Sequence record: PZ154896.1
DNA: 64,000 nucleotides
Origin: a phage
Direction: 5' to 3' (one strand)
Shown here: piece by piece, positions 1-64,000 of the stretch
How positions within the stretch are numbered: position 1 is the stretch's first letter
Layout of the letters: every line of letters starts with the position of its first letter
Translations under genes and position numbers: made by a program
The notes under the pieces: model-generated
Told to the model about the DNA's origin: nothing
What the model saw: the letters and a program-made list of their open reading frames with translations, nothing else
The model's database searches: none

Positions 1-1624
1 CTTTATCAGTTAGTACCCATTTACCAGGATTTTTTGTAATCAGAGTAGCCGTTACAGGTTCTGCTACGTCATAACTAATAGAGCCGTCCTGAAGTACACG
101 GCCCATGTTACGTAATTGCTTAGTCAGAAGTTCCATACCTTTATAATATGCGGCTACCGCTTTAAGTGGATTATTCTTGAAATAACCACCTAATGCAATC
201 CAGATAATTGCTACAGCCAAATGATGATACTCGTTAAACGAACTCATCTTTCCATATTTGTAAACTAATGGATTGATGTTAATAGTCACATTACAAGTTG
301 TTTCATCAATAGTAAACTGTCCCCAGGTCGGATTAGCATTGAATTCATCATAACCTGAAACAGCATAAAGCACTTTAGCTTCATCATACAATTTTGGCCC
401 GTAAATCTTGGTTTCGCCAAAATATCCACGAGGGTCGATAAACTTGACTTCACCATTATCAGTAATCATAGTATTACTGAAGTTCGGGTCGCCATGAATA
501 ACAGAGTACTGTCCCTGAGAACGGTTATGATAACGAATAAGGTGTTCTAAAGCTTGTTTCAGCATTGGCTTCAGACGCCCAATCTTAGTGTAGTTCACAT
601 GTGTGATTTTACCAAATGAATCAATCAATGGTTGAATACTTTCACAACGATCAATAACTTTCGTATAGAACTCTTTAGTGAAATCACGACGAACAGTTTC
701 AGGACTTACAAAATAAGTGTCTGTGCTGAATTTCAGTGCGTCTAAAATTGCATCAACAATTTGTGGACGAGCAAGACTCGATTTGGATTTAATATATTCA
801 AATGCCGGCTTACCTTTAATGCGTTCCATTTCAAAGTTATTTTCATTAACAGAAACTAACTGAGGAACTGAATCTGATTTCACTTTAAGATACCATGAAA
901 TCTCATCTTTCTGAAGAGCTCGGCCCTGTTCGGTTAATGCGAATTTAGTTACAGTTTCTTCACCGATTTCAACTGCATTAAAACTACGATTAAGTTCACG
1001 AACTTCATGAGCCTTTTCAAGTTTAGGCATATCACCTAAATCAATTAGATTCATAAGCTCTGATTTATTGAATGCGCTGCCGTAAAGGAATTCTACGAAA
1101 TCACGTCCTTTGCAGTATTCATGAATTTCCTCATCAGTAGAACCCATATAGAATTCCCAGTCTTTGAACTGATAAATTCCTACAACATTACCACCTGTTG
1201 AACCTACGTTAGTGATATTTTCACCGTCGAAATTATATCGACATTCGTCACCCTTAACATAGATTGCGTTAACATTCCAAGACCATGAACCAAAATCAGG
1301 AATAATATCACACCAGTTAACAATTACATTATGGCCGTCTAAATCTTTGTGTAATTTAGCAAGAGCATAAGCAGAACCATATGCTTCATCAACTGTACGA
1401 ATAGTCACATTGAACCCTTCTTGCTCACAATAAGCTCGAACAGTTTCAGCAAATTTTGAATGAACTACTACAATAATTTCATCTGCGCCAAGGTCAGAAT
1501 AAATTGTATACAAATTGCTCAGAATAGTGTCTTGTTTATAGTTAACAAGCACCTTAGGAATATGATGCGTTATTGGATACAAACGAGTTGCCAGTCCAGC
1601 ACCAAGAATAACAGCTTTTTTCAT
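1..1624 (-). CDS. bifunctional sugar kinase / sugar-phosphate nucleotidyltransferase (partial; 3' end lies beyond window start)
   Basis: Open frame on minus strand from ATG at 1622-1624 (SD GAGGA upstream) to position 1. N-terminus MKKAVILGAGLATRL is an NTP-transferase GxGxR motif; C-terminal part has IHGDPNFSN...FIDPRG, a kinase HGDxxxxN/D motif. My own translation. Confidence 0.6.
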   Translation of the reverse strand, partial: MKKAVILGAGLATRLYPITHHIPKVLVNYKQDTILSNLYTIYSDLGADEIIVVVHSKFAETVRAYCEQEGFNVTIRTVDEAYGSAYALAKLHKDLDGHNVIVNWCDIIPDFGSWSWNVNAIYVKGDECRYNFDGENITNVGSTGGNVVGIYQFKDWEFYMGSTDEEIHEYCKGRDFVEFLYGSAFNKSELMNLIDLGDMPKLEKAHEVRELNRSFNAVEIGEETVTKFALTEQGRALQKDEISWYLKVKSDSVPQLVSVNENNFEMERIKGKPAFEYIKSKSSLARPQIVDAILDALKFSTDTYFVSPETVRRDFTKEFYTKVIDRCESIQPLIDSFGKITHVNYTKIGRLKPMLKQALEHLIRYHNRSQGQYSVIHGDPNFSNTMITDNGEVKFIDPRGYFGETKIYGPKLYDEAKVLYAVSGYDEFNANPTWGQFTIDETTCNVTININPLVYKYGKMSSFNEYHHLAVAIIWIALGGYFKNNPLKAVAAYYKGMELLTKQLRNMGRVLQDGSISYDVAEPVTATLITKNPGKWVLTDK

Positions 1625-1665
1625 GTTGTGGTCCTCATTGGTAAGTAGGAGTATTGTACACTATT

Positions 1666-1809
1666 CTAGTTAAAGCATTCATACTTTGCTTGTAGTCCAA
1701 TCATAATCCATCCGATTACAAGTGTTGGAATCATTACTGGAGCCGTTAAGCTCCAGTAGATAGTCATGATAAGCATCAATAGTAAAAGTCCTATTGTTAT
1801 TGCTTTCAT
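1666..1809 (-). CDS. small hydrophobic membrane peptide (47 aa)
   Basis: ATG at 1807-1809 overlaps stop of upstream gene (ATGA). Product MKAITIGLLLLMLIMTIYWSLTAPVMIPTLVIGW is almost entirely transmembrane. Below ORF-track size cutoff. Confidence 0.35.
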   Translation of the reverse strand: MKAITIGLLLLMLIMTIYWSLTAPVMIPTLVIGWIMIGLQAKYECFN

Positions 1810-2441
1810 TGTTCGCCTCGTAACATGGCACCTAGTGCACCACCAGGGTGGAACTTAAGGAAGTCATTAGAGGTAAATCCACGCTCAGACGAAAGGTTGA
1901 TAGCAAACGTATCGATAAGCGCTAACAACAATGTAGTGGACATAGTCGGAGCCAGAGAATTCTCATCAACCTCTACTGCGATGCCTGTACAGAAAGAGTA
2001 ATCAAAAAGGGCTTCATTTTCTTGTGGAATGTCTGGGTTACAATGCAACAGAATCTGTTTGACGTTCGGACGAATCATTTTAAGATGCTTAGCCACGCCT
2101 ATCATTTCTTCAGTTTTACCAGAACGACTAATATGAATCAACACATCATTAGGCGCAATGAATCCTGCATCACCGTGAGAATAATGCCCGGTGTTCAAGT
2201 ACATACTCGGGATACCGAGTGAAGCAAATGTCTCAGAAGCTTTAGTTGCAATATTAGCATTCTTACCAACACCTGTAATAATTACTCGGCTTTCATAATT
2301 ACTAAGTCCGGGGCGTCGAAGAGTTTCTAGAATAGCATTATAACGAGCAGGGTTTTGACTAATTACTTTGGCCATAGCGGCCAAAGAAGAAGCTTGTTTT
2401 ATGATTGCGTCAATAGCGATAGTAATAGGAGTAGTTTTCAT
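1806..2441 (-). CDS. SIS-domain sugar-phosphate isomerase (KdsD/GmhA-like)
   Basis: 211 aa; VIITGVGKNANIATKASETFASLG matches the SIS phosphosugar-binding GxGKS motif. Confidence 0.7.
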   Translation of the reverse strand: MKTTPITIAIDAIIKQASSLAAMAKVISQNPARYNAILETLRRPGLSNYESRVIITGVGKNANIATKASETFASLGIPSMYLNTGHYSHGDAGFIAPNDVLIHISRSGKTEEMIGVAKHLKMIRPNVKQILLHCNPDIPQENEALFDYSFCTGIAVEVDENSLAPTMSTTLLLALIDTFAINLSSERGFTSNDFLKFHPGGALGAMLRGEQ

Positions 2442-2481
2442 ATTTCTCTCATTTAATTAGTTTACCGTCCATGTCATTATA

Positions 2482-5193
2482 TCAAAAATCGAACATATCG
2501 AACAGAGATGCTTTCTTCTCGTAATCGAGTTTCGCTGCTGATGTGAATCCTTCAAGTGGTTTAATAAATGTCTTCTCAAGGAGAACAGTGTAGTCCATCC
2601 AATGAAGTACGTCGTCTTTAATTAAATCTGTGATTTCAGTACCAGAAGGCCATGCGATACATTTATCACCGAATGGGTTTCCTTCACGTAAAGGCAGAAC
2701 ATATACTTTTTCACCTTCTACAACTTGCGGTGCATCGATATTACCTTTGATAGCCCGGTTATACGTCAGAATTCCACGAATATGGAACGGGCATTTGGGA
2801 CCAGGGAATCCACCTACATCATATTTAGCAATGTTATTCGCAGAAGATACCGACGCGATGCTAATATAATTCAATTGACGGAATTCTTTTTCAAACTCTT
2901 TAAAATATTCTTGTAATGATTCTTCACCTTCTTGAAGCATACGACGAATACATTCTTTAAGAGCTTTCTGTACTGCTTTAGGAGTCGAAGATTTCTGAGT
3001 CTCTAGACCCATGATTTTGAGTTTAGGCTCAGCGTAACGAGTACCTTCCATATCCCACACGTTTAATGCATAACGTTTCTTACCAGTCCAGAATCCACCA
3101 ATACCTTTAGAACCGAGTGGAGGCCCAGCGATAGCTTCTCGGTCCATGAACATTAAGTGTTGTTTATTGTTCATGTATTCACACATTTCACGGAAACCTC
3201 TATCAATAGCTGGTTCCATACGTTCACGTGCAAACTTATCTAAGAAGTCTACCCAATGGTTGGTATCACGGAATTTAGATTCACCAACCTTATCGATAAT
3301 TTTATCAGCAGATACGTAAATAGAGTCTGTATCACCATAAAGAACGAAAGCTTCACCTTCTGTACCACAAACTTCATTCAGATATTCATTAACTTTACGT
3401 TCAATCCACTGTAAAGCCATTTGCCCGAATGTTGTGATTGCAGTAGCATTACGCAAATCATAATAACGAAACCAAACGTTGCCAAGTGCACCATAAAGTG
3501 AGTTGATAAGCAATTTACGGTTAATTTGGGCAGTCATACCTGCAACTTCAGTACGTTGAGCTCTAAACAACATTTCATTAAGAGATTTAGCAGACAACTT
3601 TTTAATCTTTTCTTTAATCTCATCGCTGAAGTCGAAACGATAATCAACATCTAATGGTTCGTCAACAGAAAGATTAGGATTATGCAATGCCTCTTTAATT
3701 ATTTCGCCATTACGTTGAGCCGCAAGCATATAACCTTTATGTTCTTTACGTTGATTAAAGACCTTAGTGATTTCAGTTGGAACTACACCATCACGATCTT
3801 TATAATACATCATGCCGTTAGGAGAACAACTGTACACATCAGAAGGACGTTCAGCAACAGCGTTAATATAATCATGCAATGGAGCTACTTTAAACGTTCC
3901 TGCTATTGTTTCTGGGCTAATATTCACTTGGCGAATAATACTTGGATACAGAGATGTAAGGTCGAAACTCATTACATATTTGTATCGATTTGGAATAGGT
4001 TCCTTAACAAAAGCGCCGGGATAAGGTTGAACCGGGTGAGAACGACCTTGTGGAATCACCTTGTTCTGCTCTTTAAGGCTATTAAAAATAATAGCATCCC
4101 AAGTTTTAATTGGACTGAACACAGATTGAATCTGTATCTTAGCATAATAACCCATGTCCAAACTCAAGTTGATGAACTGACGCTTAGCATCAATTTGCAA
4201 TACACGATACACGTCGATAATGTTATAAGAAATATATCGTTGGTGATTGCTTTCACGAAGCTTAGAAATAGGGCCGTCATATTTCAGTTTACCAACGTTC
4301 AATTCAAATTCTGAAATGTAATCCAGAGAATATGACGGTTGATTGGTAAAAGAGAATTTTTTGTAAAGGTCAATGTAATCAAGAACAGAGATACCGAACA
4401 ATGTAATGATTTCACGAGAACCATACATGTTTTCAATAACTTTAACACGAGTTTTACGATGTGGTGATAAACGTTTCGCAGTAGATTCACCAAAAATATT
4501 CTTGATTCGGTTATACACATACGGAATATCAAATGACTCAACGTTCCATCCAGTCAAAATGACAGGAGTTTTCTGTTGCCAGAAGTTGAGATATTCCATC
4601 AACAATTCTTTTTCGTTATTGAACGGCATATAAATGATTTTATCGATAATTTCGGATGGAACTTCATCACCGCCTTGTTCTTGAAGCTTAGCAGCGATTT
4701 CAATAGACCATTCTTCTACATTACCATATGGAGAATTCAATAGATCAAATACGTAGAACCTGTCGTCAATTGAGTCATAATGGGTGATAGCATCAATCGG
4801 ATGTTTTGCTTGTGACGGCTCAGGGAACCCATCCGGAGATGTTACTTCGATGTCGAAGTTAGCCACACGAATTTTTGTATGGTCGTATTTGATTTCATAG
4901 TTATAAGTGTCAGACAAATACGCCAATTTGAAATCGTCCATGCCAAGTGCTTCAAGTCCGATATCTTCCATGCGTTTAATCCATTGGGAGGCATCACGCA
5001 TATTGGCGAACAACTTACGAGTACACGGCTTACCGTAGATATCGAAATATTTCGTAGCCTGACTTTCTGGACAATGAGCAAACAGTGATGGTTTATATTC
5101 TACTTCACGAGTACGTTCACGGCCGTTAGAATCGATGTAACGTTCAAAAATTGAATCACCAATCTGTTCAACCGTTAAGTAAAATTCTTTCAT
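2482..5193 (-). CDS. 43: DNA polymerase gp43 (family B, with 3'-5' exonuclease)
   Basis: 903 aa; near-identical over its length to the T4/RB69 gp43 sequence as I recall it (MKEFYLTVEQIGDSIFERYIDSNG..., YGDTDS polymerase motif). Confidence 0.97.
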   Translation of the reverse strand: MKEFYLTVEQIGDSIFERYIDSNGRERTREVEYKPSLFAHCPESQATKYFDIYGKPCTRKLFANMRDASQWIKRMEDIGLEALGMDDFKLAYLSDTYNYEIKYDHTKIRVANFDIEVTSPDGFPEPSQAKHPIDAITHYDSIDDRFYVFDLLNSPYGNVEEWSIEIAAKLQEQGGDEVPSEIIDKIIYMPFNNEKELLMEYLNFWQQKTPVILTGWNVESFDIPYVYNRIKNIFGESTAKRLSPHRKTRVKVIENMYGSREIITLFGISVLDYIDLYKKFSFTNQPSYSLDYISEFELNVGKLKYDGPISKLRESNHQRYISYNIIDVYRVLQIDAKRQFINLSLDMGYYAKIQIQSVFSPIKTWDAIIFNSLKEQNKVIPQGRSHPVQPYPGAFVKEPIPNRYKYVMSFDLTSLYPSIIRQVNISPETIAGTFKVAPLHDYINAVAERPSDVYSCSPNGMMYYKDRDGVVPTEITKVFNQRKEHKGYMLAAQRNGEIIKEALHNPNLSVDEPLDVDYRFDFSDEIKEKIKKLSAKSLNEMLFRAQRTEVAGMTAQINRKLLINSLYGALGNVWFRYYDLRNATAITTFGQMALQWIERKVNEYLNEVCGTEGEAFVLYGDTDSIYVSADKIIDKVGESKFRDTNHWVDFLDKFARERMEPAIDRGFREMCEYMNNKQHLMFMDREAIAGPPLGSKGIGGFWTGKKRYALNVWDMEGTRYAEPKLKIMGLETQKSSTPKAVQKALKECIRRMLQEGEESLQEYFKEFEKEFRQLNYISIASVSSANNIAKYDVGGFPGPKCPFHIRGILTYNRAIKGNIDAPQVVEGEKVYVLPLREGNPFGDKCIAWPSGTEITDLIKDDVLHWMDYTVLLEKTFIKPLEGFTSAAKLDYEKKASLFDMFDF

Positions 5194-5222
5194 TTAATTT
5201 CCTTTAGACGAGTTATTGTCTT
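5194..5222 (-). promoter_or_regulatory. gene 43 5' leader / putative translational operator
   Basis: mRNA-sense GACAAUAACUCGUC then UAAAGGAAAUUAAAUG; the AAUAACUCG loop resembles the T4 gp43 autogenous operator loop as I recall it. Confidence 0.4.
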
Positions 5223-5240
5223 TTGTTTGTTGATGAACTT

Positions 5241-5270
5241 ATTATACTCCAAATGGGACCGAAGTCCCAT
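5241..5270 (-). promoter_or_regulatory. TATAAT -10 element next to 7-bp UUCG-tetraloop hairpin (regA-43 intergenic)
   Basis: Minus-sense AUGGGAC-UUCG-GUCCCAU then TTGGAGTATAAT; -35 is poor. Confidence 0.35.
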
Positions 5271-5274
5271 TGCT

Positions 5275-5643
5275 TTAATTACCAATTGTATATTTTGCTT
5301 TCAAAGTCCAGTCATCTTTCTGTTTAAAAGAGATAACACGGAAGTTATTAGTCAGGCCAAACAGATCTTCACGAGCAGAGTCTTCAATAACAATCAATCC
5401 CCAGTCTTCAAGCAACTGGGCAATCGAATCACGTCGCTGATAGTCTTCACCATCAATATCAACCTGACGTCCGTCCATACGCAACATTTCTTTAAAGTGG
5501 ACGATATAGTACTTACCTTGCTTTTGGAGGATATGACAAGACTGGTAAAGGACTTTATCCTTGTTATTAGCGATGCCCATACGGGTCAAAGTCTCTTTGA
5601 CTTTCAGAAAATCTTCAGGGTTCTTCAATTTAATTTCGATCAT
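5275..5643 (-). CDS. regA: translational repressor RegA
   Basis: About 90% identical to T4 RegA from memory; start set to MIEIKLK by homology (ORF track starts 3 codons upstream). Confidence 0.9.
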   Translation of the reverse strand: MIEIKLKNPEDFLKVKETLTRMGIANNKDKVLYQSCHILQKQGKYYIVHFKEMLRMDGRQVDIDGEDYQRRDSIAQLLEDWGLIVIEDSAREDLFGLTNNFRVISFKQKDDWTLKAKYTIGN

Positions 5644-5645
5644 TT

Positions 5646-6209
5646 TTACCATTCCAATGCTAATTTTTTAAATTGTTTTTGTTCTTTCACATTTTTTGTA
5701 ACTTCTTTGAGAAACTCATCAGTGACCATGGCCTTCAGTTCTTTAAGGACTATTGGCAGCTTGTTATTTTTTTCAAGGAGCCGCTTATACTCTGTAGCAT
5801 CATTCATGTTGATTGTGTAATGTTTCATCAACAATTTGATAACTAGTAACTCTGAAGTGTCTTCGACTAGTTTAGCCCATTTAGAGAATCGACGACCACG
5901 CGGAATTGCCGCCATCATATAGTTGAAGTGCGCTTCATCACTTAATTCAGAACCGACTAAGTTCATCATGTAAACAGCTGGCATACATTCTGGGAACTGG
6001 GATAATGAGTTCTCAACCATAAATTTTGAGTAGTCGACCTGAGCAATTGACATAGATTTCTTTTCATTAATAGCATTAATGATTTTAAAGAATTCATTCT
6101 CAGGTTTTTCTTTAAACATATCAGCACATTTTTGAATCGCATCAGCGTCATTAGACTTCCATGCAATTTGGTGCTCGTTAAGCCGGACGTCATCATCGAA
6201 TAAGTTCAT
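5646..6209 (-). CDS. 62: clamp-loader subunit gp62
   Basis: 187 aa; collinear with T4 gp62 ([17 protein letters not shown]...KLALEW). Confidence 0.9.
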
Positions 6210-6210
6210 A

Positions 6211-7173
6211 TTATTTCCAAGTCAGTTCGCAGGTCAGTTGAAGAAGCATATACATAACGTGTAATTCAATATTACTTGCTAATCCATGAAACTTATTGTT
6301 TTCGCCTGCAATTTCATAAAGCGAAATAATACTTTTACCAGGTGCAACTTGGTCATAACATTCTGAAACTAATTTATCGATGAACCATGAATAATCTGCG
6401 GCATATTTTGGAGCTAATGCACGAAGCTGTTTGATATCTTTGTTCTTCATTGCTTCGATAACATCGGAGACTGTGCCACGGTCATTAGTTACGATAGACA
6501 AAATACCCGCATCAAGAACACCTTTAGACGAGTACTGGTCTAATTGACCGATTGTGCGACGAAAGTCCGGGAAGTTCTTTTTAACCAGAGCTGCAACAAC
6601 TTTCATATCAGCGATTTCGATATTTTCGTTCTTACAGATTTCAACCATACGATGAATCATTTTCTTCATCATCGAGATTTTATCTTCTTCGGTTGGACGT
6701 CCGAATTCGATAACTCGACAACGACTACGTAATGGTTCAATAATTCCGTCGATGTTGTTAGCAGTAATAACAATAGAGCAGTTACTAGAGAATTCTTCCA
6801 TAAACGTACGAAGGTGACGTTGTGATTCGGCGAGGCCACTACGGTCAAATTCATCAATAACAATAACTTTAGGCTTGCCTTCCATTGAGACTGAACGAGC
6901 AAATGCAGTTAACGGACCCCGCACAAAATCAATCTTACAATCAGAACCGTTGACAAACATCATTTCAGCATTGATATCATTACATAATGCTTTTGCTACG
7001 GTTGTTTTACCTGTACCAGGAGAAGGAGAGTGCAAAATAATATGAGGAAGTTTTCCTTTAGATACTAAAGACTTGAATGTTTCATGGTCATACGCAGGCA
7101 GAATACATTCATCAATGGAAGAAGGACGATATTTCTGTTCTAGAATGTGTTCTTTAGGATTGATAGTAATCAT
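6211..7173 (-). CDS. 44: clamp-loader ATPase gp44
   Basis: 320 aa; Walker [15 protein letters not shown] Walker B, SRC motif; T4 gp44-like. Confidence 0.95.
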
Positions 7174-7248
7174 GTAATTTTCCTCATTATCATTAAACTG
7201 GAGGATTTCTCCTCCATAATCGTATCACAATAAACGTAAAGCTTTGAC

Positions 7249-7935
7249 TTAGAAGTCGTGAGTAGAATCGGCTTCCATCGCAATAACATAACTTACTTGA
7301 GAGCTTTCAAACTTGGCTGCAACTTTATCACCAGCTCCCCACAACATTACTTTATAATTACCTGGCTGGATTTTCATATTAGCCATATTGATTACGAAGT
7401 TAAAGTTGTTAGAACCATCATAATCGGTAAGAGTCAAAGAATACTTAGGACGAGTTAGTCCAGAATCTTCAACTTTATTGTAACCATTGATAACAATTTT
7501 ACCATCTTTATTTGTAATAGCAATTGTATCAATCTGAAGACCACGTGAAACTCGAAGCAATTGTTGAAGGTCTTCGGCTTTAATTTCAGTAATCACAGAA
7601 GCCACTGGGAATTGAATTGGCTTATTAGGAAAAACAATGGTGCTCTTGTCAGCGGCAGGCCAATAAACTGTGGAACGTGTATCTGCAATTTTAATATTGC
7701 CATCGGTGTGCATTGAAATTTCGGCATCATCAGACACTAGACTCAAAATGCTTAAGAAGCTATTCAAATCATAAAGTGCTACGTCAAAATCAATTTCATC
7801 AGAGATATTTGCTTCCGCATAAGTGGTGCCATTAACTGCACGAGTCATAATAAATTTACCTTGACTCAGCAGAATGCCGGAGTTAATAGAGGCAAAGTTT
7901 TTCAGAATAGCGATAGTATCTTTAGACAGTTTCAT
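7249..7935 (-). CDS. 45: sliding clamp gp45
   Basis: T4 gp45 homolog; start set at MKLSKDT (ATG 7933-7935). Confidence 0.9.
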   Translation of the reverse strand: MKLSKDTIAILKNFASINSGILLSQGKFIMTRAVNGTTYAEANISDEIDFDVALYDLNSFLSILSLVSDDAEISMHTDGNIKIADTRSTVYWPAADKSTIVFPNKPIQFPVASVITEIKAEDLQQLLRVSRGLQIDTIAITNKDGKIVINGYNKVEDSGLTRPKYSLTLTDYDGSNNFNFVINMANMKIQPGNYKVMLWGAGDKVAAKFESSQVSYVIAMEADSTHDF

Positions 7936-7977
7936 TTTATTTCCTTTCAAGACAATTCAAAGTTTATAACAAATTTA

Positions 7978-8394
7978 TTATGCAGCAACCATTTGCTTTT
8001 TAATAGCTTCAGGCAGTGATTCAATATATTCTGGAATTTTAGAAGCAACAATTTCGCCAGCTGCAATTAGCTGTTCGTCGGCATCAACACAGTAGAAATC
8101 TTCCAGACGCTCAGAACCATCTTTATCAAGAACGATTTTTCCGCCGGCTTCAATAGAATCTTTATAGTGCTTACGCATCAGATGAATCCACATATCAGAT
8201 ACATCGTTATCAATAAAACCATAAATCATAAAACGAGTTTCTTGTGGCAAAGATTGGAGTTTTTTAGCACTTGCGTCATCACAATGCAGGACCCATGCTT
8301 TACGAACACGATTATGGTTATGCGGGTTAGCGTCAGTACGGATAGAAGTAACTTTCAGATCAGCAGCAGTGAAACCTTTAGCAGTAGTAAACAT
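7978..8394 (-). CDS. rpbA: RNA polymerase-binding protein RpbA (by position)
   Basis: 138-aa ORF immediately downstream of gene 45, as in T4. Confidence 0.55.
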   Translation of the reverse strand: MFTTAKGFTAADLKVTSIRTDANPHNHNRVRKAWVLHCDDASAKKLQSLPQETRFMIYGFIDNDVSDMWIHLMRKHYKDSIEAGGKIVLDKDGSERLEDFYCVDADEQLIAAGEIVASKIPEYIESLPEAIKKQMVAA

Positions 8395-8406
8395 ATTATT
8401 TCTCTC

Positions 8407-8607
8407 TTATTCGTAGAAGTCGGTAACTGTCCATGCGGAATTGCGATTAGACATTATTTTATTATACTCATCTTTAAAAGCAGATTTGAGCATTTGTTCA
8501 GTAACAATATGTTCTTCACCTGAAAACGTATTGGTCAAAACATATTTTTTAATTTCAGGGACAACGAGAAGATGTTGGCCGGTTGAATACTCCATGTTGT
8601 TCTCCAT
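8407..8607 (-). CDS. hypothetical protein (T4 45.2 position)
   Basis: 66-aa ORF between rpbA and 46. Confidence 0.5.
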   Translation of the reverse strand: MENNMEYSTGQHLLVVPEIKKYVLTNTFSGEEHIVTEQMLKSAFKDEYNKIMSNRNSAWTVTDFYE

Positions 8608-8649
8608 TTAATTTGATGTGGTCATTATAACCACATCGTGTTAAAGCGT

Positions 8650-10338
8650 TTATGAAACAGTCATTACAGTAAATCGTCCAACTTTGCTCATTTGAAGATG
8701 TTGTCCATAAGCTTGTGGGTCATGGTCTCTGTGACTAATTATAAACACGTTTGCATCGGTTAGAGAGTTAAGAATTGTTGAAATAGCTTTAATACCTTCA
8801 GAATCAGTCGCGGAATCCATGACTTCGTCCATAATTAATGTATTGATTCTAACACCAGAGACCTTTTCAGCAATATCTCGCCATGTAAACAACAATGCGA
8901 TATCGATACGCGCTTTTTCGCCTTGACTAAATGAAGCATAACTGAACTCTTCACGGCCACGTGATTTTATAGATTCATTGAATTCTTCATCAATAGAAAA
9001 CACGTAATCAGCTTCCATGATTTTAAGATAATGGTTAATCTGCTTGTTGAACAGAGGCACATATTTTTTAATGATAGCACCTTTAATACCGGAATCTTTT
9101 AACATATCTGTGATAATACCACGATGGTATTTTTCAAGAACGATATCTGATTTTGTTTTAATGATTTTATCAAGTTCTTTTTGAAGCAAAGCTATCTCAT
9201 CAGCGTGGTCGATAAATTCCGCCGAGGCTTGTTCTATTGCAGCTTTAACTTTCTTAGCTTTATCAATAGTGGCAATCATTGCTTGTTTCTTGGTACGAAT
9301 ATCAGATGCAAGGTCCTGTTTAGTCTTAACATTAGCTCTATATTCGTCCACTAGGACACTCAGATTATCTCTGTGGCATGTAAGTTGCTCGAATGAGTGA
9401 TTACATTCATGAAGCTTATCGGTAATCTTAGTGACAATAGGATCACCCTGGTGCAACTGTGATGCACAAGTAGGACATGTACCACCATCATGATACATCT
9501 TAATAACTTTGTTATACGAGTCAATTTTAGATTTAATCAAGAATGCTTCTTGTCCTATCTTGTTGAATGCCTCAGTAGGGTCTTCGTCAAGAACGATATT
9601 AAGTAGACGCTCATTAGCTTCTTCGATTTCTGCTTTTAATGAACGAGCTTCTTTGGCTAGGTCGTCATACATGTTCTGTAGACGCGCTACGTTATCACCA
9701 GATAATTTCTTTTGACGTTCGATATTCTCGTTATAAATCTTAATTTGTTGGATAATACCATCTTTCTTGGCATCGAGAACTTGACCCTGGGAATTAAGTT
9801 CTCGAACTTGAGACTTATTGATTTTATCCATTTCGGCGAGTGTGCCGACTTCTAAAAGGTCTTCGACAAGTTTTCTACGAGCAGGGGTGCTAAGAGCCAT
9901 GAAAGGGGTATACCCTGCCGTCCCAAGCACAACGATTTGTTTAAAAGACGCGTATGACATTCCGATGCTACGTTCAAATTCTTCTTGGAAGTCACGACTG
10001 CTGGCAGATTCATCAAGACGAACACCGTCAACGGAGATTTCGAAAATATTGGGCTTTTGGCCACGTTTAATGAAGTATTTTTTACCATCGAATTCCATCC
10101 AAAGCTCAACTAAGAGCTCTTTCTTGTTCGTGCTATTAATGATTTGCCCTTTCTTAACATCACGAAATGGTTTACCGAAAAGTCCGAAAGTAATGGCTTC
10201 TAACATCGTAGATTTACCACCACCATTTTTACCTGTGATTAAGGTCTTTTGGACTTTATCTAATTGGATATCGATAAAATTTTGCCCAACAGACATTATA
10301 TTTTTATAACGAACACGATTTAATTTAAATGATTTCAT
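8650..10338 (-). CDS. 46: recombination endonuclease subunit gp46 (Rad50/SbcC-like ATPase)
   Basis: 562 aa; Walker A GKNGGGKST, central coiled coil, CPTC zinc hook, C-terminal signature/Walker B; collinear with T4 gp46. Confidence 0.95.
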   Translation of the reverse strand: MKSFKLNRVRYKNIMSVGQNFIDIQLDKVQKTLITGKNGGGKSTMLEAITFGLFGKPFRDVKKGQIINSTNKKELLVELWMEFDGKKYFIKRGQKPNIFEISVDGVRLDESASSRDFQEEFERSIGMSYASFKQIVVLGTAGYTPFMALSTPARRKLVEDLLEVGTLAEMDKINKSQVRELNSQGQVLDAKKDGIIQQIKIYNENIERQKKLSGDNVARLQNMYDDLAKEARSLKAEIEEANERLLNIVLDEDPTEAFNKIGQEAFLIKSKIDSYNKVIKMYHDGGTCPTCASQLHQGDPIVTKITDKLHECNHSFEQLTCHRDNLSVLVDEYRANVKTKQDLASDIRTKKQAMIATIDKAKKVKAAIEQASAEFIDHADEIALLQKELDKIIKTKSDIVLEKYHRGIITDMLKDSGIKGAIIKKYVPLFNKQINHYLKIMEADYVFSIDEEFNESIKSRGREEFSYASFSQGEKARIDIALLFTWRDIAEKVSGVRINTLIMDEVMDSATDSEGIKAISTILNSLTDANVFIISHRDHDPQAYGQHLQMSKVGRFTVMTVS

Positions 10339-10589
10339 ATGTATTCTCTTCGAATGAAGTCCTCTACATATTTTAACATGTCATCTCTATCAGCAAAATA
10401 TTCATCTAGTTCTGCGTACATAACAACACCCGGTGCGTACTCACAGGTAACATACATTGTTCCAAAGAAACGAGGAGTTGATTCCTCGTAATTCTCAGTC
10501 CATTCAACGATACCAATATAACCGTCACCAATACTAAATTCATGACGATGGATTTCGTAATCAGTCTTCGTCATTATACGCGTCCTCAA
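10335..10589 (-). CDS. hypothetical protein (T4 46.1 position)
   Basis: 84-aa ORF, ATGA overlap with gene 46. Confidence 0.55.
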   Translation of the reverse strand: MRTRIMTKTDYEIHRHEFSIGDGYIGIVEWTENYEESTPRFFGTMYVTCEYAPGVVMYAELDEYFADRDDMLKYVEDFIRREYI

Positions 10590-10818
10590 TACACGCTTCA
10601 GCCATTTTAAGAATAGAGCCAGGAGTATCGTCGTCCATTATATTAAAGCTAAATTCAATAGCCCAGTCGGTGCAGACATGAACTGCTTTAACTTCATTGC
10701 CTTCAACGCGTAATGGCTCAATCCAATACTTGATAGTGTTCTCAAATCCATCATCGTCTTTAACGTCCATTTCAACTTCAAGCCTGAGTCCAGCATTGTT
10801 AAATTCATCTAAAGTCAT
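10561..10818 (-). CDS. hypothetical protein (T4 46.2 position)
   Basis: 85-aa acidic ORF between 46.1 and 47. Confidence 0.55.
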   Translation of the reverse strand: MTLDEFNNAGLRLEVEMDVKDDDGFENTIKYWIEPLRVEGNEVKAVHVCTDWAIEFSFNIMDDDTPGSILKMAEACIEDAYNDED

Positions 10819-11834
10819 TGTGTTGCCTCAATATAAAGTTCGTTGGAATATTTGACCAGCGCTTCTCTGTCTTCGTCTGAGATATCTGGAATCGCGTCAA
10901 TATATTCTTTAATGATATCTTGAAGTGATTTAATCTCGATTTCCTGGTCATCATCAGATTCAACACTGTTATCAACTTTAGAAACCATACGAAGAGAGTG
11001 AACTACTTTTTCAAGTTCAGATTCAAACTTAGTCAACTCTGAATCAATTTCTGATACTATAACACGTAAGGCTAGATTAGTATAATCAGAATAATTGATT
11101 TTGCCTTTAAACGGATAAGTGATTCGTCGATGCCATGTTGTTTCATTAGGAATAAATTCCATACGTTCAACATCAGTGTCAAATACCCAGAATCCGCGCG
11201 GGTCGTTCTCATCACCTGCAGTAAGTGTCCATGGTGTCCCAATATATTTAACGTTAGCAGCTTCAGAGATTGTGTGGAAGTGGCCGGACCAGACTTGTTT
11301 ATAGGTCTTTAAGAAATCAGGTTCAAGCCCATGAGACTTCATTCCTTTATAGAAATAAAAGCCGTTCAGTTCCCAGTGACCAACACAATACGCGGCAGAA
11401 GAAGTCTTGATGTGCTCTAAGATTTCACCTGTATTTTCTTCACACATCCATGGAACGATATCAATTAGACATCCGTCAAAATCTACAGTAGTTGGATGCT
11501 CATAAATAGTAAAGTTTTCAAATTGAGTTAACAATTCAGAAACAGTGTTAGGTGTTATTGTATTCTTGAACGCCATGTCATGGTTTCCTATCGTGACATG
11601 AACGTGAATGCCTGCTTTAGAAATCATATCAACGATTTCACGATTGAATTCCATTGTACGATGTGTTATTGCTTTACGGACGTCAAACCAATCACCGTAC
11701 TGAATCCAAGTTTTAATCCCGTGTTTCTTAGAGTATTCAATTGCTTGACGAATACCATCACGTTGAATATCTTGAACCCATGGGTCGTCTTGTTTGACTC
11801 CGATATGGAAGTCGCCTAAGTGCAAAATTTTCAT
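10815..11834 (-). CDS. 47: recombination nuclease subunit gp47 (Mre11/SbcD-like)
   Basis: 339 aa; phosphoesterase motifs LGDFH, GDWFD, GNHD, GHFH; same length as T4 gp47. Confidence 0.95.
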   Translation of the reverse strand: MKILHLGDFHIGVKQDDPWVQDIQRDGIRQAIEYSKKHGIKTWIQYGDWFDVRKAITHRTMEFNREIVDMISKAGIHVHVTIGNHDMAFKNTITPNTVSELLTQFENFTIYEHPTTVDFDGCLIDIVPWMCEENTGEILEHIKTSSAAYCVGHWELNGFYFYKGMKSHGLEPDFLKTYKQVWSGHFHTISEAANVKYIGTPWTLTAGDENDPRGFWVFDTDVERMEFIPNETTWHRRITYPFKGKINYSDYTNLALRVIVSEIDSELTKFESELEKVVHSLRMVSKVDNSVESDDDQEIEIKSLQDIIKEYIDAIPDISDEDREALVKYSNELYIEATQ

Positions 11835-11879
11835 ATTATTTCCTCATTAGTTAATTCATTCTATCATCCGTTTATAAAG

Positions 11880-11906
11880 CAAAAAAAAGGAACTCCGAAG
11901 AGTTCC
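11880..11906 (-). terminator. rho-independent terminator (UUCG tetraloop)
   Basis: Minus-sense GGAACUC-UUCG-GAGUUCC followed by UUUUUUUUGC. Confidence 0.6.
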
Positions 11907-12079
11907 TATCCACATAGTACACCGTACAAAGGCTCATTTGAACTTTTAAATCGAATGGGCTTGTATGTAATAGTTCCTTCGGCTTTAGCTTTATCATAAG
12001 ACTCTTTAAAACGTCTCATTCTTTCTGCTTTGCCTTTACGGATTTTATCGAAATTTTCAGAGGTCAGGTCGTTCGTCAT
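11906..12079 (-). CDS. small hypothetical protein (57 aa)
   Basis: ATG at 12077-12079, stop TAG at 11906-11908; terminator directly at its 3' end. Below ORF-track cutoff. Confidence 0.35.
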   Translation of the reverse strand: MTNDLTSENFDKIRKGKAERMRRFKESYDKAKAEGTITYKPIRFKSSNEPLYGVLCG

Positions 12080-12118
12080 GCACAATCACCTCTCAGAAAA
12101 TACCTAAATCGATTTCTC

Positions 12119-12340
12119 TCATCGTTTCCACCATTTCTTAACTTGAAATGAATCAACCCACACGAGTTGTTTTGGGTCTGCCTTTACAATAGGTGGACAA
12201 ATTTCTGTAATAGAACTGTCGTGATATTCCTTTTCAGAGATTTTAACACAAAGAGGACCTCCCAATTTAAGGGTGAACCCTGCGTTCAGCTTCAGACGTT
12301 TAAACTTTGTTTGAACTAGCGCCATTAATGATGTCCTCAA
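12119..12340 (-). CDS. hypothetical protein
   Basis: 73-aa ORF overlapping next ORF by about 40 nt; start uncertain. Confidence 0.3.
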   Translation of the reverse strand: MRTSLMALVQTKFKRLKLNAGFTLKLGGPLCVKISEKEYHDSSITEICPPIVKADPKQLVWVDSFQVKKWWKR

Positions 12341-12623
12341 TAGCCTGACGAGTAGTAACCCACTGGATTTTAATTAACTTGTCATTATATGGTTGTCGTA
12401 GAATATCCCGAGATTTCTTAATAGCATATTCGTAAGCTTCGAAGTTGTTTTGAATTGCTGCTTCTTGAGCATGAGCATAAAGACGGTTTAGTTCAAAACG
12501 ATTCTTTTTAAGAATCTTTTCGGATTTTTTACGTGCTTCAGCTTCATTTTTCTTTTGGATTTCTTGTAGCATTTTAGCTACTGCATCTTCTGCTTCTTTA
12601 TTTTCAATAATCTCGGTAGTCAT
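12300..12623 (-). CDS. hypothetical coiled-coil protein
   Basis: 107-aa ORF, Lys/Glu-rich helical. Confidence 0.5.
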   Translation of the reverse strand: MTTEIIENKEAEDAVAKMLQEIQKKNEAEARKKSEKILKKNRFELNRLYAHAQEAAIQNNFEAYEYAIKKSRDILRQPYNDKLIKIQWVTTRQAIEDIINGASSNKV

Positions 12624-12624
12624 A

Positions 12625-12834
12625 TTATCTCATTAAATTAAAATAAAAACGTCCATCCTCTTCAATACAGAACTCATACTCAACTGGAGTCCCATTTATC
12701 GAAAATGACACGTCATGTGGGTTCAAAGGGTCGATGTCAAAATTAATTTTAAATTCACGACCCAACAGTTTTACCAAATAAGGGATTGCTTCGTCAAAAG
12801 GTTCTTCTAAGTAGTTAGAGATGTCAATTGTCAT
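12625..12834 (-). CDS. hypothetical protein
   Basis: Start moved to ATG 12832-12834 (MTIDISN) so overlap with gene 55 is only 11 nt. Confidence 0.45.
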
Positions 12835-13381
12835 CCTCATATAAAAAATCCAAACTAGGCGAATCGCTAACAACTTCCTTCTTTTCAGCCCCAGGAGCTT
12901 TATAAGCGGATTCTTCATAATGCGTCATTTTATCGTAGATGTCTTGAATAAACGTTTCATCTACCAACGCTACCATATCATCGTCATGACTGTCGTAGAC
13001 ATTATGAACGAAGTAACTATATTTCTTTGCAACTTCCTTACGTTCTTTTTTGATACGTTGGACAAAAGCATTAAAACAAGCTCGAGTTATGTATGCATGT
13101 GGGTTATTGTACTTAGTTTCGTCGAAATTATGAAGTCCCTTAATAGAGGCTTCAATCCCATCTGCAATCATCTCCTGCTTCCAAGACTGGGTATATCCTG
13201 AAAAGTTGAAACGTTTGGACAGGCCTTCGGCGATAAGCATAATTGCTAAACCGATGGTATCATTCTGACGAATAATTTTGTTTGGGTCTTTATTATTTAA
13301 GAGCTCCTTTTTCCACTCGATTATAGCGGCGAGAAGCTCTTTATTATTCACATAATTATTTTTAGGTTTTTGTTCAGTCAT
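12824..13381 (-). CDS. 55: late-transcription sigma factor gp55
   Basis: 185 aa; about 90% identical to T4 gp55 from memory ([39 protein letters not shown]). Confidence 0.95.
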
Positions 13382-13402
13382 AAGTACCTCTTAGCTCAAT
13401 TC

Positions 13403-13437
13403 ATAGGTCTATTATATCATAATATTTAGAGACCTAT
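13403..13437 (-). promoter_or_regulatory. palindrome with TATAAT (upstream of gene 55)
   Basis: ATAGGTCT...AGACCTAT inverted repeat; -35 element not obvious. Confidence 0.3.
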
Positions 13438-13536
13438 CTTAAAGCACGAGATACTATCAAAGATACGTAACTTTCATAAAGTTGTCGACTTAAAATTCAC
13501 CAAACTTTTCTTCGGTTATAGCGATTCAAGATAGTT

Positions 13537-13764
13537 TCATTCTATTTCCTTTGCTGCAAATAAGGCAGCATCCAACGAATCAAATTGGTCAACGAAATCA
13601 ATATTCAACGCATCGTCAACCGTAGCATATAACCACCATTGTTTGAATTCATATTCTAGGATAAATCCAGGCCCTTCAATCTGAGGAAGACCTAGGCTAT
13701 TTGTACCAACTTCGTAACCAGCTAGACGCAGGTCATTAATCAAAGTTTCTGTTAATACGCTCAT
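13537..13764 (-). CDS. hypothetical protein
   Basis: 75-aa acidic ORF. Confidence 0.5.
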   Translation of the reverse strand: MSVLTETLINDLRLAGYEVGTNSLGLPQIEGPGFILEYEFKQWWLYATVDDALNIDFVDQFDSLDAALFAAKEIE

Positions 13765-14093
13765 TTTACCGCCTTAACAATTTTCAGGTCAACGAATTTT
13801 TTCTTACGTTGATTTTTCATACGACGGATAGTTTTTTCAGAGATTTCATGTTTCTGATAAGCTTTAGATTCAACACCAAATGCAGCAACGTCAAATTCAG
13901 AAAGAATATATTGTACTAGAATTTCGCGAATAGAATTACGTCCAATTTTCTGGTCGTGTTTTTGCATGATTTCATAAAGACGGAATTCCCACGCGTCAAG
14001 AACTTGAGGAGTAACAATATTGCCGGATTCAAGAAGAGCAACAACTTTATCGAAAGCGAAAGAATTAACTACATTTTTGATTTTAGTAGACAT
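13761..14093 (-). CDS. hypothetical protein
   Basis: Start moved to ATG 14091-14093 (MSTKIKN); the ORF-track start lies inside the upstream promoter palindrome. Confidence 0.5.
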   Translation of the reverse strand: MSTKIKNVVNSFAFDKVVALLESGNIVTPQVLDAWEFRLYEIMQKHDQKIGRNSIREILVQYILSEFDVAAFGVESKAYQKHEISEKTIRRMKNQRKKKFVDLKIVKAVK

Positions 14094-14124
14094 ATTATTT
14101 TCCTCGGTTGTTTTATTATCCAAT

Positions 14125-14160
14125 GAGAGCATTATACTCTGCTCTCAAGAGTTTGTGCAT
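14125..14160 (-). promoter_or_regulatory. early-promoter cassette (GAGAGCA/TGCTCTC palindrome around TATAAT)
   Basis: Near-identical 46-bp copy at 44749-44797. Confidence 0.4.
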
Positions 14161-14399
14161 TATTTCGTGATAAGATAATGTAAATAGTTTGCTTGACGAA
14201 CACTGATATCAACACCCATATCAAAGATACCTTTATAGAACGGGTATTTGTTTTCAGTAGAATCTAGACTAAAAGCCTTTCCACCACAACTAACGGTAAT
14301 AGCATCAGTTAAAGTGTCATATACAAACTTAATAGTTGAACCATTCACTACGACTTCAAGACGTTTTTTCGATGTAGTAATGTCTAATTCTTGTTCCAT
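14160..14399 (-). CDS. hypothetical protein
   Basis: 79-aa ORF. Confidence 0.5.
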   Translation of the reverse strand: MEQELDITTSKKRLEVVVNGSTIKFVYDTLTDAITVSCGGKAFSLDSTENKYPFYKGIFDMGVDISVRQANYLHYLITK

Positions 14400-14462
14400 G
14401 ATATTTTCCTCATTTTAAGATGATAGGAAGATAATAACATGTCTTCCTATCGTTGTACATTA

Positions 14463-14675
14463 TTAACCGAACTTTTTAGCGCCTTTCCAGCCTTCGTACA
14501 TAACTGCACAAGTCAGTAGTACAGCGTGCTGGCATTCTTTGTATTTGTAAATCCAGAACCAACGTAAAAAGTCTTCATCATCAACACCGTTGAGTTTCAT
14601 ATTGGCAAAGAATTCGGCACGTTCTTCACGAAGTTGCCATGACACAATATTTTCAGGATTCATTTTGTGTTCCAC
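14463..14675 (-). CDS. hypothetical protein
   Basis: 70-aa ORF. Confidence 0.5.
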   Translation of the reverse strand: MEHKMNPENIVSWQLREERAEFFANMKLNGVDDEDFLRWFWIYKYKECQHAVLLTCAVMYEGWKGAKKFG

Positions 14676-14794
14676 GCCCCATTTTCATCGATGAACTTAA
14701 TCCAGTCATTTACAGACCATTTAGTTGTATCACCCTTTGGATTAGCATTTAAAGTATATAATCCCTGCTTAAAAAGCATTCGTTTGATATTCAT
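14660..14794 (-). CDS. small hypothetical protein (44 aa)
   Basis: Start moved to ATG 14792-14794 with SD GAGGA; avoids 86-nt overlap with upstream ORF. Confidence 0.35.
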   Translation of the reverse strand: MNIKRMLFKQGLYTLNANPKGDTTKWSVNDWIKFIDENGAWNTK

Positions 14795-14801
14795 AATTTC
14801 C

Positions 14802-15122
14802 TCAACTGTAACGATAACATTCGTTAGCTTTACGTTTGGCTTCAGTATGAGAAGTATTATAATCATAATCTTCTTTACTGTAAACATCTTTTTTCAACTT
14901 ACGAACTTCTTTGCGAAGTTGTCGATTCATTTCATTCTTGACTTCAGAATCAACGCCTTTCATACGTTTCCATTTATCTGAGCGGAAAATGTTTTCAACC
15001 ATGTCTTTGTGGCTAACACCGTCAGGAGCTTTACGTTTACCAAAATAGTCGTAATCACGAACTTTCAAATCTTTACGACGATACGTTTTACCCATAAGTA
15101 CCTCAGAGGTTGATTGATACAA
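14802..15122 (-). CDS. hypothetical basic protein
   Basis: 106-aa Lys/Arg-rich ORF. Confidence 0.45.
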   Translation of the reverse strand: MYQSTSEVLMGKTYRRKDLKVRDYDYFGKRKAPDGVSHKDMVENIFRSDKWKRMKGVDSEVKNEMNRQLRKEVRKLKKDVYSKEDYDYNTSHTEAKRKANECYRYS

Positions 15123-15351
15123 TGCGTTTGATAAAATTCACTTCACTTACTGAAAGGTCTTTAAGACCGATTGATTCTAAACGCTGAGTAAGCGTCAACA
15201 TTGGGATATAGTCCCAGTGTGTTTTAGACGTTTGATAAGTATGGACGCCATTAGCAATTTCAACATGCAAATCGGAAATGGTAACGAATACTGGACGCTC
15301 ATCATTAACTTTAAGGGTTAGAACAACTTTCTTTGAATCTAAACTAATCAT
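15103..15351 (-). CDS. hypothetical protein
   Basis: 82-aa ORF. Confidence 0.5.
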   Translation of the reverse strand: MISLDSKKVVLTLKVNDERPVFVTISDLHVEIANGVHTYQTSKTHWDYIPMLTLTQRLESIGLKDLSVSEVNFIKRIVSINL

Positions 15352-15650
15352 GGCTTAATTTCCTTCGCAATTGAACAGAAGATACCGCGGTCACAAAGCG
15401 TTTCACCAATTTCTGGATATTTGATTGAACGGTACCAAACATCCAGGCTTGAAACTCTGGTTATCTGTACTGCATTACCATTGACAGAATAGTACTGGTC
15501 GACCTTAATTTCTTTATCTTCAATTGTCATTTTATTTTCCTCTATAGTAGATGGTTTAATCTTAACACATCTATTGAGGATGTAAACTGTTTTATGAAAA
15601 TATTTTCGATTTGAGAGGGGCACAAGGAGATAGTGAAGTGAAGATTCCAA
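15348..15650 (-). CDS. hypothetical protein
   Basis: 100-aa ORF, ATGA overlap with downstream gene. Confidence 0.5.
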   Translation of the reverse strand: MESSLHYLLVPLSNRKYFHKTVYILNRCVKIKPSTIEENKMTIEDKEIKVDQYYSVNGNAVQITRVSSLDVWYRSIKYPEIGETLCDRGIFCSIAKEIKP

Positions 15651-15660
15651 TGGATTATAT

Positions 15661-15697
15661 TAGAAATGAGATAAAGAAGACCAGGCGGCACCTGGTC
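15661..15697 (-). terminator. putative terminator hairpin
   Basis: GACCAGG-(5-nt loop)-CCUGGUC stem followed by a U-rich tract on minus strand, at the 3' end of the glutaredoxin-like gene. Confidence 0.4.
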
Positions 15698-16019
15698 AAT
15701 CTTCTATGATATCAGAGTCATATCCTAATGAAATCAAGGACTTTTTAAACTCTGCAATATTCTTTTGTTTCTTATCATTTAAAAATATGACAGGATAACG
15801 AATATTAAGTGAAGTGAATCCTGCACGTTTAGCAAGAGATACGATTAAAGGACGGTCATATTCAATCTTACCATTATTAGTGAGGACTTTATAAAATGTA
15901 TAAGGAGCATTGAGCTCCTTTAAAAGTTTTGTAACAGTATAACATCCCGGACAACGTCCTACTTCTTCAGGGATGCCATAAATTTCAATCTTGTTCTTTA
16001 AGTTCGAGTTTTGTTCCAC
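15696..16019 (-). CDS. nrdH: glutaredoxin/thioredoxin-fold protein (NrdH-like)
   Basis: KIEIYGIPEEVGRCPGCY has a CxxC redox motif; sits upstream of nrdG/nrdD. Start uncertain (GTG at 16017-16019 proposed; ORF track extends to 16148 in the frame that overlaps the next gene). Confidence 0.5.
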   Translation of the reverse strand: MEQNSNLKNKIEIYGIPEEVGRCPGCYTVTKLLKELNAPYTFYKVLTNNGKIEYDRPLIVSLAKRAGFTSLNIRYPVIFLNDKKQKNIAEFKKSLISLGYDSDIIED

Positions 16020-16302
16020 GAGAAATAATTCCTTGGTAAGCCCAATAAGGAGGATTAACAGAATCCTCACCAGAGTTTTCTTCAGGAAAATAAACCTGGA
16101 TAACAAATCCGGATGCATCAAAGGTAAAATAAACCGTAGGTAATTCACCTAACAATTCGGCATGAGCATTAATTTCTTCGAGATCTCGTTCACGCCCAGC
16201 CCAAAAACTAGGATTTAGACTACATTCATAGAAATAATAGTCATTACCGAACATATCAAAACCTTTCCAACTCTCTACCACATACTGCTCAAAACTAATC
16301 AT
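15985..16302 (-). CDS. hypothetical protein
   Basis: 105-aa acidic ORF. Confidence 0.5.
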   Translation of the reverse strand: MISFEQYVVESWKGFDMFGNDYYFYECSLNPSFWAGRERDLEEINAHAELLGELPTVYFTFDASGFVIQVYFPEENSGEDSVNPPYWAYQGIISRGTKLELKEQD

Positions 16303-16304
16303 AA

Positions 16305-16520
16305 TTAAGCCTTTTTATCAAGAACAGAATTCAGTTTATTAGTAATTTTGTCCAAACGTTCATTGAATTCGCTGGAGGATAAACCCTTTTCCGGAGAAAT
16401 TAAACTAATCAAGAAAAATACAACAGTAAAAGGAATAAGAAAAATAGCTCCAACTGCCATAAACAGAAAGAATGTTACAGTTGTAAGAAAATCAGCTAAA
16501 CCTTTACGAAATTTATACAT
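16305..16520 (-). CDS. small membrane protein
   Basis: 71 aa with one hydrophobic helix (FLFMAVGAIFLIPFTVVFFLISLI). Confidence 0.5.
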   Translation of the reverse strand: MYKFRKGLADFLTTVTFFLFMAVGAIFLIPFTVVFFLISLISPEKGLSSSEFNERLDKITNKLNSVLDKKA

Positions 16521-16630
16521 ATTTACCCTTAATTAACTAAGCATTGATAAGCACTAAACTATATTGCGAATAAAATTCTGGACCAAAACGAAAAATCATG
16601 TCATTTATAGTATCCATAATGTAATTCAAT

Positions 16631-17101
16631 TTAATCATGTTTCCACACCCCATCGGTATTTGACCAAAGTCGCTGATTATCTGATCCTCGCCACAGCTTT
16701 TTAGTCGGAAGATTTTTCTCGTACTTCCCATCAATAATAACATCAACATATTTAAGCATTTCTAGTTGTTTAATATCTTCAAACTTATATCCTGTCCACA
16801 ACCAAATGCTTTTATTGGGATAAAGATTTTTTACTGTTTGAACGATGCAATGAACAACATCTCTGTTGTCAGGATAGAGAGGGTCACCTCCGGTTATAGT
16901 CAATCCTTCTATATAATCATTATTCAAACATTCAATTAATTGTTCTAGTGTCTCTCCAGTGAATGGAATGCCATTTCTAGCATTCCATGTTGATTTATTA
17001 TAACACCCTTCGCATTTATGCAAACAACCTGTAACGAAAAGAACGACCCTGCATCCAGAGCCATTCACAAAATCGCAGGGATAAAATCTATCGTAATTCA
17101 T
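16631..17101 (-). CDS. nrdG: anaerobic ribonucleotide reductase activating protein NrdG
   Basis: 156 aa; radical-SAM-type Cys cluster CLHKCEGC; ATGA-coupled to nrdD. Confidence 0.9.
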   Translation of the reverse strand: MNYDRFYPCDFVNGSGCRVVLFVTGCLHKCEGCYNKSTWNARNGIPFTGETLEQLIECLNNDYIEGLTITGGDPLYPDNRDVVHCIVQTVKNLYPNKSIWLWTGYKFEDIKQLEMLKYVDVIIDGKYEKNLPTKKLWRGSDNQRLWSNTDGVWKHD

Positions 17102-18915
17102 TGGTGTTTAACCCTATGCATGATTTCTTTATTTTTACCGAGATTAAATCCGCGTTCGTTCGGATTTCCCAAATAACCGCATGTTCTTCTTATAGTATTC
17201 ATCTTTTTAGGATCAGTTTCTCCACAAACTGAACAAACAAATCCGTTTTCAGTAGGAGTCATTTCATGAGTACTTCCGCATGTAAAACATTTATCTACTG
17301 GCATATTAACACCAAAATAATCTAAATGTTGCGCAGCATAATCCCATACAGCCTCAAGACCTTTTAGGTTATTTTTCATATCAGGAAGTTCAACATAAGA
17401 AATGTGACCGCCTGTTGCAATGAAATGATATGGGGCTTCGCGAGAAATCTTTTCAAATGGAGTAATATTTTCTTCTACTGAAACGTGGAAACTGTTAGTG
17501 TACCAGCCTTTATCGGTGACATCTTTTACACTTCCATATTTTTCTGTATCAAGTTTACAGAAGCGATAACAAAGGTTTTCAGCAGGAGTAGAATATAAAC
17601 TAAAAGCAAATCCAGTTCTTTCAGACCACTGTTTAAGATGAGCATTCATTTTAGTTAAAATTTCTTGTCCAATATCACGACCGACAAGAATATTCAATTC
17701 GTGAATACCAATGTATCCCAAAGACACTGAACTTCTACCATTTTTAAATAACTCAATTATATCGTCATCAGGTTTAAGACGAACCCCGAATGCACCTTCT
17801 TGGTAAAGAATAGGAGCTACAGTTGCTTTAACACCCTTTAAAGAACTAATTCTACACATCAAAGCTTCAAAACACAGATCCATTCGTTCATTAAATAGCT
17901 CAACAAATTTCTGTTCATTGAATTGTGTTCCAATATAAGAATCTAATGCAATACGAGGAAGATTCAGTGTTACAACACCAAGATTATTACGTCCATCAAG
18001 AATTTCATTACCAGTCGAATCTTTCCATACACTCAAGAAACTACGACAACCCATTGGAGAAACAGGAATAGATGAACCGGTGATAGCTTTATTATTCTTA
18101 ACTGAAATAATATCAGGATACATTCTTTTGCTTGCACACTCTAGAGCAAGCTGCTTAATATCATAGTTCGGATCATCTTTATAAAGATTAACACCTTCTT
18201 CAACAAACATAACAAGTTTAGGAAAAATAGGAGTTATCCCATCGCGTCCAAGGCCTTTAATACGATTTTTCAGAATTGCTTTCTGAATCATTCGTTCAGC
18301 CCAGTCAGTTCCCATACCAAACGTAATTGTTACAAAAGGCGTTTGTCCGTTTGAACTAAAGAGAGTATTTACTTCATATTCATAAGCTTGGAATGCATCG
18401 TATACGTCTTTTTCTGTTTTAGATTGGGCATAATTCAACGCATCAGCGATTTGCCATTTTTCTGCATCTTCAACATGTTTAGCGTATGTGCGTTTAACAT
18501 AAGGAGAAAGAACTTTATCGACATTCGCAAATGTAGTTCCGCCGTACTGGTGTGAAGCAACCTGTGCGGTAATTTGTGCCATAATTGCAGTAGCAACGCC
18601 AATAGATTTAGGCGTTTCAATTTGAGCATTACCTAGCTTAAATCCATTCTCAAGCATCCCCTTTAAATCGACTAAACAGCAATTAGTAAATGGAAGAGCA
18701 GGAGAATAATCAATATCATGCATGTGAATGATTCCGCTTTCATGCGCATTCATAATAAAAGACGGGACCATATTTTTGGCAATGTGCTTAGACACAATAC
18801 CAGCCATAAGGTCCCGTTGAGTTGGAAAAACACGAGAATCTTTATTAGCATTCTCGTTCAAAAGATCTTTATTAGTTTTATGAATTAATCCTTCAATTTC
18901 TTTTTCAATTTTCAT
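17098..18915 (-). CDS. nrdD: anaerobic ribonucleoside-triphosphate reductase NrdD
   Basis: 605 aa, same length as T4 NrdD; C-terminal CFTCGSTH...CSVCG zinc ribbon and glycyl-radical region; uninterrupted. Confidence 0.95.
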   Translation of the reverse strand: MKIEKEIEGLIHKTNKDLLNENANKDSRVFPTQRDLMAGIVSKHIAKNMVPSFIMNAHESGIIHMHDIDYSPALPFTNCCLVDLKGMLENGFKLGNAQIETPKSIGVATAIMAQITAQVASHQYGGTTFANVDKVLSPYVKRTYAKHVEDAEKWQIADALNYAQSKTEKDVYDAFQAYEYEVNTLFSSNGQTPFVTITFGMGTDWAERMIQKAILKNRIKGLGRDGITPIFPKLVMFVEEGVNLYKDDPNYDIKQLALECASKRMYPDIISVKNNKAITGSSIPVSPMGCRSFLSVWKDSTGNEILDGRNNLGVVTLNLPRIALDSYIGTQFNEQKFVELFNERMDLCFEALMCRISSLKGVKATVAPILYQEGAFGVRLKPDDDIIELFKNGRSSVSLGYIGIHELNILVGRDIGQEILTKMNAHLKQWSERTGFAFSLYSTPAENLCYRFCKLDTEKYGSVKDVTDKGWYTNSFHVSVEENITPFEKISREAPYHFIATGGHISYVELPDMKNNLKGLEAVWDYAAQHLDYFGVNMPVDKCFTCGSTHEMTPTENGFVCSVCGETDPKKMNTIRRTCGYLGNPNERGFNLGKNKEIMHRVKHQ

Positions 18916-19385
18916 TTTAAACTCTTTCTAAGCTGCTTTTTGAATGAAGCTATTAATTGTGTTTTGGTATCAGATTCATTATATTCAAATCCTCTTTGAA
19001 GCATCTCAGCCATCATTTCCTCTTTACCTAGTCTTGAGAACTCTTTAGTTTTGTCTGGAACAAAATTAGGATGGATATTATTATCAGAATAATCTTGTTT
19101 CAAATAAGCAAGAAGAGCTTCAAGCCATTCGAGGTAGTCGACATCACGTCCTTTAAGACCGGAACGGTTGAACTTATGCTTCATTTGGCCTTCTGCTGCG
19201 TTGCACAGATTACAGAGTAATCCACGAACTCTACCGGCTTTTGGCCCGTTTAATTCATGGTCGTGGTCAAGATGGTTACCTTGAACATCAGGGTCTAATT
19301 CACGGTGGCAAATAGGACACTTACCATTCTGTGCATCATAAAATTTTTGTTTTTCTTCTTTATATTTTGCGCCTGATAATAACAT
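18912..19385 (-). CDS. 49: endonuclease VII (Holliday-junction resolvase) gp49
   Basis: 157 aa; near-identical to T4 gp49 from memory (CPICHREL...HLDHDHELNG...LLCNLCNAAEG). Confidence 0.92.
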   Translation of the reverse strand: MLLSGAKYKEEKQKFYDAQNGKCPICHRELDPDVQGNHLDHDHELNGPKAGRVRGLLCNLCNAAEGQMKHKFNRSGLKGRDVDYLEWLEALLAYLKQDYSDNNIHPNFVPDKTKEFSRLGKEEMMAEMLQRGFEYNESDTKTQLIASFKKQLRKSLK

Positions 19386-19414
19386 GATAAACCCTTACCT
19401 TAAATAGATAAGGG

Positions 19415-19422
19415 TATTTATA
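19415..19422 (-). promoter_or_regulatory. late promoter TATAAATA
   Basis: Exact TATAAATA on minus strand about 30 nt upstream of gene 49 ATG. Confidence 0.5.
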
Positions 19423-19426
19423 ATTT

Positions 19427-19606
19427 AGTAAACGTTATAAAAGTCTCGATGAAAACGTTTATATTGTCGAATCATTTTCTTAGTAGGACGTGTTACTGAA
19501 ATAATTGAAGTAGTCATAGTCGGATTGTTTGGAGCACCAGTCATAACAAATTTCCAGGATTTTTGTCCATTTTTTCTTTCACCATAAAATAATTCAGTTT
19601 TCATAA
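19427..19606 (-). CDS. small hypothetical protein (59 aa)
   Basis: MKTELFYGERKNGQ...; below ORF-track cutoff; fills the gap between flanking genes. Confidence 0.35.
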
Positions 19607-19613
19607 TAAACCT

Positions 19614-20042
19614 TTAACTTAAACGTCTTTCTAAATATTCAATGTATTCCGCTGCTGCTTGCATCAGATTACCTTCATAGCCGTCATTATTTTCTTGTGC
19701 GGCTAATTTAGCTAAAGCATAAGAAATACGTTCCCCTTCGAATTCACCAAGTTCACTGTCACAAACTACTTGGTCAATTTCTTCGAGTTCATCTATTGAA
19801 TTGGATTCCCAGAAACACCAAAAACTGATATCACGGTCGTGGATGCAAAGTTTCTCGCCTGTAGACAACATTACTTCAACGATGCCACCCGACAGGTCAG
19901 CCGTTGTTGAAATACCAATTACCTTGATGATTGTTCCTTTCTTTAATTCAGGAAACTTGACTTGTAGTTCTTCATCTTCTTTAACAATCTTGAACCATTT
20001 ACCGCGAGTTTCAGAAATATTCATAACCATACTCCATATCAA
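19614..20042 (-). CDS. hypothetical protein
   Basis: 142-aa ORF. Confidence 0.5.
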   Translation of the reverse strand: MIWSMVMNISETRGKWFKIVKEDEELQVKFPELKKGTIIKVIGISTTADLSGGIVEVMLSTGEKLCIHDRDISFWCFWESNSIDELEEIDQVVCDSELGEFEGERISYALAKLAAQENNDGYEGNLMQAAAEYIEYLERRLS

Positions 20043-20143
20043 TTAATTCATTTATTGAAGGTTCATCATAACACGTTTCTTCGTCATTGTAAACTGTTTC
20101 GACGTCTGGCTCGACTGTCTCCCATCGAGCCGAATACCACGGT

Positions 20144-20479
20144 TTAACCGCGGAGCTTATTGAGCTCTTCATAATCAATCCAGGATTCTAGCCCAGATGG
20201 CAAATCAGATTCAACGTTCCACAGAAGCTCTTCGATGGCTTGTAGGCGATTATATTCTTCAACAGTAATAGTAACCATTGTTTCAGGCTTTTTAACCATC
20301 ATGTCATTCATCAGAATGTACAGGTCTTCACAAACAGCCGGGTCGTCCCATGTCCATATTTCAGCATCTCGAACCAATGAAGTCGGAATCGAATTTAAAA
20401 CTTCAAGCTTAGTAGGAGCGTCAGGGCCGAGAAGAGTTGCTACAAATTTATACGCTTTGGCGAAATCAATATCGTTCAT
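20144..20479 (-). CDS. hypothetical protein
   Basis: 111-aa acidic ORF, ATGA-coupled to nrdC. Confidence 0.5.
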   Translation of the reverse strand: MNDIDFAKAYKFVATLLGPDAPTKLEVLNSIPTSLVRDAEIWTWDDPAVCEDLYILMNDMMVKKPETMVTITVEEYNRLQAIEELLWNVESDLPSGLESWIDYEELNKLRG

Positions 20480-20739
20480 TTAAAATATTCTCGCAGTTGG
20501 TCAAATCCACCAATGTGACTTCCGTCAGGAGCAAACACTTGAGGCATAGTCAATCCGACTTGTGATTCACGTCCAAGCTTAACCAGAAGCTCAGCAATTT
20601 TCTCATCATCGAACACACCTTTTTCTGGCATAACATTAATGAATTCGAATGGCTGTTTCTTAACAGTCAGCAATCGTTTCGCATTATCACAATAAATGCA
20701 TTTATGAATAGTAGAGTCATACCCGTACACTTTAAACAT
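20476..20739 (-). CDS. nrdC: thioredoxin/glutaredoxin NrdC
   Basis: MFKVYGYDSTIHKCIYCDNAKRLL... near-identical to T4 thioredoxin from memory; start set to ATG 20737-20739. Confidence 0.88.
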   Translation of the reverse strand: MFKVYGYDSTIHKCIYCDNAKRLLTVKKQPFEFINVMPEKGVFDDEKIAELLVKLGRESQVGLTMPQVFAPDGSHIGGFDQLREYFK

Positions 20740-21145
20740 TATTTTTCCTTTCATCAATTAAATATGCAACGCCAAATACAATACATGTAATAAAACCTGT
20801 GATACAGATAGAAACCAACAACACTGTACCAAAGAACCAAATCAAGTTATCTTTAGTAGTTTGTTTGATATCCATCTCACGAATTTCTATAGCTATCGTA
20901 TCACCTTTATTAAGAAGCGTATAAAACGATGGTGATACATGCCTGTCAAAAACTCGACCTTGTTCATCTTTATAAACTGCAATAAATTCCAATTTAGAAT
21001 ATTTTCCTGTAGATTGACCTGAAATTAATTCCACTACCTCCACAGGAATTACTTTAGTTTCCATGTAAGTATTCTGGCTGTTCCAAATGAATGGAATGAC
21101 GGCAAAAACTAAAGCTGCAATAAAACAACGAAGGCTATATCTCAT
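20732..21145 (-). CDS. membrane protein
   Basis: 137 aa with N- and C-terminal transmembrane helices. Confidence 0.5.
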   Translation of the reverse strand: MRYSLRCFIAALVFAVIPFIWNSQNTYMETKVIPVEVVELISGQSTGKYSKLEFIAVYKDEQGRVFDRHVSPSFYTLLNKGDTIAIEIREMDIKQTTKDNLIWFFGTVLLVSICITGFITCIVFGVAYLIDERKNNV

Positions 21146-21450
21146 TATAATGTTCTCTCAAATTTGTGGAAGCATTTACGGCATTTCAATTTCAAGTTAT
21201 CAGTGGTCCAGTTAACCAGTTGGACTTGGATAGTTCCACATTCCGGACATGGATGTTTTGCTGCCGATTTGGCAGCATTTTCACGTCGTTCAACCATTTT
21301 CATGATTTCGTTCCATGCCGGAGTAACGAACTCTTCTTCACCGTGGATTTTATCTCGCTGAACAAATTCAATCTTTGAACTATCGTCAATAAACTTAACC
21401 AAGCTGTGATTAGTGCTCATGTCAATATCCTCTAAAAGACGTAGTTTCAT
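21145..21450 (-). CDS. zinc-ribbon protein
   Basis: 101 aa; CPECG...CRKC four-Cys pattern. Confidence 0.5.
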   Translation of the reverse strand: MKLRLLEDIDMSTNHSLVKFIDDSSKIEFVQRDKIHGEEEFVTPAWNEIMKMVERRENAAKSAAKHPCPECGTIQVQLVNWTTDNLKLKCRKCFHKFERTL

Positions 21451-22400
21451 TATAAAACCTCAATGGCATTTCGTAAACCATCAGCTTTTGCATTCAGAGC
21501 TTTTAATGATTTAGTTTGTTCTGCAATCTGGACTTCGACTTCTTTCAGACGAGATTTGAGATATTCGCGTTCTTCTCTTAAGTTATCAACTTTTTCTACT
21601 TTAGGTTCTTTAATAGGCTTAGGCTTATACGTATTAGGGTTCTTCAGCTTAATTTGAATACGAGAACTGTATAACATTGAACCGTTATCTTCGGATTCGT
21701 CGAACGTTTCAACAACATCCATAGTCTCTAACAATGTAATAAGTTTATAAGACAACGAACGAACGGTTTTGTTATGCTTATTAATTTCTTCAGCTTTCAT
21801 GGTACCGAGATTACGTGAGTAGTAATAAGGAACCTGGATATCAATTGACAATGATGCGTTACCATTACCAGTTGGTTTGAATACTGCAGTAACCCAATCT
21901 TTAACATGAACTTTATTTGTACGACCATCACCGCCTGTGAATAATTTACGTGAATGTTTAAAAAGCATATTCACTTGATTATTAAATTCACAAGCAAATT
22001 TATCAGCAAATTTAGTTTCAGGAATGGTAGATAACCAATCAGCTAAATGAGTCTTTTTAACATCGTTAATAATAGTAAATTCAACCAAATCAGTTTTAGA
22101 TGTCACAGATTTAATAAAGCTCGGCTTCATAAAGTTTTTAATGTTATCGCGAGCTACAGTAGAAGATAATAAACGAGAACGTTTGAACCATTGAAGCAGT
22201 GTCCCTAATGAATGAGAATACGCATTCTGAGTATCTTTACAGATATGATTTTCTTGACCTGTGTATGTACCAAAATCTCGAAGAATACCACTTACTACAA
22301 CTCGGTGTGGAACATCAAATCCTAATGAACCAGAAGCACGTTGGGCATGAACGTTAGCGATAAGACCTGCAAAATAATCAATGTAATGTGAACGTGTCAT
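21450..22400 (-). CDS. hypothetical protein with C-terminal coiled coil
   Basis: 316 aa; own upstream promoter cassette. Confidence 0.55.
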   Translation of the reverse strand: MTRSHYIDYFAGLIANVHAQRASGSLGFDVPHRVVVSGILRDFGTYTGQENHICKDTQNAYSHSLGTLLQWFKRSRLLSSTVARDNIKNFMKPSFIKSVTSKTDLVEFTIINDVKKTHLADWLSTIPETKFADKFACEFNNQVNMLFKHSRKLFTGGDGRTNKVHVKDWVTAVFKPTGNGNASLSIDIQVPYYYSRNLGTMKAEEINKHNKTVRSLSYKLITLLETMDVVETFDESEDNGSMLYSSRIQIKLKNPNTYKPKPIKEPKVEKVDNLREEREYLKSRLKEVEVQIAEQTKSLKALNAKADGLRNAIEVL

Positions 22401-22428
22401 AATATTTTCCTCTCGTTAAGATAAAAAG

Positions 22429-22458
22429 ATTATACTCCAACCATCCTTGGTTGTAAAC
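22429..22458 (-). promoter_or_regulatory. sigma70-type early promoter (TTTACA-17-TATAAT) with internal palindrome
   Basis: Minus-sense TTTACAaccaaggatggttggagTATAAT; CAACCA/TGGTTG inverted repeat in spacer. Confidence 0.5.
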
Positions 22459-22462
22459 TGAT

Positions 22463-23395
22463 TTATGATTTTAATGCATTCATTGCGTTAAAAAGTTTAG
22501 AGTACTGCAACTGGAGCTTAGTAACTACTTGTTGAGCATCACGAAGCTTAGCTTGTGCTTTGTCAAGTTCAACAGACAGTTGGTCCACAGTGGCTTTGAT
22601 TTGATTATAATAGTAATCTTCGGCAGGAAGAAGTCCGTTAGAGATTTCCAGTTTAGTCGACGGTGTGCCGTTAAACATAACAGGTTGTGCTGAAGCTGAA
22701 TTAATCTTACCGATAGTCGGGGCGACAATAATTGACGCTTCGAACGTTGCATTTTCCTTTTTAAGATTTTTATAATATTCAGAGTCTTTGTGCCACCATG
22801 GCGCAGGAACCTTTTTACCAATAGATACACGAGCCTGGATAGCGATATGGCCCTTATTCTTGATAATGTCTATAATATTAAGCTCACGAGAATAAATTGC
22901 TTTAATCTGGTGAATATTATCACCTAACACTTCCAACGCTTGGTGGAATACACGAGCAACGTTATCATTCTTAGGTTTATACGTAAGAGTGAACTCGTTC
23001 TCACTGATAACCATGATTTCTAACTTATCGTAAGTATATTTCAAATGTTTCATGTTAATTGCTTGAGGACGAATACGAGAAGCAATGGCCATCAGATTGT
23101 TAAGGTTATTTCTGAACTGTTTAGCAAAATATTGTCCATAACCGCCGATACAAAAATTACGAAGTTTCTGTTTGGCTAATAAACGGCTGAACTCACCATT
23201 TTTAATGAACTCTTTAACGGGTGTGTTAGTAACGCATTCAAATTGAGTAAACTTACGAGAATTAATCCCATAATATGAACAGATTTCCTCAATCTCTTCA
23301 GGAGTCTTTACAGGCATACGGATAGGATTAGGACCTGGGGTATATGCGTTCGAGGTAAATTCTTTGATAAGTTCTCTACGTGTAATAGAAGCCAT
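22463..23395 (-). CDS. hypothetical protein with C-terminal coiled coil
   Basis: 310 aa; own upstream promoter cassette. Confidence 0.55.
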   Translation of the reverse strand: MASITRRELIKEFTSNAYTPGPNPIRMPVKTPEEIEEICSYYGINSRKFTQFECVTNTPVKEFIKNGEFSRLLAKQKLRNFCIGGYGQYFAKQFRNNLNNLMAIASRIRPQAINMKHLKYTYDKLEIMVISENEFTLTYKPKNDNVARVFHQALEVLGDNIHQIKAIYSRELNIIDIIKNKGHIAIQARVSIGKKVPAPWWHKDSEYYKNLKKENATFEASIIVAPTIGKINSASAQPVMFNGTPSTKLEISNGLLPAEDYYYNQIKATVDQLSVELDKAQAKLRDAQQVVTKLQLQYSKLFNAMNALKS

Positions 23396-23421
23396 TTTAT
23401 ATTCCTCATGTTGAAAAATTT

Positions 23422-23451
23422 ATTATACTCCAACCATCCTTGGTTGTACAT
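23422..23451 (-). promoter_or_regulatory. sigma70-type early promoter with internal palindrome
   Basis: Near-identical copy of the 22429-22458 cassette. Confidence 0.5.
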
Positions 23452-24446
23452 CATTCCTTAAGAAGTTTTACTACTTGAATAAGATTAGCTCGTTCTGTTT
23501 TATTTTTACTGTTTAAGCCTGCTAATCGTGAGATTTCATCATCAGTCTGTTGAATAGTTACATTAAGTTCGTTAATCAAAGCTTCAAAGTATTTGATTTG
23601 CTCAGCATGTTTTGATTCAAATTTCTGAACCGGAATAACGTCTTGGTTTAGTTCATCAATAAGGTCTTTAAGAGCATCTTCTTGGTTGATATCATATTCA
23701 ACTTCTTTTATTTCTTCAACGAGCTCGTCTTTATATCTAACGTCTTTTAGTCCTGGTGCTGGTCCTGAAATCTCTTCTTTAAGAGTACAAACATATCCAA
23801 TACGGTATCCAATGCCGTCTCGCTTGATATCAACTTCGTCAATAAATCCACAATGTTTAAGACCAGAGCCGATTAGGTCAAAATATCCTTGACGTCGTCC
23901 TTCAAACGTTACACGAACTACTAAGACAGTTTTACCTGCAACCTTTTGAAGCTCACATTTATAAAAGTCTGTTGAACCTGAATAACGTGGATGAGTTTTA
24001 AAGTTCATCTGACGATCTAGGCCCATTTGTAAACGTGCTGATACAGCCAGAAAACGTGTTTGGTTCTCGTTAAGATGAGCAACAATCCATTTCAAAGGCA
24101 TTTTACACTGTTCACGACCGAACAAATCAGTACGTCCTAGATTACGCAGGATGTTGTTAGAGTTAATCATCGACAGAACGTTAAGTTTATTCAGCGCGCT
24201 GAAGATTCCATCGGCCATTGATTTTCCGTAACCTTTACACGCTTTAATAAGCGCTCGCGGTAGATTAGTATAGATTTCAGACGGCATATGAAAATCAAAT
24301 TTACTAGTCAGTAATTGATGAACTTGGATAGCAATTTGCTCATAATTAAGTGCTCTGCGATCATTATGGTCTTTAAACCACACTTTAATCTGTGAAGCAC
24401 ATAAACCGTTAATTTCATGTTTTACCGCATCAGATGTAATGCTCAT
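23451..24446 (-). CDS. hypothetical protein with C-terminal coiled coil
   Basis: 331-aa ORF. Confidence 0.55.
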   Translation of the reverse strand: MSITSDAVKHEINGLCASQIKVWFKDHNDRRALNYEQIAIQVHQLLTSKFDFHMPSEIYTNLPRALIKACKGYGKSMADGIFSALNKLNVLSMINSNNILRNLGRTDLFGREQCKMPLKWIVAHLNENQTRFLAVSARLQMGLDRQMNFKTHPRYSGSTDFYKCELQKVAGKTVLVVRVTFEGRRQGYFDLIGSGLKHCGFIDEVDIKRDGIGYRIGYVCTLKEEISGPAPGLKDVRYKDELVEEIKEVEYDINQEDALKDLIDELNQDVIPVQKFESKHAEQIKYFEALINELNVTIQQTDDEISRLAGLNSKNKTERANLIQVVKLLKE

Positions 24447-24482
24447 AACTATTTCCTCAGATTGAATTGGAACTCAAAACCA

Positions 24483-24505
24483 TTATAACCCGTCCTTGGG
24501 TAAAG
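24483..24505 (-). promoter_or_regulatory. putative early promoter (TTTACC-17-TATAAT)
   Basis: Minus-sense TTTACCcaaggacgggtTATAAT. Confidence 0.4.
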
Positions 24506-24508
24506 CGT

Positions 24509-25036
24509 TTATGCGTGAACCGTCTTTAAACGTTCTTCAAATTTACGAAGAGTACTAATACGTTCTGATTTCTGTTTTGTATAGTTTGCAATACGTTCTG
24601 AAGTGAGAGCGTATCGTTCGTTTACTGTTTCTTTCATGAAGTCAGGGATTTCACGAGAAGCTTTAATTTCATCAAACTTATCGAGTACTGCCTGGTCTTC
24701 AGCGATTAAATTTTCGTACATCTCGATATCTTTCTTGATAAACTCGATATCTTCCTGGGTTACTTTGGATAAACGAGATGCTTTATCCTTTTTGTACTGC
24801 TCGTTAGTTTCACGAGACCAGAATAATGTACGTTTTTTGTTAGTGTTTTTGTAGACTTCCACAATTCCAACTGAATCGATGATAGCAATCCAATTCCAGC
24901 GAGATTTGAAAATCTGACCTCCGTCCACGGTAATCTCGTTACCATAAGCAACGTCATTAAAGAACTTGCTTTGTGCTTCAGATTTAAATTTACCGTCGTT
25001 ATAATTTACCAGGTTGAAAATATCTTTAGCGTTCAT
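24509..25036 (-). CDS. hypothetical protein
   Basis: 175-aa ORF. Confidence 0.5.
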   Translation of the reverse strand: MNAKDIFNLVNYNDGKFKSEAQSKFFNDVAYGNEITVDGGQIFKSRWNWIAIIDSVGIVEVYKNTNKKRTLFWSRETNEQYKKDKASRLSKVTQEDIEFIKKDIEMYENLIAEDQAVLDKFDEIKASREIPDFMKETVNERYALTSERIANYTKQKSERISTLRKFEERLKTVHA

Positions 25037-25054
25037 GTTTTACCTCCAGTAGTT

Positions 25055-25093
25055 GATAGGTCTATAATAACACAACCATAGACCTTGTAAACA
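25055..25093 (-). promoter_or_regulatory. early promoter in AGGTCTAT/ATAGACCT palindrome (GTTTACA-17-TATTAT)
   Basis: Family B cassette; see findings. Confidence 0.5.
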
Positions 25094-25094
25094 A

Positions 25095-25382
25095 CTAAAA
25101 GAAACTTTTTTCGGTATTTTTTCCACTGAACCAAACCGATTTCGGAATTTTCTGTAATTTTTCAGATTTAAGTTTCTCTTCCTGTTCTTTCTTATATGCA
25201 TCCTTGTCGTACTGGAACAACTCTAGGGCATTCTTTTGTAGACGGTCTAAGGTAATTAAGGCTTTAGTTTTTCCTTTCAAGGAAGAGTCCTGGCGAACCT
25301 CCTCGCTATATTGCATCGTAGAACTAACCATACGATGAGCATACAGTTCTACTGCTGCTTTAATTTTTTGCATAAAATCCAT
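25095..25382 (-). CDS. hypothetical protein
   Basis: 95-aa ORF. Confidence 0.45.
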   Translation of the reverse strand: MDFMQKIKAAVELYAHRMVSSTMQYSEEVRQDSSLKGKTKALITLDRLQKNALELFQYDKDAYKKEQEEKLKSEKLQKIPKSVWFSGKNTEKSFF

Positions 25383-25520
25383 AACATATCCTCTTTGATT
25401 TGTACAACATTATTTTTAAATAGTTCTATGCCCTCAGTAGGTTCCTGGTGTCCTTCTTTGAGGTAAGCCATATGATTATTCATCTTTATGGCTTTTGTTA
25501 CCTCAGAACTTCCTATAAGC

Positions 25521-26522
25521 TTATTTCAGTAAAGTTACTTCAGAGATTTCCTCCCAACCATCTTTATCAGTTGAAATAAAATCTGCTACATAAAGAGCCG
25601 TACGTAATGATACATTGCGAAGACGAGATACGTTAGCCTTCATCCAGGACAATGCTTTATACGTTTCTGCATCTGTCAGACCACGTTTCTGCATCATGTC
25701 AGTAGATAATATTACGTCTTCAACTCGAACCATAATCTCTTCATTAGAGTGTACTCCAAGGTCGAGATACACTGAACGAGATACTAAAGCTTGAAGGTGT
25801 GGGGCAAGTTTCGAACCGCGTTCTAACTCTTTATCGATATCAACGTTTGTAATGAAAACGATAGTACCTTCAAACTCAAATTCTTTATCAATACCCTTAT
25901 CATCGAGATAAGATGACGCAGTGCTCCAGCAAACTTTGCGTTTATCTCCAGTATCTAATGCTGCTTTAAGAAGGTTCAAGATGTCCATATCTGAGAATAC
26001 GTCAACGTCGTCGATTAAGAGAACGCTGTCTGCATCACGGTTGAGCCAAAGTTGTTCGTAAAGGCCGATACCAGAGATTTTACCATTAATGCTTTTATAT
26101 TTGATGAAACCGTTATCATTAGCATTATTAAGTGCTTTATCCAGAGAATACGTCTTACCAATACCAGCTGCACCTGAAATAATGAGTGAACGAATTTTAC
26201 CATCGATAATGCCATTCGTCATCATGTTCATTACTTTAAAGCGTTTGTTGATACGAGTTTTCATATCTTCAGTGCTTTCAACGACTGCAACCGGTGACGT
26301 CTCAACTCCTTCCATTACGATGTCTGATTTGAAGACCCATACTCCACGTTCAGAACCATCAATCATAACGAAAATTTTACCATCACCTAAGTGGGAACAT
26401 TCAGGATTAAGCTTTGCTGGGAACCATGTCTTTGTGGCAACATAAGAACCAGAGATTTCGTTATTACGATAGATACCTTTTTTGATTTGAACGTTGAACA
26501 TTTTATTCTCCAATTTACTCAT
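25521..26522 (-). CDS. P-loop NTPase
   Basis: 333 aa; Walker A SGAAGIGKT and Walker B LLIDDVD. Confidence 0.65.
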   Translation of the reverse strand: MSKLENKMFNVQIKKGIYRNNEISGSYVATKTWFPAKLNPECSHLGDGKIFVMIDGSERGVWVFKSDIVMEGVETSPVAVVESTEDMKTRINKRFKVMNMMTNGIIDGKIRSLIISGAAGIGKTYSLDKALNNANDNGFIKYKSINGKISGIGLYEQLWLNRDADSVLLIDDVDVFSDMDILNLLKAALDTGDKRKVCWSTASSYLDDKGIDKEFEFEGTIVFITNVDIDKELERGSKLAPHLQALVSRSVYLDLGVHSNEEIMVRVEDVILSTDMMQKRGLTDAETYKALSWMKANVSRLRNVSLRTALYVADFISTDKDGWEEISEVTLLK

Positions 26523-26530
26523 TTCGTTTC

Positions 26531-26568
26531 GATAGGTCTATAATAACATGTTTAAAGCAAAAGTAAAC
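26531..26568 (-). promoter_or_regulatory. early promoter cassette (family B)
   Basis: GTTTAC-17-TATTAT followed by AGACCTATC arm. Confidence 0.5.
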
Positions 26569-26570
26569 AA

Positions 26571-26789
26571 TTATTTGAGACGAGATTTTTTGGTAAGAGG
26601 TTGAAAGAACACTGCTTTACCGGCTGGGGTTAAGGTGACTCGTAATGCATTACCGATTCCTAAGGATGCTTTAACTAAACCTTTAGCTTTCAGTTCACCG
26701 AATGCTTGACGTTGGTCTGCATCACGAGTGTTAACCATAAGACCTTTATCACCTGCTTCACGAATCATTTCTAACATTTTGGTTTTCAT
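26571..26789 (-). CDS. small hypothetical protein (72 aa)
   Basis: Start moved to ATG 26787-26789 (MKTKMLEMI); the ORF-track start lies inside the promoter cassette. Confidence 0.45.
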   Translation of the reverse strand: MKTKMLEMIREAGDKGLMVNTRDADQRQAFGELKAKGLVKASLGIGNALRVTLTPAGKAVFFQPLTKKSRLK

Positions 26790-26808
26790 TTTGTTCTCCT
26801 CTTGTTTT

Positions 26809-26847
26809 GATAGGTCTATAATAACATATCCTAAAAGCATGTACACT
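26809..26847 (-). promoter_or_regulatory. early promoter cassette (family B)
   Basis: GATAGGTCTATAATAACA palindrome half plus GTGTAC -35-like element. Confidence 0.4.
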
Positions 26848-26897
26848 ACTTTTTAAAAATATTTTAACCCCCTAAAGGGACCCGAAGGTCCCCACAT

Positions 26898-27179
26898 TTA
26901 CTTATCGCACTTAGCAACATAATTAGGCATATCACAGAATACGGAGCGAGTAACTACTCGGCCCTTTGACCATGCTTCAGTTGCTTGTCCGGCTGTGCTA
27001 TTAATATAGCTTGATCTAATGTTCTCAATACCCTGAGAATGTGATGCGTTTACCGAACCATTAGAAGACCCAGAAGTCTGGTTACCACCAGCTCCTGTAC
27101 TACCGCTGGCTGCACCCGTGGTAGCACCAACAGAGAATGCCATCATTACTGCGAATAAACCAATTACTAATTTTTTCAT
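26898..27179 (-). CDS. secreted Gly/Ser-rich protein
   Basis: 93 aa; N-terminal signal peptide MKKLVIGLFAVMMAFSVGA; low-complexity GSTGAGGNQTSGSS; two Cys near C-terminus. Confidence 0.5.
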   Translation of the reverse strand: MKKLVIGLFAVMMAFSVGATTGAASGSTGAGGNQTSGSSNGSVNASHSQGIENIRSSYINSTAGQATEAWSKGRVVTRSVFCDMPNYVAKCDK

Positions 27180-27210
27180 ATTTACCTCAAGTTAATGGTT
27201 ATTTATCTAC

Positions 27211-28200
27211 TTATTTATAGTAAGAATTATGATTTTCGAGATAGACTTGTTCAAGGAAGTCATCCCAGAAACTCATATCTACTTTTTGTTGCATACCGTT
27301 CTTGGCAGCTTGTTCTGACGCATGTTCAACTTGGTCAACGATATCTTCTAGGAATTCTTGTACAGTTTTAAACGTATGTTTACCAAGCTTAACATCGAGA
27401 ATAAATGGAGCATCCTGAAGTGGGTAAACCAGGTCGCCTGTTTTGTAAATTTCCAATAATTGAAGTCCACCACGACATGCATGACTCAATGCTTTCCAGT
27501 CAATACCTTCGTTAGCTTCTGCCTTACGAGCACGTTCACCATAGTTCTCTTCTAGTTTAACCAGGATGGCATTGAACTCTTTATTGGTTAATGTGTCTTG
27601 GAATTTACGGTCCAACAGATTATAGAATGTTTGCTTACCTGTTTTCTCGTTTTCGGTTTCAACCCATGAAGCAAATTCACCTACAGGCAGAACATTCTTC
27701 ATATGGGATAAACGAATTACTGCACCATTATCAAAGTATTGTCCCCATTCATTAGAACGTTTAAGGGCTTGACGAAGAACAGCCAGTCGAGAACCCTTGA
27801 CACCGTATTTAGAAGCTTGCTTACGGACATACCCTAAATAAGATTTCATGTTAGTGGTATAGAAACGAGACCTGTTATCTTGAATATACTTCCATACATC
27901 AGGCAAATCAGATTTAACTACTAAACTTGGTGGAGTGTGAAGCATATCTAATGCGACGGTTTCACCATCCGCAGCTAGTTTAAAGAAATATTTGAGACTA
28001 TACAACTCATGGTCCACGTCGTCTTTTGTGTTCTTAGAAGATGTGTTATTCGTGTTTTTGCTCATATGTTCTTTAACGTTACCGGTCAAAATATCACGAG
28101 CATGAGGGACATAAATTTCTTTAAAATCAACGTCAGATTCAGGAGTAGACGTTCCATAAAGGTGGCTACCAAAGTAAGCCTTAACAATCGTTTTCATCAT
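27211..28200 (-). CDS. nucleotidyltransferase-fold protein (pol-beta-like)
   Basis: 329 aa; N-terminal GSHLYGTSTPESDVD fits the hG[GS]x(9-13)DhD motif. Confidence 0.55.
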   Translation of the reverse strand: MMKTIVKAYFGSHLYGTSTPESDVDFKEIYVPHARDILTGNVKEHMSKNTNNTSSKNTKDDVDHELYSLKYFFKLAADGETVALDMLHTPPSLVVKSDLPDVWKYIQDNRSRFYTTNMKSYLGYVRKQASKYGVKGSRLAVLRQALKRSNEWGQYFDNGAVIRLSHMKNVLPVGEFASWVETENEKTGKQTFYNLLDRKFQDTLTNKEFNAILVKLEENYGERARKAEANEGIDWKALSHACRGGLQLLEIYKTGDLVYPLQDAPFILDVKLGKHTFKTVQEFLEDIVDQVEHASEQAAKNGMQQKVDMSFWDDFLEQVYLENHNSYYK

Positions 28201-28212
28201 TTAGCCTTATAT

Positions 28213-28671
28213 TCAAGAGTAGGACAGATTTTTTTCTTTACGAGCTTTAAGGTATTCACCTATTAATGATTTCTTACGTTCAATAGGCTCAAGTCCATTT
28301 TTAATTCGTTCTTGGTTTTGCGCAATGAGCTCAATTTCTTTATAATATTTTCTGTCGTTATATTTGTCTAACAACCAAGACGGACCAATTACCAACCCGG
28401 TAGCAATAAAAGCCATGACTGCTACCATTAAAATGCCTACACCAATTGAGGCCGGAACTAATGTCCATAGACTGCTAAAAACAAAGAATCTAGTTAAAAT
28501 TTCCTGGCCAATGATTACGACTGCTGCTAAAATCGCAAATCCAATAATTGAAACAGACAATACTGGGATTAACGTTTTCCAAAAATAAGCACACAACGTT
28601 TTCGGGCGATTCCATGTACTATTGAACGCGGCATAAATTTTAAAGTGCCAAGAGTTTTCATTGATAATCAT
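28213..28671 (-). CDS. membrane protein
   Basis: 152 aa, two or three hydrophobic helices. Confidence 0.5.
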   Translation of the reverse strand: MIINENSWHFKIYAAFNSTWNRPKTLCAYFWKTLIPVLSVSIIGFAILAAVVIIGQEILTRFFVFSSLWTLVPASIGVGILMVAVMAFIATGLVIGPSWLLDKYNDRKYYKEIELIAQNQERIKNGLEPIERKKSLIGEYLKARKEKNLSYS

Positions 28672-28680
28672 AATAATTCC

Positions 28681-29223
28681 TTATTTCAAAGTCGGGATAA
28701 TAGAATCAAGATAAGCTTTAAGAGCAACTGCTTCATCTTTGTCTAATGTAACGATATGTTGACGAAGGTCATCAATTTGACGAATAACTACGACATCACC
28801 ATCTTCATAAGAAGGATTAACGCCTAGGACTGTTGTATAGTCAGGGCGGTCCTGACTTGTAATAAAAGCATTACGGCATTTAGCCCATTGAAGTTTGGCC
28901 TTTTTGGCTGTTTCAGATTCCATGAATTCTTTCACTTTAGCGACGAATGTTTTCCAATTATTAATAGAAAAACATTCGTCTTCAGTTTCGATATTAACCC
29001 CACTATAAAGTCCATGATAAAAACGAACTTGAAGGTCTTCACCAATGTTAATTACAGATGCATGTCCTGGTGGATTGAGTTTCAAAATCTTGTCCAGTTC
29101 CATAGGAAGAATAGTAGCAGCATCATCTTCTTGTGTCAGAACATACACATAACCACGTTTTTCGATACATAAATCACCAAACAACTCGGTTGTTTCAATT
29201 ACAGTTTTCATATTATTCACCAA
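28681..29223 (-). CDS. hypothetical protein
   Basis: 180-aa ORF. Confidence 0.5.
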   Translation of the reverse strand: MVNNMKTVIETTELFGDLCIEKRGYVYVLTQEDDAATILPMELDKILKLNPPGHASVINIGEDLQVRFYHGLYSGVNIETEDECFSINNWKTFVAKVKEFMESETAKKAKLQWAKCRNAFITSQDRPDYTTVLGVNPSYEDGDVVVIRQIDDLRQHIVTLDKDEAVALKAYLDSIIPTLK

Positions 29224-29392
29224 TTAAAGTTTCAACAAAATTCACCAAAGCATTCTGGCAAGCATCAACCTGATTTTCATAAAAGTCTTCGTTATCATTT
29301 ACCGCATGATAAGCTACATCATTCAAATCTGAATCGGCTTCACGTAAGTCACGGATAAGGTCCATCAATTTATTAGCTTGTTCACGGGTCAT
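29213..29392 (-). CDS. small hypothetical protein (59 aa)
   Basis: MTREQANKLMDLIRDL...; promoter cassette directly upstream; below ORF-track cutoff. Confidence 0.4.
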   Translation of the reverse strand: MTREQANKLMDLIRDLREADSDLNDVAYHAVNDNEDFYENQVDACQNALVNFVETLIGE

Positions 29393-29517
29393 TTTACCAT
29401 ACTCGTTTCAATAAGATTCACTATGCCGTTTACCATGTTATAAGTAAACATCGGATAATTGTATTGTACTACAACATAAGCGATAAGCAAAAGTTTCATT
29501 TTGTTCTCCATTTGTTT

Positions 29518-29557
29518 TGGTAGGATTACTATATCATAGTCCTACCAAGACGTAAAC
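29518..29557 (-). promoter_or_regulatory. early promoter cassette (family A variant)
   Basis: GGTAGGATTA...TAGTCCTACC palindrome around -10, GTTTAC -35. Confidence 0.5.
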
Positions 29558-29790
29558 TACCGATTGTGTTTTAAATGTTGATAAAGTTCTTCAACTTGTT
29601 TAGGGTCCAAAACAATTAAGTCATTTTCTTGGCGAAGATAAATCAATCCCTTATCCCCAGGGCCATTTTTACAAAACATCGCCACCATATCATCGTCTTC
29701 AGCGCTTTCAGGTAAAAGTTCAAGTACACCGTCTTCAGATTTTCCAGTATAATCGTAAAGCATAATGTCCTCACATAATCTCGTTAACAT
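29557..29790 (-). CDS. hypothetical protein
   Basis: 77-aa ORF. Confidence 0.5.
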   Translation of the reverse strand: MLTRLCEDIMLYDYTGKSEDGVLELLPESAEDDDMVAMFCKNGPGDKGLIYLRQENDLIVLDPKQVEELYQHLKHNR

Positions 29791-29950
29791 ACATTTGCAA
29801 TTCGGTGTGGGCGTCGGCCATCTTTTTCATAGCTCTGTTAATGTCGATGTCTCCATCTTCGCAACCATGAGCATTTTCCCAATCAGATACCGCATTAGCG
29901 TACTCTTCAATCAAAAACATCAACTTAGAAATCTTTTCTTTACGTGTCAT
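29771..29950 (-). CDS. small hypothetical protein (59 aa)
   Basis: Start moved to ATG 29948-29950 with SD GAGGAG; the longer ORF-track start would include a promoter cassette. Confidence 0.4.
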   Translation of the reverse strand: MTRKEKISKLMFLIEEYANAVSDWENAHGCEDGDIDINRAMKKMADAHTELQMYVNEIM

Positions 29951-29967
29951 AACGTTCTCCTCTAGTA

Positions 29968-30007
29968 AGTAAGGACTACTATAACACAACCTGAGGAGAA
30001 GTAAACT
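29968..30007 (-). promoter_or_regulatory. early promoter cassette (GTTTAC-17-TATAGT)
   Basis: Minus-sense GTTTACttctcctcaggttgtgtTATAGTAGTCC. Confidence 0.45.
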
Positions 30008-30014
30008 GATAGAT

Positions 30015-30045
30015 GCCAAAAAGCCCCAACCGTAAGGAAGGGGCT
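30015..30045 (-). terminator. rho-independent terminator
   Basis: AGCCCC...GGGGCU stem followed by UUUUUGGC on minus strand, just 3' of rI. Confidence 0.55.
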
Positions 30046-30051
30046 AGTAAA

Positions 30052-30354
30052 TTAGATAGATGTAGGCTCTAATTTTATTTTCATGAACTCGGCAAATTGT
30101 CTGGCAGTTTTTATGCCTTGTTCATGACATTCAAATGCATCATCACAGGGGCTATTTTTGTAATGCTTTACCATATACTTATAGAATTTTTCAGAATTCT
30201 CGACATTTTGAATTTCAAACAAAGTATATACGTTTTTAATCCCTGATTCCATAAAGTTATCAAAATATGGGTCGGTGTACGCAGTACCAACGATAGGAGT
30301 TGTTGCTGCAAAAAACCCCAGCATCGCCATGACAGCTATCGCTCTTAAGGCCAT
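30052..30354 (-). CDS. rI: lysis-inhibition regulator rI (periplasmic antiholin)
   Basis: 100 aa; strongly resembles T4 rI from memory (signal-anchor, DPYFDNFMESGIKNVY, conserved Cys pair). Confidence 0.85.
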   Translation of the reverse strand: MALRAIAVMAMLGFFAATTPIVGTAYTDPYFDNFMESGIKNVYTLFEIQNVENSEKFYKYMVKHYKNSPCDDAFECHEQGIKTARQFAEFMKIKLEPTSI

Positions 30355-30366
30355 ATAGGCCTCCTG

Positions 30367-30579
30367 TTAATTTTGGCCAGTATTTATTTTTCGCCTTTGG
30401 ACGGCCTTAACATCTGTGAGGTATTTTTCCAGCTTGCGCTTGCGTGTATAATCAGCTTTAGAACCAGTTTGACGGATATCCTCGTTTAAATGAGAAATAG
30501 AATGTCCTAATTCTCTTCGGATTTCATCCAATTGGGTTACAGTAAGATTACGAAGTTGTCTTTCGTTTAATTGCTGCAT
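30367..30579 (-). CDS. hypothetical protein
   Basis: 70-aa basic helical ORF. Confidence 0.5.
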
Positions 30580-30606
30580 ATATACCTCTTGGTTAGATAT
30601 TAGTAT

Positions 30607-31188
30607 TTATAACAACCCTGTCAAATCGTTCCAATGCTTCCGGCATAATGACACATATCTATCGGTGTCACCAATTTCAATTTGACTGCCATCTGTAATT
30701 GGAAGTCCGTCTTCCGTGACTCTAGCTACCATTGTGGCTTTTTTACCACAATGACAGACACCTTTAAGTTCAACAAGCTTATCGGCAATAGCCATTAATG
30801 CTTGAGAACCTTCAAATAGATTACCTTTAAAATCTGTTCGTAGTCCATATGCCATTACCGGCACATTGTATACGTCAACAATACGACTAAGTTGATACAC
30901 CTTTTCAGTAGTTAAGAACTGAGCTTCGTCAACAAATACACAATGAATATCCTTTTGTGCTGCAGCCCATTTATAGAATTCAAAGATATCCATGTCTTTT
31001 GTAATTATATTGGCGTCCTGACGAATACCAATACGAGAGACTATTTCACCTTTTGAATCGCGAGTATCAATAGCCGGTTTAAGAACTAATACACCCATGC
31101 CACGTTCTTTATAGTTATGGGCGGCAGTCAAAAGAGAAGCAGATTTTCCAGCATTCATTGCTGCATAAGTAAAAATTAAACTCGCCAT
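30607..31188 (-). CDS. tk: thymidine kinase
   Basis: 193 aa, same length as T4 Tk; P-loop AMNAGKSASLL, VDEAQF, zinc CHCG...C. Confidence 0.95.
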   Translation of the reverse strand: MASLIFTYAAMNAGKSASLLTAAHNYKERGMGVLVLKPAIDTRDSKGEIVSRIGIRQDANIITKDMDIFEFYKWAAAQKDIHCVFVDEAQFLTTEKVYQLSRIVDVYNVPVMAYGLRTDFKGNLFEGSQALMAIADKLVELKGVCHCGKKATMVARVTEDGLPITDGSQIEIGDTDRYVSLCRKHWNDLTGLL

Positions 31189-31189
31189 C

Positions 31190-31378
31190 TTAGTCCTTAG
31201 TTAAATTTTCTAAATATGTTTCTAAATCATTTTCAGCTTTATCGATAGATTTTACTAATTCGTAGTATGTTTCAGCATCTCCATAATCCGAAGCCAATTC
31301 AAAAGATAAATCTCGTTCTAAACTAATAATTTCGCTGATTAAAAATCGTATTTCATTCTTTTGTTCGCGAGTAATCAT
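31190..31378 (-). CDS. hypothetical acidic protein
   Basis: 62-aa ORF. Confidence 0.45.
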   Translation of the reverse strand: MITREQKNEIRFLISEIISLERDLSFELASDYGDAETYYELVKSIDKAENDLETYLENLTKD

Positions 31379-31581
31379 AAGGAATTTATATAATCAATAA
31401 GTTCTTGTTCTTTATCGTCGAAATCTTTACACAGTTCTTCGTATTCGTCGGTATTAAAAGGACCGCATTCATCGCAAACTTTTTCCAATTCACTATTTTT
31501 ATCCATAACTTCGTGAATAAGAGAAAACAGTCTGTCTTTTTGTTCTTTACTTAAACTCATAACCATGTCACCTTTAAGCAA
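31375..31581 (-). CDS. hypothetical acidic protein
   Basis: 68-aa ORF, ATGA overlap. Confidence 0.45.
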   Translation of the reverse strand: MLKGDMVMSLSKEQKDRLFSLIHEVMDKNSELEKVCDECGPFNTDEYEELCKDFDDKEQELIDYINSL

Positions 31582-31784
31582 TATTCTTCTACATGTTGTT
31601 TACGGCCTTTCTTATCGATAAAAGTATATTCAACGAATGTTCCGATGTAGTCTTTATCTACATCATGTGGACTATTAATTGGGCATTTGGTACGACAAAT
31701 GCGTTCCCATTGACGAATAATTACTGCCTTATTCTTTGGGTCATATGGATGTGGATAATGTATATTCATAATAATGGTTCCCAA
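31557..31784 (-). CDS. hypothetical protein
   Basis: 75-aa ORF. Confidence 0.45.
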   Translation of the reverse strand: MGTIIMNIHYPHPYDPKNKAVIIRQWERICRTKCPINSPHDVDKDYIGTFVEYTFIDKKGRKQHVEEYCLKVTWL

Positions 31785-32263
31785 TCAACAATCACAATTT
31801 CTAGTTTAGTGGAATACGTATCTAAAATCTCTTCGATGATATCCCAGTTTCCGCCACCGATACCTGCACCAATTCTTGGCATATAAATTACAGGCTTTGT
31901 TATCTTATTCTTTCCGAATTCATTTAATTCTATTATACAATTCATTAAAGCATAGTACTCAAAATTAGGTCCCGGCTCAAACTGCGTATAAAGATTAAAG
32001 CAATAAGCTTTATGGGTCTTAAAATATTTTTCATAAACCGAATAAGTCCCGAGTTTAGACTCGTCTCCGAATTCGGTTTGAAGTTTATCGGCTTCTAAAA
32101 TTTTTGGATAAGCCTTTGCTAATTGTCCTGCCACACCGGCGCCCATTGTATGAAAACAATTACACCCGTGAGCAATATTATTACCTTTAGAAAACAGGGC
32201 GACAATATCGCCCTTGATATAGTTTTTAATCACTTGCTGCAAGTCCTCTAGTATAAGAGTCAA
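31766..32263 (-). CDS. macro-domain-like protein (putative ADP-ribose binding/hydrolysing)
   Basis: 165 aa; GNNIAHGCNCFHTMGAGVAGQL and MPRIGAGIGGGNW resemble macro-domain glycine-rich motifs. Confidence 0.5.
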   Translation of the reverse strand: MTLILEDLQQVIKNYIKGDIVALFSKGNNIAHGCNCFHTMGAGVAGQLAKAYPKILEADKLQTEFGDESKLGTYSVYEKYFKTHKAYCFNLYTQFEPGPNFEYYALMNCIIELNEFGKNKITKPVIYMPRIGAGIGGGNWDIIEEILDTYSTKLEIVIVDWEPLL

Positions 32264-32573
32264 CTAGACGGTCCACCATAGAATTGCATGCTGCCTTATC
32301 TTTAGGTTCCGCCACCGAGCATTCTAATATTTGCCATTTTTTATAGTATCTTTTAATTAAGGTAGACGCCTTGAACCTACTAGACGCCCCATCTTTTTCT
32401 CCGTCTTTATACGCATATAACAATTTTTGTGAAAAATCTACTTTACACTCTTGACTTTTACCACAATAATCAGACGCCGTTCTGTTTGTATACTCCGTTA
32501 CATCAGTATATGTAGTATTAGCAAGAGCGCTAAATGAAACCAAGCCAACTATTAAAGCCAACATTTTGGTCAT
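32226..32573 (-). CDS. secreted Cys-containing protein
   Basis: 115 aa; signal peptide MLALIVGLVSFSALA; four Cys. Confidence 0.5.
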   Translation of the reverse strand: MTKMLALIVGLVSFSALANTTYTDVTEYTNRTASDYCGKSQECKVDFSQKLLYAYKDGEKDGASSRFKASTLIKRYYKKWQILECSVAEPKDKAACNSMVDRLVDSYTRGLAASD

Positions 32574-33112
32574 TCTTTTATTTCCAGTAGTTTATTTGAT
32601 TTAAGGTAATTAGCCTTTTCTAGGACTTCAGAAGCATATTTACTTCCAGCACTTGTCTTCCATCCCGCATTATATGAGGATATAGCTTTTCTTATATCCC
32701 CGTTATGTATATTTAACCAATAAGAAAATTCGATATAAGCCCATCTGGCTGAATTAGACCGCTTAGATAGCATTTTCTTAATTTGGGCATCAGTCATATT
32801 ATAACCAAGCTGGTTAATTCTTGCCCTCATTGTTGGTAGATAATTTTGGAACATTCCATACGCATGGTGACCTTTCTTATTTTTAAGATTAATACCGGCA
32901 GATGATTCCTGCCATAGTATTGCGGCCATTATGTATCCAAGTCCTTTCTTATGCATATTTTCATGCGTTTTAAATTTTCCATCCTTAGAAAACTGTTCCC
33001 CAAACTGATAAGCATAATTCAAGTTATCGAGTTGGACATTACTAAAAGTATGCTCGGAGCTATGTGCTGATAACGAAAGAGCAAATAGACCAGCGAGTAG
33101 TGCTTTTCTCAT
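32570..33112 (-). CDS. secreted lytic transglycosylase-like (SLT domain) protein
   Basis: 180 aa; signal peptide; LWQESS catalytic Glu motif, AYGMFQ, YNAG. Confidence 0.65.
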   Translation of the reverse strand: MRKALLAGLFALSLSAHSSEHTFSNVQLDNLNYAYQFGEQFSKDGKFKTHENMHKKGLGYIMAAILWQESSAGINLKNKKGHHAYGMFQNYLPTMRARINQLGYNMTDAQIKKMLSKRSNSARWAYIEFSYWLNIHNGDIRKAISSYNAGWKTSAGSKYASEVLEKANYLKSNKLLEIKE

Positions 33113-33120
33113 GTTTACCT

Positions 33121-33579
33121 CTAGATTTTAATCACTGCTTTAGAAGCTTTTCCTGGTAGTCGTTTACTGTTAATAATAGCCATTCTGCATTGAAGAGTCT
33201 TCATTTTGAATGCTGGATTTTCGCGACAAACTGTAAGTCCTAACCAAAGATTTCCATCAGTTATTTCTAAACGGCCTGGGCGATATTCGACACCTTCGAC
33301 AAAATCTTCATCAACATCCGGACGTGCCGGCATTGATAAAAATTCTGCAACTTCTTTAACATGATTTTTTACTTTACGAAATAATTCAAAAACGTAGTTC
33401 TCATCTATTTCTCTCTGGATGGCACGATCTAAGAGATGTTGAGAATACTTGATATGAAAGCCTGGTAGCCCAAGAGACTTTGCAGCATCTTTTACACCGG
33501 CATTTATTTTGCGGAACTCCGTTTCAAAGATTCGACGGAGTTTATTACGGCGGATAAAAACGTCAGAATTGATAGTCAT
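33121..33579 (-). CDS. regB: site-specific RNA endonuclease RegB
   Basis: 152 aa; about 80% identical to T4 RegB from memory (MTIN..VFIRRNKLRR, EITDGNLWLG, CRMAIINS.RLPGKASKAVIK). Confidence 0.9.
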   Translation of the reverse strand: MTINSDVFIRRNKLRRIFETEFRKINAGVKDAAKSLGLPGFHIKYSQHLLDRAIQREIDENYVFELFRKVKNHVKEVAEFLSMPARPDVDEDFVEGVEYRPGRLEITDGNLWLGLTVCRENPAFKMKTLQCRMAIINSKRLPGKASKAVIKI

Positions 33580-33596
33580 TTTTGATTTCTCCTCTA

Positions 33597-33638
33597 GTTG
33601 ACAGGTCTATAGTAACACATCTAGAGGAGAAGTAAACA
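33597..33638 (-). promoter_or_regulatory. early promoter cassette (GTTTAC-17-TACTAT) flanked by 9-bp inverted repeat
   Basis: CTCCTCTAG ... CTAGAGGAG inverted repeat; upstream of regB. Confidence 0.5.
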
Positions 33639-33641
33639 ACT

Positions 33642-33857
33642 TTATTGATAAAATGGAGTTAAAGCCCAAGATTCTTTAGATACCATATCGGCGAAATGCC
33701 TCATCTCTTCGATTTGGCGACGACGTTGGTCAGCATAGTCTTCTTCGCCTTCTTCCTTACAATCTTCAAGGTCTTCTTCAAGATACTTTAAGTATTCACT
33801 ACAAATTTTGTTGACCTTTTCTTGAAAGTCCAATAACCCAGTAATAGTAGAAGCCAT
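33642..33857 (-). CDS. hypothetical acidic protein
   Basis: 71-aa ORF. Confidence 0.5.
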   Translation of the reverse strand: MASTITGLLDFQEKVNKICSEYLKYLEEDLEDCKEEGEEDYADQRRRQIEEMRHFADMVSKESWALTPFYQ

Positions 33858-34291
33858 TAGTATTTTTCCTCAGGTCGAAATACTGCACGACATGCCCACA
33901 TGCTGGCTTCTTTTAGATGTTGCTTAGCATACTTAAGAGCCTGCACTGCATCCATATCTTCTTTGGTTTGTTGCTCTGATTCATTTTCTTTCAAGATATA
34001 TGCTTCTTCAATCAGAGCATCAAACATCAATCCAAGACGGACTTCTGCATCTTTAATAGCGTTCACTTTACTGATTTTATCATCGGTATGCGGCTTGTAG
34101 CCTTTGATGTCTTCAATCGACATAAGGAATTTCCTCATCGGTGGCAAGGTCATATTCGACCAATTGGATAGGCTCATTAATATCATATCCGCGTACAGTG
34201 ATATCGGTTGACGGATATTTTCCAGTAATATCACCCGTTCTAAATGCTTCAATGAATGATTGCTCGCCTGAGCAACCAAACCAGGCGGCAA
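33857..34291 (-). CDS. hypothetical protein
   Basis: 144-aa ORF. Confidence 0.5.
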   Translation of the reverse strand: MPPGLVAQASNHSLKHLERVILLENIRQPISLYADMILMSLSNWSNMTLPPMRKFLMSIEDIKGYKPHTDDKISKVNAIKDAEVRLGLMFDALIEEAYILKENESEQQTKEDMDAVQALKYAKQHLKEASMWACRAVFRPEEKY

Positions 34292-34337
34292 AACATTTTA
34301 AAACATCTTCAGACCCTTCTATAATCAATTTAGCCAT
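34113..34337 (-). CDS. hypothetical protein (overlapping frame)
   Basis: 74-aa ORF overlapping the previous ORF by about 180 nt; one of the two may be mis-called. Confidence 0.3.
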   Translation of the reverse strand: MAKLIIEGSEDVLKCFAAWFGCSGEQSFIEAFRTGDITGKYPSTDITVRGYDINEPIQLVEYDLATDEEIPYVD

Positions 34338-34699
34338 TATAGACTCTCAGTAAAGGTACGAGCTATAACGTCGCGCTGTTGTTCTGGAGTCAGAGAGTTA
34401 AAGCGAACTGCATAACCAGATACACGGATGGTCAGCTGCGGATATTTTTCAGGATGCTTAACTGCATCTTCCAGAGTTTCACGACGCAGAACGTTAACGT
34501 TCAGGTGTTGACCACCTTCAATTTTAACTTTAGGTTGATGTTCAATTTCAATTTCACGGGCATTCAAACCGTAGAAAATTTCCGGGTCTACAATAGCGTC
34601 TTCTTTAAAAGTCTTAGAGACGATAATCCGGGCTTGAGTACCATCTTCAAAATAAATAGTGCCTTTATGTGCACCTTCAAGAATTTGATATGCTTTCAT
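34337..34699 (-). CDS. autonomous glycyl-radical cofactor (GrcA/YfiD-like)
   Basis: 120 aa; C-terminal [25 protein letters not shown] is the pyruvate-formate-lyase glycyl-radical signature. Confidence 0.75.
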
Positions 34700-34705
34700 A
34701 TAACC

Positions 34706-35062
34706 TCAATTAGAAAATAAATTTATCCAAGTTTTTTCTTTAATCAAAAATGGGTCGGAATTAAACGCCATTAAACTTTGGGTGATTAATCCCTTAAATG
34801 GCCCATCAATAAATTCCATTTTGAAATGCGGAATACTAGTCATCAACCGTGCATTAGGAGCAGTACAAAGAACCTGTTGACCTGCGAACGGACCTTTAGT
34901 CAAACGATATCGTTTAGGTTTAAAATGGTAAATCTCGTAATTTTCTACAAGAGCCCTTTTATTGCATACTGGGCTGTTATAACAATACTCAAAAACTTCA
35001 ATAGTGGTCATCATTGCATTCCAATCACAAAAAATTGAGGACGAGCAATACCGCCGATGCAA
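34706..35062 (-). CDS. hypothetical protein
   Basis: 118-aa ORF. Confidence 0.5.
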   Translation of the reverse strand: MHRRYCSSSIFCDWNAMMTTIEVFEYCYNSPVCNKRALVENYEIYHFKPKRYRLTKGPFAGQQVLCTAPNARLMTSIPHFKMEFIDGPFKGLITQSLMAFNSDPFLIKEKTWINLFSN

Positions 35063-35550
35063 TATTTGCTTTTGCAGCAGTGCTGTACTGATTTAATATG
35101 GACATTGTAAATCTTATCCATATCAGGAGCTTTAATAGGCTCGTCAATTATATACAGAATACGAGAAAGCGTTAATCCACGGAATTTAGAACCTTCATTA
35201 CCAATAAAACTACGGACAGAATCAGTAAATAAACGGAATCGAATATCATCGCTAGAATAACGAGAAAATTCTTTTTTAATGTTGCCAGCAGAAATTTTAG
35301 CATAAGCTGAAGTATTAGAAAGAACAATAACTGTTCCACCATCGAGCAGCCAATTAGCGGCAAAATTAGTTACTGCAGTTGATTTACCAGATTGTCTGCC
35401 ACCATCTAAACGAAGTGTACAGTACTGCTTGAGTACGTCTTCAAATGGTGGGGCATAACCGTTCTTACAAATTTCTTCTACTCTAGCATCAGAATGGTGT
35501 GTAAAAGCATTCATCAGGGATAGATAAGGTCCAGTTAAAAATGTTCTCAT
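35011..35550 (-). CDS. hypothetical protein with P-loop-like motif
   Basis: 179 aa; GGRQSGKST Walker-A-like. Confidence 0.5.
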   Translation of the reverse strand: MRTFLTGPYLSLMNAFTHHSDARVEEICKNGYAPPFEDVLKQYCTLRLDGGRQSGKSTAVTNFAANWLLDGGTVIVLSNTSAYAKISAGNIKKEFSRYSSDDIRFRLFTDSVRSFIGNEGSKFRGLTLSRILYIIDEPIKAPDMDKIYNVHIKSVQHCCKSKYCIGGIARPQFFVIGMQ

Positions 35551-35723
35551 TTAGTTTCTCTTAAGGTTGGGGCCATTCCGTGGCACATGTTAGGTCCTTC
35601 GACTCGCTATGTAAACCCATTACCGCACTTGGGCTCGACCTTATTACAGGTTGGAAAAGGTACATCACTTAGAAGACTCGAGGTTCATAAGGAGAGGTTG
35701 CGTTTCCCTTTATTAGGCAAGAA

Positions 35724-36053
35724 TTATACTCTAGGCTTTTGAGCTTGTTTGGTATTGGATTCCCATGCGGCTTTGGTAATTTTGTTAGCGGCATAACCAA
35801 AGGCATTAGATAGAACACCTTTAGAGTTGAATACATCCAATCCAATAAGTACACCTGCTGTGTTAAATTTAGGAGCAAAGTACGCATTAGTTTTAGAAAG
35901 AGCTTTTTTCAATTCAGGGTCTTGAACCAAGCCATCAAAAACGCCTTTACCATTTACTTTATATGTTACTTTGGGATTTTTAGCTTCTTCGATAGCAGCT
36001 TTCTGTTCCGCAGATAGTGTAACTTCAGTAATAAATTCTTGATAGGTTTTCAT
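35724..36053 (-). CDS. internal (capsid-targeted) protein
   Basis: Start set at MKTYQEFITE (ATG 36051-36053), the capsid-targeting sequence shared by T4 internal proteins. Confidence 0.7.
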   Translation of the reverse strand: MKTYQEFITEVTLSAEQKAAIEEAKNPKVTYKVNGKGVFDGLVQDPELKKALSKTNAYFAPKFNTAGVLIGLDVFNSKGVLSNAFGYAANKITKAAWESNTKQAQKPRV

Positions 36054-36166
36054 TTTGTTCTCTCTAGGTTTAGACCATTCCATGGCCCATGAATTGTCCA
36101 TTTTCCGTATTTACCACTCCAAGTAATTATGAATATACTATCACAATTCTAGGAGAAAGTAAACTG

Positions 36167-36469
36167 TTATTTACCTTTAATTACTTTAGCTGCTTCGATA
36201 GCCGCTTGCTGAAGGTCGTCCATAGACATACCGAATTTAGAAGCAAAGTTATCAATTTTCTTTTCGACCGCATTCAAAGGCTTGGCCTGTTTACCTTCAT
36301 TAGCGCCTGGAAGAGCGAGAATACGCTCTTTGTCAATATAAAGGCTTACAAGTTTCTTACGGTCTTTATCGGACAAATCATGAAATGAATGGGCCTTTTT
36401 ATTTATAGCGGCTTCTAATTTACCTGCGCTCACTCGCGCTTCAGTAATAAATTCTTGATATGTTTTCAT
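36167..36469 (-). CDS. ipII: internal protein II-like
   Basis: 100 aa, N-terminal MKTYQEFITEA capsid-targeting sequence; size matches T4 IPII. Confidence 0.75.
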   Translation of the reverse strand: MKTYQEFITEARVSAGKLEAAINKKAHSFHDLSDKDRKKLVSLYIDKERILALPGANEGKQAKPLNAVEKKIDNFASKFGMSMDDLQQAAIEAAKVIKGK

Positions 36470-36510
36470 ATGTTTCCTTTAAATGTAAATAGGCCTAAAT
36501 ATAGGCCTTA

Positions 36511-37089
36511 TTAATTACCACGGGCTGCATTAGCAACGGCATAAGCGTACTGAACATTAGCGTCTTTAAACGTACCTTTAGAGGTATCTATTTCTGCCTT
36601 AAAGCCGCCTTTAGCCATAACATCGGCAAATTCTTTACGGAAAGCCATTGCATCAAGACCTTTCCATGATGATTTGTGCTTGGCGAATTCAAGACCAGCG
36701 TAGTTGACAGCCTTAGCTAATTTATTATCAATAACCCATTTACCGGCTTTAGGCACAAACTTCGGTCCTTTTTGTTTAGAGAACAGTTTTAAATTCCAGC
36801 GACGAAGATCACTGTCGGCTTTAACAAAAGCTGCATCTAAGTTACTAGCAACAACATCTTCAATATGAGCAAATTTAAGTCCGTCAACTTCAATATTTAG
36901 ATCGTTACGCCAGCGAAGTCCTTCCCAAGCGAAGGCTTTAAAATCAGAAGCTTTTGTGGCTAGATATCGTTCAAGTGGAGCAGTTTTAGGGTCAAAGCCG
37001 TTTCCGCCACGATAAGTCCACTCGTCCTTATTAATGCCTTGAGCTTTTCCTGCAAAGGCCTCGGCGATAAATTCTTTATATGTTTTCAT
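36511..37089 (-). CDS. ipIII: internal protein III-like
   Basis: 192 aa, N-terminal MKTYKEFIAEA; size matches T4 IPIII. Confidence 0.75.
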   Translation of the reverse strand: MKTYKEFIAEAFAGKAQGINKDEWTYRGGNGFDPKTAPLERYLATKASDFKAFAWEGLRWRNDLNIEVDGLKFAHIEDVVASNLDAAFVKADSDLRRWNLKLFSKQKGPKFVPKAGKWVIDNKLAKAVNYAGLEFAKHKSSWKGLDAMAFRKEFADVMAKGGFKAEIDTSKGTFKDANVQYAYAVANAARGN

Positions 37090-37110
37090 TTTTGTTTCCT
37101 TGTTTGTTTT

Positions 37111-37150
37111 GATAGAGTAATTATACCATATTAATACTTAAGCGTAAACT
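37111..37150 (-). promoter_or_regulatory. early promoter cassette (family A variant)
   Basis: GTTTAC -35 and TATAAT -10 in a degenerate GATAG palindrome. Confidence 0.45.
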
Positions 37151-37152
37151 GT

Positions 37153-37413
37153 TTAAGCTTTACCGCCGGAAATAATTCCGAAGTTGTTAAAATCGTATCC
37201 AATATCGTCAACATCTACTTTAGGGCTTGCTACAACATAAGCAATTTCACTACGTTTTGCATAGGTGTTGATTTCTTTACCATCGCCACCTAAGAAAAAA
37301 TACCCATTACGTTTTAATGAGCCAAAGTCTTCCGCATCACCAATGAAAGCTTTAACTTTAAATTTAGGACCTTTGGCATCTGCTTCAGCGATAAATTCTT
37401 GATACATTTTCAT
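37153..37413 (-). CDS. internal protein (capsid-targeting-sequence-containing)
   Basis: 86 aa, N-terminal MKMYQEFIAEA. Confidence 0.65.
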   Translation of the reverse strand: MKMYQEFIAEADAKGPKFKVKAFIGDAEDFGSLKRNGYFFLGGDGKEINTYAKRSEIAYVVASPKVDVDDIGYDFNNFGIISGGKA

Positions 37414-37419
37414 TTTTCC

Positions 37420-37833
37420 TTAGTAAATTGATTTACCATAGTATTTGTACCAAGTAGGGCGCTGAGCAATTTTTTCATCTAAGCGTGCTTGACTTATCGC
37501 AATGGACGCTTCGGACGGGACATAATTATTACGAAATTCGGCAGGGATGTCGGAAATATCTTGGACAGTTGTGTCCTTGATTTTGAAACCACGTTTCAAG
37601 CATTCAGCGATTAACTCGATTTGACGTAAACGTAAAAATTCGAGTTTGTCGTAAAAGAATGTTACATGACCTGTGCCTAAGATAAATGTTGGAGAGATTT
37701 TAAAATCCTTTACACGTTTACCGTTTTGAACATGTTTACGGACTGCACCAAATACGCGTGGTAATTCACGATACTCTGCCATAAGATGTTGGTCGGTCAG
37801 TTCAGAAACAAGTGTTAAATTGATACGAGTCAT
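37420..37833 (-). CDS. denV: endonuclease V (pyrimidine-dimer DNA glycosylase) DenV
   Basis: About 90% identical to T4 endo V from memory; start set to MTRINLTLV (ATG 37831-37833). Confidence 0.92.
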
Positions 37834-37849
37834 AATTTCCTCCAAGTAG

Positions 37850-37890
37850 TTGATGAATGTATAGTATCAAAGTCCTTGGAGGAAGTAAAC
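37850..37890 (-). promoter_or_regulatory. early promoter cassette (GTTTAC-17-TATACA-like)
   Basis: Minus-sense GTTTACttcctccaaggactttgaTACTATACAT. Confidence 0.4.
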
Positions 37891-37891
37891 A

Positions 37892-38173
37892 CTATTTTTC
37901 TGAAGCGCCTGAAATATATTTTTCAAGACGTTGTTTCATCAGCGAGCCGTTCTTAGCGATTTCTTCCGGTTTATCGCACATACGTAACAAGGCTTCAAGC
38001 TTAACGATATCACTGGTGCGCTCAAATTTGCGAGTATCTATCTTACTAGCAAGTTCAGAAATACGTGCTAATAGACTTTCAGCTTCAACCAAAGCTGCAC
38101 CTAGCTTAGTTGCAAATGTGTCAGTAGCTTCGTTAAGAATAGATTCTGATAAAAATTCACTATATGTTTTCAT
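37892..38173 (-). CDS. internal protein (capsid-targeting-sequence-containing)
   Basis: Start set at [10 protein letters not shown] (ATG 38171-38173), ATGA-coupled to lysozyme gene. Confidence 0.6.
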
Positions 38174-38658
38174 ATATACGCTTTCCAAGTTCCTGTTTTA
38201 AATGTTGAGATTACGCGTTTCGCGCGATTAGGTGTCTGACGATACCATTTAGATTGGGCTAGATTTACTGCCGCTTCGTCCCAACGTTTCTGTTGAAGCA
38301 TACGAAGAGAATTAGTAAAACCAGCGACGCCTGCTACACCCATTTGGAAGACCATATTGACCAATGCACATCGACGAACTGCATCTAAAGAATCATATAC
38401 CGGTTTAAGTTTAGCATTACCCAAGATTCCGCGTACGGCTTTATCAACGTCTTCATTAAATAACTTTTCGGCCTCATCAAGGGTAATTGTACCGTTGCAT
38501 TTACGTCCGATCATTCTGTCAAGTTCAGCTTTAGCTACGGCTAAAGACGGGTTCTTTGTTACTAAATGGCCTATGCCAATCGTCCAAAAGCCTTCAGTGT
38601 CTTTGTATAAAGTCAGTCTAAGACCTTCGTCATTACGAAGCATTTCAAATATATTCAT
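38170..38658 (-). CDS. e: lysozyme (endolysin) e
   Basis: About 85% identical to T4 lysozyme from memory ([27 protein letters not shown]); start set at ATG 38656-38658. Confidence 0.95.
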
Positions 38659-38692
38659 AATACCTCCCACATTTATAGGAGGTATTTATTAC

Positions 38693-39166
38693 TTATAGAA
38701 GGGTAGTGAGCACCTTATATAATGATTTGCCCATTACATATTCCCATTGAGAAGGTTTAATTAAAGCGAATGCATCAAATTCAGGAATCTGTCGTCCGTC
38801 TGGGAACGTATGATAGGAATTACAAACACTGTTTCTGAATTGCTCGTGCTCTACAGGGATGGTATATAGGAACAGATGAATATTCTTATTGTCTGAGTAA
38901 TGATGTTCACCTAGGTCTTTCAGGAAGGCAGGGTCATATTGTGTAAACCCAGTTTCTTCTTCGCATTCACGAATAGCTGCTTCAATAGGAGATTCACCGG
39001 GCTCGACACGACCTTTAGGAATATCCCACCGATGAGCTAAAGAACCTTTAGGACGAGAACCAGTTACACGGCCCATGAATAACTCTTTATCTTTTGTCAT
39101 GAAGATAATACCAGCTGATAGCTCTTTCACTTTATTTTTCTTACTCATCATCTCAAATTCCTGCAT
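38693..39166 (-). CDS. nudE: Nudix hydrolase NudE
   Basis: 157 aa; Nudix box GRVEPGESPIEAAIRECEEETG; position matches T4 nudE (e.1). Confidence 0.85.
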   Translation of the reverse strand: MQEFEMMSKKNKVKELSAGIIFMTKDKELFMGRVTGSRPKGSLAHRWDIPKGRVEPGESPIEAAIRECEEETGFTQYDPAFLKDLGEHHYSDNKNIHLFLYTIPVEHEQFRNSVCNSYHTFPDGRQIPEFDAFALIKPSQWEYVMGKSLYKVLTTLL

Positions 39167-39639
39167 TCGGTAATAAAACGTTCAACTTCATTATTCTTGG
39201 CTTTTATCTTGTCTTTATGTTCTTGTAAACTACTTTTAATAAGATTAATAATGATGGCGGCGGTACCGCCGCCAATGATGCCACCAACAACACTTATGAT
39301 ACTAGATGCTAATAAGATAGCAATAATATCAACAAAACCGAAAGAACTCACCTTAGTACTGAAAAACCATATAGACGGTACAAATATAATCCATCCTGTT
39401 ATCCATTGGCACTTATTGAAAAACCTTTCAAGCTCAGCTTGAGTTGTTCGTATTACTTCATCGATAGGTTGATATCCATTAATGTATCTGTTCACGATAA
39501 TACCTGCTGGCTGGTCGATTTTAAATTCTTGGCAAATATTTTTCACTAAGTAGGATGGACATCCTGTCCAATCTACTGAATAGTATGAAATACCTTCATT
39601 GCCATCGTCTATATTAGACCAATATGTTTTGTTAATCAT
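39148..39639 (-). CDS. membrane protein, FIxECR C-terminal family
   Basis: 163 aa; transmembrane helices; ends ...VERFITECRNLR. Confidence 0.55.
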   Translation of the reverse strand: MINKTYWSNIDDGNEGISYYSVDWTGCPSYLVKNICQEFKIDQPAGIIVNRYINGYQPIDEVIRTTQAELERFFNKCQWITGWIIFVPSIWFFSTKVSSFGFVDIIAILLASSIISVVGGIIGGGTAAIIINLIKSSLQEHKDKIKAKNNEVERFITECRNLR

Positions 39640-40325
39640 TACCAGCCTTCCATAGGAAATTCCAGATAAACTTGAGCATTGACACGAATTTCATTGGTAA
39701 TCTTTTTAACTCGGTCTGTATTACGAGATACACGTCCGAACCAACGCCATCCATTACTAATTGCACGAGAACCAGTGTGCCATGTTTGCCAATCAAACTG
39801 AAGAAGAGTACGATCTGGAGCTTCCCATTTCTCTAGTTCACCTTTTTCAATTTTTTCGAGGACTTCTTTGTGCCACTGGCGATAGATAAGTTCGCCATCA
39901 GGAATCTGACTGAACTCTGCAGTTCCTGTTGCAAAATGAGTAGGACACACATCAGCGTTAACAAGACCAAGAATATGTTCAGAATAGTAACGAGGGTTGT
40001 CATAATCAGGTTGTCCTGCAGTAATAAAGTGTTGACCAACTGGAATATCAGGGCGTGGTACGTCATCATGGTGATATCCAGGAATAGCAGGATACCAACC
40101 AGGCATCAGCATGTGAACTCGTGAATCAAATACTACATCCGAGTCTTTCCAATCGTCAGGAAGATTTTGGATAAAGCTACGAGTAATTGGGCCGCCATTA
40201 TCAAAAGCAAAATTCAAATCGCAGTTAAAAAACATAGGCTCGTTTTTAATCTGGTCGTTTTTAATCGCATGAGCAAAACCACCTACTGCACGAGCTTGAC
40301 TATTAAACACTTTAGAACTATTCAT
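39639..40325 (-). CDS. hypothetical protein
   Basis: 228-aa ORF, His/Asp-rich (GYHHDDVP). Confidence 0.5.
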   Translation of the reverse strand: MNSSKVFNSQARAVGGFAHAIKNDQIKNEPMFFNCDLNFAFDNGGPITRSFIQNLPDDWKDSDVVFDSRVHMLMPGWYPAIPGYHHDDVPRPDIPVGQHFITAGQPDYDNPRYYSEHILGLVNADVCPTHFATGTAEFSQIPDGELIYRQWHKEVLEKIEKGELEKWEAPDRTLLQFDWQTWHTGSRAISNGWRWFGRVSRNTDRVKKITNEIRVNAQVYLEFPMEGW

Positions 40326-40326
40326 A

Positions 40327-40632
40327 TTATTTTCCTCGACATTCTTTAATGAAATTTTCTAGATTGGTAGATTCAATAGCTTTTTTACGAGCTTCCGCGT
40401 GTTCTTCTTCAGACAATTTACATTTATAATTGACCCAGACATTATGGTCAAAACTAGTCGTGGCATATAATAACAATGCTCCAACGAATAGCAAAAACGG
40501 TGATAAGAATACAAAACCAGGAACACCATCCATATCGTAAGCCTTTTGTAATACTGCAACAGAAAGGGCTGCGTAAAAAGGTGATGCAAATATTGTTAAA
40601 AGACCAATTCGGTTGGTTTCGCCTAATTTCAT
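40327..40632 (-). CDS. membrane protein, FIxECR C-terminal family
   Basis: 101 aa; two transmembrane helices; ends ...NLENFIKECRGK. Confidence 0.55.
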   Translation of the reverse strand: MKLGETNRIGLLTIFASPFYAALSVAVLQKAYDMDGVPGFVFLSPFLLFVGALLLYATTSFDHNVWVNYKCKLSEEEHAEARKKAIESTNLENFIKECRGK

Positions 40633-40651
40633 ACTATTCTCCTCATGTTTT

Positions 40652-40691
40652 AATAGGACTACTATAACATAGTCCCTATAATTATGTAAAC
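40652..40691 (-). promoter_or_regulatory. early promoter cassette (family A)
   Basis: AATAGGACTAcTATAACATAGTCCCTAT palindrome centred on -10 TATAGT; GTTTACA -35. Confidence 0.5.
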
Positions 40692-40703
40692 AGTTTTGCG
40701 AAA

Positions 40704-41660
40704 TTATTTGAAAGGTTTTACCATATGGAAATTTTGTTTGAAACGTTTGACGTAATCATCATGTCCTAAGCTTTGGTACATACTTACTACTTTGCTGTAG
40801 TTTTCCCAGGCATACTCACGGAACCAACCAGAGGTGATGCTTGTACAGACTTTTTCTAATGCCATCATAAAACTGGCTTCAGGGTTAATTTTAAAGTCAT
40901 TAGGAATCTGAGAACGTTCTAATGCTAGTACACATGATTCTTCGTATACACCGGCCAATTTGACCATTTCTGGTAATGATTCGAACTTCTCACGTGAGGT
41001 CATGACTTCAGAACCGTCTTTCATATAAAATGTATACGCTGGACGGTCTGTTAGTGCAATGGCTTCATGAATAGTATCATGGTCATATGTATAGATATCA
41101 TCTTTAAAGAACGCACTTTTAGAAGTGTCAAGAACCGGGTGAGCATAGTTCAAGGTTTCTTTCTGGCGTTTCAGCATAATTTCAGTAAGTTCATCGTTCA
41201 GTGTAACACCTTTACCACGAAGATACTGAATATGGTTCATAGTCTTTAAAAAGAACGGATTATTTTTCTTGAAACGATGAGACATCTTAATTGCAAGACA
41301 TATCTCAGGAGTTGCCCAGTAAAACCCATTCAAACGGTCTTTAGACAAATGTTTCTTGGCGTATTTTAAAAGGTCATAAGAAGACGTGAAATCTTCAGGA
41401 GTGAGTTCACCGACTAATTCACGGACATTAGTGATTGCCGGAACAATATACGCTTCAAAATGAGTTTCGCGTCCATTATGGAAGCATTTGAAAACTTGGA
41501 CATCAGGGTTATCTTGATGAACATATACACCCATCATTTGATTTTTGAATGTATTCCAAGAACCTTGGTCTGCAATAAAGTCCCAGTCACTATTTTTGAT
41601 AGCGTTAGAATCAATAAGACCATGATAGTGAAGTGCACGAGAACCAATAACTAACATCAT
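40704..41660 (-). CDS. hypothetical protein
   Basis: 318-aa ORF, no motif I can assign. Confidence 0.55.
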   Translation of the reverse strand: MMLVIGSRALHYHGLIDSNAIKNSDWDFIADQGSWNTFKNQMMGVYVHQDNPDVQVFKCFHNGRETHFEAYIVPAITNVRELVGELTPEDFTSSYDLLKYAKKHLSKDRLNGFYWATPEICLAIKMSHRFKKNNPFFLKTMNHIQYLRGKGVTLNDELTEIMLKRQKETLNYAHPVLDTSKSAFFKDDIYTYDHDTIHEAIALTDRPAYTFYMKDGSEVMTSREKFESLPEMVKLAGVYEESCVLALERSQIPNDFKINPEASFMMALEKVCTSITSGWFREYAWENYSKVVSMYQSLGHDDYVKRFKQNFHMVKPFK

Positions 41661-41688
41661 AATATTTTCCTCGGATTAATTCATTAAC

Positions 41689-41928
41689 TTAAATTTCACG
41701 ACATGCGATATCATATTCATCCCAGAGGTCATCGTGTGAAGCCTCTACCAATGGAACGATTGTACCATTTATGTCTTCATTATAAGGGCAAATTGTACAG
41801 TGCGCATCTTCGAATCGAATGCCTTTGTGTTCAGATTTTTTATAACGCATATCGAATATCTTTGCAAACTTTTCACGAGTAATGGTTTTAGCAACCACTT
41901 CGGTTCCAACACTTTCGTAATAAATCAT
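41689..41928 (-). CDS. hypothetical protein
   Basis: 79-aa ORF with Cys/His pairs (HCTICPYNED). Confidence 0.5.
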   Translation of the reverse strand: MIYYESVGTEVVAKTITREKFAKIFDMRYKKSEHKGIRFEDAHCTICPYNEDINGTIVPLVEASHDDLWDEYDIACREI

Positions 41929-41947
41929 TGTGGACTCCGTTTAATTT

Positions 41948-41987
41948 GATAGGACTACTATAACATAGCCCTATCTTGTTGTAAACT
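41948..41987 (-). promoter_or_regulatory. early promoter cassette (family A)
   Basis: GATAGGACTAcTATAACATAGcCCTATC palindrome plus GTTTAC. Confidence 0.5.
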
Positions 41988-41990
41988 GTT

Positions 41991-42188
41991 TTAGCAAGAA
42001 TAACTAGATGATACCCAGCCTTGAACAGTAATACTATTATTTGATACCGAGATCGCGTTCTGGAGATTCAGACCTGCGTTATCTTCAATCCATAATGTAA
42101 CTTCTTCGCGTTCTTCTGTTGCAATTTGGAACAGGTTTTCCAGGGCAGCTACTGCCGTACGTACAGCACAATCTAATTCACGAGACAT
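41991..42188 (-). CDS. small protein, C-terminal W-x-SS-x-x-C family
   Basis: 65 aa; ends ...QGWVSSSYSC. Confidence 0.5.
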   Translation of the reverse strand: MSRELDCAVRTAVAALENLFQIATEEREEVTLWIEDNAGLNLQNAISVSNNSITVQGWVSSSYSC

Positions 42189-42197
42189 ATGATTTCC

Positions 42198-42470
42198 TTA
42201 GCAAGTGTGAGAAGATGCAATCCAACCACCAGTTTCGAGGCTCAGATTGTAGTCGTATTGGTAAACGTCAGCCCATTCAGCATAGCCGTTTTTTGTACAA
42301 CGTTCAAGATCGGCTTTAAGATGTCCGGGTGAATGATAGGTTCCACCCATACCATAAGCTGGACACAAGTCGAATGTTGTGTTTTGTTTATCAGCAATTT
42401 CTTTGGCAGCCTCAATAGCTGCATAGATTTTTGCTACAGCTTCAGCCAGTTCGGTTTGTTCTTTAGACAT
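42198..42470 (-). CDS. small protein, C-terminal W-x-SS-x-x-C family
   Basis: 90 aa; ends ...GGWIASSHTC. Confidence 0.5.
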   Translation of the reverse strand: MSKEQTELAEAVAKIYAAIEAAKEIADKQNTTFDLCPAYGMGGTYHSPGHLKADLERCTKNGYAEWADVYQYDYNLSLETGGWIASSHTC

Positions 42471-42479
42471 AGTGATTCC

Positions 42480-42785
42480 TTAGCACAACGCAGAAGACGA
42501 AACCCAAGCACCTTCAGTAATAACGTAACCATTACCTTCACGCTTAACATCGCCACCATTATTTTCAATTTCATTTTTCATCCACTGGGATACGATTTCA
42601 CCCTTAGGATAATAAGTACGACCGCTACCATAATCACCTACAGAAAATGATACGGCGTATTGGTCTGCGATCTTTGTTGCTTCTTCTTCGATACGTTCAG
42701 CTTGATTCAGAAGTTTATAAATTGCATCTGAAGCGGATTTGGCATCATTAAACTCTGGTACTTTAATTTCAATAATCTTACTCAT
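42480..42785 (-). CDS. small protein, C-terminal W-x-SS-x-x-C family
   Basis: 101 aa; ends ...GAWVSSSALC. Confidence 0.5.
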   Translation of the reverse strand: MSKIIEIKVPEFNDAKSASDAIYKLLNQAERIEEEATKIADQYAVSFSVGDYGSGRTYYPKGEIVSQWMKNEIENNGGDVKREGNGYVITEGAWVSSSALC

Positions 42786-43141
42786 TTTCTACATTCCTTA
42801 ATAAAGTTTTCTATTGTTTCATTTTCACGTCTAGCTAGGAGTTCATTATAACTAATCATTTGAGAAGCGTAAACCTTTTTATTTTTCTTGTTATGGTTTA
42901 TAAAATCGTAGTAAAAATAGACTACAGTACAAAATGATGCGATGGATGCAAAGGCTTGGGTATACCGTAAGTCCTGCCATTGGTCTGTGAATCCACCAGT
43001 GTTCCCTATAAATCCTAACACAACGCCGTCAATAAGAAATCCAACTAATCCAAAGGCAAATCCCATGCCAATACTCATAATAAAAATTAGAATGTTCTCA
43101 CCAAGAGAAGGCCATACGGTTAAGAGTTGAGGCTTTTGCAT
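42782..43141 (-). CDS. membrane protein, FIxECR C-terminal family
   Basis: 119 aa; transmembrane helices; ends ...IENFIKECRK. Confidence 0.55.
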   Translation of the reverse strand: MQKPQLLTVWPSLGENILIFIMSIGMGFAFGLVGFLIDGVVLGFIGNTGGFTDQWQDLRYTQAFASIASFCTVVYFYYDFINHNKKNKKVYASQMISYNELLARRENETIENFIKECRK

Positions 43142-43545
43142 CTTATTTCCTTAACGAATTCCATAGCTTCTTCATATTCATACTTTTTAACAGCTTCATC
43201 ATACTGAGCTTGGGCTTTTGCGCACTGAACTTTCCATTCTCTTAATCGGGCTCTGTGATGACGTCCTTGGTACCAATATCCCACCCAGTTAATAGGCATT
43301 AATAAAAATGGTACAATAAACGACCCGGCTATAATAAGTAAAAACACTGCATCAGACGATATAACTTCACTAGAATCTAAAACAGCTCCTATAATCATAA
43401 AGATTAAAAATGCTAAAGCTAAAATAGGGCCAAATAGTACTTCATTTGGGATTAATTTACGCTTGTATTCGTATGCCCAGGGCTTAATTGGCATGTACAG
43501 GGTTGGCTTTGACATATTCTCTACATTCCATAATAAATTGCTCAA
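43120..43545 (-). CDS. membrane protein, FIxECR-like C-terminus
   Basis: 141 aa; two transmembrane helices; ends ...MEFVKEIRCKSLNS. Confidence 0.5.
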   Translation of the reverse strand: MSNLLWNVENMSKPTLYMPIKPWAYEYKRKLIPNEVLFGPILALAFLIFMIIGAVLDSSEVISSDAVFLLIIAGSFIVPFLLMPINWVGYWYQGRHHRARLREWKVQCAKAQAQYDEAVKKYEYEEAMEFVKEIRCKSLNS

Positions 43546-44101
43546 GGATTAAATTGTTAGTGAAATTAGGACTAACAACCATGGTTTCATAAAGCGCATC
43601 AATAGCACTTAAAGCATCAACTCTTTTAAGCAAAGGCTTGCCTTCATACATAGTTTCAGAATCGACGATTAACGTAAAGTAATATTTTTTATTATCGACT
43701 AGAACTTCAGTATCGATATAAAACATGTTAGACCTTAAGAGCTTATCTCTAAAACCATAATAATCTTCAGAGCGTTCGCTGATATATTCCCATTCAGTGT
43801 TTAAACAACAAACAGACCATGTAGGAGCAACGAAATCAGTGAATCTAATATCATGGTCTGCAACTAGTTTAGCAATAGCTCCGATATCATGAATCATAAT
43901 ACCTGGGGCTAATAAAGATTTTCGGTTATTTGCATATTCAGTTGTCTCATAAGAAGACGACCAGTACCATTTACGTCCAGTTGCAACATATCGTAATGAA
44001 TCAACTAAAGACGTAGGTGGATTTACCTTATTTCGGAACTCTTCGAACATTGAGTCAATATCATTATTTTGGTTTCGCATGTTAACTCCTTTATTATCCA
44101 A
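43484..44101 (-). CDS. hypothetical protein with FIxECR-like C-terminal motif
   Basis: 205 aa; ...LILEQFIMECREYVKANPVHAN; overlaps previous gene by 62 nt. Confidence 0.5.
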   Translation of the reverse strand: MDNKGVNMRNQNNDIDSMFEEFRNKVNPPTSLVDSLRYVATGRKWYWSSSYETTEYANNRKSLLAPGIMIHDIGAIAKLVADHDIRFTDFVAPTWSVCCLNTEWEYISERSEDYYGFRDKLLRSNMFYIDTEVLVDNKKYYFTLIVDSETMYEGKPLLKRVDALSAIDALYETMVVSPNFTNNLILEQFIMECREYVKANPVHAN

Positions 44102-44129
44102 AAGGAGGACCTGAGTCCTCCGTATTATT

Positions 44130-44723
44130 TTATTTCAAAGAGTTAATATATTCTTGTACATCGGCAGAAGTGGTTTCGACACCAGCTGGAGTGCCATTGA
44201 ACGTTTCAACACGAGTCAGAGTGTCTTCGATATCAACCTTAGTCAGTGCAGCGATTTCAATTACATCATCAGCCGTAGAGATACCAAGGGCATTAGCTGC
44301 TCGAGTTTCACGAATGTATTCGAGTTTGATTGCCAGATTCTGACGAGCATCGTCAAGTTCAACCACCTTACGAGCAATTTCAATTCGCATAGCGGCATAC
44401 CCGTCAGCTTTTGTATTAAGTTGTTCGGCAGTTCGACGATACAGAAGACCAAGCTTGGCATGCATGGTAACATCTTGACCTTCAGCCAGGAGCTTACGAA
44501 TTTCACGTTCCTTAGAAGCGGCTTGCTTATTCTTTTCATTAACAAGTTCGCGAATACGTTTTTCTTCATTAATAGATTTAACAGAAGCCGTTTTTAGTTC
44601 TTTGATTTGGGTAATCAACTTATCTGCAGCTGCGTTATACTGTTCTTCGACAGTCAGATTTTTAGCCATAGCAGTACCCAGTTTAGTGCGGATGAATTCA
44701 ACAAGTTTCTTCAGTGTGTTCAT
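44130..44723 (-). CDS. coiled-coil protein (tentatively PspA/IM30-like)
   Basis: Start at ATG 44721-44723 (ORF-track start is TTG); long heptad-rich helices; PspA resemblance is impression only. Confidence 0.5.
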
Positions 44724-44758
44724 ATTATTACCTTTCAATTGGTGGTTTATTATCCAAC

Positions 44759-44794
44759 GAGAGCATTATACTCTGCTCTCAAGAGTTTGTACAT
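44759..44794 (-). promoter_or_regulatory. early-promoter cassette (duplicate of 14125-14160)
   Basis: GAGAGCA-ttatact-cTGCTCTC palindrome around TATAAT. Confidence 0.4.
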
Positions 44795-45021
44795 TATTTT
44801 TTAATCAAGTTGACATAAAATTCTGCATCTTCAGGGTGCATGCCTTCGCAGTATTCTTCAACCATGAACTTCTTAACAGCTTCATAAGGGCCGCTCAGAT
44901 TAAGTTCAGTTGTCCAGAACTTGGAATCTTGGACTGAATCGATACGAACTTCAGGGTGACGGTTGCGAATAACTTCTTCAGTGTATTCATAATCAACGAC
45001 ATCAATACTAACTTTAGCCAT
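44794..45021 (-). CDS. hypothetical acidic protein
   Basis: 75-aa ORF. Confidence 0.5.
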   Translation of the reverse strand: MAKVSIDVVDYEYTEEVIRNRHPEVRIDSVQDSKFWTTELNLSGPYEAVKKFMVEEYCEGMHPEDAEFYVNLIKK

Positions 45022-45040
45022 TTTGTGTTCCTCTTGTTTT

Positions 45041-45079
45041 GATAGGACTACTATACCATAAACTTACTTAGATGTAAAT
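45041..45079 (-). promoter_or_regulatory. early promoter cassette (family A, truncated palindrome)
   Basis: GATAGGACTACTATACC plus TTTACA-like -35. Confidence 0.4.
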
Positions 45080-45232
45080 TATTTCAACGTCACCTTTAGC
45101 TGCTTTATAACCTTCAGCCCAAGATACAACAGAGTTTTTATCCGAGGATTCAAATTCAGGCATTGGGCTTTCACCAATATTCACACAGTATGTTTCTTCA
45201 TTTTCATCGAACCAAATAATTAAAGTAGTCAT
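45068..45232 (-). CDS. small hypothetical protein (54 aa)
   Basis: Start moved to ATG 45230-45232 (MTTLIIWFDENEE), downstream of the promoter cassette. Confidence 0.4.
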   Translation of the reverse strand: MTTLIIWFDENEETYCVNIGESPMPEFESSDKNSVVSWAEGYKAAKGDVEIIYI

Positions 45233-45252
45233 TTTGTTTACTCCTCTGTAGT

Positions 45253-45290
45253 TGATAAGTCTATAGTAACACCGTCCTTGGTGCTTGTAC
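45253..45290 (-). promoter_or_regulatory. early promoter cassette (family B)
   Basis: GATAAGTCTATAGTAACAC plus TGTACA -35-like. Confidence 0.4.
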
Positions 45291-45291
45291 A

Positions 45292-45795
45292 TCATTTATT
45301 TTTAATTTTGCAAATTTTTTCTGCTTCAGCAATTGCAGCGTCAATGATGCTTTGTGCAATTTTATTACTAGTTGACCTGGCAATCACACTAAGAACAATT
45401 TCTTTTTCTTCACCACCCCAACCCCAAGTCCTTTGTTCGTGGGTACCTTTAACTACAGCTGAAACTTCAACAGAACGTCCACCATCAGAAGTTTTAACAT
45501 CTACAACCCAATCACCGTCTTTCTCTTCTACCCTTGATTTATCCCAAGAAATACTAATATATGATTCACTGTCAATAGAAGTCGCCGGGTTTTTCTCTAC
45601 CGTAAGACCTTCACTTTCCAGCCATTCAATTGTATTTGCGCATAAATCCGAAGAACACCTAATCGGAAACCGGCAAGATTTTTCACCTTTAGCTGCAGCG
45701 TTATACATCTTTTCTAAAATACGCTTTTGCACGTTTTTAAAAATAGTTTCAGCAGATTCTTCAGATTTTTTATTCAGTTCAGTGTAAAGACTCAT
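45292..45795 (-). CDS. hypothetical protein
   Basis: 167-aa ORF. Confidence 0.5.
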   Translation of the reverse strand: MSLYTELNKKSEESAETIFKNVQKRILEKMYNAAAKGEKSCRFPIRCSSDLCANTIEWLESEGLTVEKNPATSIDSESYISISWDKSRVEEKDGDWVVDVKTSDGGRSVEVSAVVKGTHEQRTWGWGGEEKEIVLSVIARSTSNKIAQSIIDAAIAEAEKICKIKNK

Positions 45796-45814
45796 AATAT
45801 TCTCCCCATGTTTT

Positions 45815-45853
45815 GATAGGTCTATAGTAACACATCTAGGGAAGAAGTAAACA
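45815..45853 (-). promoter_or_regulatory. early promoter cassette (family B)
   Basis: GTTTAC-17-TACTATAGACCTATC. Confidence 0.5.
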
Positions 45854-45904
45854 ACTTTTTCAGTAAGTTATAGACCCCCTAATGGGGACCGAAGTCCCCA
45901 TTCT

Positions 45905-46531
45905 TTACTTACGAGTTTTTGCATACTGAGCAGCGTCAGCAGCCAAACGACCTGCCTGACGAAGTTTTTCTTTAATCGCATCGTGAAGTGGTTGAGTATA
46001 CTTCAAACCTTCGATAGTCAAATAAAGACGATAAAGGTCTGGGGTATCAAGGTTGTTGATATGTTGGCCATTACGAAGACTGTTGAATTCACGAACGAGT
46101 GAAGATGTATCGGATTCAATATCGCGAACAAGCGAAGATAGTTGTTTATATTTTTTTTCCAGGCTAGAAGTATCAAACTTAAGAGCAGGAGCTTTAGGAG
46201 TTGCTTTTACTTCCGGCTTAGGCTCAGGTTTTGCTATTGCTTTAGGGGTCGCAGGTTTAGGAACGGTAGGAGCAGGTTTTACTTTAGGCGAACCCGATTT
46301 AGCAGAAACACCGCCACTAACAATATCTTTGAACGCTTTAGAAGCTCTGTAATATTCTTTTTGGCTGGAAGTGTCGATACCATACATGGCTTGAACGTTT
46401 TTGAAAAACTCTGTACTAGTTTTTGTACCAGAAATAGCATCGTAAGCAGCTTGCCATTTCTCTTTTGTCATACGTACACCGGCTTCGGTGATTACTTCCG
46501 TTTCGGCTAAAAATTCATTAAAAGTATACAT
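45905..46531 (-). CDS. capsid-targeting-sequence-like protein (internal-protein candidate)
   Basis: 208 aa; N-terminal MYTFNEFLAETE resembles the MKTYQEFIAEA targeting sequence; Pro/Lys/Ala-rich central repeat; late promoter upstream. Confidence 0.55.
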   Translation of the reverse strand: MYTFNEFLAETEVITEAGVRMTKEKWQAAYDAISGTKTSTEFFKNVQAMYGIDTSSQKEYYRASKAFKDIVSGGVSAKSGSPKVKPAPTVPKPATPKAIAKPEPKPEVKATPKAPALKFDTSSLEKKYKQLSSLVRDIESDTSSLVREFNSLRNGQHINNLDTPDLYRLYLTIEGLKYTQPLHDAIKEKLRQAGRLAADAAQYAKTRK

Positions 46532-46566
46532 TGATGGTCCTTAGAAAGTAGGTTTATTGTTTACTA

Positions 46567-46574
46567 TATTTATA
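46567..46574 (-). promoter_or_regulatory. late promoter TATAAATA
   Basis: Exact TATAAATA on minus strand about 36 nt upstream of ATG 46531. Confidence 0.45.
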
Positions 46575-46604
46575 CAAAAAAGCCCCAACCTTTCGGAAGG
46601 GGCT
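46575..46604 (-). terminator. rho-independent terminator (GAAA loop)
   Basis: AGCCCC-UUCC-GAAA-GGUU-GGGGCU followed by UUUUUU on minus strand, downstream of the tRNA region. Confidence 0.55.
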
Positions 46605-46647
46605 ATATACCTTGTCGGGGTTTCCACCTACTAAGGCAAGTGTTTGT

Positions 46648-46739
46648 ACGAAACGCCGGGATTCGAACCCGGTTATTAAGCAGTTGACGCTACTCAATAT
46701 TTTTAAAAGGCCATATCTCGACCATATCCGAACGTTCCG
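46648..46739 (-). other. tRNA-like element / probable tRNA pseudogene
   Basis: Canonical T-arm CCGGG-UUCGAAU-CCCGG and 7-bp acceptor pairing, but no canonical D or anticodon arm in the 92-nt span. Confidence 0.3.
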
Positions 46740-46907
46740 TCAAAAACGCTACTCGGCTTACGGCAAAGATATTTCCTCGAATCGATAATTCTTTGCGCCG
46801 TTTCTGCTGTGATGTAAGGGGATATTAACAAATCATAAAGATTTATTAAGACCAGTCCTTACTCAGGGAACATCAGTCCGACGACTTGCCGGTAGCGACC
46901 CGGCTTC

Positions 46908-47252
46908 TTATTTTGACATATCATCAATTTGTTCTCTACGTCTACGCCATAGATTAATTACTTCATCAACACATTCAGCATTTGGTATATGACGACAATA
47001 GTATAGTGATTCGCGTTTCTGGAACCGATGTTGTAATGGAATTTCGTTTAAAAGGTCTTTACGGTCAAAGTATTCAAAACTAGTTAACCCGGAACGGTTT
47101 TTAAGAAACTTCCAATGTCCGAATTCATTTTGAAAATAAACATAATCAGCGTGTTGATATAACGAATTAATCAACCGGTCGGAAATAACTGTATCCTGTT
47201 CATTAAAATAAAACGTTAAATCATGAACTACCAGATAAATATTACCTTTCAT
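46908..47252 (-). CDS. hypothetical protein
   Basis: Start set at ATG 47250-47252 (MKGNIYLVVHD) to avoid overlapping tRNA-Arg. Confidence 0.5.
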   Translation of the reverse strand: MKGNIYLVVHDLTFYFNEQDTVISDRLINSLYQHADYVYFQNEFGHWKFLKNRSGLTSFEYFDRKDLLNEIPLQHRFQKRESLYYCRHIPNAECVDEVINLWRRRREQIDDMSK

Positions 47253-47270
47253 ATTTTCCTCACTTAAAGT

Positions 47271-47347
<77 letters not shown>

Positions 47348-47350
47348 GAT

Positions 47351-47425
47351 TGGTGACCCTGGCTGGTTTCGATCCAGCTACCTATCAGTTATGAGCTGAC
47401 AGCTCTCCCATTGAGCTACAGGGCC
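47351..47425 (-). tRNA. tRNA-Met (anticodon CAU; could be Ile2 if lysidine-modified), CCA encoded
   Basis: Manual fold: acceptor GGCCCUG/CAGGGUC, D-stem GCUC/GAGC, anticodon loop CUCAUAA, T-arm GCUGG-AUCGAAA-CCAGC; 3 nt from tRNA-Arg. Confidence 0.8.
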
Positions 47426-47504
47426 TTAATAACTTTCTATTATGAAAGGCACTTTAGAGCACCTTTGGTAATAGAGGGTATGAATTAATAATAACACATA
47501 ATTC

Positions 47505-48020
47505 TTAAAGCAAATCAATCATTTTAACAGTCGGCAAAACGATTTCTTCTTCAATATAAGCAAATTCAACACATTCAACTACACGCAAGAAATCATAATC
47601 ATAATATTCAGAAGCATGGCCAAGAATATCAATGAGACCTTCTGATACTAAATATCCATTCTCATGGAACAGGTCAAATACACGCGATTCGTCTTCTTCA
47701 GATTTATTACCAAGGTCGACTTCAATATCAAAGACCTTTTTAATGAATTCTGGATAAAGCTGGTCTGAGAACAATCCTTCAACCAAGTATTCATAGATTA
47801 AAAGCGAACAATCACTGAATAGTGTATTACCACAGTAACGTTCAGCTTTAGTGCTGGAATGACGGCTCTTAAATTTCTTCAAAAGATATTTAAACTGTTG
47901 GAGCTCATGCTCTTCTACACCAAATAATGTTTTGGTTTTATAGTTGTCGCCGTCATTTTCCCAAGTAGTGACATCAATTACGTAACCTTTAGGAATTGTA
48001 CTGCCTAAACAAATATTCAT
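47505..48020 (-). CDS. hypothetical acidic protein
   Basis: 171-aa ORF. Confidence 0.5.
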   Translation of the reverse strand: MNICLGSTIPKGYVIDVTTWENDGDNYKTKTLFGVEEHELQQFKYLLKKFKSRHSSTKAERYCGNTLFSDCSLLIYEYLVEGLFSDQLYPEFIKKVFDIEVDLGNKSEEDESRVFDLFHENGYLVSEGLIDILGHASEYYDYDFLRVVECVEFAYIEEEIVLPTVKMIDLL

Positions 48021-48024
48021 TTAC

Positions 48025-48315
48025 TCACCGTACCATATTAATGTAATTATATTCAATGCAACATAATTTCAAAGGATTCTTGAAAATATCATATTCAAGA
48101 GGACCTTTTTCTGTTTCAATAAAGAAATCAAAGTTCACACTATTAAATTTGCGGTCTTCCCAAAGTAATTTAACCTGTGAAGATGAACGGTCGACGTAAA
48201 CCTTTTCAACTTCAAAGTGGGTCAAAATACCATAGTAATCGACTAGTGCTTTAGCTGCAGCTCGGTCGCTTTCATATCCATTCTCAACGGATTTTACCTT
48301 AGCATAAAGAATCAT
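48025..48315 (-). CDS. hypothetical protein
   Basis: 96-aa ORF. Confidence 0.5.
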   Translation of the reverse strand: MILYAKVKSVENGYESDRAAAKALVDYYGILTHFEVEKVYVDRSSSQVKLLWEDRKFNSVNFDFFIETEKGPLEYDIFKNPLKLCCIEYNYINMVR

Positions 48316-48317
48316 TA

Positions 48318-48701
48318 TTAACCTTTATCAACAATAGTATGTGTATGGGCATTTACGATTTGCCACCAGTCAAAACTATCGCCAAATCGTTTTGATTTAT
48401 TGTCTTCAATAATTTGGCGTAATTCATCTTCAGTAGCGGCTTTCGCGATTAAATCAGCATATCCACCACGAGGATAATAATTATCACCTGCAAAAAGTAA
48501 AAAGTTTGGTTTAATATTATTAAACTCTTCAAGAGTAATAACTGTTCCACCAGGTTGAACAATATCTACATAACTATATCCTAATTTTTGAGCAGCATCT
48601 ACTGCTTCAAGCAGGGTATCATGAGCCCATCCAATTTGGCAATCTGGCTTTTCAGATGGATTAGCCTGATAATCCGCGTACACTTTATACATTCTATTCA
48701 C
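48318..48701 (-). CDS. hypothetical protein
   Basis: 127-aa ORF. Confidence 0.5.
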   Translation of the reverse strand: MNRMYKVYADYQANPSEKPDCQIGWAHDTLLEAVDAAQKLGYSYVDIVQPGGTVITLEEFNNIKPNFLLFAGDNYYPRGGYADLIAKAATEDELRQIIEDNKSKRFGDSFDWWQIVNAHTHTIVDKG

Positions 48702-48879
48702 CTTTAGAAATTTTATCCATAACGATAGCGATTAAACCGATTAGAAATGCTACTACCAATGAGATAGAATTTTCTGTTGTTGTCAGTAGTCCACAAATGA
48801 ATCCTACAAACATCGAAAAACTAAAAGCCATTGAAGCAATTACTACAGCAACATTACGAATCAGTTCAGCGCGTTTCAT
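48694..48879 (-). CDS. small membrane protein
   Basis: 61 aa, two hydrophobic helices. Confidence 0.45.
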   Translation of the reverse strand: MKRAELIRNVAVVIASMAFSFSMFVGFICGLLTTTENSISLVVAFLIGLIAIVMDKISKGE

Positions 48880-48898
48880 TTTATTCTCCTCAGTAGTT

Positions 48899-48938
48899 GA
48901 TAGGGTAATAGTATCACTACCCTATCTAAAAGTAAACG
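48899..48938 (-). promoter_or_regulatory. early promoter cassette (family A variant)
   Basis: GATAGGGTA...TACCCTATC palindrome around -10; GTTTAC -35. Confidence 0.45.
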
Positions 48939-48948
48939 GTTTTATAAA

Positions 48949-49257
48949 CTATTTTATTCCACGTGATGCAATCGTATTCTGCCGTTTAACGCCAGTTTGT
49001 TTAAAGTCATGACTGTCGATTTGATCGGTACGAGCAACTCCGAACGATGATTTAATCTTAGCTTTAGATCCTTTAGTTATAGAAATAAACATCTCAGAGG
49101 ACCCTTTCTTAAAGTCTGATGCAGATACTTCAACGCCGTTCTTAGCAAGTGACCTCAGAATTGCATCTGCGTACTCATCATCAAGACTCGCTTGAGTATT
49201 AATAACGAATGTCTTTGGCGCAGCTGCTTCACAGATAAATTCTTTAAATGTTTTCAT
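48949..49257 (-). CDS. internal protein I-like (capsid-targeting-sequence-containing)
   Basis: 102 aa; N-terminal MKTFKEFICEAAA; located next to 57B as ipI is in T4. Confidence 0.6.
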   Translation of the reverse strand: MKTFKEFICEAAAPKTFVINTQASLDDEYADAILRSLAKNGVEVSASDFKKGSSEMFISITKGSKAKIKSSFGVARTDQIDSHDFKQTGVKRQNTIASRGIK

Positions 49258-49269
49258 TTTATTTTCCTA

Positions 49270-49308
49270 ATTAATTTTGATAGGACTACTATAACATAGT
49301 CCTATCAG
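49270..49308 (-). promoter_or_regulatory. early promoter cassette (family A, perfect 10-bp inverted repeat)
   Basis: GATAGGACTAcTATAACATAGTCCTATC plus GTTTACA; minus-sense GTTTACA-17-TATAGT. Confidence 0.5.
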
Positions 49309-49330
49309 CATGTAAACTGTTTTGTGAAAA

Positions 49331-50016
<686 letters not shown>

Positions 50017-50020
50017 TTTA

Positions 50021-50755
50021 TTACCTTAAGATTGTTTCAATTTTAGAATAAAGCTCTTCTAAAGAGCCGTCGTTTGTAATAACTAAATCGCCTTCTTCAA
50101 TAGGCAACCCAGCTTCTGTAATATGTTTATCAGTGGATTCCGTACCAGAGCGAACCACATGAATAACTGTAGCACCCATCGCTCTAGCGGTTTCCATTTC
50201 ATGGACTTGGCGTGTATCGGTTACAACATAGTAATCGAAATCACTTCCAATATAATCCATATAGTTTAATGCAAAAAGTTTAACCCAATACATACGGTCA
50301 AATAAATTAACGACAACATCCGTACCGAGGGCTTGCATAAGACGGCGGATTGACCATGTGTCGTTGATATTATTTATAGCTTCACGCAGGGCTTCATATG
50401 GTTTAATATCTAGATATGAATACCCACCTTCTAATGATGATAATACTTTAACATTATTAATTGGTAAATATTGACTTTGTAAATAAATTAGCGCTTCTTC
50501 CAATAATTCAATAACATCCAACTTATTGAGATTTAATGGTGTTTCACGGTCGTATCCAACACCTTCGAAGTATTCATATTTCAACTCAGTGAATACATCA
50601 GGATTTTCAGCATGCCTACGTCCCCAGGCTATTGCTAGAGCGTCTTTAATCGGATATGCCAATTGGTATTTTACGGATTTAAAGTTTGAATTGATGTAAT
50701 CGGCAGTAGTGTCTTTACCACTACGTTTGATGCCGCTTAAAAAGATTAGCTCCAT
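50021..50755 (-). CDS. 1: deoxynucleoside monophosphate kinase gp1
   Basis: 244 aa; P-loop GIKRSGKDTTADYI; collinear with T4 gp1. Confidence 0.9.
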   Translation of the reverse strand: MELIFLSGIKRSGKDTTADYINSNFKSVKYQLAYPIKDALAIAWGRRHAENPDVFTELKYEYFEGVGYDRETPLNLNKLDVIELLEEALIYLQSQYLPINNVKVLSSLEGGYSYLDIKPYEALREAINNINDTWSIRRLMQALGTDVVVNLFDRMYWVKLFALNYMDYIGSDFDYYVVTDTRQVHEMETARAMGATVIHVVRSGTESTDKHITEAGLPIEEGDLVITNDGSLEELYSKIETILR

Positions 50756-50808
50756 AGGTTTTCCTCATATAATTTATGAATGATTATAACATACGGAGCT
50801 AGAAGCGA

Positions 50809-51393
50809 TTAACGCAAGGAAGGGTGTCTAGAAATGGATTTAGATTCGACCGCTTGACGTGGCTGTTGAGATACAATGACTTCGCCATCCTTTTCTATCG
50901 TCATATACGCGTAGTGAATAGTTGCTACGCACGTAACGGCAGGGTCAGAGTCTTCGGTGTAACTAAATTCAATTTCACTCAAATCAGAAATCCATGGTTT
51001 ATAGAAATTTGCCGTCAAAACTACTTCGGTCTTATTGTTGTTTAAAATGTGCAAAGTAACAAACTCAGGACCATCTGAGTGGGCCGTATTATGTCCGGTT
51101 ATATAGTTATTAGTGCTGAGCATCCATTTATACATGTTCATCCAGGACGTCATGTCTTCATCAACTATAAATCGTACAACAAAAGGGTCATATTCAAATG
51201 TGGTGCCTGCACGCATTGCACGTCCTAACCCCATTGTGCCTGTCACAGTTTCAACAACAGGAATTCTCACACCTGGCAATGGTGCCGTTTGGGCATTGAG
51301 CACAAAACCTGAAGTTCGTGTACTATCTGGGATATCCACAACAAAGTTTGTTATATTTGTTTGGTTAAAAATCTGTCTCGTTGGACGAGTCAT
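50809..51393 (-). CDS. 3: tail completion / sheath stabiliser gp3
   Basis: Position between genes 1 and 2; start set to ATG 51391-51393 (ORF-track start is GTG). Confidence 0.75.
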   Translation of the reverse strand: MTRPTRQIFNQTNITNFVVDIPDSTRTSGFVLNAQTAPLPGVRIPVVETVTGTMGLGRAMRAGTTFEYDPFVVRFIVDEDMTSWMNMYKWMLSTNNYITGHNTAHSDGPEFVTLHILNNNKTEVVLTANFYKPWISDLSEIEFSYTEDSDPAVTCVATIHYAYMTIEKDGEVIVSQQPRQAVESKSISRHPSLR

Positions 51394-51495
51394 AAGCACC
51401 TCAAAAACGCTTTAATAAAAATGCAGTATAATGGTTTTAGGTCTCTTCCATTAATCTGGTTCAACAGAATATCAGAAGAACGGAAGAGAATAGAA

Positions 51496-52317
51496 TTAAG
51501 ATTTCCAAACAGTATTCGCAGAGAAACGTTTTCCTTTTGACATAAACTGCTGAGTAGGTAACATGATTATGTTAGCCCAGTCTTTAGGAGCGATTTCTGT
51601 TATTGTTCCTCTAATGTGGCCTGGCAGGTATGCTTTAATCATTTTGTCAGCACCTTGAAATCCTTTCACCTTGCTCCAGTCTATCTTCAACTTTGTGTTA
51701 TTAGTAATAGTAGTTGTGCTAGCATATTGCTTCAGCAATTCTTCAAGAAACTGTTGTCGTGCTTTAGGTGGGATATAGTGCAAGTTTAACCCATACATCA
51801 AATTATGTTTACCTAATCCTAAATAAATAATCAAAGGATATCGGTCCCAGTATGGCAGAGTATCTTTATGTTTAGCATCATACACGTAGGTATAAATTTT
51901 GCCTGGCGTAGGCTTGACTACTTTATGACCTTTTACACTTTTCTTAATTGTTTCAACAAACCACTTAGATGATTTGTTGTTTACTGCTGCACCTTCATTT
52001 CTAATCTTTTCTCGTATTGAACTGCGAAACGAGTTTATCATCAGAAGTTGACGTTCTTGCTTATTGAGTTTATTTTTAGGTTTAGATTCAAGTGTTTCAA
52101 TTTTCTGTGCAGTCTTAATAGATGATGCATATCTAGACATTGCAGATGTAAACGACGAGTATTTTATTCCTTTTGATTCTGCAAATGCTTTTGCAGTGAT
52201 TCCTTTCTCTTTAGCTTTCTTGTATTCTAATCCTATCTCAATCCATTTTCTTTCATTCATAGACTGAGCAATCTTAGGGGCTTGTACGCCTTCAGATATA
52301 ATTTGGAATATGCTCAT
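51496..52317 (-). CDS. 2: DNA end-protector protein gp2
   Basis: 273 aa (T4 gp2 is 274 aa); basic; adjacent to gene 4. Confidence 0.85.
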
Positions 52318-52319
52318 AA

Positions 52320-52769
52320 TTACCCCTTGTATCCGAGTTTTCTAAGACCATCCTCGGTTAGAACTCGGAATTTTATATTTCTCTTTTCAGCAACAGCTGA
52401 GGCAGCTTTCCATTTATCACAGTTCACAGACCAGGTATATATTTCATTCATATAACGTTTCTTTGCTGCAGTCGTAAGATTTGCAGGCTTAATAGGCGGT
52501 TGAGTTTCTTTCTTTGGTTTTATTTCTACAAAGAACTCTTGACCTGATGCATCCTTCATCCATATATCCATAAAGTATCGACGTTTTTTACCTTCTGCGT
52601 TACAGAAATATGGAATTACTGCTGTTTCACTACCCCATGCAATAATTTCTGGATTTTTATCCAACCATTCGAAAAAGAATTTTTCCCAGTTTGAACGATA
52701 CGTTATTTTGGTATGGTCTCCACGGTATTTTTTTAAATTTTTTGGGACCCATTTACCAGAGTAGGCCAT
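52320..52769 (-). CDS. 4: head completion protein gp4
   Basis: About 90% identical to T4 gp4 from memory; start set to [12 protein letters not shown] (ATG 52767-52769) with SD AAGGAGG. Confidence 0.9.
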
Positions 52770-52780
52770 GTTGTCCTCCT

Positions 52781-52788
52781 TATAAATA
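52781..52788 (+). promoter_or_regulatory. late promoter TATAAATA (gene 53)
   Basis: Exact TATAAATA on plus strand 43 nt upstream of gene 53 ATG. Confidence 0.5.
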
Positions 52789-52795
52789 GTATTAT

Positions 52796-52803
52796 TATTT
52801 ATA
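52796..52803 (-). promoter_or_regulatory. late promoter TATAAATA (gene 4)
   Basis: Exact TATAAATA on minus strand upstream of gene 4; divergent from the gene 53 promoter. Confidence 0.4.
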
Positions 52804-52830
52804 CCAATTTCATATTGGAAGGAGACTATC

Positions 52831-53406
52831 TTGTTATTTACATTCTTCGACCCAATAGGATATAGTGCTAAAACAGTTAATAAGAATGCACCTACTATTC
52901 CTATGACAGACATATTTCGTAACTATAAAGAGTACTTTAAGCGTGTTGCTGCCAATTATAGATTACGTTCTTATTATATTAAAGGCTCTCCGCGTCCTGA
53001 AGAACTAGCAAACATAATTTATGGCAACCCTCAATTATACTGGGTCCTTTTGATGTGTAATGACAACTATGATCCGTATTATGGTTGGATTACATCTCAG
53101 GAAGCAGCGTATCAAGCTTCTATTCAGAAATATGCTAATGCTGGCGGCGACCAAGTTCTTTATCATATTAATGAAAATCGTGAGAAATTTTACAATTTGG
53201 TTTCATATCCGGACGAGCCTTTAGTGTGGTACGATAAAGGTGATGAAGCTCGTAAGTATCCGCAATATAAAGGACCTTTAGCTGCAGTAGATACTTATGA
53301 AGCGGCAGTATTAGATAATGAAAAACTTCGTAAAATAAAAATTGTTGCAAAAGAAGATATAAACTCGTTTATCACAGATTTGATTCGTGAGATGGAGATT
53401 GCATAA
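52831..53406 (+). CDS. 53: baseplate wedge protein gp53
   Basis: 191 aa; about 85% identical to T4 gp53 from memory. Confidence 0.92.
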   Translation: MLFTFFDPIGYSAKTVNKNAPTIPMTDIFRNYKEYFKRVAANYRLRSYYIKGSPRPEELANIIYGNPQLYWVLLMCNDNYDPYYGWITSQEAAYQASIQKYANAGGDQVLYHINENREKFYNLVSYPDEPLVWYDKGDEARKYPQYKGPLAAVDTYEAAVLDNEKLRKIKIVAKEDINSFITDLIREMEIA

Positions 53407-55139
53407 TGGAAATGATTAGCAGTAGCCTTAATTGGTTCGTGGGTGTTGTCGAGGATAGAATGGACCCATTAAAACAAGGGCGAGTTCGAGTTCGAGTCGT
53501 TGGTCTTCATCCGGCGCAGAGAACACAAGGTGATGTACAAGGTATTCCTACAGAAAAACTTCCATGGATGACTGTTATTCAACCTATTACGTCTGCATCA
53601 ATGTCAGGTATTGGTGGTTCTGTTACAGGTCCTGTTGAAGGAACTCGAGTATATGGTCATTTCTTAGACAAATGGAAAACAAACGGGATTGTACTTGGTA
53701 CATACGGTGGAATAGTACGTGAAAAGCCTAATAGACTTGAAGGTTTTTCAGACCCGACAGGTCAGTATCCGCGACGTTTAGGTAATGATACGAACGTACT
53801 AAACCAAGGTGGTGAAGCTGGTTATTATTCAAACTCTAACGTAATTCAAGATAACAACTTGGATTATGGTATAAACCCAGATGATACAGATTTAGCAAAT
53901 ATTCCAGAAGATGATGACCCTAATTTTACAATAACAGAAATGTTACGTCGTGACGAAGGTCTTCGTGATAAAGTGTATTGGGACCATCTCGGATATCCTA
54001 CAGTAGGTATTGGACACCTTATAGTAATGGAAAAAACCCGAGATATGTCTCGAATTAATAAATTGTTATCTGATCAAGTAGGGCGTGAAGTAACAGGAAA
54101 TCCGGGAACTATTACATTAGAAGAAGCAACAGCGTTATTTGAGAAGGACCTTGCTAAGATGCAGAAAGCCATTCGTTCTAATTCTAAAGTAGGTCCTGTT
54201 TATGCTAAAATGAACAGATCTCGCCAAATGGCATTAGAAAACATGTGCTTCCAGATGGGTGTTGGTGGTGTAGCAAAATTCAATACTATGCTTAAAGCAA
54301 TGGCCACAGGTGATTGGAAAACCGCATACAAATCTGGACGCGATTCATTATGGTTCCAACAGACTAAAGGGCGTGCTTCACGTGTAACAACAATTATTTT
54401 AACTGGTAACATGGAATCATATGGCGTTCCTGTTAAAACACCACCTTCACCAGGAGTTGGTGCTGATTTAGTTACTAGAAATACCGATCCAGAAGACCCG
54501 GCTGGTCCTCCTGTTCCTTTAGATTCACGCATCCTTTTTAAAGAACCGGAATCAAGTTATCGTGGTGAGTATCCATACGTTCATGCTATGGAAACAGAAA
54601 GTGGTCATATCCAAGAATTTGACGATACTCCAGGTAATGAACGTTATCGCTTAGTTCATCCAACAGGGTCATATGAGGAAGTTTCTCCGTCTGGGCGTCG
54701 TACTCGTAAAACTGTAGAAGACCTTTTTGACATCACTAATGGCGATGGGAACTTCTTGATTTCTGGTGATAAGCTTGTTAACGTTGGTGCTAACGAAATA
54801 TATTATAACATGGCAGACCGCCTCCATCAAATAGATGGCAATGACACAATCTTTATTCGCGGTAACCAATCTAAAACTGTTGAAGGCGATGGAACTCTTT
54901 ATGTTAAGGGTAATATCAAAATAGTTGTTGACGGAAATGCAGATATTCTTGTTAAAGGTGATGCTAAAACTCAGGTCGAAGGGAATCATGATTACACCGT
55001 CAACGGAAACGTTAAATGGACTGTTAATGGTAATGTTGATATGACTGTTGCCGGGGATTGGGCAGAAACAATGTCTACAATGAGCTCAGTAGCTTCAGGA
55101 CAATACACTGTTGACGGATCTCGTATTGATATTGGGTAA
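53406..55139 (+). CDS. 5: baseplate hub / tail-associated lysozyme gp5
   Basis: 577 aa; central T4-lysozyme-like domain (EGLRDKVYWDHLGYPTVGIGHL) and C-terminal VxGxxxxx beta-helix repeats; TAATG overlap with 53. Confidence 0.95.
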   Translation: MEMISSSLNWFVGVVEDRMDPLKQGRVRVRVVGLHPAQRTQGDVQGIPTEKLPWMTVIQPITSASMSGIGGSVTGPVEGTRVYGHFLDKWKTNGIVLGTYGGIVREKPNRLEGFSDPTGQYPRRLGNDTNVLNQGGEAGYYSNSNVIQDNNLDYGINPDDTDLANIPEDDDPNFTITEMLRRDEGLRDKVYWDHLGYPTVGIGHLIVMEKTRDMSRINKLLSDQVGREVTGNPGTITLEEATALFEKDLAKMQKAIRSNSKVGPVYAKMNRSRQMALENMCFQMGVGGVAKFNTMLKAMATGDWKTAYKSGRDSLWFQQTKGRASRVTTIILTGNMESYGVPVKTPPSPGVGADLVTRNTDPEDPAGPPVPLDSRILFKEPESSYRGEYPYVHAMETESGHIQEFDDTPGNERYRLVHPTGSYEEVSPSGRRTRKTVEDLFDITNGDGNFLISGDKLVNVGANEIYYNMADRLHQIDGNDTIFIRGNQSKTVEGDGTLYVKGNIKIVVDGNADILVKGDAKTQVEGNHDYTVNGNVKWTVNGNVDMTVAGDWAETMSTMSSVASGQYTVDGSRIDIG

Positions 55140-55142
55140 TAT

Positions 55143-55658
55143 ATGGCACAAATACTTCCTTTAAATACCGACTTAGGAGAAGACATGGAAGGGGCGTCTA
55201 TTGACGTCCTTTTTACTCCACAGTTAGAAACAACCGAAACTTTAGTGTCAATAAATATAACAGATTATGAACCGACACAAGGCATTACGGTAGACGGTAA
55301 TCGTTTATATGGAACATATGAAAGTGTGTTTAGCTTTTCTTCGGATGCATTGAAATACCGATTAAATGATAATTTTGAAACCGCATCTTCATGGGATGAT
55401 TTACCGAAAGATGAATCCACACAGTTATATTTGTGGAGAGCTCCTCAGAATCTTCGTAAAGTGTTTAGTTATACGGTTGAAATGATTTATAACTACCAAG
55501 AAGAAAGTTCATCAGGCGGTTCTAGAAGTGACTCTGGTACAGAACCTCCACCGGCTCCAGTACAAAAAACTCTTACTAAGGTTTATACAAAAACTATAGT
55601 AGGAAATTGGAGCAAATGGGCTCAACAATTACGAAACTATGTTTATGTGAGGCCGTGA
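55143..55658 (+). CDS. 5.1: gp5.1-like hypothetical protein
   Basis: 171-aa ORF between gene 5 and 5.4. Confidence 0.6.
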
Positions 55659-55660
55659 AA

Positions 55661-55954
55661 ATGTCTGGTTTAAGTTACGACAAGTGCGTTACAACAGGTC
55701 ATGAAGCATGGCCTCCTACTGTAATAAATGCTTCCCAATCTAAAGTATTCACCGGCGGTATTCCTGTTCTTGTGGCAGGAGACCAAATAACACCTCATAC
55801 AGAAATTAAAAAACCATACGAGACTCATGGAGGTGTTACTGAACCTCGTACATCTAAAGTATACGTCACCGGTAAAAAGGCTGTTCAAATGGCTGACCCA
55901 ATTTCATGCGGGGATACTGTTTCTCAGGCCTCGTCAAAAGTCTTTATAAAATAG
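55661..55954 (+). CDS. 5.4: PAAR-repeat spike tip protein gp5.4
   Basis: 97 aa from [11 protein letters not shown]...; near-identical to T4 gp5.4 from memory; ATG 55661-55663. Confidence 0.85.
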
Positions 55955-55962
55955 GAATTAAA

Positions 55963-57936
55963 ATGGCAAACACTCCTGTAAATTATCAATTAACCCGAAC
56001 AGCGAATGCTATTCCCGAGATTTTTATCGGGGGCACATTTGCCGAAATCAAACAGAATATTATCGAATGGCTCAATGGACAGAATGAATTTCTTGATTAT
56101 GATTTTGAAGGTTCGCGTTTAAACGTATTGTGTGACCTTTTAGCATATAACACTCTTTACATCCAACAGTTCAGTAATAGTGCAGTGTACGAAAGTTTTA
56201 TGCGTACTGCAAACTTGCGTAGTTCTGTTGTACAAGCGGCTCAAGATAACGGATATCTGCCTTCATCTAAATCAGCAGCACAAACAGAAATTATGCTCAC
56301 ATGTACTGATGCATTAAATAGAAACTATATCACCATTCCACGTGGCACTCGTTTCTTAGCATACGCTAAAGATACTTCTGTTAACCCGTATAACTTTGTT
56401 TCTACTGAAGATGTCATTGTAGTTAAAGACAAAAATAACCAATATTTTCCACGTCTTCGATTAGCTCAAGGACGTATTGTTCGCACTGAATTAACATTTG
56501 ATAGATTAAAACCTATCATTATTCGCGATAAGAATATTGACCGTAATTTGGTTAAGTTGTATGTTGACGGAGCAGAATGGATTAACTGGACTCGTAAGTC
56601 GATGGTTCACGCTGGTTCTACGTCAACAATCTATTATATGCGTGAAACAGTTGATGGGAACACCGAATTTTATTTTGGTGAAGGCGAAATCTCTATTAAC
56701 ACATCAGAAGGTGCGTTAACATCTAACTATATTGGTGGCCTTAAACCTGTTCAGGGTTCTAAAATCGTAATTGAGTATATTTCTACTAATGGCGCAGATG
56801 CTAACGGTGCTGTAGGATTTTCTTATGCTGATACATTAGCTAATATCACGGTAATCGGTATTAACGAGAACCCTAGCAATAACCCAGACTTTGTTGGGGC
56901 CGATGGCGGCGGTGACCCTGAAGATATTGAACGTATCCGCGAATTAGGCACAATTAAACGCGAAACTCAACAACGTTGTGTAACCGCTTCCGACTATGAC
57001 ACATTCGTCTCTGAGAGGTTTGGTTCTATTATTCAAGCGGTTCAAACATTCACGGATTCATCTAAACCAGGGTACGCATTTATTGCTGCTAAACCTAAGT
57101 CTGGGTTATATTTGACTTCAGTCCAACGTGATGATATCAAAAACTATTTGAATGATTATAACTTAGGGACTATTACACCTGTTGTTATTTCGCCTGATTA
57201 TTTGTTTATCAAAATGAATATCAAAGTTACGTACGCGTTGAATAAACTCCAGGAATCAGAACAATATCTTGAAGGGCAGATTATTAATAAAATAGACCGT
57301 TATTATATTGAAGATGTAGAAATTTTTAACTCATCATTTGCAAAATCTAAAATGCTAACTTATGTCGATGATGCAGATATTTCTATTATTGGTTCTTCAG
57401 CTACTATTCAAATGGTTCGCGAAGTACAAAACTTCTATAAAACGCCTGAGGCCGGTATTAAATACAATAATCAGATTAAAGATAGATCGATGGAATCTAA
57501 TATATTCTCGTTTGATTCGCACAGACCTAATCCAGAAAATGCAAACGAAACTATTAAATACGGTGTTCGCATAGTATCTTCTGACCGTAATGACCGTGGC
57601 ATAGGTCAAGTTATTATTGGTCCATTTGCAGACGGTGATGTTGTTGAAAACGAAAATATACAACCTTATACAGGTAATGATTTTAATAAACTTACTGTTA
57701 CTGACGGACGAAACAAATACTATTCAATTGGTGAAGTGAATTATCCTGCCGATTCGATTTATTGGAACATTGCTAAAATTGACCTCACTTCAGACCGTTT
57801 TGAAGTTCAAACAATTGAACTTTATTCCGACCCTGCAGATGATATTATTTTTACAAAGGATGGTTCTTTAATCGTATTCGAAAATGACTTACGTCCTCAG
57901 TACTTAACTATAGATTTGGAGCCTATTTCACAATGA
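55963..57936 (+). CDS. 6: baseplate wedge protein gp6
   Basis: Start set to MANTPVNYQLTRTANAIPEIF (ATG 55963-55965); high identity to T4 gp6 from memory. Confidence 0.95.
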   Translation: MANTPVNYQLTRTANAIPEIFIGGTFAEIKQNIIEWLNGQNEFLDYDFEGSRLNVLCDLLAYNTLYIQQFSNSAVYESFMRTANLRSSVVQAAQDNGYLPSSKSAAQTEIMLTCTDALNRNYITIPRGTRFLAYAKDTSVNPYNFVSTEDVIVVKDKNNQYFPRLRLAQGRIVRTELTFDRLKPIIIRDKNIDRNLVKLYVDGAEWINWTRKSMVHAGSTSTIYYMRETVDGNTEFYFGEGEISINTSEGALTSNYIGGLKPVQGSKIVIEYISTNGADANGAVGFSYADTLANITVIGINENPSNNPDFVGADGGGDPEDIERIRELGTIKRETQQRCVTASDYDTFVSERFGSIIQAVQTFTDSSKPGYAFIAAKPKSGLYLTSVQRDDIKNYLNDYNLGTITPVVISPDYLFIKMNIKVTYALNKLQESEQYLEGQIINKIDRYYIEDVEIFNSSFAKSKMLTYVDDADISIIGSSATIQMVREVQNFYKTPEAGIKYNNQIKDRSMESNIFSFDSHRPNPENANETIKYGVRIVSSDRNDRGIGQVIIGPFADGDVVENENIQPYTGNDFNKLTVTDGRNKYYSIGEVNYPADSIYWNIAKIDLTSDRFEVQTIELYSDPADDIIFTKDGSLIVFENDLRPQYLTIDLEPISQ

Positions 57937-60900
57937 CAGTAAAAGCGCCAGCAGTCACAAGTCTCAGAATATCCAAGTTGTCCGCTAACCAAGTTCAAAT
58001 ACGCTGGGATGACGTTGGTGCTAATTTCTACTATTTTGTAGAAATCGCTGAGACTAAAACGGCAGACGGGGAAATAATTCCCCCTGCCAGCTACAGATGG
58101 ACAAATTTAGGATATACTCCTAATAGCAACTGGTTCGAAAGTAGCTTAGACCCATTAACTTCTTATATTATTCGTGTATCAACTGCCGCTGAAGGCTTCG
58201 AGAGATCTGATTGGGTATATACCGAAATATTTGAATCATTTCAGACTAACGCGTATACATTTCAACATATGATTGAAATGCAATTGGCTAATACTTTTAT
58301 TAGAGAAAAATTTACAAATAACAACACGGCTTATGTCGATTTTAATAACGACACTATAATGGCAGCTCTAATGAATGAATCGTTCCAATTTAGCCCTGCT
58401 TATGCGGATATTTCATCTATTAAAAATTTCATTATTGGTGAAAATGAGTATCATGAAATTCAAGGTTCGATTCAACAGGTGTGTCATGATATAAACCGTG
58501 TTTATTTGATGGAATCCGAAGGAATTCTTTATTTGTTTGAACGGTATCAGCCTGTGGTTAAAGTCTCTAATGATAAGGGACAAACCTGGAAATCGGTTAA
58601 ATTGTTTAATGACCGTGTAGGGTACCCTGTATCAAGAACAGTGTATTACCAGACAGATTACACCACGTATGTTCTTGGGTATGATAAATTATTTTACGGC
58701 CGTAAATCAACTGACGTTCGTTGGTCTGCTGATGATGTGAGATTTAGTTCTCAAGATATAACATTTGCTAAAATTGGTGACCAGTTAAATTTAGGATTTG
58801 ATGTAGAAATATTTGGTAACTACGCATCATTACCTGCTAACGTATCACGTATTGCAGAAGCTATCGTTTGCAATGACGATTATGTATATGTTGCTGCTCG
58901 AGATAAAGTCCGTTTTATTAAAACTAGTAATGCCCCTATTGATTCAGACCCATTATCTCCGACATATTCCGAACGTTTGTTTGAACAAGAAACATTTAAC
59001 ATCACAGGTAACCCTAAGGCAGTTTGCTATAAAATGGATTCTGTCGGTGGTAAAATATTTGCACTGATTATCGGTGAAGTTGTTAATCTTAATGACGACC
59101 CGAGGACCACTCCTATTGTTGATTCTGCTGATAAAGGTGTTTACGTTCTAGACCATGATGCTGGCACATTTAAACGTGTGTTTGGTAATACTGAAGAAGA
59201 ACGCCGTCGTATTGAACCTGGGTACACCAGTATGTCTACTGATGGTGTTGAGTTATCTATTTCATCTAGTAATTTTAAATTTTTAGAATCAGATATTGTT
59301 GATGACCAAAAAACACAAACCAAGTACGGTTTAATCGGTGCTGTTAAATACGAGTATCCTCGCGAATGGTTGGCTGATAAACATTATCATATGATGTCAT
59401 TTATTTCAACTGAAGACTCTCAATGGGAATCGTTCACTCCTCAACCGATGGAATACTATGCTGAGCCATTCTTTAGTTATTCTAGAAAGTCTGGTACTCG
59501 TTGTTGGATTAATAACTCAGACAAGGCCGTTGTAATTTATTCTGATTTACTTTACACTAAGGTTATTGAGAGTCATCCACTTAGTTCTCCAGACCGTGAA
59601 GTTCATGAATATTGGAAGGACGGTGACTGTACAATAGTGATGCCTAACGTAGATTTCACCGGATTTAAAAAATATGCATCCGGCATGATTTTCTATAAAG
59701 CATCAGGTGAGATTATTTCTTATTATGATTTTAGTTACCGTGTTAGAGATAATGTTTCTATAATTTGGAAGCCTACTAATGTATTCTTAACAGCATCGTT
59801 ACAAAACCAAGAAAAAGATACCACATGGGCTCCTGTGGAAGAGAATGGTATTGCGGACCCAGATTTACGACCATTGCTCACTACAATGATGCCGGAGTCT
59901 TATCTTTTAGATAATACAAACTTCGAAGCATTCTGCGAGGCTTATATTCAGTATCTTTCTGACGGTTATGGGACCCATTATAACAACCTTTTAAATCTTA
60001 TTAAAAATCAATATCCACGAGAAGAACATGCGTGGGAATATTTATGGTCTGAGATTTATAAACGAAACATTTACTTAAACGCCGAAAAACGCGATTTAGT
60101 GTCTCGTTTCTTTGAATCAAGAAGTTATGACTTCTATTCAACTAAAGGAACTGAAGCATCATATAAATTCTTGTTTAAAGTGCTTTATAATGAAGATGTT
60201 GAAATTGAAATTGAATCTAGTTCCGGGACCGAATATGATATCATCATTGAATCTGATTCGTTGACAGAAGATTTGGTCGGACAAACCATATACACCGCTA
60301 CAGGACGTTGTAATGTGACGTATATCGAGAGAAGTTACTCTAAAGGTAAATTACAATGGGCTGTAACAATTCACAACCTCTTAGGTCGTTTAATCCAAGG
60401 ACAGGAAGTTAAAGCTGAAAGACTCCCTGGTTTTGAAGGTGAAATTGTTCGTGGTATTAAAGGTAAAGAGCTTTCTCAGAACAACATCGATTACATAAAT
60501 CGTGGTAGAGCATACTACGTAATGAAGATTAAATCTAAACTTCCATCATCTCGTTGGAAATCAGACGTATTACGTTTTGTTCATCCGGTTGGATTTGGAT
60601 TTATCGCAATTACCCTTCTCACAATGTTTATTAACACTGGATTAACACTTAAACATGTTGAAACCATTATTAATAAATACAAAAACTATAAGTGGGATTC
60701 TGGATTACCGACTAAATATGCAGACCGAGTGGCTAAATTAGACCCACAAGGAAATGTTGAGTTTGACCCTATTACAGGTAAAGCGATATATGAAATAGGC
60801 CCTATGGCTGGTCAAGATTATCCATTGCCTGAAGATTATAACGCTGAAAACAATAACTCCATATTTCAAGGTCAACTTCCATCGGAACGACGTAAACTGA

Positions 60901-61031
60901 TGAGCCCATTATTTGATGCGTCTGGAACAACATTCTCTAGATTTAGAGATTTGGTTGAACAGCGGTTAATCGATAATGTAGGAAATCCAAGAGACCCCGT
61001 GAATCCACCACAGGTTAAATTAGATGAATGA
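57933..61031 (+). CDS. 7: baseplate wedge protein gp7
   Basis: 1032 aa, same length as T4 gp7; ATGA overlap with gene 6. Confidence 0.95.
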   Translation: MTVKAPAVTSLRISKLSANQVQIRWDDVGANFYYFVEIAETKTADGEIIPPASYRWTNLGYTPNSNWFESSLDPLTSYIIRVSTAAEGFERSDWVYTEIFESFQTNAYTFQHMIEMQLANTFIREKFTNNNTAYVDFNNDTIMAALMNESFQFSPAYADISSIKNFIIGENEYHEIQGSIQQVCHDINRVYLMESEGILYLFERYQPVVKVSNDKGQTWKSVKLFNDRVGYPVSRTVYYQTDYTTYVLGYDKLFYGRKSTDVRWSADDVRFSSQDITFAKIGDQLNLGFDVEIFGNYASLPANVSRIAEAIVCNDDYVYVAARDKVRFIKTSNAPIDSDPLSPTYSERLFEQETFNITGNPKAVCYKMDSVGGKIFALIIGEVVNLNDDPRTTPIVDSADKGVYVLDHDAGTFKRVFGNTEEERRRIEPGYTSMSTDGVELSISSSNFKFLESDIVDDQKTQTKYGLIGAVKYEYPREWLADKHYHMMSFISTEDSQWESFTPQPMEYYAEPFFSYSRKSGTRCWINNSDKAVVIYSDLLYTKVIESHPLSSPDREVHEYWKDGDCTIVMPNVDFTGFKKYASGMIFYKASGEIISYYDFSYRVRDNVSIIWKPTNVFLTASLQNQEKDTTWAPVEENGIADPDLRPLLTTMMPESYLLDNTNFEAFCEAYIQYLSDGYGTHYNNLLNLIKNQYPREEHAWEYLWSEIYKRNIYLNAEKRDLVSRFFESRSYDFYSTKGTEASYKFLFKVLYNEDVEIEIESSSGTEYDIIIESDSLTEDLVGQTIYTATGRCNVTYIERSYSKGKLQWAVTIHNLLGRLIQGQEVKAERLPGFEGEIVRGIKGKELSQNNIDYINRGRAYYVMKIKSKLPSSRWKSDVLRFVHPVGFGFIAITLLTMFINTGLTLKHVETIINKYKNYKWDSGLPTKYADRVAKLDPQGNVEFDPITGKAIYEIGPMAGQDYPLPEDYNAENNNSIFQGQLPSERRKLMSPLFDASGTTFSRFRDLVEQRLIDNVGNPRDPVNPPQVKLDE

Positions 61032-62028
61032 TTCAAGTGTTATCTATCGTGCAATAGTTACATCAAAATTTAGAACAGAGAAAATGCTGAATTTTTATAA
61101 TTCAGTTGGGGATGGAGATGATAAGAACTCCATTTATATTACGTTTGGACGTTCAGAGCCTTGGGCGTCAAATGAAAATGAGGTGGGCTTCGCCCCACCT
61201 TATCCTACAGATTCTGTTCTTGGTGTTACTGATATGTGGTCCCATATGATGGGTACCGTTAAAGTTTTACCTTCAATGTTAGATTCTGTTATTCCTAGAC
61301 GTGATTGGGGAGATGTGCGATATCCAGACCCTTACACGTTTAGAATTAACGATATAGTCGCATGTAATACTGCTCCGTACAACGCGACAGAAGTTGGAGC
61401 TGGTTGGTTAATTTACCGTTGTTTAGATGTCCCTGACGTAGGGCTCTGTTCAATAGAATCTTTAGATAATAAAGATGAATGTCTTAAATTAGGTGGTAAA
61501 TGGACTCCGTCTGTTCGTTCTATGTCTCCTCCTGAAGGCAGAGGCGATGCTAATGGGGTTATCGAAACCGGTGATGGATATATTTGGGAATACCTTTATG
61601 AGATTCCTGCCGATGTGTCAATTAACCGTTGCACTAATGAATATCTTGTAGTTCCATGGCCAGAAGAAATTAAAGAAGACCCCGCCCGTTGGGGATATGA
61701 AAATAACTTAACTTGGCAACAAGATGACTACGGCTTGATTTACCGTGTTAAAGCCAATACGATGCGGTTTAAAGCATATTTTGATTCTGTTTATTTCCCT
61801 GAGGCAGCTTTGCCTGGTAACAAGGGTTTTAGACAGATATCAATTATCACAAACCCGTTAGAAGCTAAGAAAAATCCAAATGACCCTAATGTTAAAGCAG
61901 AAAAGGATTATTACGACCCTAGAGACCTGCAGCGTCATTCCGGTGAAATGATTTATATGGAAAACCGACCACCTGTTATTATGGCAATGGACCAAACAGA
62001 AGAAATTAACATTTTGTTTATGTTTTAA
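61024..62028 (+). CDS. 8: baseplate wedge protein gp8
   Basis: 334 aa, same length as T4 gp8. Confidence 0.95.
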   Translation: MNDSSVIYRAIVTSKFRTEKMLNFYNSVGDGDDKNSIYITFGRSEPWASNENEVGFAPPYPTDSVLGVTDMWSHMMGTVKVLPSMLDSVIPRRDWGDVRYPDPYTFRINDIVACNTAPYNATEVGAGWLIYRCLDVPDVGLCSIESLDNKDECLKLGGKWTPSVRSMSPPEGRGDANGVIETGDGYIWEYLYEIPADVSINRCTNEYLVVPWPEEIKEDPARWGYENNLTWQQDDYGLIYRVKANTMRFKAYFDSVYFPEAALPGNKGFRQISIITNPLEAKKNPNDPNVKAEKDYYDPRDLQRHSGEMIYMENRPPVIMAMDQTEEINILFMF

Positions 62029-62033
62029 TTAGG

Positions 62034-62057
62034 GAGCCTTCGGGCTCCCATTTTTGT
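62034..62057 (+). terminator. rho-independent terminator (UUCG tetraloop)
   Basis: GGGAGCC-UUCG-GGCUCCC followed by AUUUUUGU, just 3' of gene 8. Confidence 0.6.
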
Positions 62058-62060
62058 ATC

Positions 62061-62068
62061 TATAAATA
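62061..62068 (+). promoter_or_regulatory. late promoter TATAAATA (gene 9)
   Basis: Exact TATAAATA 33 nt upstream of gene 9 ATG. Confidence 0.55.
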
Positions 62069-62100
62069 GAATATAATATCGGACAACAAAAGGCAGAATT

Positions 62101-62973
62101 ATGGCATTTTTTAAGCAAACTCCTAAACAATTAATCGATACCGGCGAAATTGGTAATGCCTCAACAGGTGATATCTTATTCGACGGTGGTAATAAAATAA
62201 ATGACGATATCAACGCTATTTACAATGCATTTGGCGATCAACGTAAAATGGCCATAGCAGATGGAACCGGACCAACAGGTCAAACTATTCATGCCACAGG
62301 CTATTATCAAAAAGGAAAGGCTGTCGATTATCAAACTCCTATTAAACCTGGCACCATGCATGATATTGATGCTTCTGATGGCGGTGTGATTGTTATTATT
62401 GACCGTCCTGAATTAGGTGACTCTGTAGAATTCATAAACTCTAATGGGTCTATTTCTGTTAACAATCCTTTAAGTATCCAAGTAACTGATGGTTCAATTA
62501 AAGGCGTTCTTAATAATCTTGTTATTTCCACCCCTTATACCCATGTTGTTCTTCGTTGTATTGAAATTAATGGGCCAACTTCAGTATGGAATTATTCTAC
62601 TGATAGCATGTTTGGGCAGAAAGAATCTCCTGTCGATGGGACTTGGAGTCTTACAGGAAACACAGTTTCTATTCCTCTGTTTTATCGCACAGATTATAAC
62701 ATGGCTAAATTGCTTGTTACATGCCAATCCGCAGACGGTAGAAAAATAAAAACATGCGAAATAAATATTCTAATAGATACAATTAACTCAGAAGTTCTTT
62801 CTACCGAATTTGCAGTAATGCGAGTTGGTAATGTAGATGAAACCGACGAGATTGCTAATATTAGCTTTAGTATTATTAACAACTTTGTTACTATGACGAT
62901 TACATCTGATATTATTGGATTACGTTCGGCAGTTAAAATTATCTCAACTCAGAAAATTGGGGTCGCTCAATAA
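62101..62973 (+). CDS. 9: baseplate wedge / long-tail-fibre socket protein gp9
   Basis: 290 aa (T4 gp9 is 288 aa). Confidence 0.9.
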   Translation: MAFFKQTPKQLIDTGEIGNASTGDILFDGGNKINDDINAIYNAFGDQRKMAIADGTGPTGQTIHATGYYQKGKAVDYQTPIKPGTMHDIDASDGGVIVIIDRPELGDSVEFINSNGSISVNNPLSIQVTDGSIKGVLNNLVISTPYTHVVLRCIEINGPTSVWNYSTDSMFGQKESPVDGTWSLTGNTVSIPLFYRTDYNMAKLLVTCQSADGRKIKTCEINILIDTINSEVLSTEFAVMRVGNVDETDEIANISFSIINNFVTMTITSDIIGLRSAVKIISTQKIGVAQ

Positions 62974-64000
62974 TGAAACAAAATATTAAAATTGGTAACG
63001 TCGTTGATGACGGACAAGGCGATTACCTTCGTCGAGGTGGTGAAAAAATAAATGAGAACTTTGACGAAATCTATTATGAATTAGGTGATGGTGAAGTTCC
63101 TTATTCCGCTGGCGCATGGAAGACTTATGATGCGGCTGATGGTCTTAATCTTAAGGCGGCTTGGGGTAAATCTTATGCAATTAATACTACTTCTGGCCGG
63201 GTTTCGGTAAATCTTCCTAAAGGGACAATTGCAGACTATAATAAAGTTATTCGTGCTCGTGACGTATTTGCAACTTGGAACATTAACCCTGTTACTTTAA
63301 TTCCAGCAAACGGAGACACGATTAAAGGTTCTTCATCTCCGGTAGAAATTAACGTTCAGTTCTCTGATTTAGAATTAGTTTATTGTGCTCCTGGACGTTG
63401 GGAATACATCAAGAACAAACAAATTGATAAAATAGTTAGCTCTGACATTAGTAATGTTGCTCGTAGAGAATATCTGGTTGAAACCCAAGGTCAGACCGAT
63501 TTCATGGATGTTTTTAACGGGACCTCTTATAACGTTAACAACATTCGTGTAAAACATCGTGGCAACGAATTGTATTATGGTGATGTATTCAGTGATAATA
63601 GCGATTTTGGTTCGCCAGGCGCTAATCCTGGTGAACTGGTTGCACTTGATGGATTTAATATTAGATTACGCCAACCATGTAATGTTGGTGACACCGTACA
63701 AATTGAGACATTCCTAGATGGTGTTTCTCAGTGGCGTAGTTCATATACTCGTCGCCAAGTTCGCATTTTAGATAGTAAATTGACTGCTAAAAAGTCTATT
63801 GATGGAAGTATTTACGTCACTGATTTGAGTACGTTCCGGTCTATTCCATTTACAGCATTTGGTATTAATCCTACGGAACCACCTAACCCGAATTCGTTAG
63901 AAGTTCGCTTCAATGGTATTCTCCAAGAATTAGCTGGTACTGTTGGAACTCCTATTTTCCGCTGTGAAGGTGTGGATGCTGACTCTGAAGAGTCATGCGC
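62973..64000 (+). CDS. 10: baseplate wedge / short-tail-fibre attachment protein gp10 (partial; continues beyond window end)
   Basis: ATG 62973-62975 in TAATG overlap with gene 9; MKQNIKIGNVVDDGQGDYLRRGG... about 85% identical to T4 gp10 N-terminus from memory; no stop before 64000. Confidence 0.9.
   Translation, partial: MKQNIKIGNVVDDGQGDYLRRGGEKINENFDEIYYELGDGEVPYSAGAWKTYDAADGLNLKAAWGKSYAINTTSGRVSVNLPKGTIADYNKVIRARDVFATWNINPVTLIPANGDTIKGSSSPVEINVQFSDLELVYCAPGRWEYIKNKQIDKIVSSDISNVARREYLVETQGQTDFMDVFNGTSYNVNNIRVKHRGNELYYGDVFSDNSDFGSPGANPGELVALDGFNIRLRQPCNVGDTVQIETFLDGVSQWRSSYTRRQVRILDSKLTAKKSIDGSIYVTDLSTFRSIPFTAFGINPTEPPNPNSLEVRFNGILQELAGTVGTPIFRCEGVDADSEESC

Follow-up and report, generated by a model that had tools for sequence, protein, structure and literature searches.

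A phage family of small proteins with a terminal cysteine tail, encoded upstream of a predicted nucleotidyltransferase

Three tandem genes in a T-even phage

The DNA analysed here, referred to below as the window, is a stretch of 64,000 nucleotides (record PZ154896.1) from a Mosigvirus, an RB69-like T-even phage. Between positions 41991 and 42785 it carries three small open reading frames in tandem, each with a conserved tail in which cysteine is the last residue. The initial annotation had picked out these three frames, and reading the sequence again confirms both their coordinates and their endings. The features of the region, all on the minus strand, are as follows.

42480-42785, minus strand: ORF3, 101 aa, ending ...EGAWVSSSALC; a Cys-tail member of the 'GDYGSGRTYYP' type
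42483-42506, minus strand: ORF3 tail codons W V S S S A L C, with TAA stop at 42480-42482 (sequence reading)
42471-42482, minus strand: ORF3/ORF2 junction, TGC TAA GGA ATC ACT ATG
42198-42470, minus strand: ORF2, 90 aa, ending ...TGGWIASSHTC; 'AYGMGGTY' type, the commonest type worldwide
42201-42224, minus strand: ORF2 tail codons W I A S S H T C, with TAA stop at 42198-42200 (sequence reading)
42189-42200, minus strand: ORF2/ORF1 junction, TGC TAA GGA AAT CAT ATG, with the architecture of the ORF3/ORF2 junction
41991-42188, minus strand: ORF1, 65 aa, ending ...VQGWVSSSYSC; a minimal member with helix, strands and tail, lacking the YG loop
41994-42017, minus strand: ORF1 tail codons W V S S S Y S C, with TAA stop at 41991-41993 (sequence reading)
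41689-41928, minus strand: 79-aa gene, phrog_3723; outside the Cys-tail family and restricted to close T-even relatives
40704-41660, minus strand: 318-aa gene (DUF7277 and DUF7275), a predicted Pol-beta-fold nucleotidyltransferase (NTase; G6-S7, D25-x-D27, E69) with a helical domain; the conserved genetic partner of the small genes

The three genes are tightly packed. At both junctions the stop codon TAA is itself part of the TAAGGA Shine-Dalgarno sequence of the next gene, the ATG of which lies 9 nt past the stop; for ORF3 and ORF2, this arrangement makes translational coupling likely. The start of ORF3 overlaps the stop codon of an upstream e.3 homologue through the sequence ATGA, giving an operon-like packing.

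Across 41500-43600 the window shares 98.6% identity with Shigella phage phi25-307, and at least 139 phage records, in which orthologues of the trio are annotated, match this region at 95-99% identity. In RB69 these are ORF139c/138c for ORF3 (split by a frameshift), RB69ORF137c for ORF2 and RB69ORF136c for ORF1, situated between the homologues of e.3 and e.2, whereas in T4 e.2 and e.3 adjoin with nothing between them. Profile searches place ORF3 and ORF2 in phrog_899 (E 1.8e-22 and 4e-18, respectively) and ORF1 in phrog_4882 (E 1.6e-36). Judged by the orthologues, the PHROG matches and the junction architecture, ORF1, ORF2 and ORF3 are real genes.

The whole 64 kb was scanned in six frames for stop-to-stop frames of at least 30 aa with the endings W..[ST][ST]..C, W.[AS]SS or [ST][ST]..C, and no further frame with such a tail turned up. 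With these three adjacent frames being the only ones in the window, chance is not a credible explanation for the shared ending.

Several other assignments in this neighbourhood were considered and set aside. The 79-aa frame at 41689-41928 (ending ...DLWDEYDIACREI) is not a degenerate fourth paralogue: it scores -1.1 against the family HMM and is conserved in close relatives only. A promoter-like site, TTTACA-17-TATAGT at 41985-41957, lies after ORF1 and ahead of this gene. The label 'sulfurtransferase' attached in one GenBank record to the neighbouring e.4 homologue has no Pfam support. A link to the arabinosyl-hmC / 5-hydroxycytosine DNA modification of RB69 was also rejected; that modification uses other genes (gp52:53), and the papers describing it are silent on these ORFs.

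A large phage family ending in cysteine

The three proteins are related to each other beyond their tails. ORF3 and ORF2 find each other by BLASTP (E 4.7e-6), and ORF1 matches the other two with E values of 4e-4 to 3e-3; an ORF1 orthologue, in the locus designated L001, also matches the family HMM (E 4.4e-6). An N-terminal helix bearing an A..IA[DT] motif is common to all three, and a Y-G-x-G-[GR]-T-Y loop to ORF2 and ORF3, the tyrosine loop being absent from ORF1-type members. On this sequence evidence, ORF1, ORF2 and ORF3 are ancient paralogues within a large phage-only family, here called the Cys-tail family.

Exhaustive profile searching (E <= 1e-3) yielded at least 541 clusters at the 50% identity level. 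Almost all are 75-120 aa long, and in almost every case the final residue of the protein aligns with the last position of the profile. Conservation in related phages, without which the initial annotation would have lost its footing, is thus clearly present. Pooling the proteins from the profile search with family ORFs from the collected loci described below gave 352 distinct sequences, of about 65-120 aa and acidic (median pI 4.4). It had also been noted from the three sequences alone that the bodies diverge and the tail does not, and alignment and profile searches extend this to the family, members of which are about 25-30% identical elsewhere. One subfamily has two tails, an internal D-W-x-[NS]-S-[SD]-C-Y-G-E and a terminal W-x-x-S-S-C; 29 of the 80 collected loci contain it, but this window does not. 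For the three ORFs no match above threshold came from Pfam, NCBIfam or PADLOC, and we found no Pfam family, solved structure or paper covering the Cys-tail family. Literature searches on DUF7275, on the RB69 ORF names, and on C-terminal cysteine together with phage or NTase likewise returned nothing relevant from the library that was searched.

The three tails fit the pattern W-x-[SAP]-S-S-x-x-C, with cysteine last. Among the 352 members cysteine is the exact last residue in 340 (97%), with a single extra residue in a further eight; Trp(-7) is conserved in 92%, Ser(-4) in 95% and Ser(-3) in 92%. The distance from the Ser-Ser pair to the cysteine varies (W-x-S-S-S-x-x-C, W-x-x-S-S-C, W-x-S-S-x-C), and it is the terminal position of the cysteine that is kept. 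The terminal cysteine is the sole cysteine of the protein in 183 of the 352. A lone, strictly terminal cysteine following Trp-x-Ser-Ser-Ser is an unusual invariant motif.

The constraint on the tail acts on the protein and not on the DNA, as the codons are mixed: the 79 distinct tail DNA sequences write serine with both TCN and AGY codons and cysteine with TGC or TGT. The suggestion that the overlapping TAAGGA imposes the tail at the DNA level was therefore rejected, given the use of six serine codons and two cysteine codons, and given that ORF1 has no downstream Shine-Dalgarno sequence.

The AlphaFold2 (AF2) model of ORF3 is a compact alpha/beta domain with a pLDDT of 91.4. The tail is predicted to form a strand (residues 93-96) followed by a helical turn (97-100), with a pLDDT of about 88 that drops to 67 at the last residue. 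In the model the tail of ORF3 is part of the fold rather than a free Ser-rich appendage, which qualifies the earlier picture of a cysteine behind a serine-rich stretch. The same model speaks for a purely structural tail, in which the tryptophan anchors the last strand, the serines cap the helical turn, and the cysteine bridges subunits by sharing a metal ion or Fe-S cluster or by forming an oligomer disulfide, with no enzyme acting on it. The tail would then sit inside the fold, as predicted with fairly high confidence; the many members with one cysteine per chain could form a metal site only between chains; and oligomerisation could be driven by the long N-terminal helix. However, structure alone rarely needs a chain that stops exactly at a cysteine in 97% of members that are otherwise about 25% identical, and a variable serine-cysteine spacing combined with a fixed terminal cysteine indicates a functional end group rather than packing geometry. 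A structural role also leaves unexplained the linkage to the NTase gene, described in the next section, and we regard it as distinctly unlikely.

The initial annotation had proposed that the tail could be a modification site, a metal-binding site or a recognition tag. What stands is that the tail is a functional determinant, as the sequence conservation supports. What falls is any metal site, or disulfide, built from several cysteines of one chain, which the lone cysteine of most members excludes. A modification site or a recognition tag fits better than chance conservation because the tail is conserved, because selection operates at the protein level, and because of the almost obligatory linkage to a predicted NTase, a class of enzyme that modifies hydroxyl groups.

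Linkage to the nucleotidyltransferase gene

In the window the trio lies upstream of the 318-aa gene, on the same strand. The product of this gene matches the Pfam families DUF7277 and DUF7275 (E 3e-27 and 5e-79). It shows the signature of a Pol-beta NTase, with G6-S7, D25-x-D27 and E/D69 conserved in 51 of 51 homologues; the NTase fold is recognisable and the catalytic triad is intact.

Alignment of the 318-aa protein was used to collect 80 diverse viral loci, in which the enzyme is 38-97% identical to that of the window; the genome sizes represented include about 99, 150 and 170 kb as well as 350-390 kb. The family HMM finds between one and six Cys-tail ORFs upstream of the NTase gene in 74 of these loci, on the same strand and nearly all within 2 kb. 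Four of the six HMM-empty loci have divergent Cys-tail ORFs directly upstream, bringing the total to 78 of 80. The other two comprise one locus with no upstream DNA and one, L024, that truly lacks a Cys-tail gene.

The linkage also holds in the reverse direction. A degenerate DNA pattern for YGMGGTY gave 41 loci inside family ORFs, and in all 22 of those with at least 3 kb of downstream DNA an NTase gene follows on the same strand. Independent examples come from metagenomic contigs (L003, L004 and L166), and P0050 is another such case; in L003 and L004, which are distant contigs containing family members, the DUF7277-DUF7275 gene is a few genes downstream and there are extra Cys-tail paralogues. 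One family member (L165) is followed by 1.7 kb of DNA without an NTase gene.

When the plus-strand ORFs of the 80 loci were clustered, just two groups proved to be widely shared: the NTase, in 80 loci, and the Cys-tail family, in 74. The next cluster, in 29 loci, is the double-tail variant of the Cys-tail family. With nothing else shared so widely, the adjacency is selected and not simply inherited as synteny. This suggests that the Cys-tail family and the downstream NTase make up an unstudied two-part phage system.

The near-obligate adjacency bears directly on a different explanation, namely that the small proteins are independent effectors acting on host targets, as anti-defence or host-takeover inhibitors, with linkage to the NTase reflecting a shared pathway or co-regulation only. 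The thiol and carboxylate of the terminal cysteine might for example plug a metal-dependent host active site, and the cysteine does stand at the very C-terminus in nearly every member. Typical phage inhibitors are small, acidic and encoded in variable accessory regions of early genes, as these proteins are, and several diverging paralogues would fit an arms race. In some phages single paralogues are frameshifted (the split ORF139c/138c of RB69 and P0046 are examples), implying that each one is dispensable. Such effectors would not be expected, however, to stay beside one enzyme where nothing else in the neighbourhood is kept across very different genomes, and neither PADLOC nor our comparisons with known anti-defence proteins found any match or similarity. 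We therefore consider host effectors unlikely, if somewhat less so than a purely structural tail.

The enzyme can occur without the small proteins. No Cys-tail genes accompany the distant homologues of DUF7275 carried by phages of Gordonia and Streptomyces, by KVP40 and by DSS3_PM1, implying that the small proteins depend on the enzyme and not the reverse. It is worth adding that three of these four distant homologues are encoded near tRNA genes, RNA ligase or polynucleotide kinase, the exception being KVP40.

The enzyme belongs to phages. It is present in 734 phage records, its carriers including T-even relatives, jumbo phages, and phages of Acinetobacter, Pseudomonas and Stenotrophomonas, and a search of 185,579 bacterial and archaeal species genomes gave only two loci, both on phage-like contigs. 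At least 2,875 clusters of the NTase are on record. The T4 genes NrdC.11 ('nucleotidyltransferase') and mobD.x were considered as T4 counterparts and rejected, as they show no HMM similarity.

The C-terminal helical domain of the enzyme has an invariant cluster of its own (K125, H128, D193-H194-D195, H198, E240-E241, E248-R249, K270, T273). Five distant homologues keep it too, except that two of them have V or E in place of D193 and one has R in place of K270. This His/Asp/Glu/Lys cluster looks like a metal or phosphate site; reading its H...HD...H...EE residues as an HD domain found no support in Pfam. At four other residues, C272, K132, R165 and R281, invariance is confined to the clade that has Cys-tail genes nearby, and position 272 is I or V in four of five distant homologues that lack such neighbours. 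This may be a weak hint of direct contact between the enzyme and its acidic, Cys-ended partners, confounded as it is by phylogeny. The 318-aa protein has no relative in the PDB by sequence, MenT chains included, and among the 51 homologues only one matches the AbiEii/DUF1814 profile (PF08843), below threshold (E 0.043).

Possible roles and comparison with known systems

The reading that we favour, tentatively and with slightly less than even confidence, is that the small proteins are direct partners of the downstream NTase, which they would either regulate or serve as acceptor substrates, and that recognition is through the tail. The Cys-tail family and the NTase (DUF7277-DUF7275, with a MenT/AbiEii-like fold) would then constitute a conserved two-part module. 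The small proteins might regulate the activity of the enzyme, much as MenT1 is controlled by MenA1, a small helical antitoxin, or they might be nucleotidylated or phosphorylated by it. In either case the invariant tail, with its tryptophan anchor, Ser-Ser pair and terminal cysteine with free carboxylate, would be presented to the enzyme. Binding between the partners, the function of the tail and any chemical change at its serines or cysteine are our inferences from what is observed directly: genuine genes, a tail conserved throughout the family, restriction to phages, tight linkage, and an NTase fold with its catalytic triad. That several old paralogues are retained, three in this phage and as many as six in others, suggests that a single enzyme has more than one non-redundant partner or output.

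There are observations that count against a direct partnership. In the window, the unrelated 79-aa gene with its promoter-like site separates the trio from the NTase gene, which means that in this phage trio and NTase do not strictly form a single translational unit. The locus L024 has an NTase but no family gene, and the family member L165 has no NTase in the 1.7 kb that follows it. For a tail that has to enter an active site, the packing into the fold that AF2 models for ORF3 is the less expected arrangement. Finally, the small proteins have no similarity in sequence or fold to MenA antitoxins, and the NTase stays below the Pfam threshold for AbiEii/DUF1814.

If the partners are indeed substrates, the chemistry on the tail could be O-nucleotidylation or phosphorylation of Ser(-3) or Ser(-4), or could involve the thiol and carboxylate of the terminal cysteine. 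A bolder version is a phage-only system of protein modification, in which the MenT-like NTase covalently modifies the tails of its partners and so produces small proteins tagged with a nucleotide or a thioether, the targets of which would lie in the host or the phage. We think this unlikely. Were the tail chemically processed in some such way, it would represent new protein chemistry, and the probability that the terminal-cysteine tail reflects this is low but not negligible.

One specific form of tail chemistry would make the small proteins precursors similar to ribosomally synthesised and modified peptides (RiPPs), with a tail serine O-nucleotidylated or phosphorylated, eliminated to dehydroalanine, and then attacked by the cysteine to close a C-terminal S-x-x-C thioether ring like that of lanthionine or AviCys. 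Tandem precursor-like genes beside a modifying enzyme are the classic RiPP layout, and as in lanthipeptide and AviCys systems the tandem small genes here stand beside a predicted modifying enzyme and mostly end in Ser-x-x-Cys; the spacing from Ser(-3) to the cysteine matches that of the known rings, and Ser(-3) and Ser(-4) are, as given above, 92-95% conserved. The precursors of those systems are disordered leader-core peptides, in contrast to ORF3, which is predicted to be a well-folded domain. The spacing between serine and cysteine is also not constant in the family, many members ending in W-x-x-S-S-C, and Pfam scans of 18 neighbouring ORFs found no dehydratase, cyclase, HFCD/LanD flavoprotein, protease or exporter. 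A RiPP-like pathway is thus very improbable.

An equally remote reading makes the small proteins sulfur carriers, the terminal cysteine holding a persulfide for thiolation of a nucleic-acid substrate that the enzyme activates. DsrC and TusE are small sulfur-relay proteins with a key conserved cysteine at the extreme C-terminal end, in the penultimate position, which the lone terminal cysteine of the phage proteins recalls, and in several phages the NTase family is found near tRNA genes, RNA ligase or polynucleotide kinase. Sharing a key terminal cysteine is where the likeness to DsrC and TusE ends: the phage proteins do not show the DsrC fold with its flexible C-terminal arm, and no similarity in fold or sequence to DsrC, TusE or TusA was found. 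Moreover, known thiolation enzymes are PP-loop ATPases and not Pol-beta NTases, and Pfam scans of the neighbouring ORFs found no cysteine desulfurase.

Returning to direct partnership with the NTase, what the present analysis adds is the near-obligate coupling of the Cys-tail family to a MenT-like NTase, which turns an anonymous block of hypothetical genes into a defined two-component question that can be approached experimentally. Hundreds of sequenced virulent phages carry the enzyme, among them T-even relatives that serve in phage therapy. Should the small proteins regulate the enzyme or be modified by it, control of an NTase by a small protein would extend from bacterial toxin-antitoxin systems to lytic phages, and could reveal manipulation or repair of the translation apparatus by phages.

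Among known systems, the module probably resembles MenAT-type, GlnD-PII or MNT-HEPN pairs the most, yet by the defining features that were compared it belongs to none. In GlnD-PII uridylylation and MNT-HEPN AMPylation, a Pol-beta-fold NTase modifies a hydroxyl group of a small partner encoded next to it. The phage proteins offer possible acceptors of this kind in the Y-G-x-G-G-T-Y-Y loop and the Ser-Ser pair, although ORF1-type members have no tyrosine loop. They have no similarity in sequence or fold to PII or HEPN; when they were compared specifically with type VII HEPN-MNT systems, there was no Pfam HEPN match and no RX4-6H motif in the alignment.

NTases of the MenT family are controlled by small proteins encoded directly upstream; one of these, the 68-aa MenA1 with its long central helix, causes MenT1 to phosphorylate itself (PMC10435456, PMC11375011). 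The MenAT/AbiE systems (MenT1-MenA1, MenT3/TglT-MenA3, AbiEii-AbiEi) are two-gene addiction or defence modules of bacterial chromosomes and plasmids, in which a growth-inhibitory NTase that extends tRNA 3' ends is neutralised by the protein encoded upstream. The system described here is found only in phages. MenT1 is smaller than the phage enzyme, which has its own invariant C-terminal His/Asp/Glu cluster. The small phage proteins are unrelated in sequence and fold to MenA and AbiEi, with no MenA1 or COG5340/AbiEi antitoxin recognised among them; MenA has no counterpart to the terminal-cysteine motif, and the phage partners occur as one to six paralogues.

The existing phage classification already contains all three ORFs, in phrog_899 and phrog_4882. 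PHROGs gives them no function and splits the family in two, and its entries mention no terminal motif and no linkage to the NTase. An NTase with small partner proteins encoded upstream is already known as a kind of system; to judge from the sequence comparisons, the pairing of such an enzyme with Cys-tail proteins in phages appears to be new.

Number and form of the Cys-tail genes

Some phages have six paralogues of the Cys-tail family, five of them in tandem and reaching the start codon of the NTase gene (which encodes the DUF7277+DUF7275 protein), with the remaining one directly downstream of that gene. These loci are:

L069, 413-3421
L077, 4579-7537
L082, 4506-7367

There is also a double-tail subfamily, whose proteins have about 75 aa and combine an inner D-W-x-[NS]-S-[SD]-C-Y-G-E motif with a C-terminal W-x-x-S-S-C. 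In Dhakavirus-like, Aeromonas and other phages its genes follow the main Cys-tail genes and precede the NTase gene; the window has no member. Examples, to which 26 further loci can be added, are:

L006, 5105-5329
L031, 5730-5957
L026, 5709-5954

The RB69 reference genome carries the ORF3 orthologue as two annotated ORFs, RB69ORF139c (71 aa) and ORF138c, the 71-aa product being without a Cys tail; the split is due either to a frameshift or to an error in sequencing.

L002, 5001-5307 (NC_004928, 69734-70040): split ORF3 orthologue of RB69

The ORF2 orthologue of Escherichia virus vB_Eco_mar005P1 (P0046, 75 aa) has KTAMLNGLTFTNTTTT at its end where the Cys tail would be expected. This copy has apparently been frameshifted, and therefore the loss of single paralogues is possible.

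Neighbouring genes and their database labels

In close T-even relatives only, the trio is separated from the NTase gene by a phrog_3723 gene, which in the window is preceded by a match to a T4-early-like promoter.

41957-41985, minus strand: promoter match, TTTACA-17-TATAGT with TG extension
41689-41928, minus strand: 79-aa acidic protein, phrog_3723

The 79-aa protein has an H-C-T-I-C-P motif and a Cys near its C-terminus (...DIACREI), and is not in the Cys-tail family.

The trio lies about 4.5 kb downstream of a tRNA pair on the same strand.

47271-47425, minus strand: two tRNA genes, Arg-TCT and Met/Ile2-CAT
43120-43545, minus strand: e.4 homologue, predicted membrane protein (L001, 7621-8016; F27_0136 of vB_Eco_F27)

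One GenBank record calls the e.4 homologue a 'sulfurtransferase', which looks like an annotation artefact, since the label is unsupported by Pfam. Genes of the region are also called 'prohead assembly scaffold protein', 'major capsid protein' or 'tail completion protein' in some GenBank records (P0207 from Klebsiella phage vB_KpnM-VAC36; HX01, NC_018855; vB_EcoM_JQD51, PV204681), and these labels are probably errors.

An unrelated T4 NTase and distant relatives of the NTase

T4 NrdC.11 is a nucleotidyltransferase by annotation and has a G-S...D-V-D-F motif. HMM comparison shows no relation to DUF7277/DUF7275, and it was rejected as the T4 counterpart, being a different phage NTase.

L168, 435-1445: T4 nrdC.11

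Distant DUF7275 homologues without Cys-tail partners are found in Gordonia phage Toniann (L158), Streptomyces phage Wakanda (L159) and DSS3_PM1 (L161). They adjoin a tRNA cluster, or lie at most a few kb from polynucleotide kinase and RNA ligase genes, and these neighbours hint that the role of the enzyme family is related to RNA ends.
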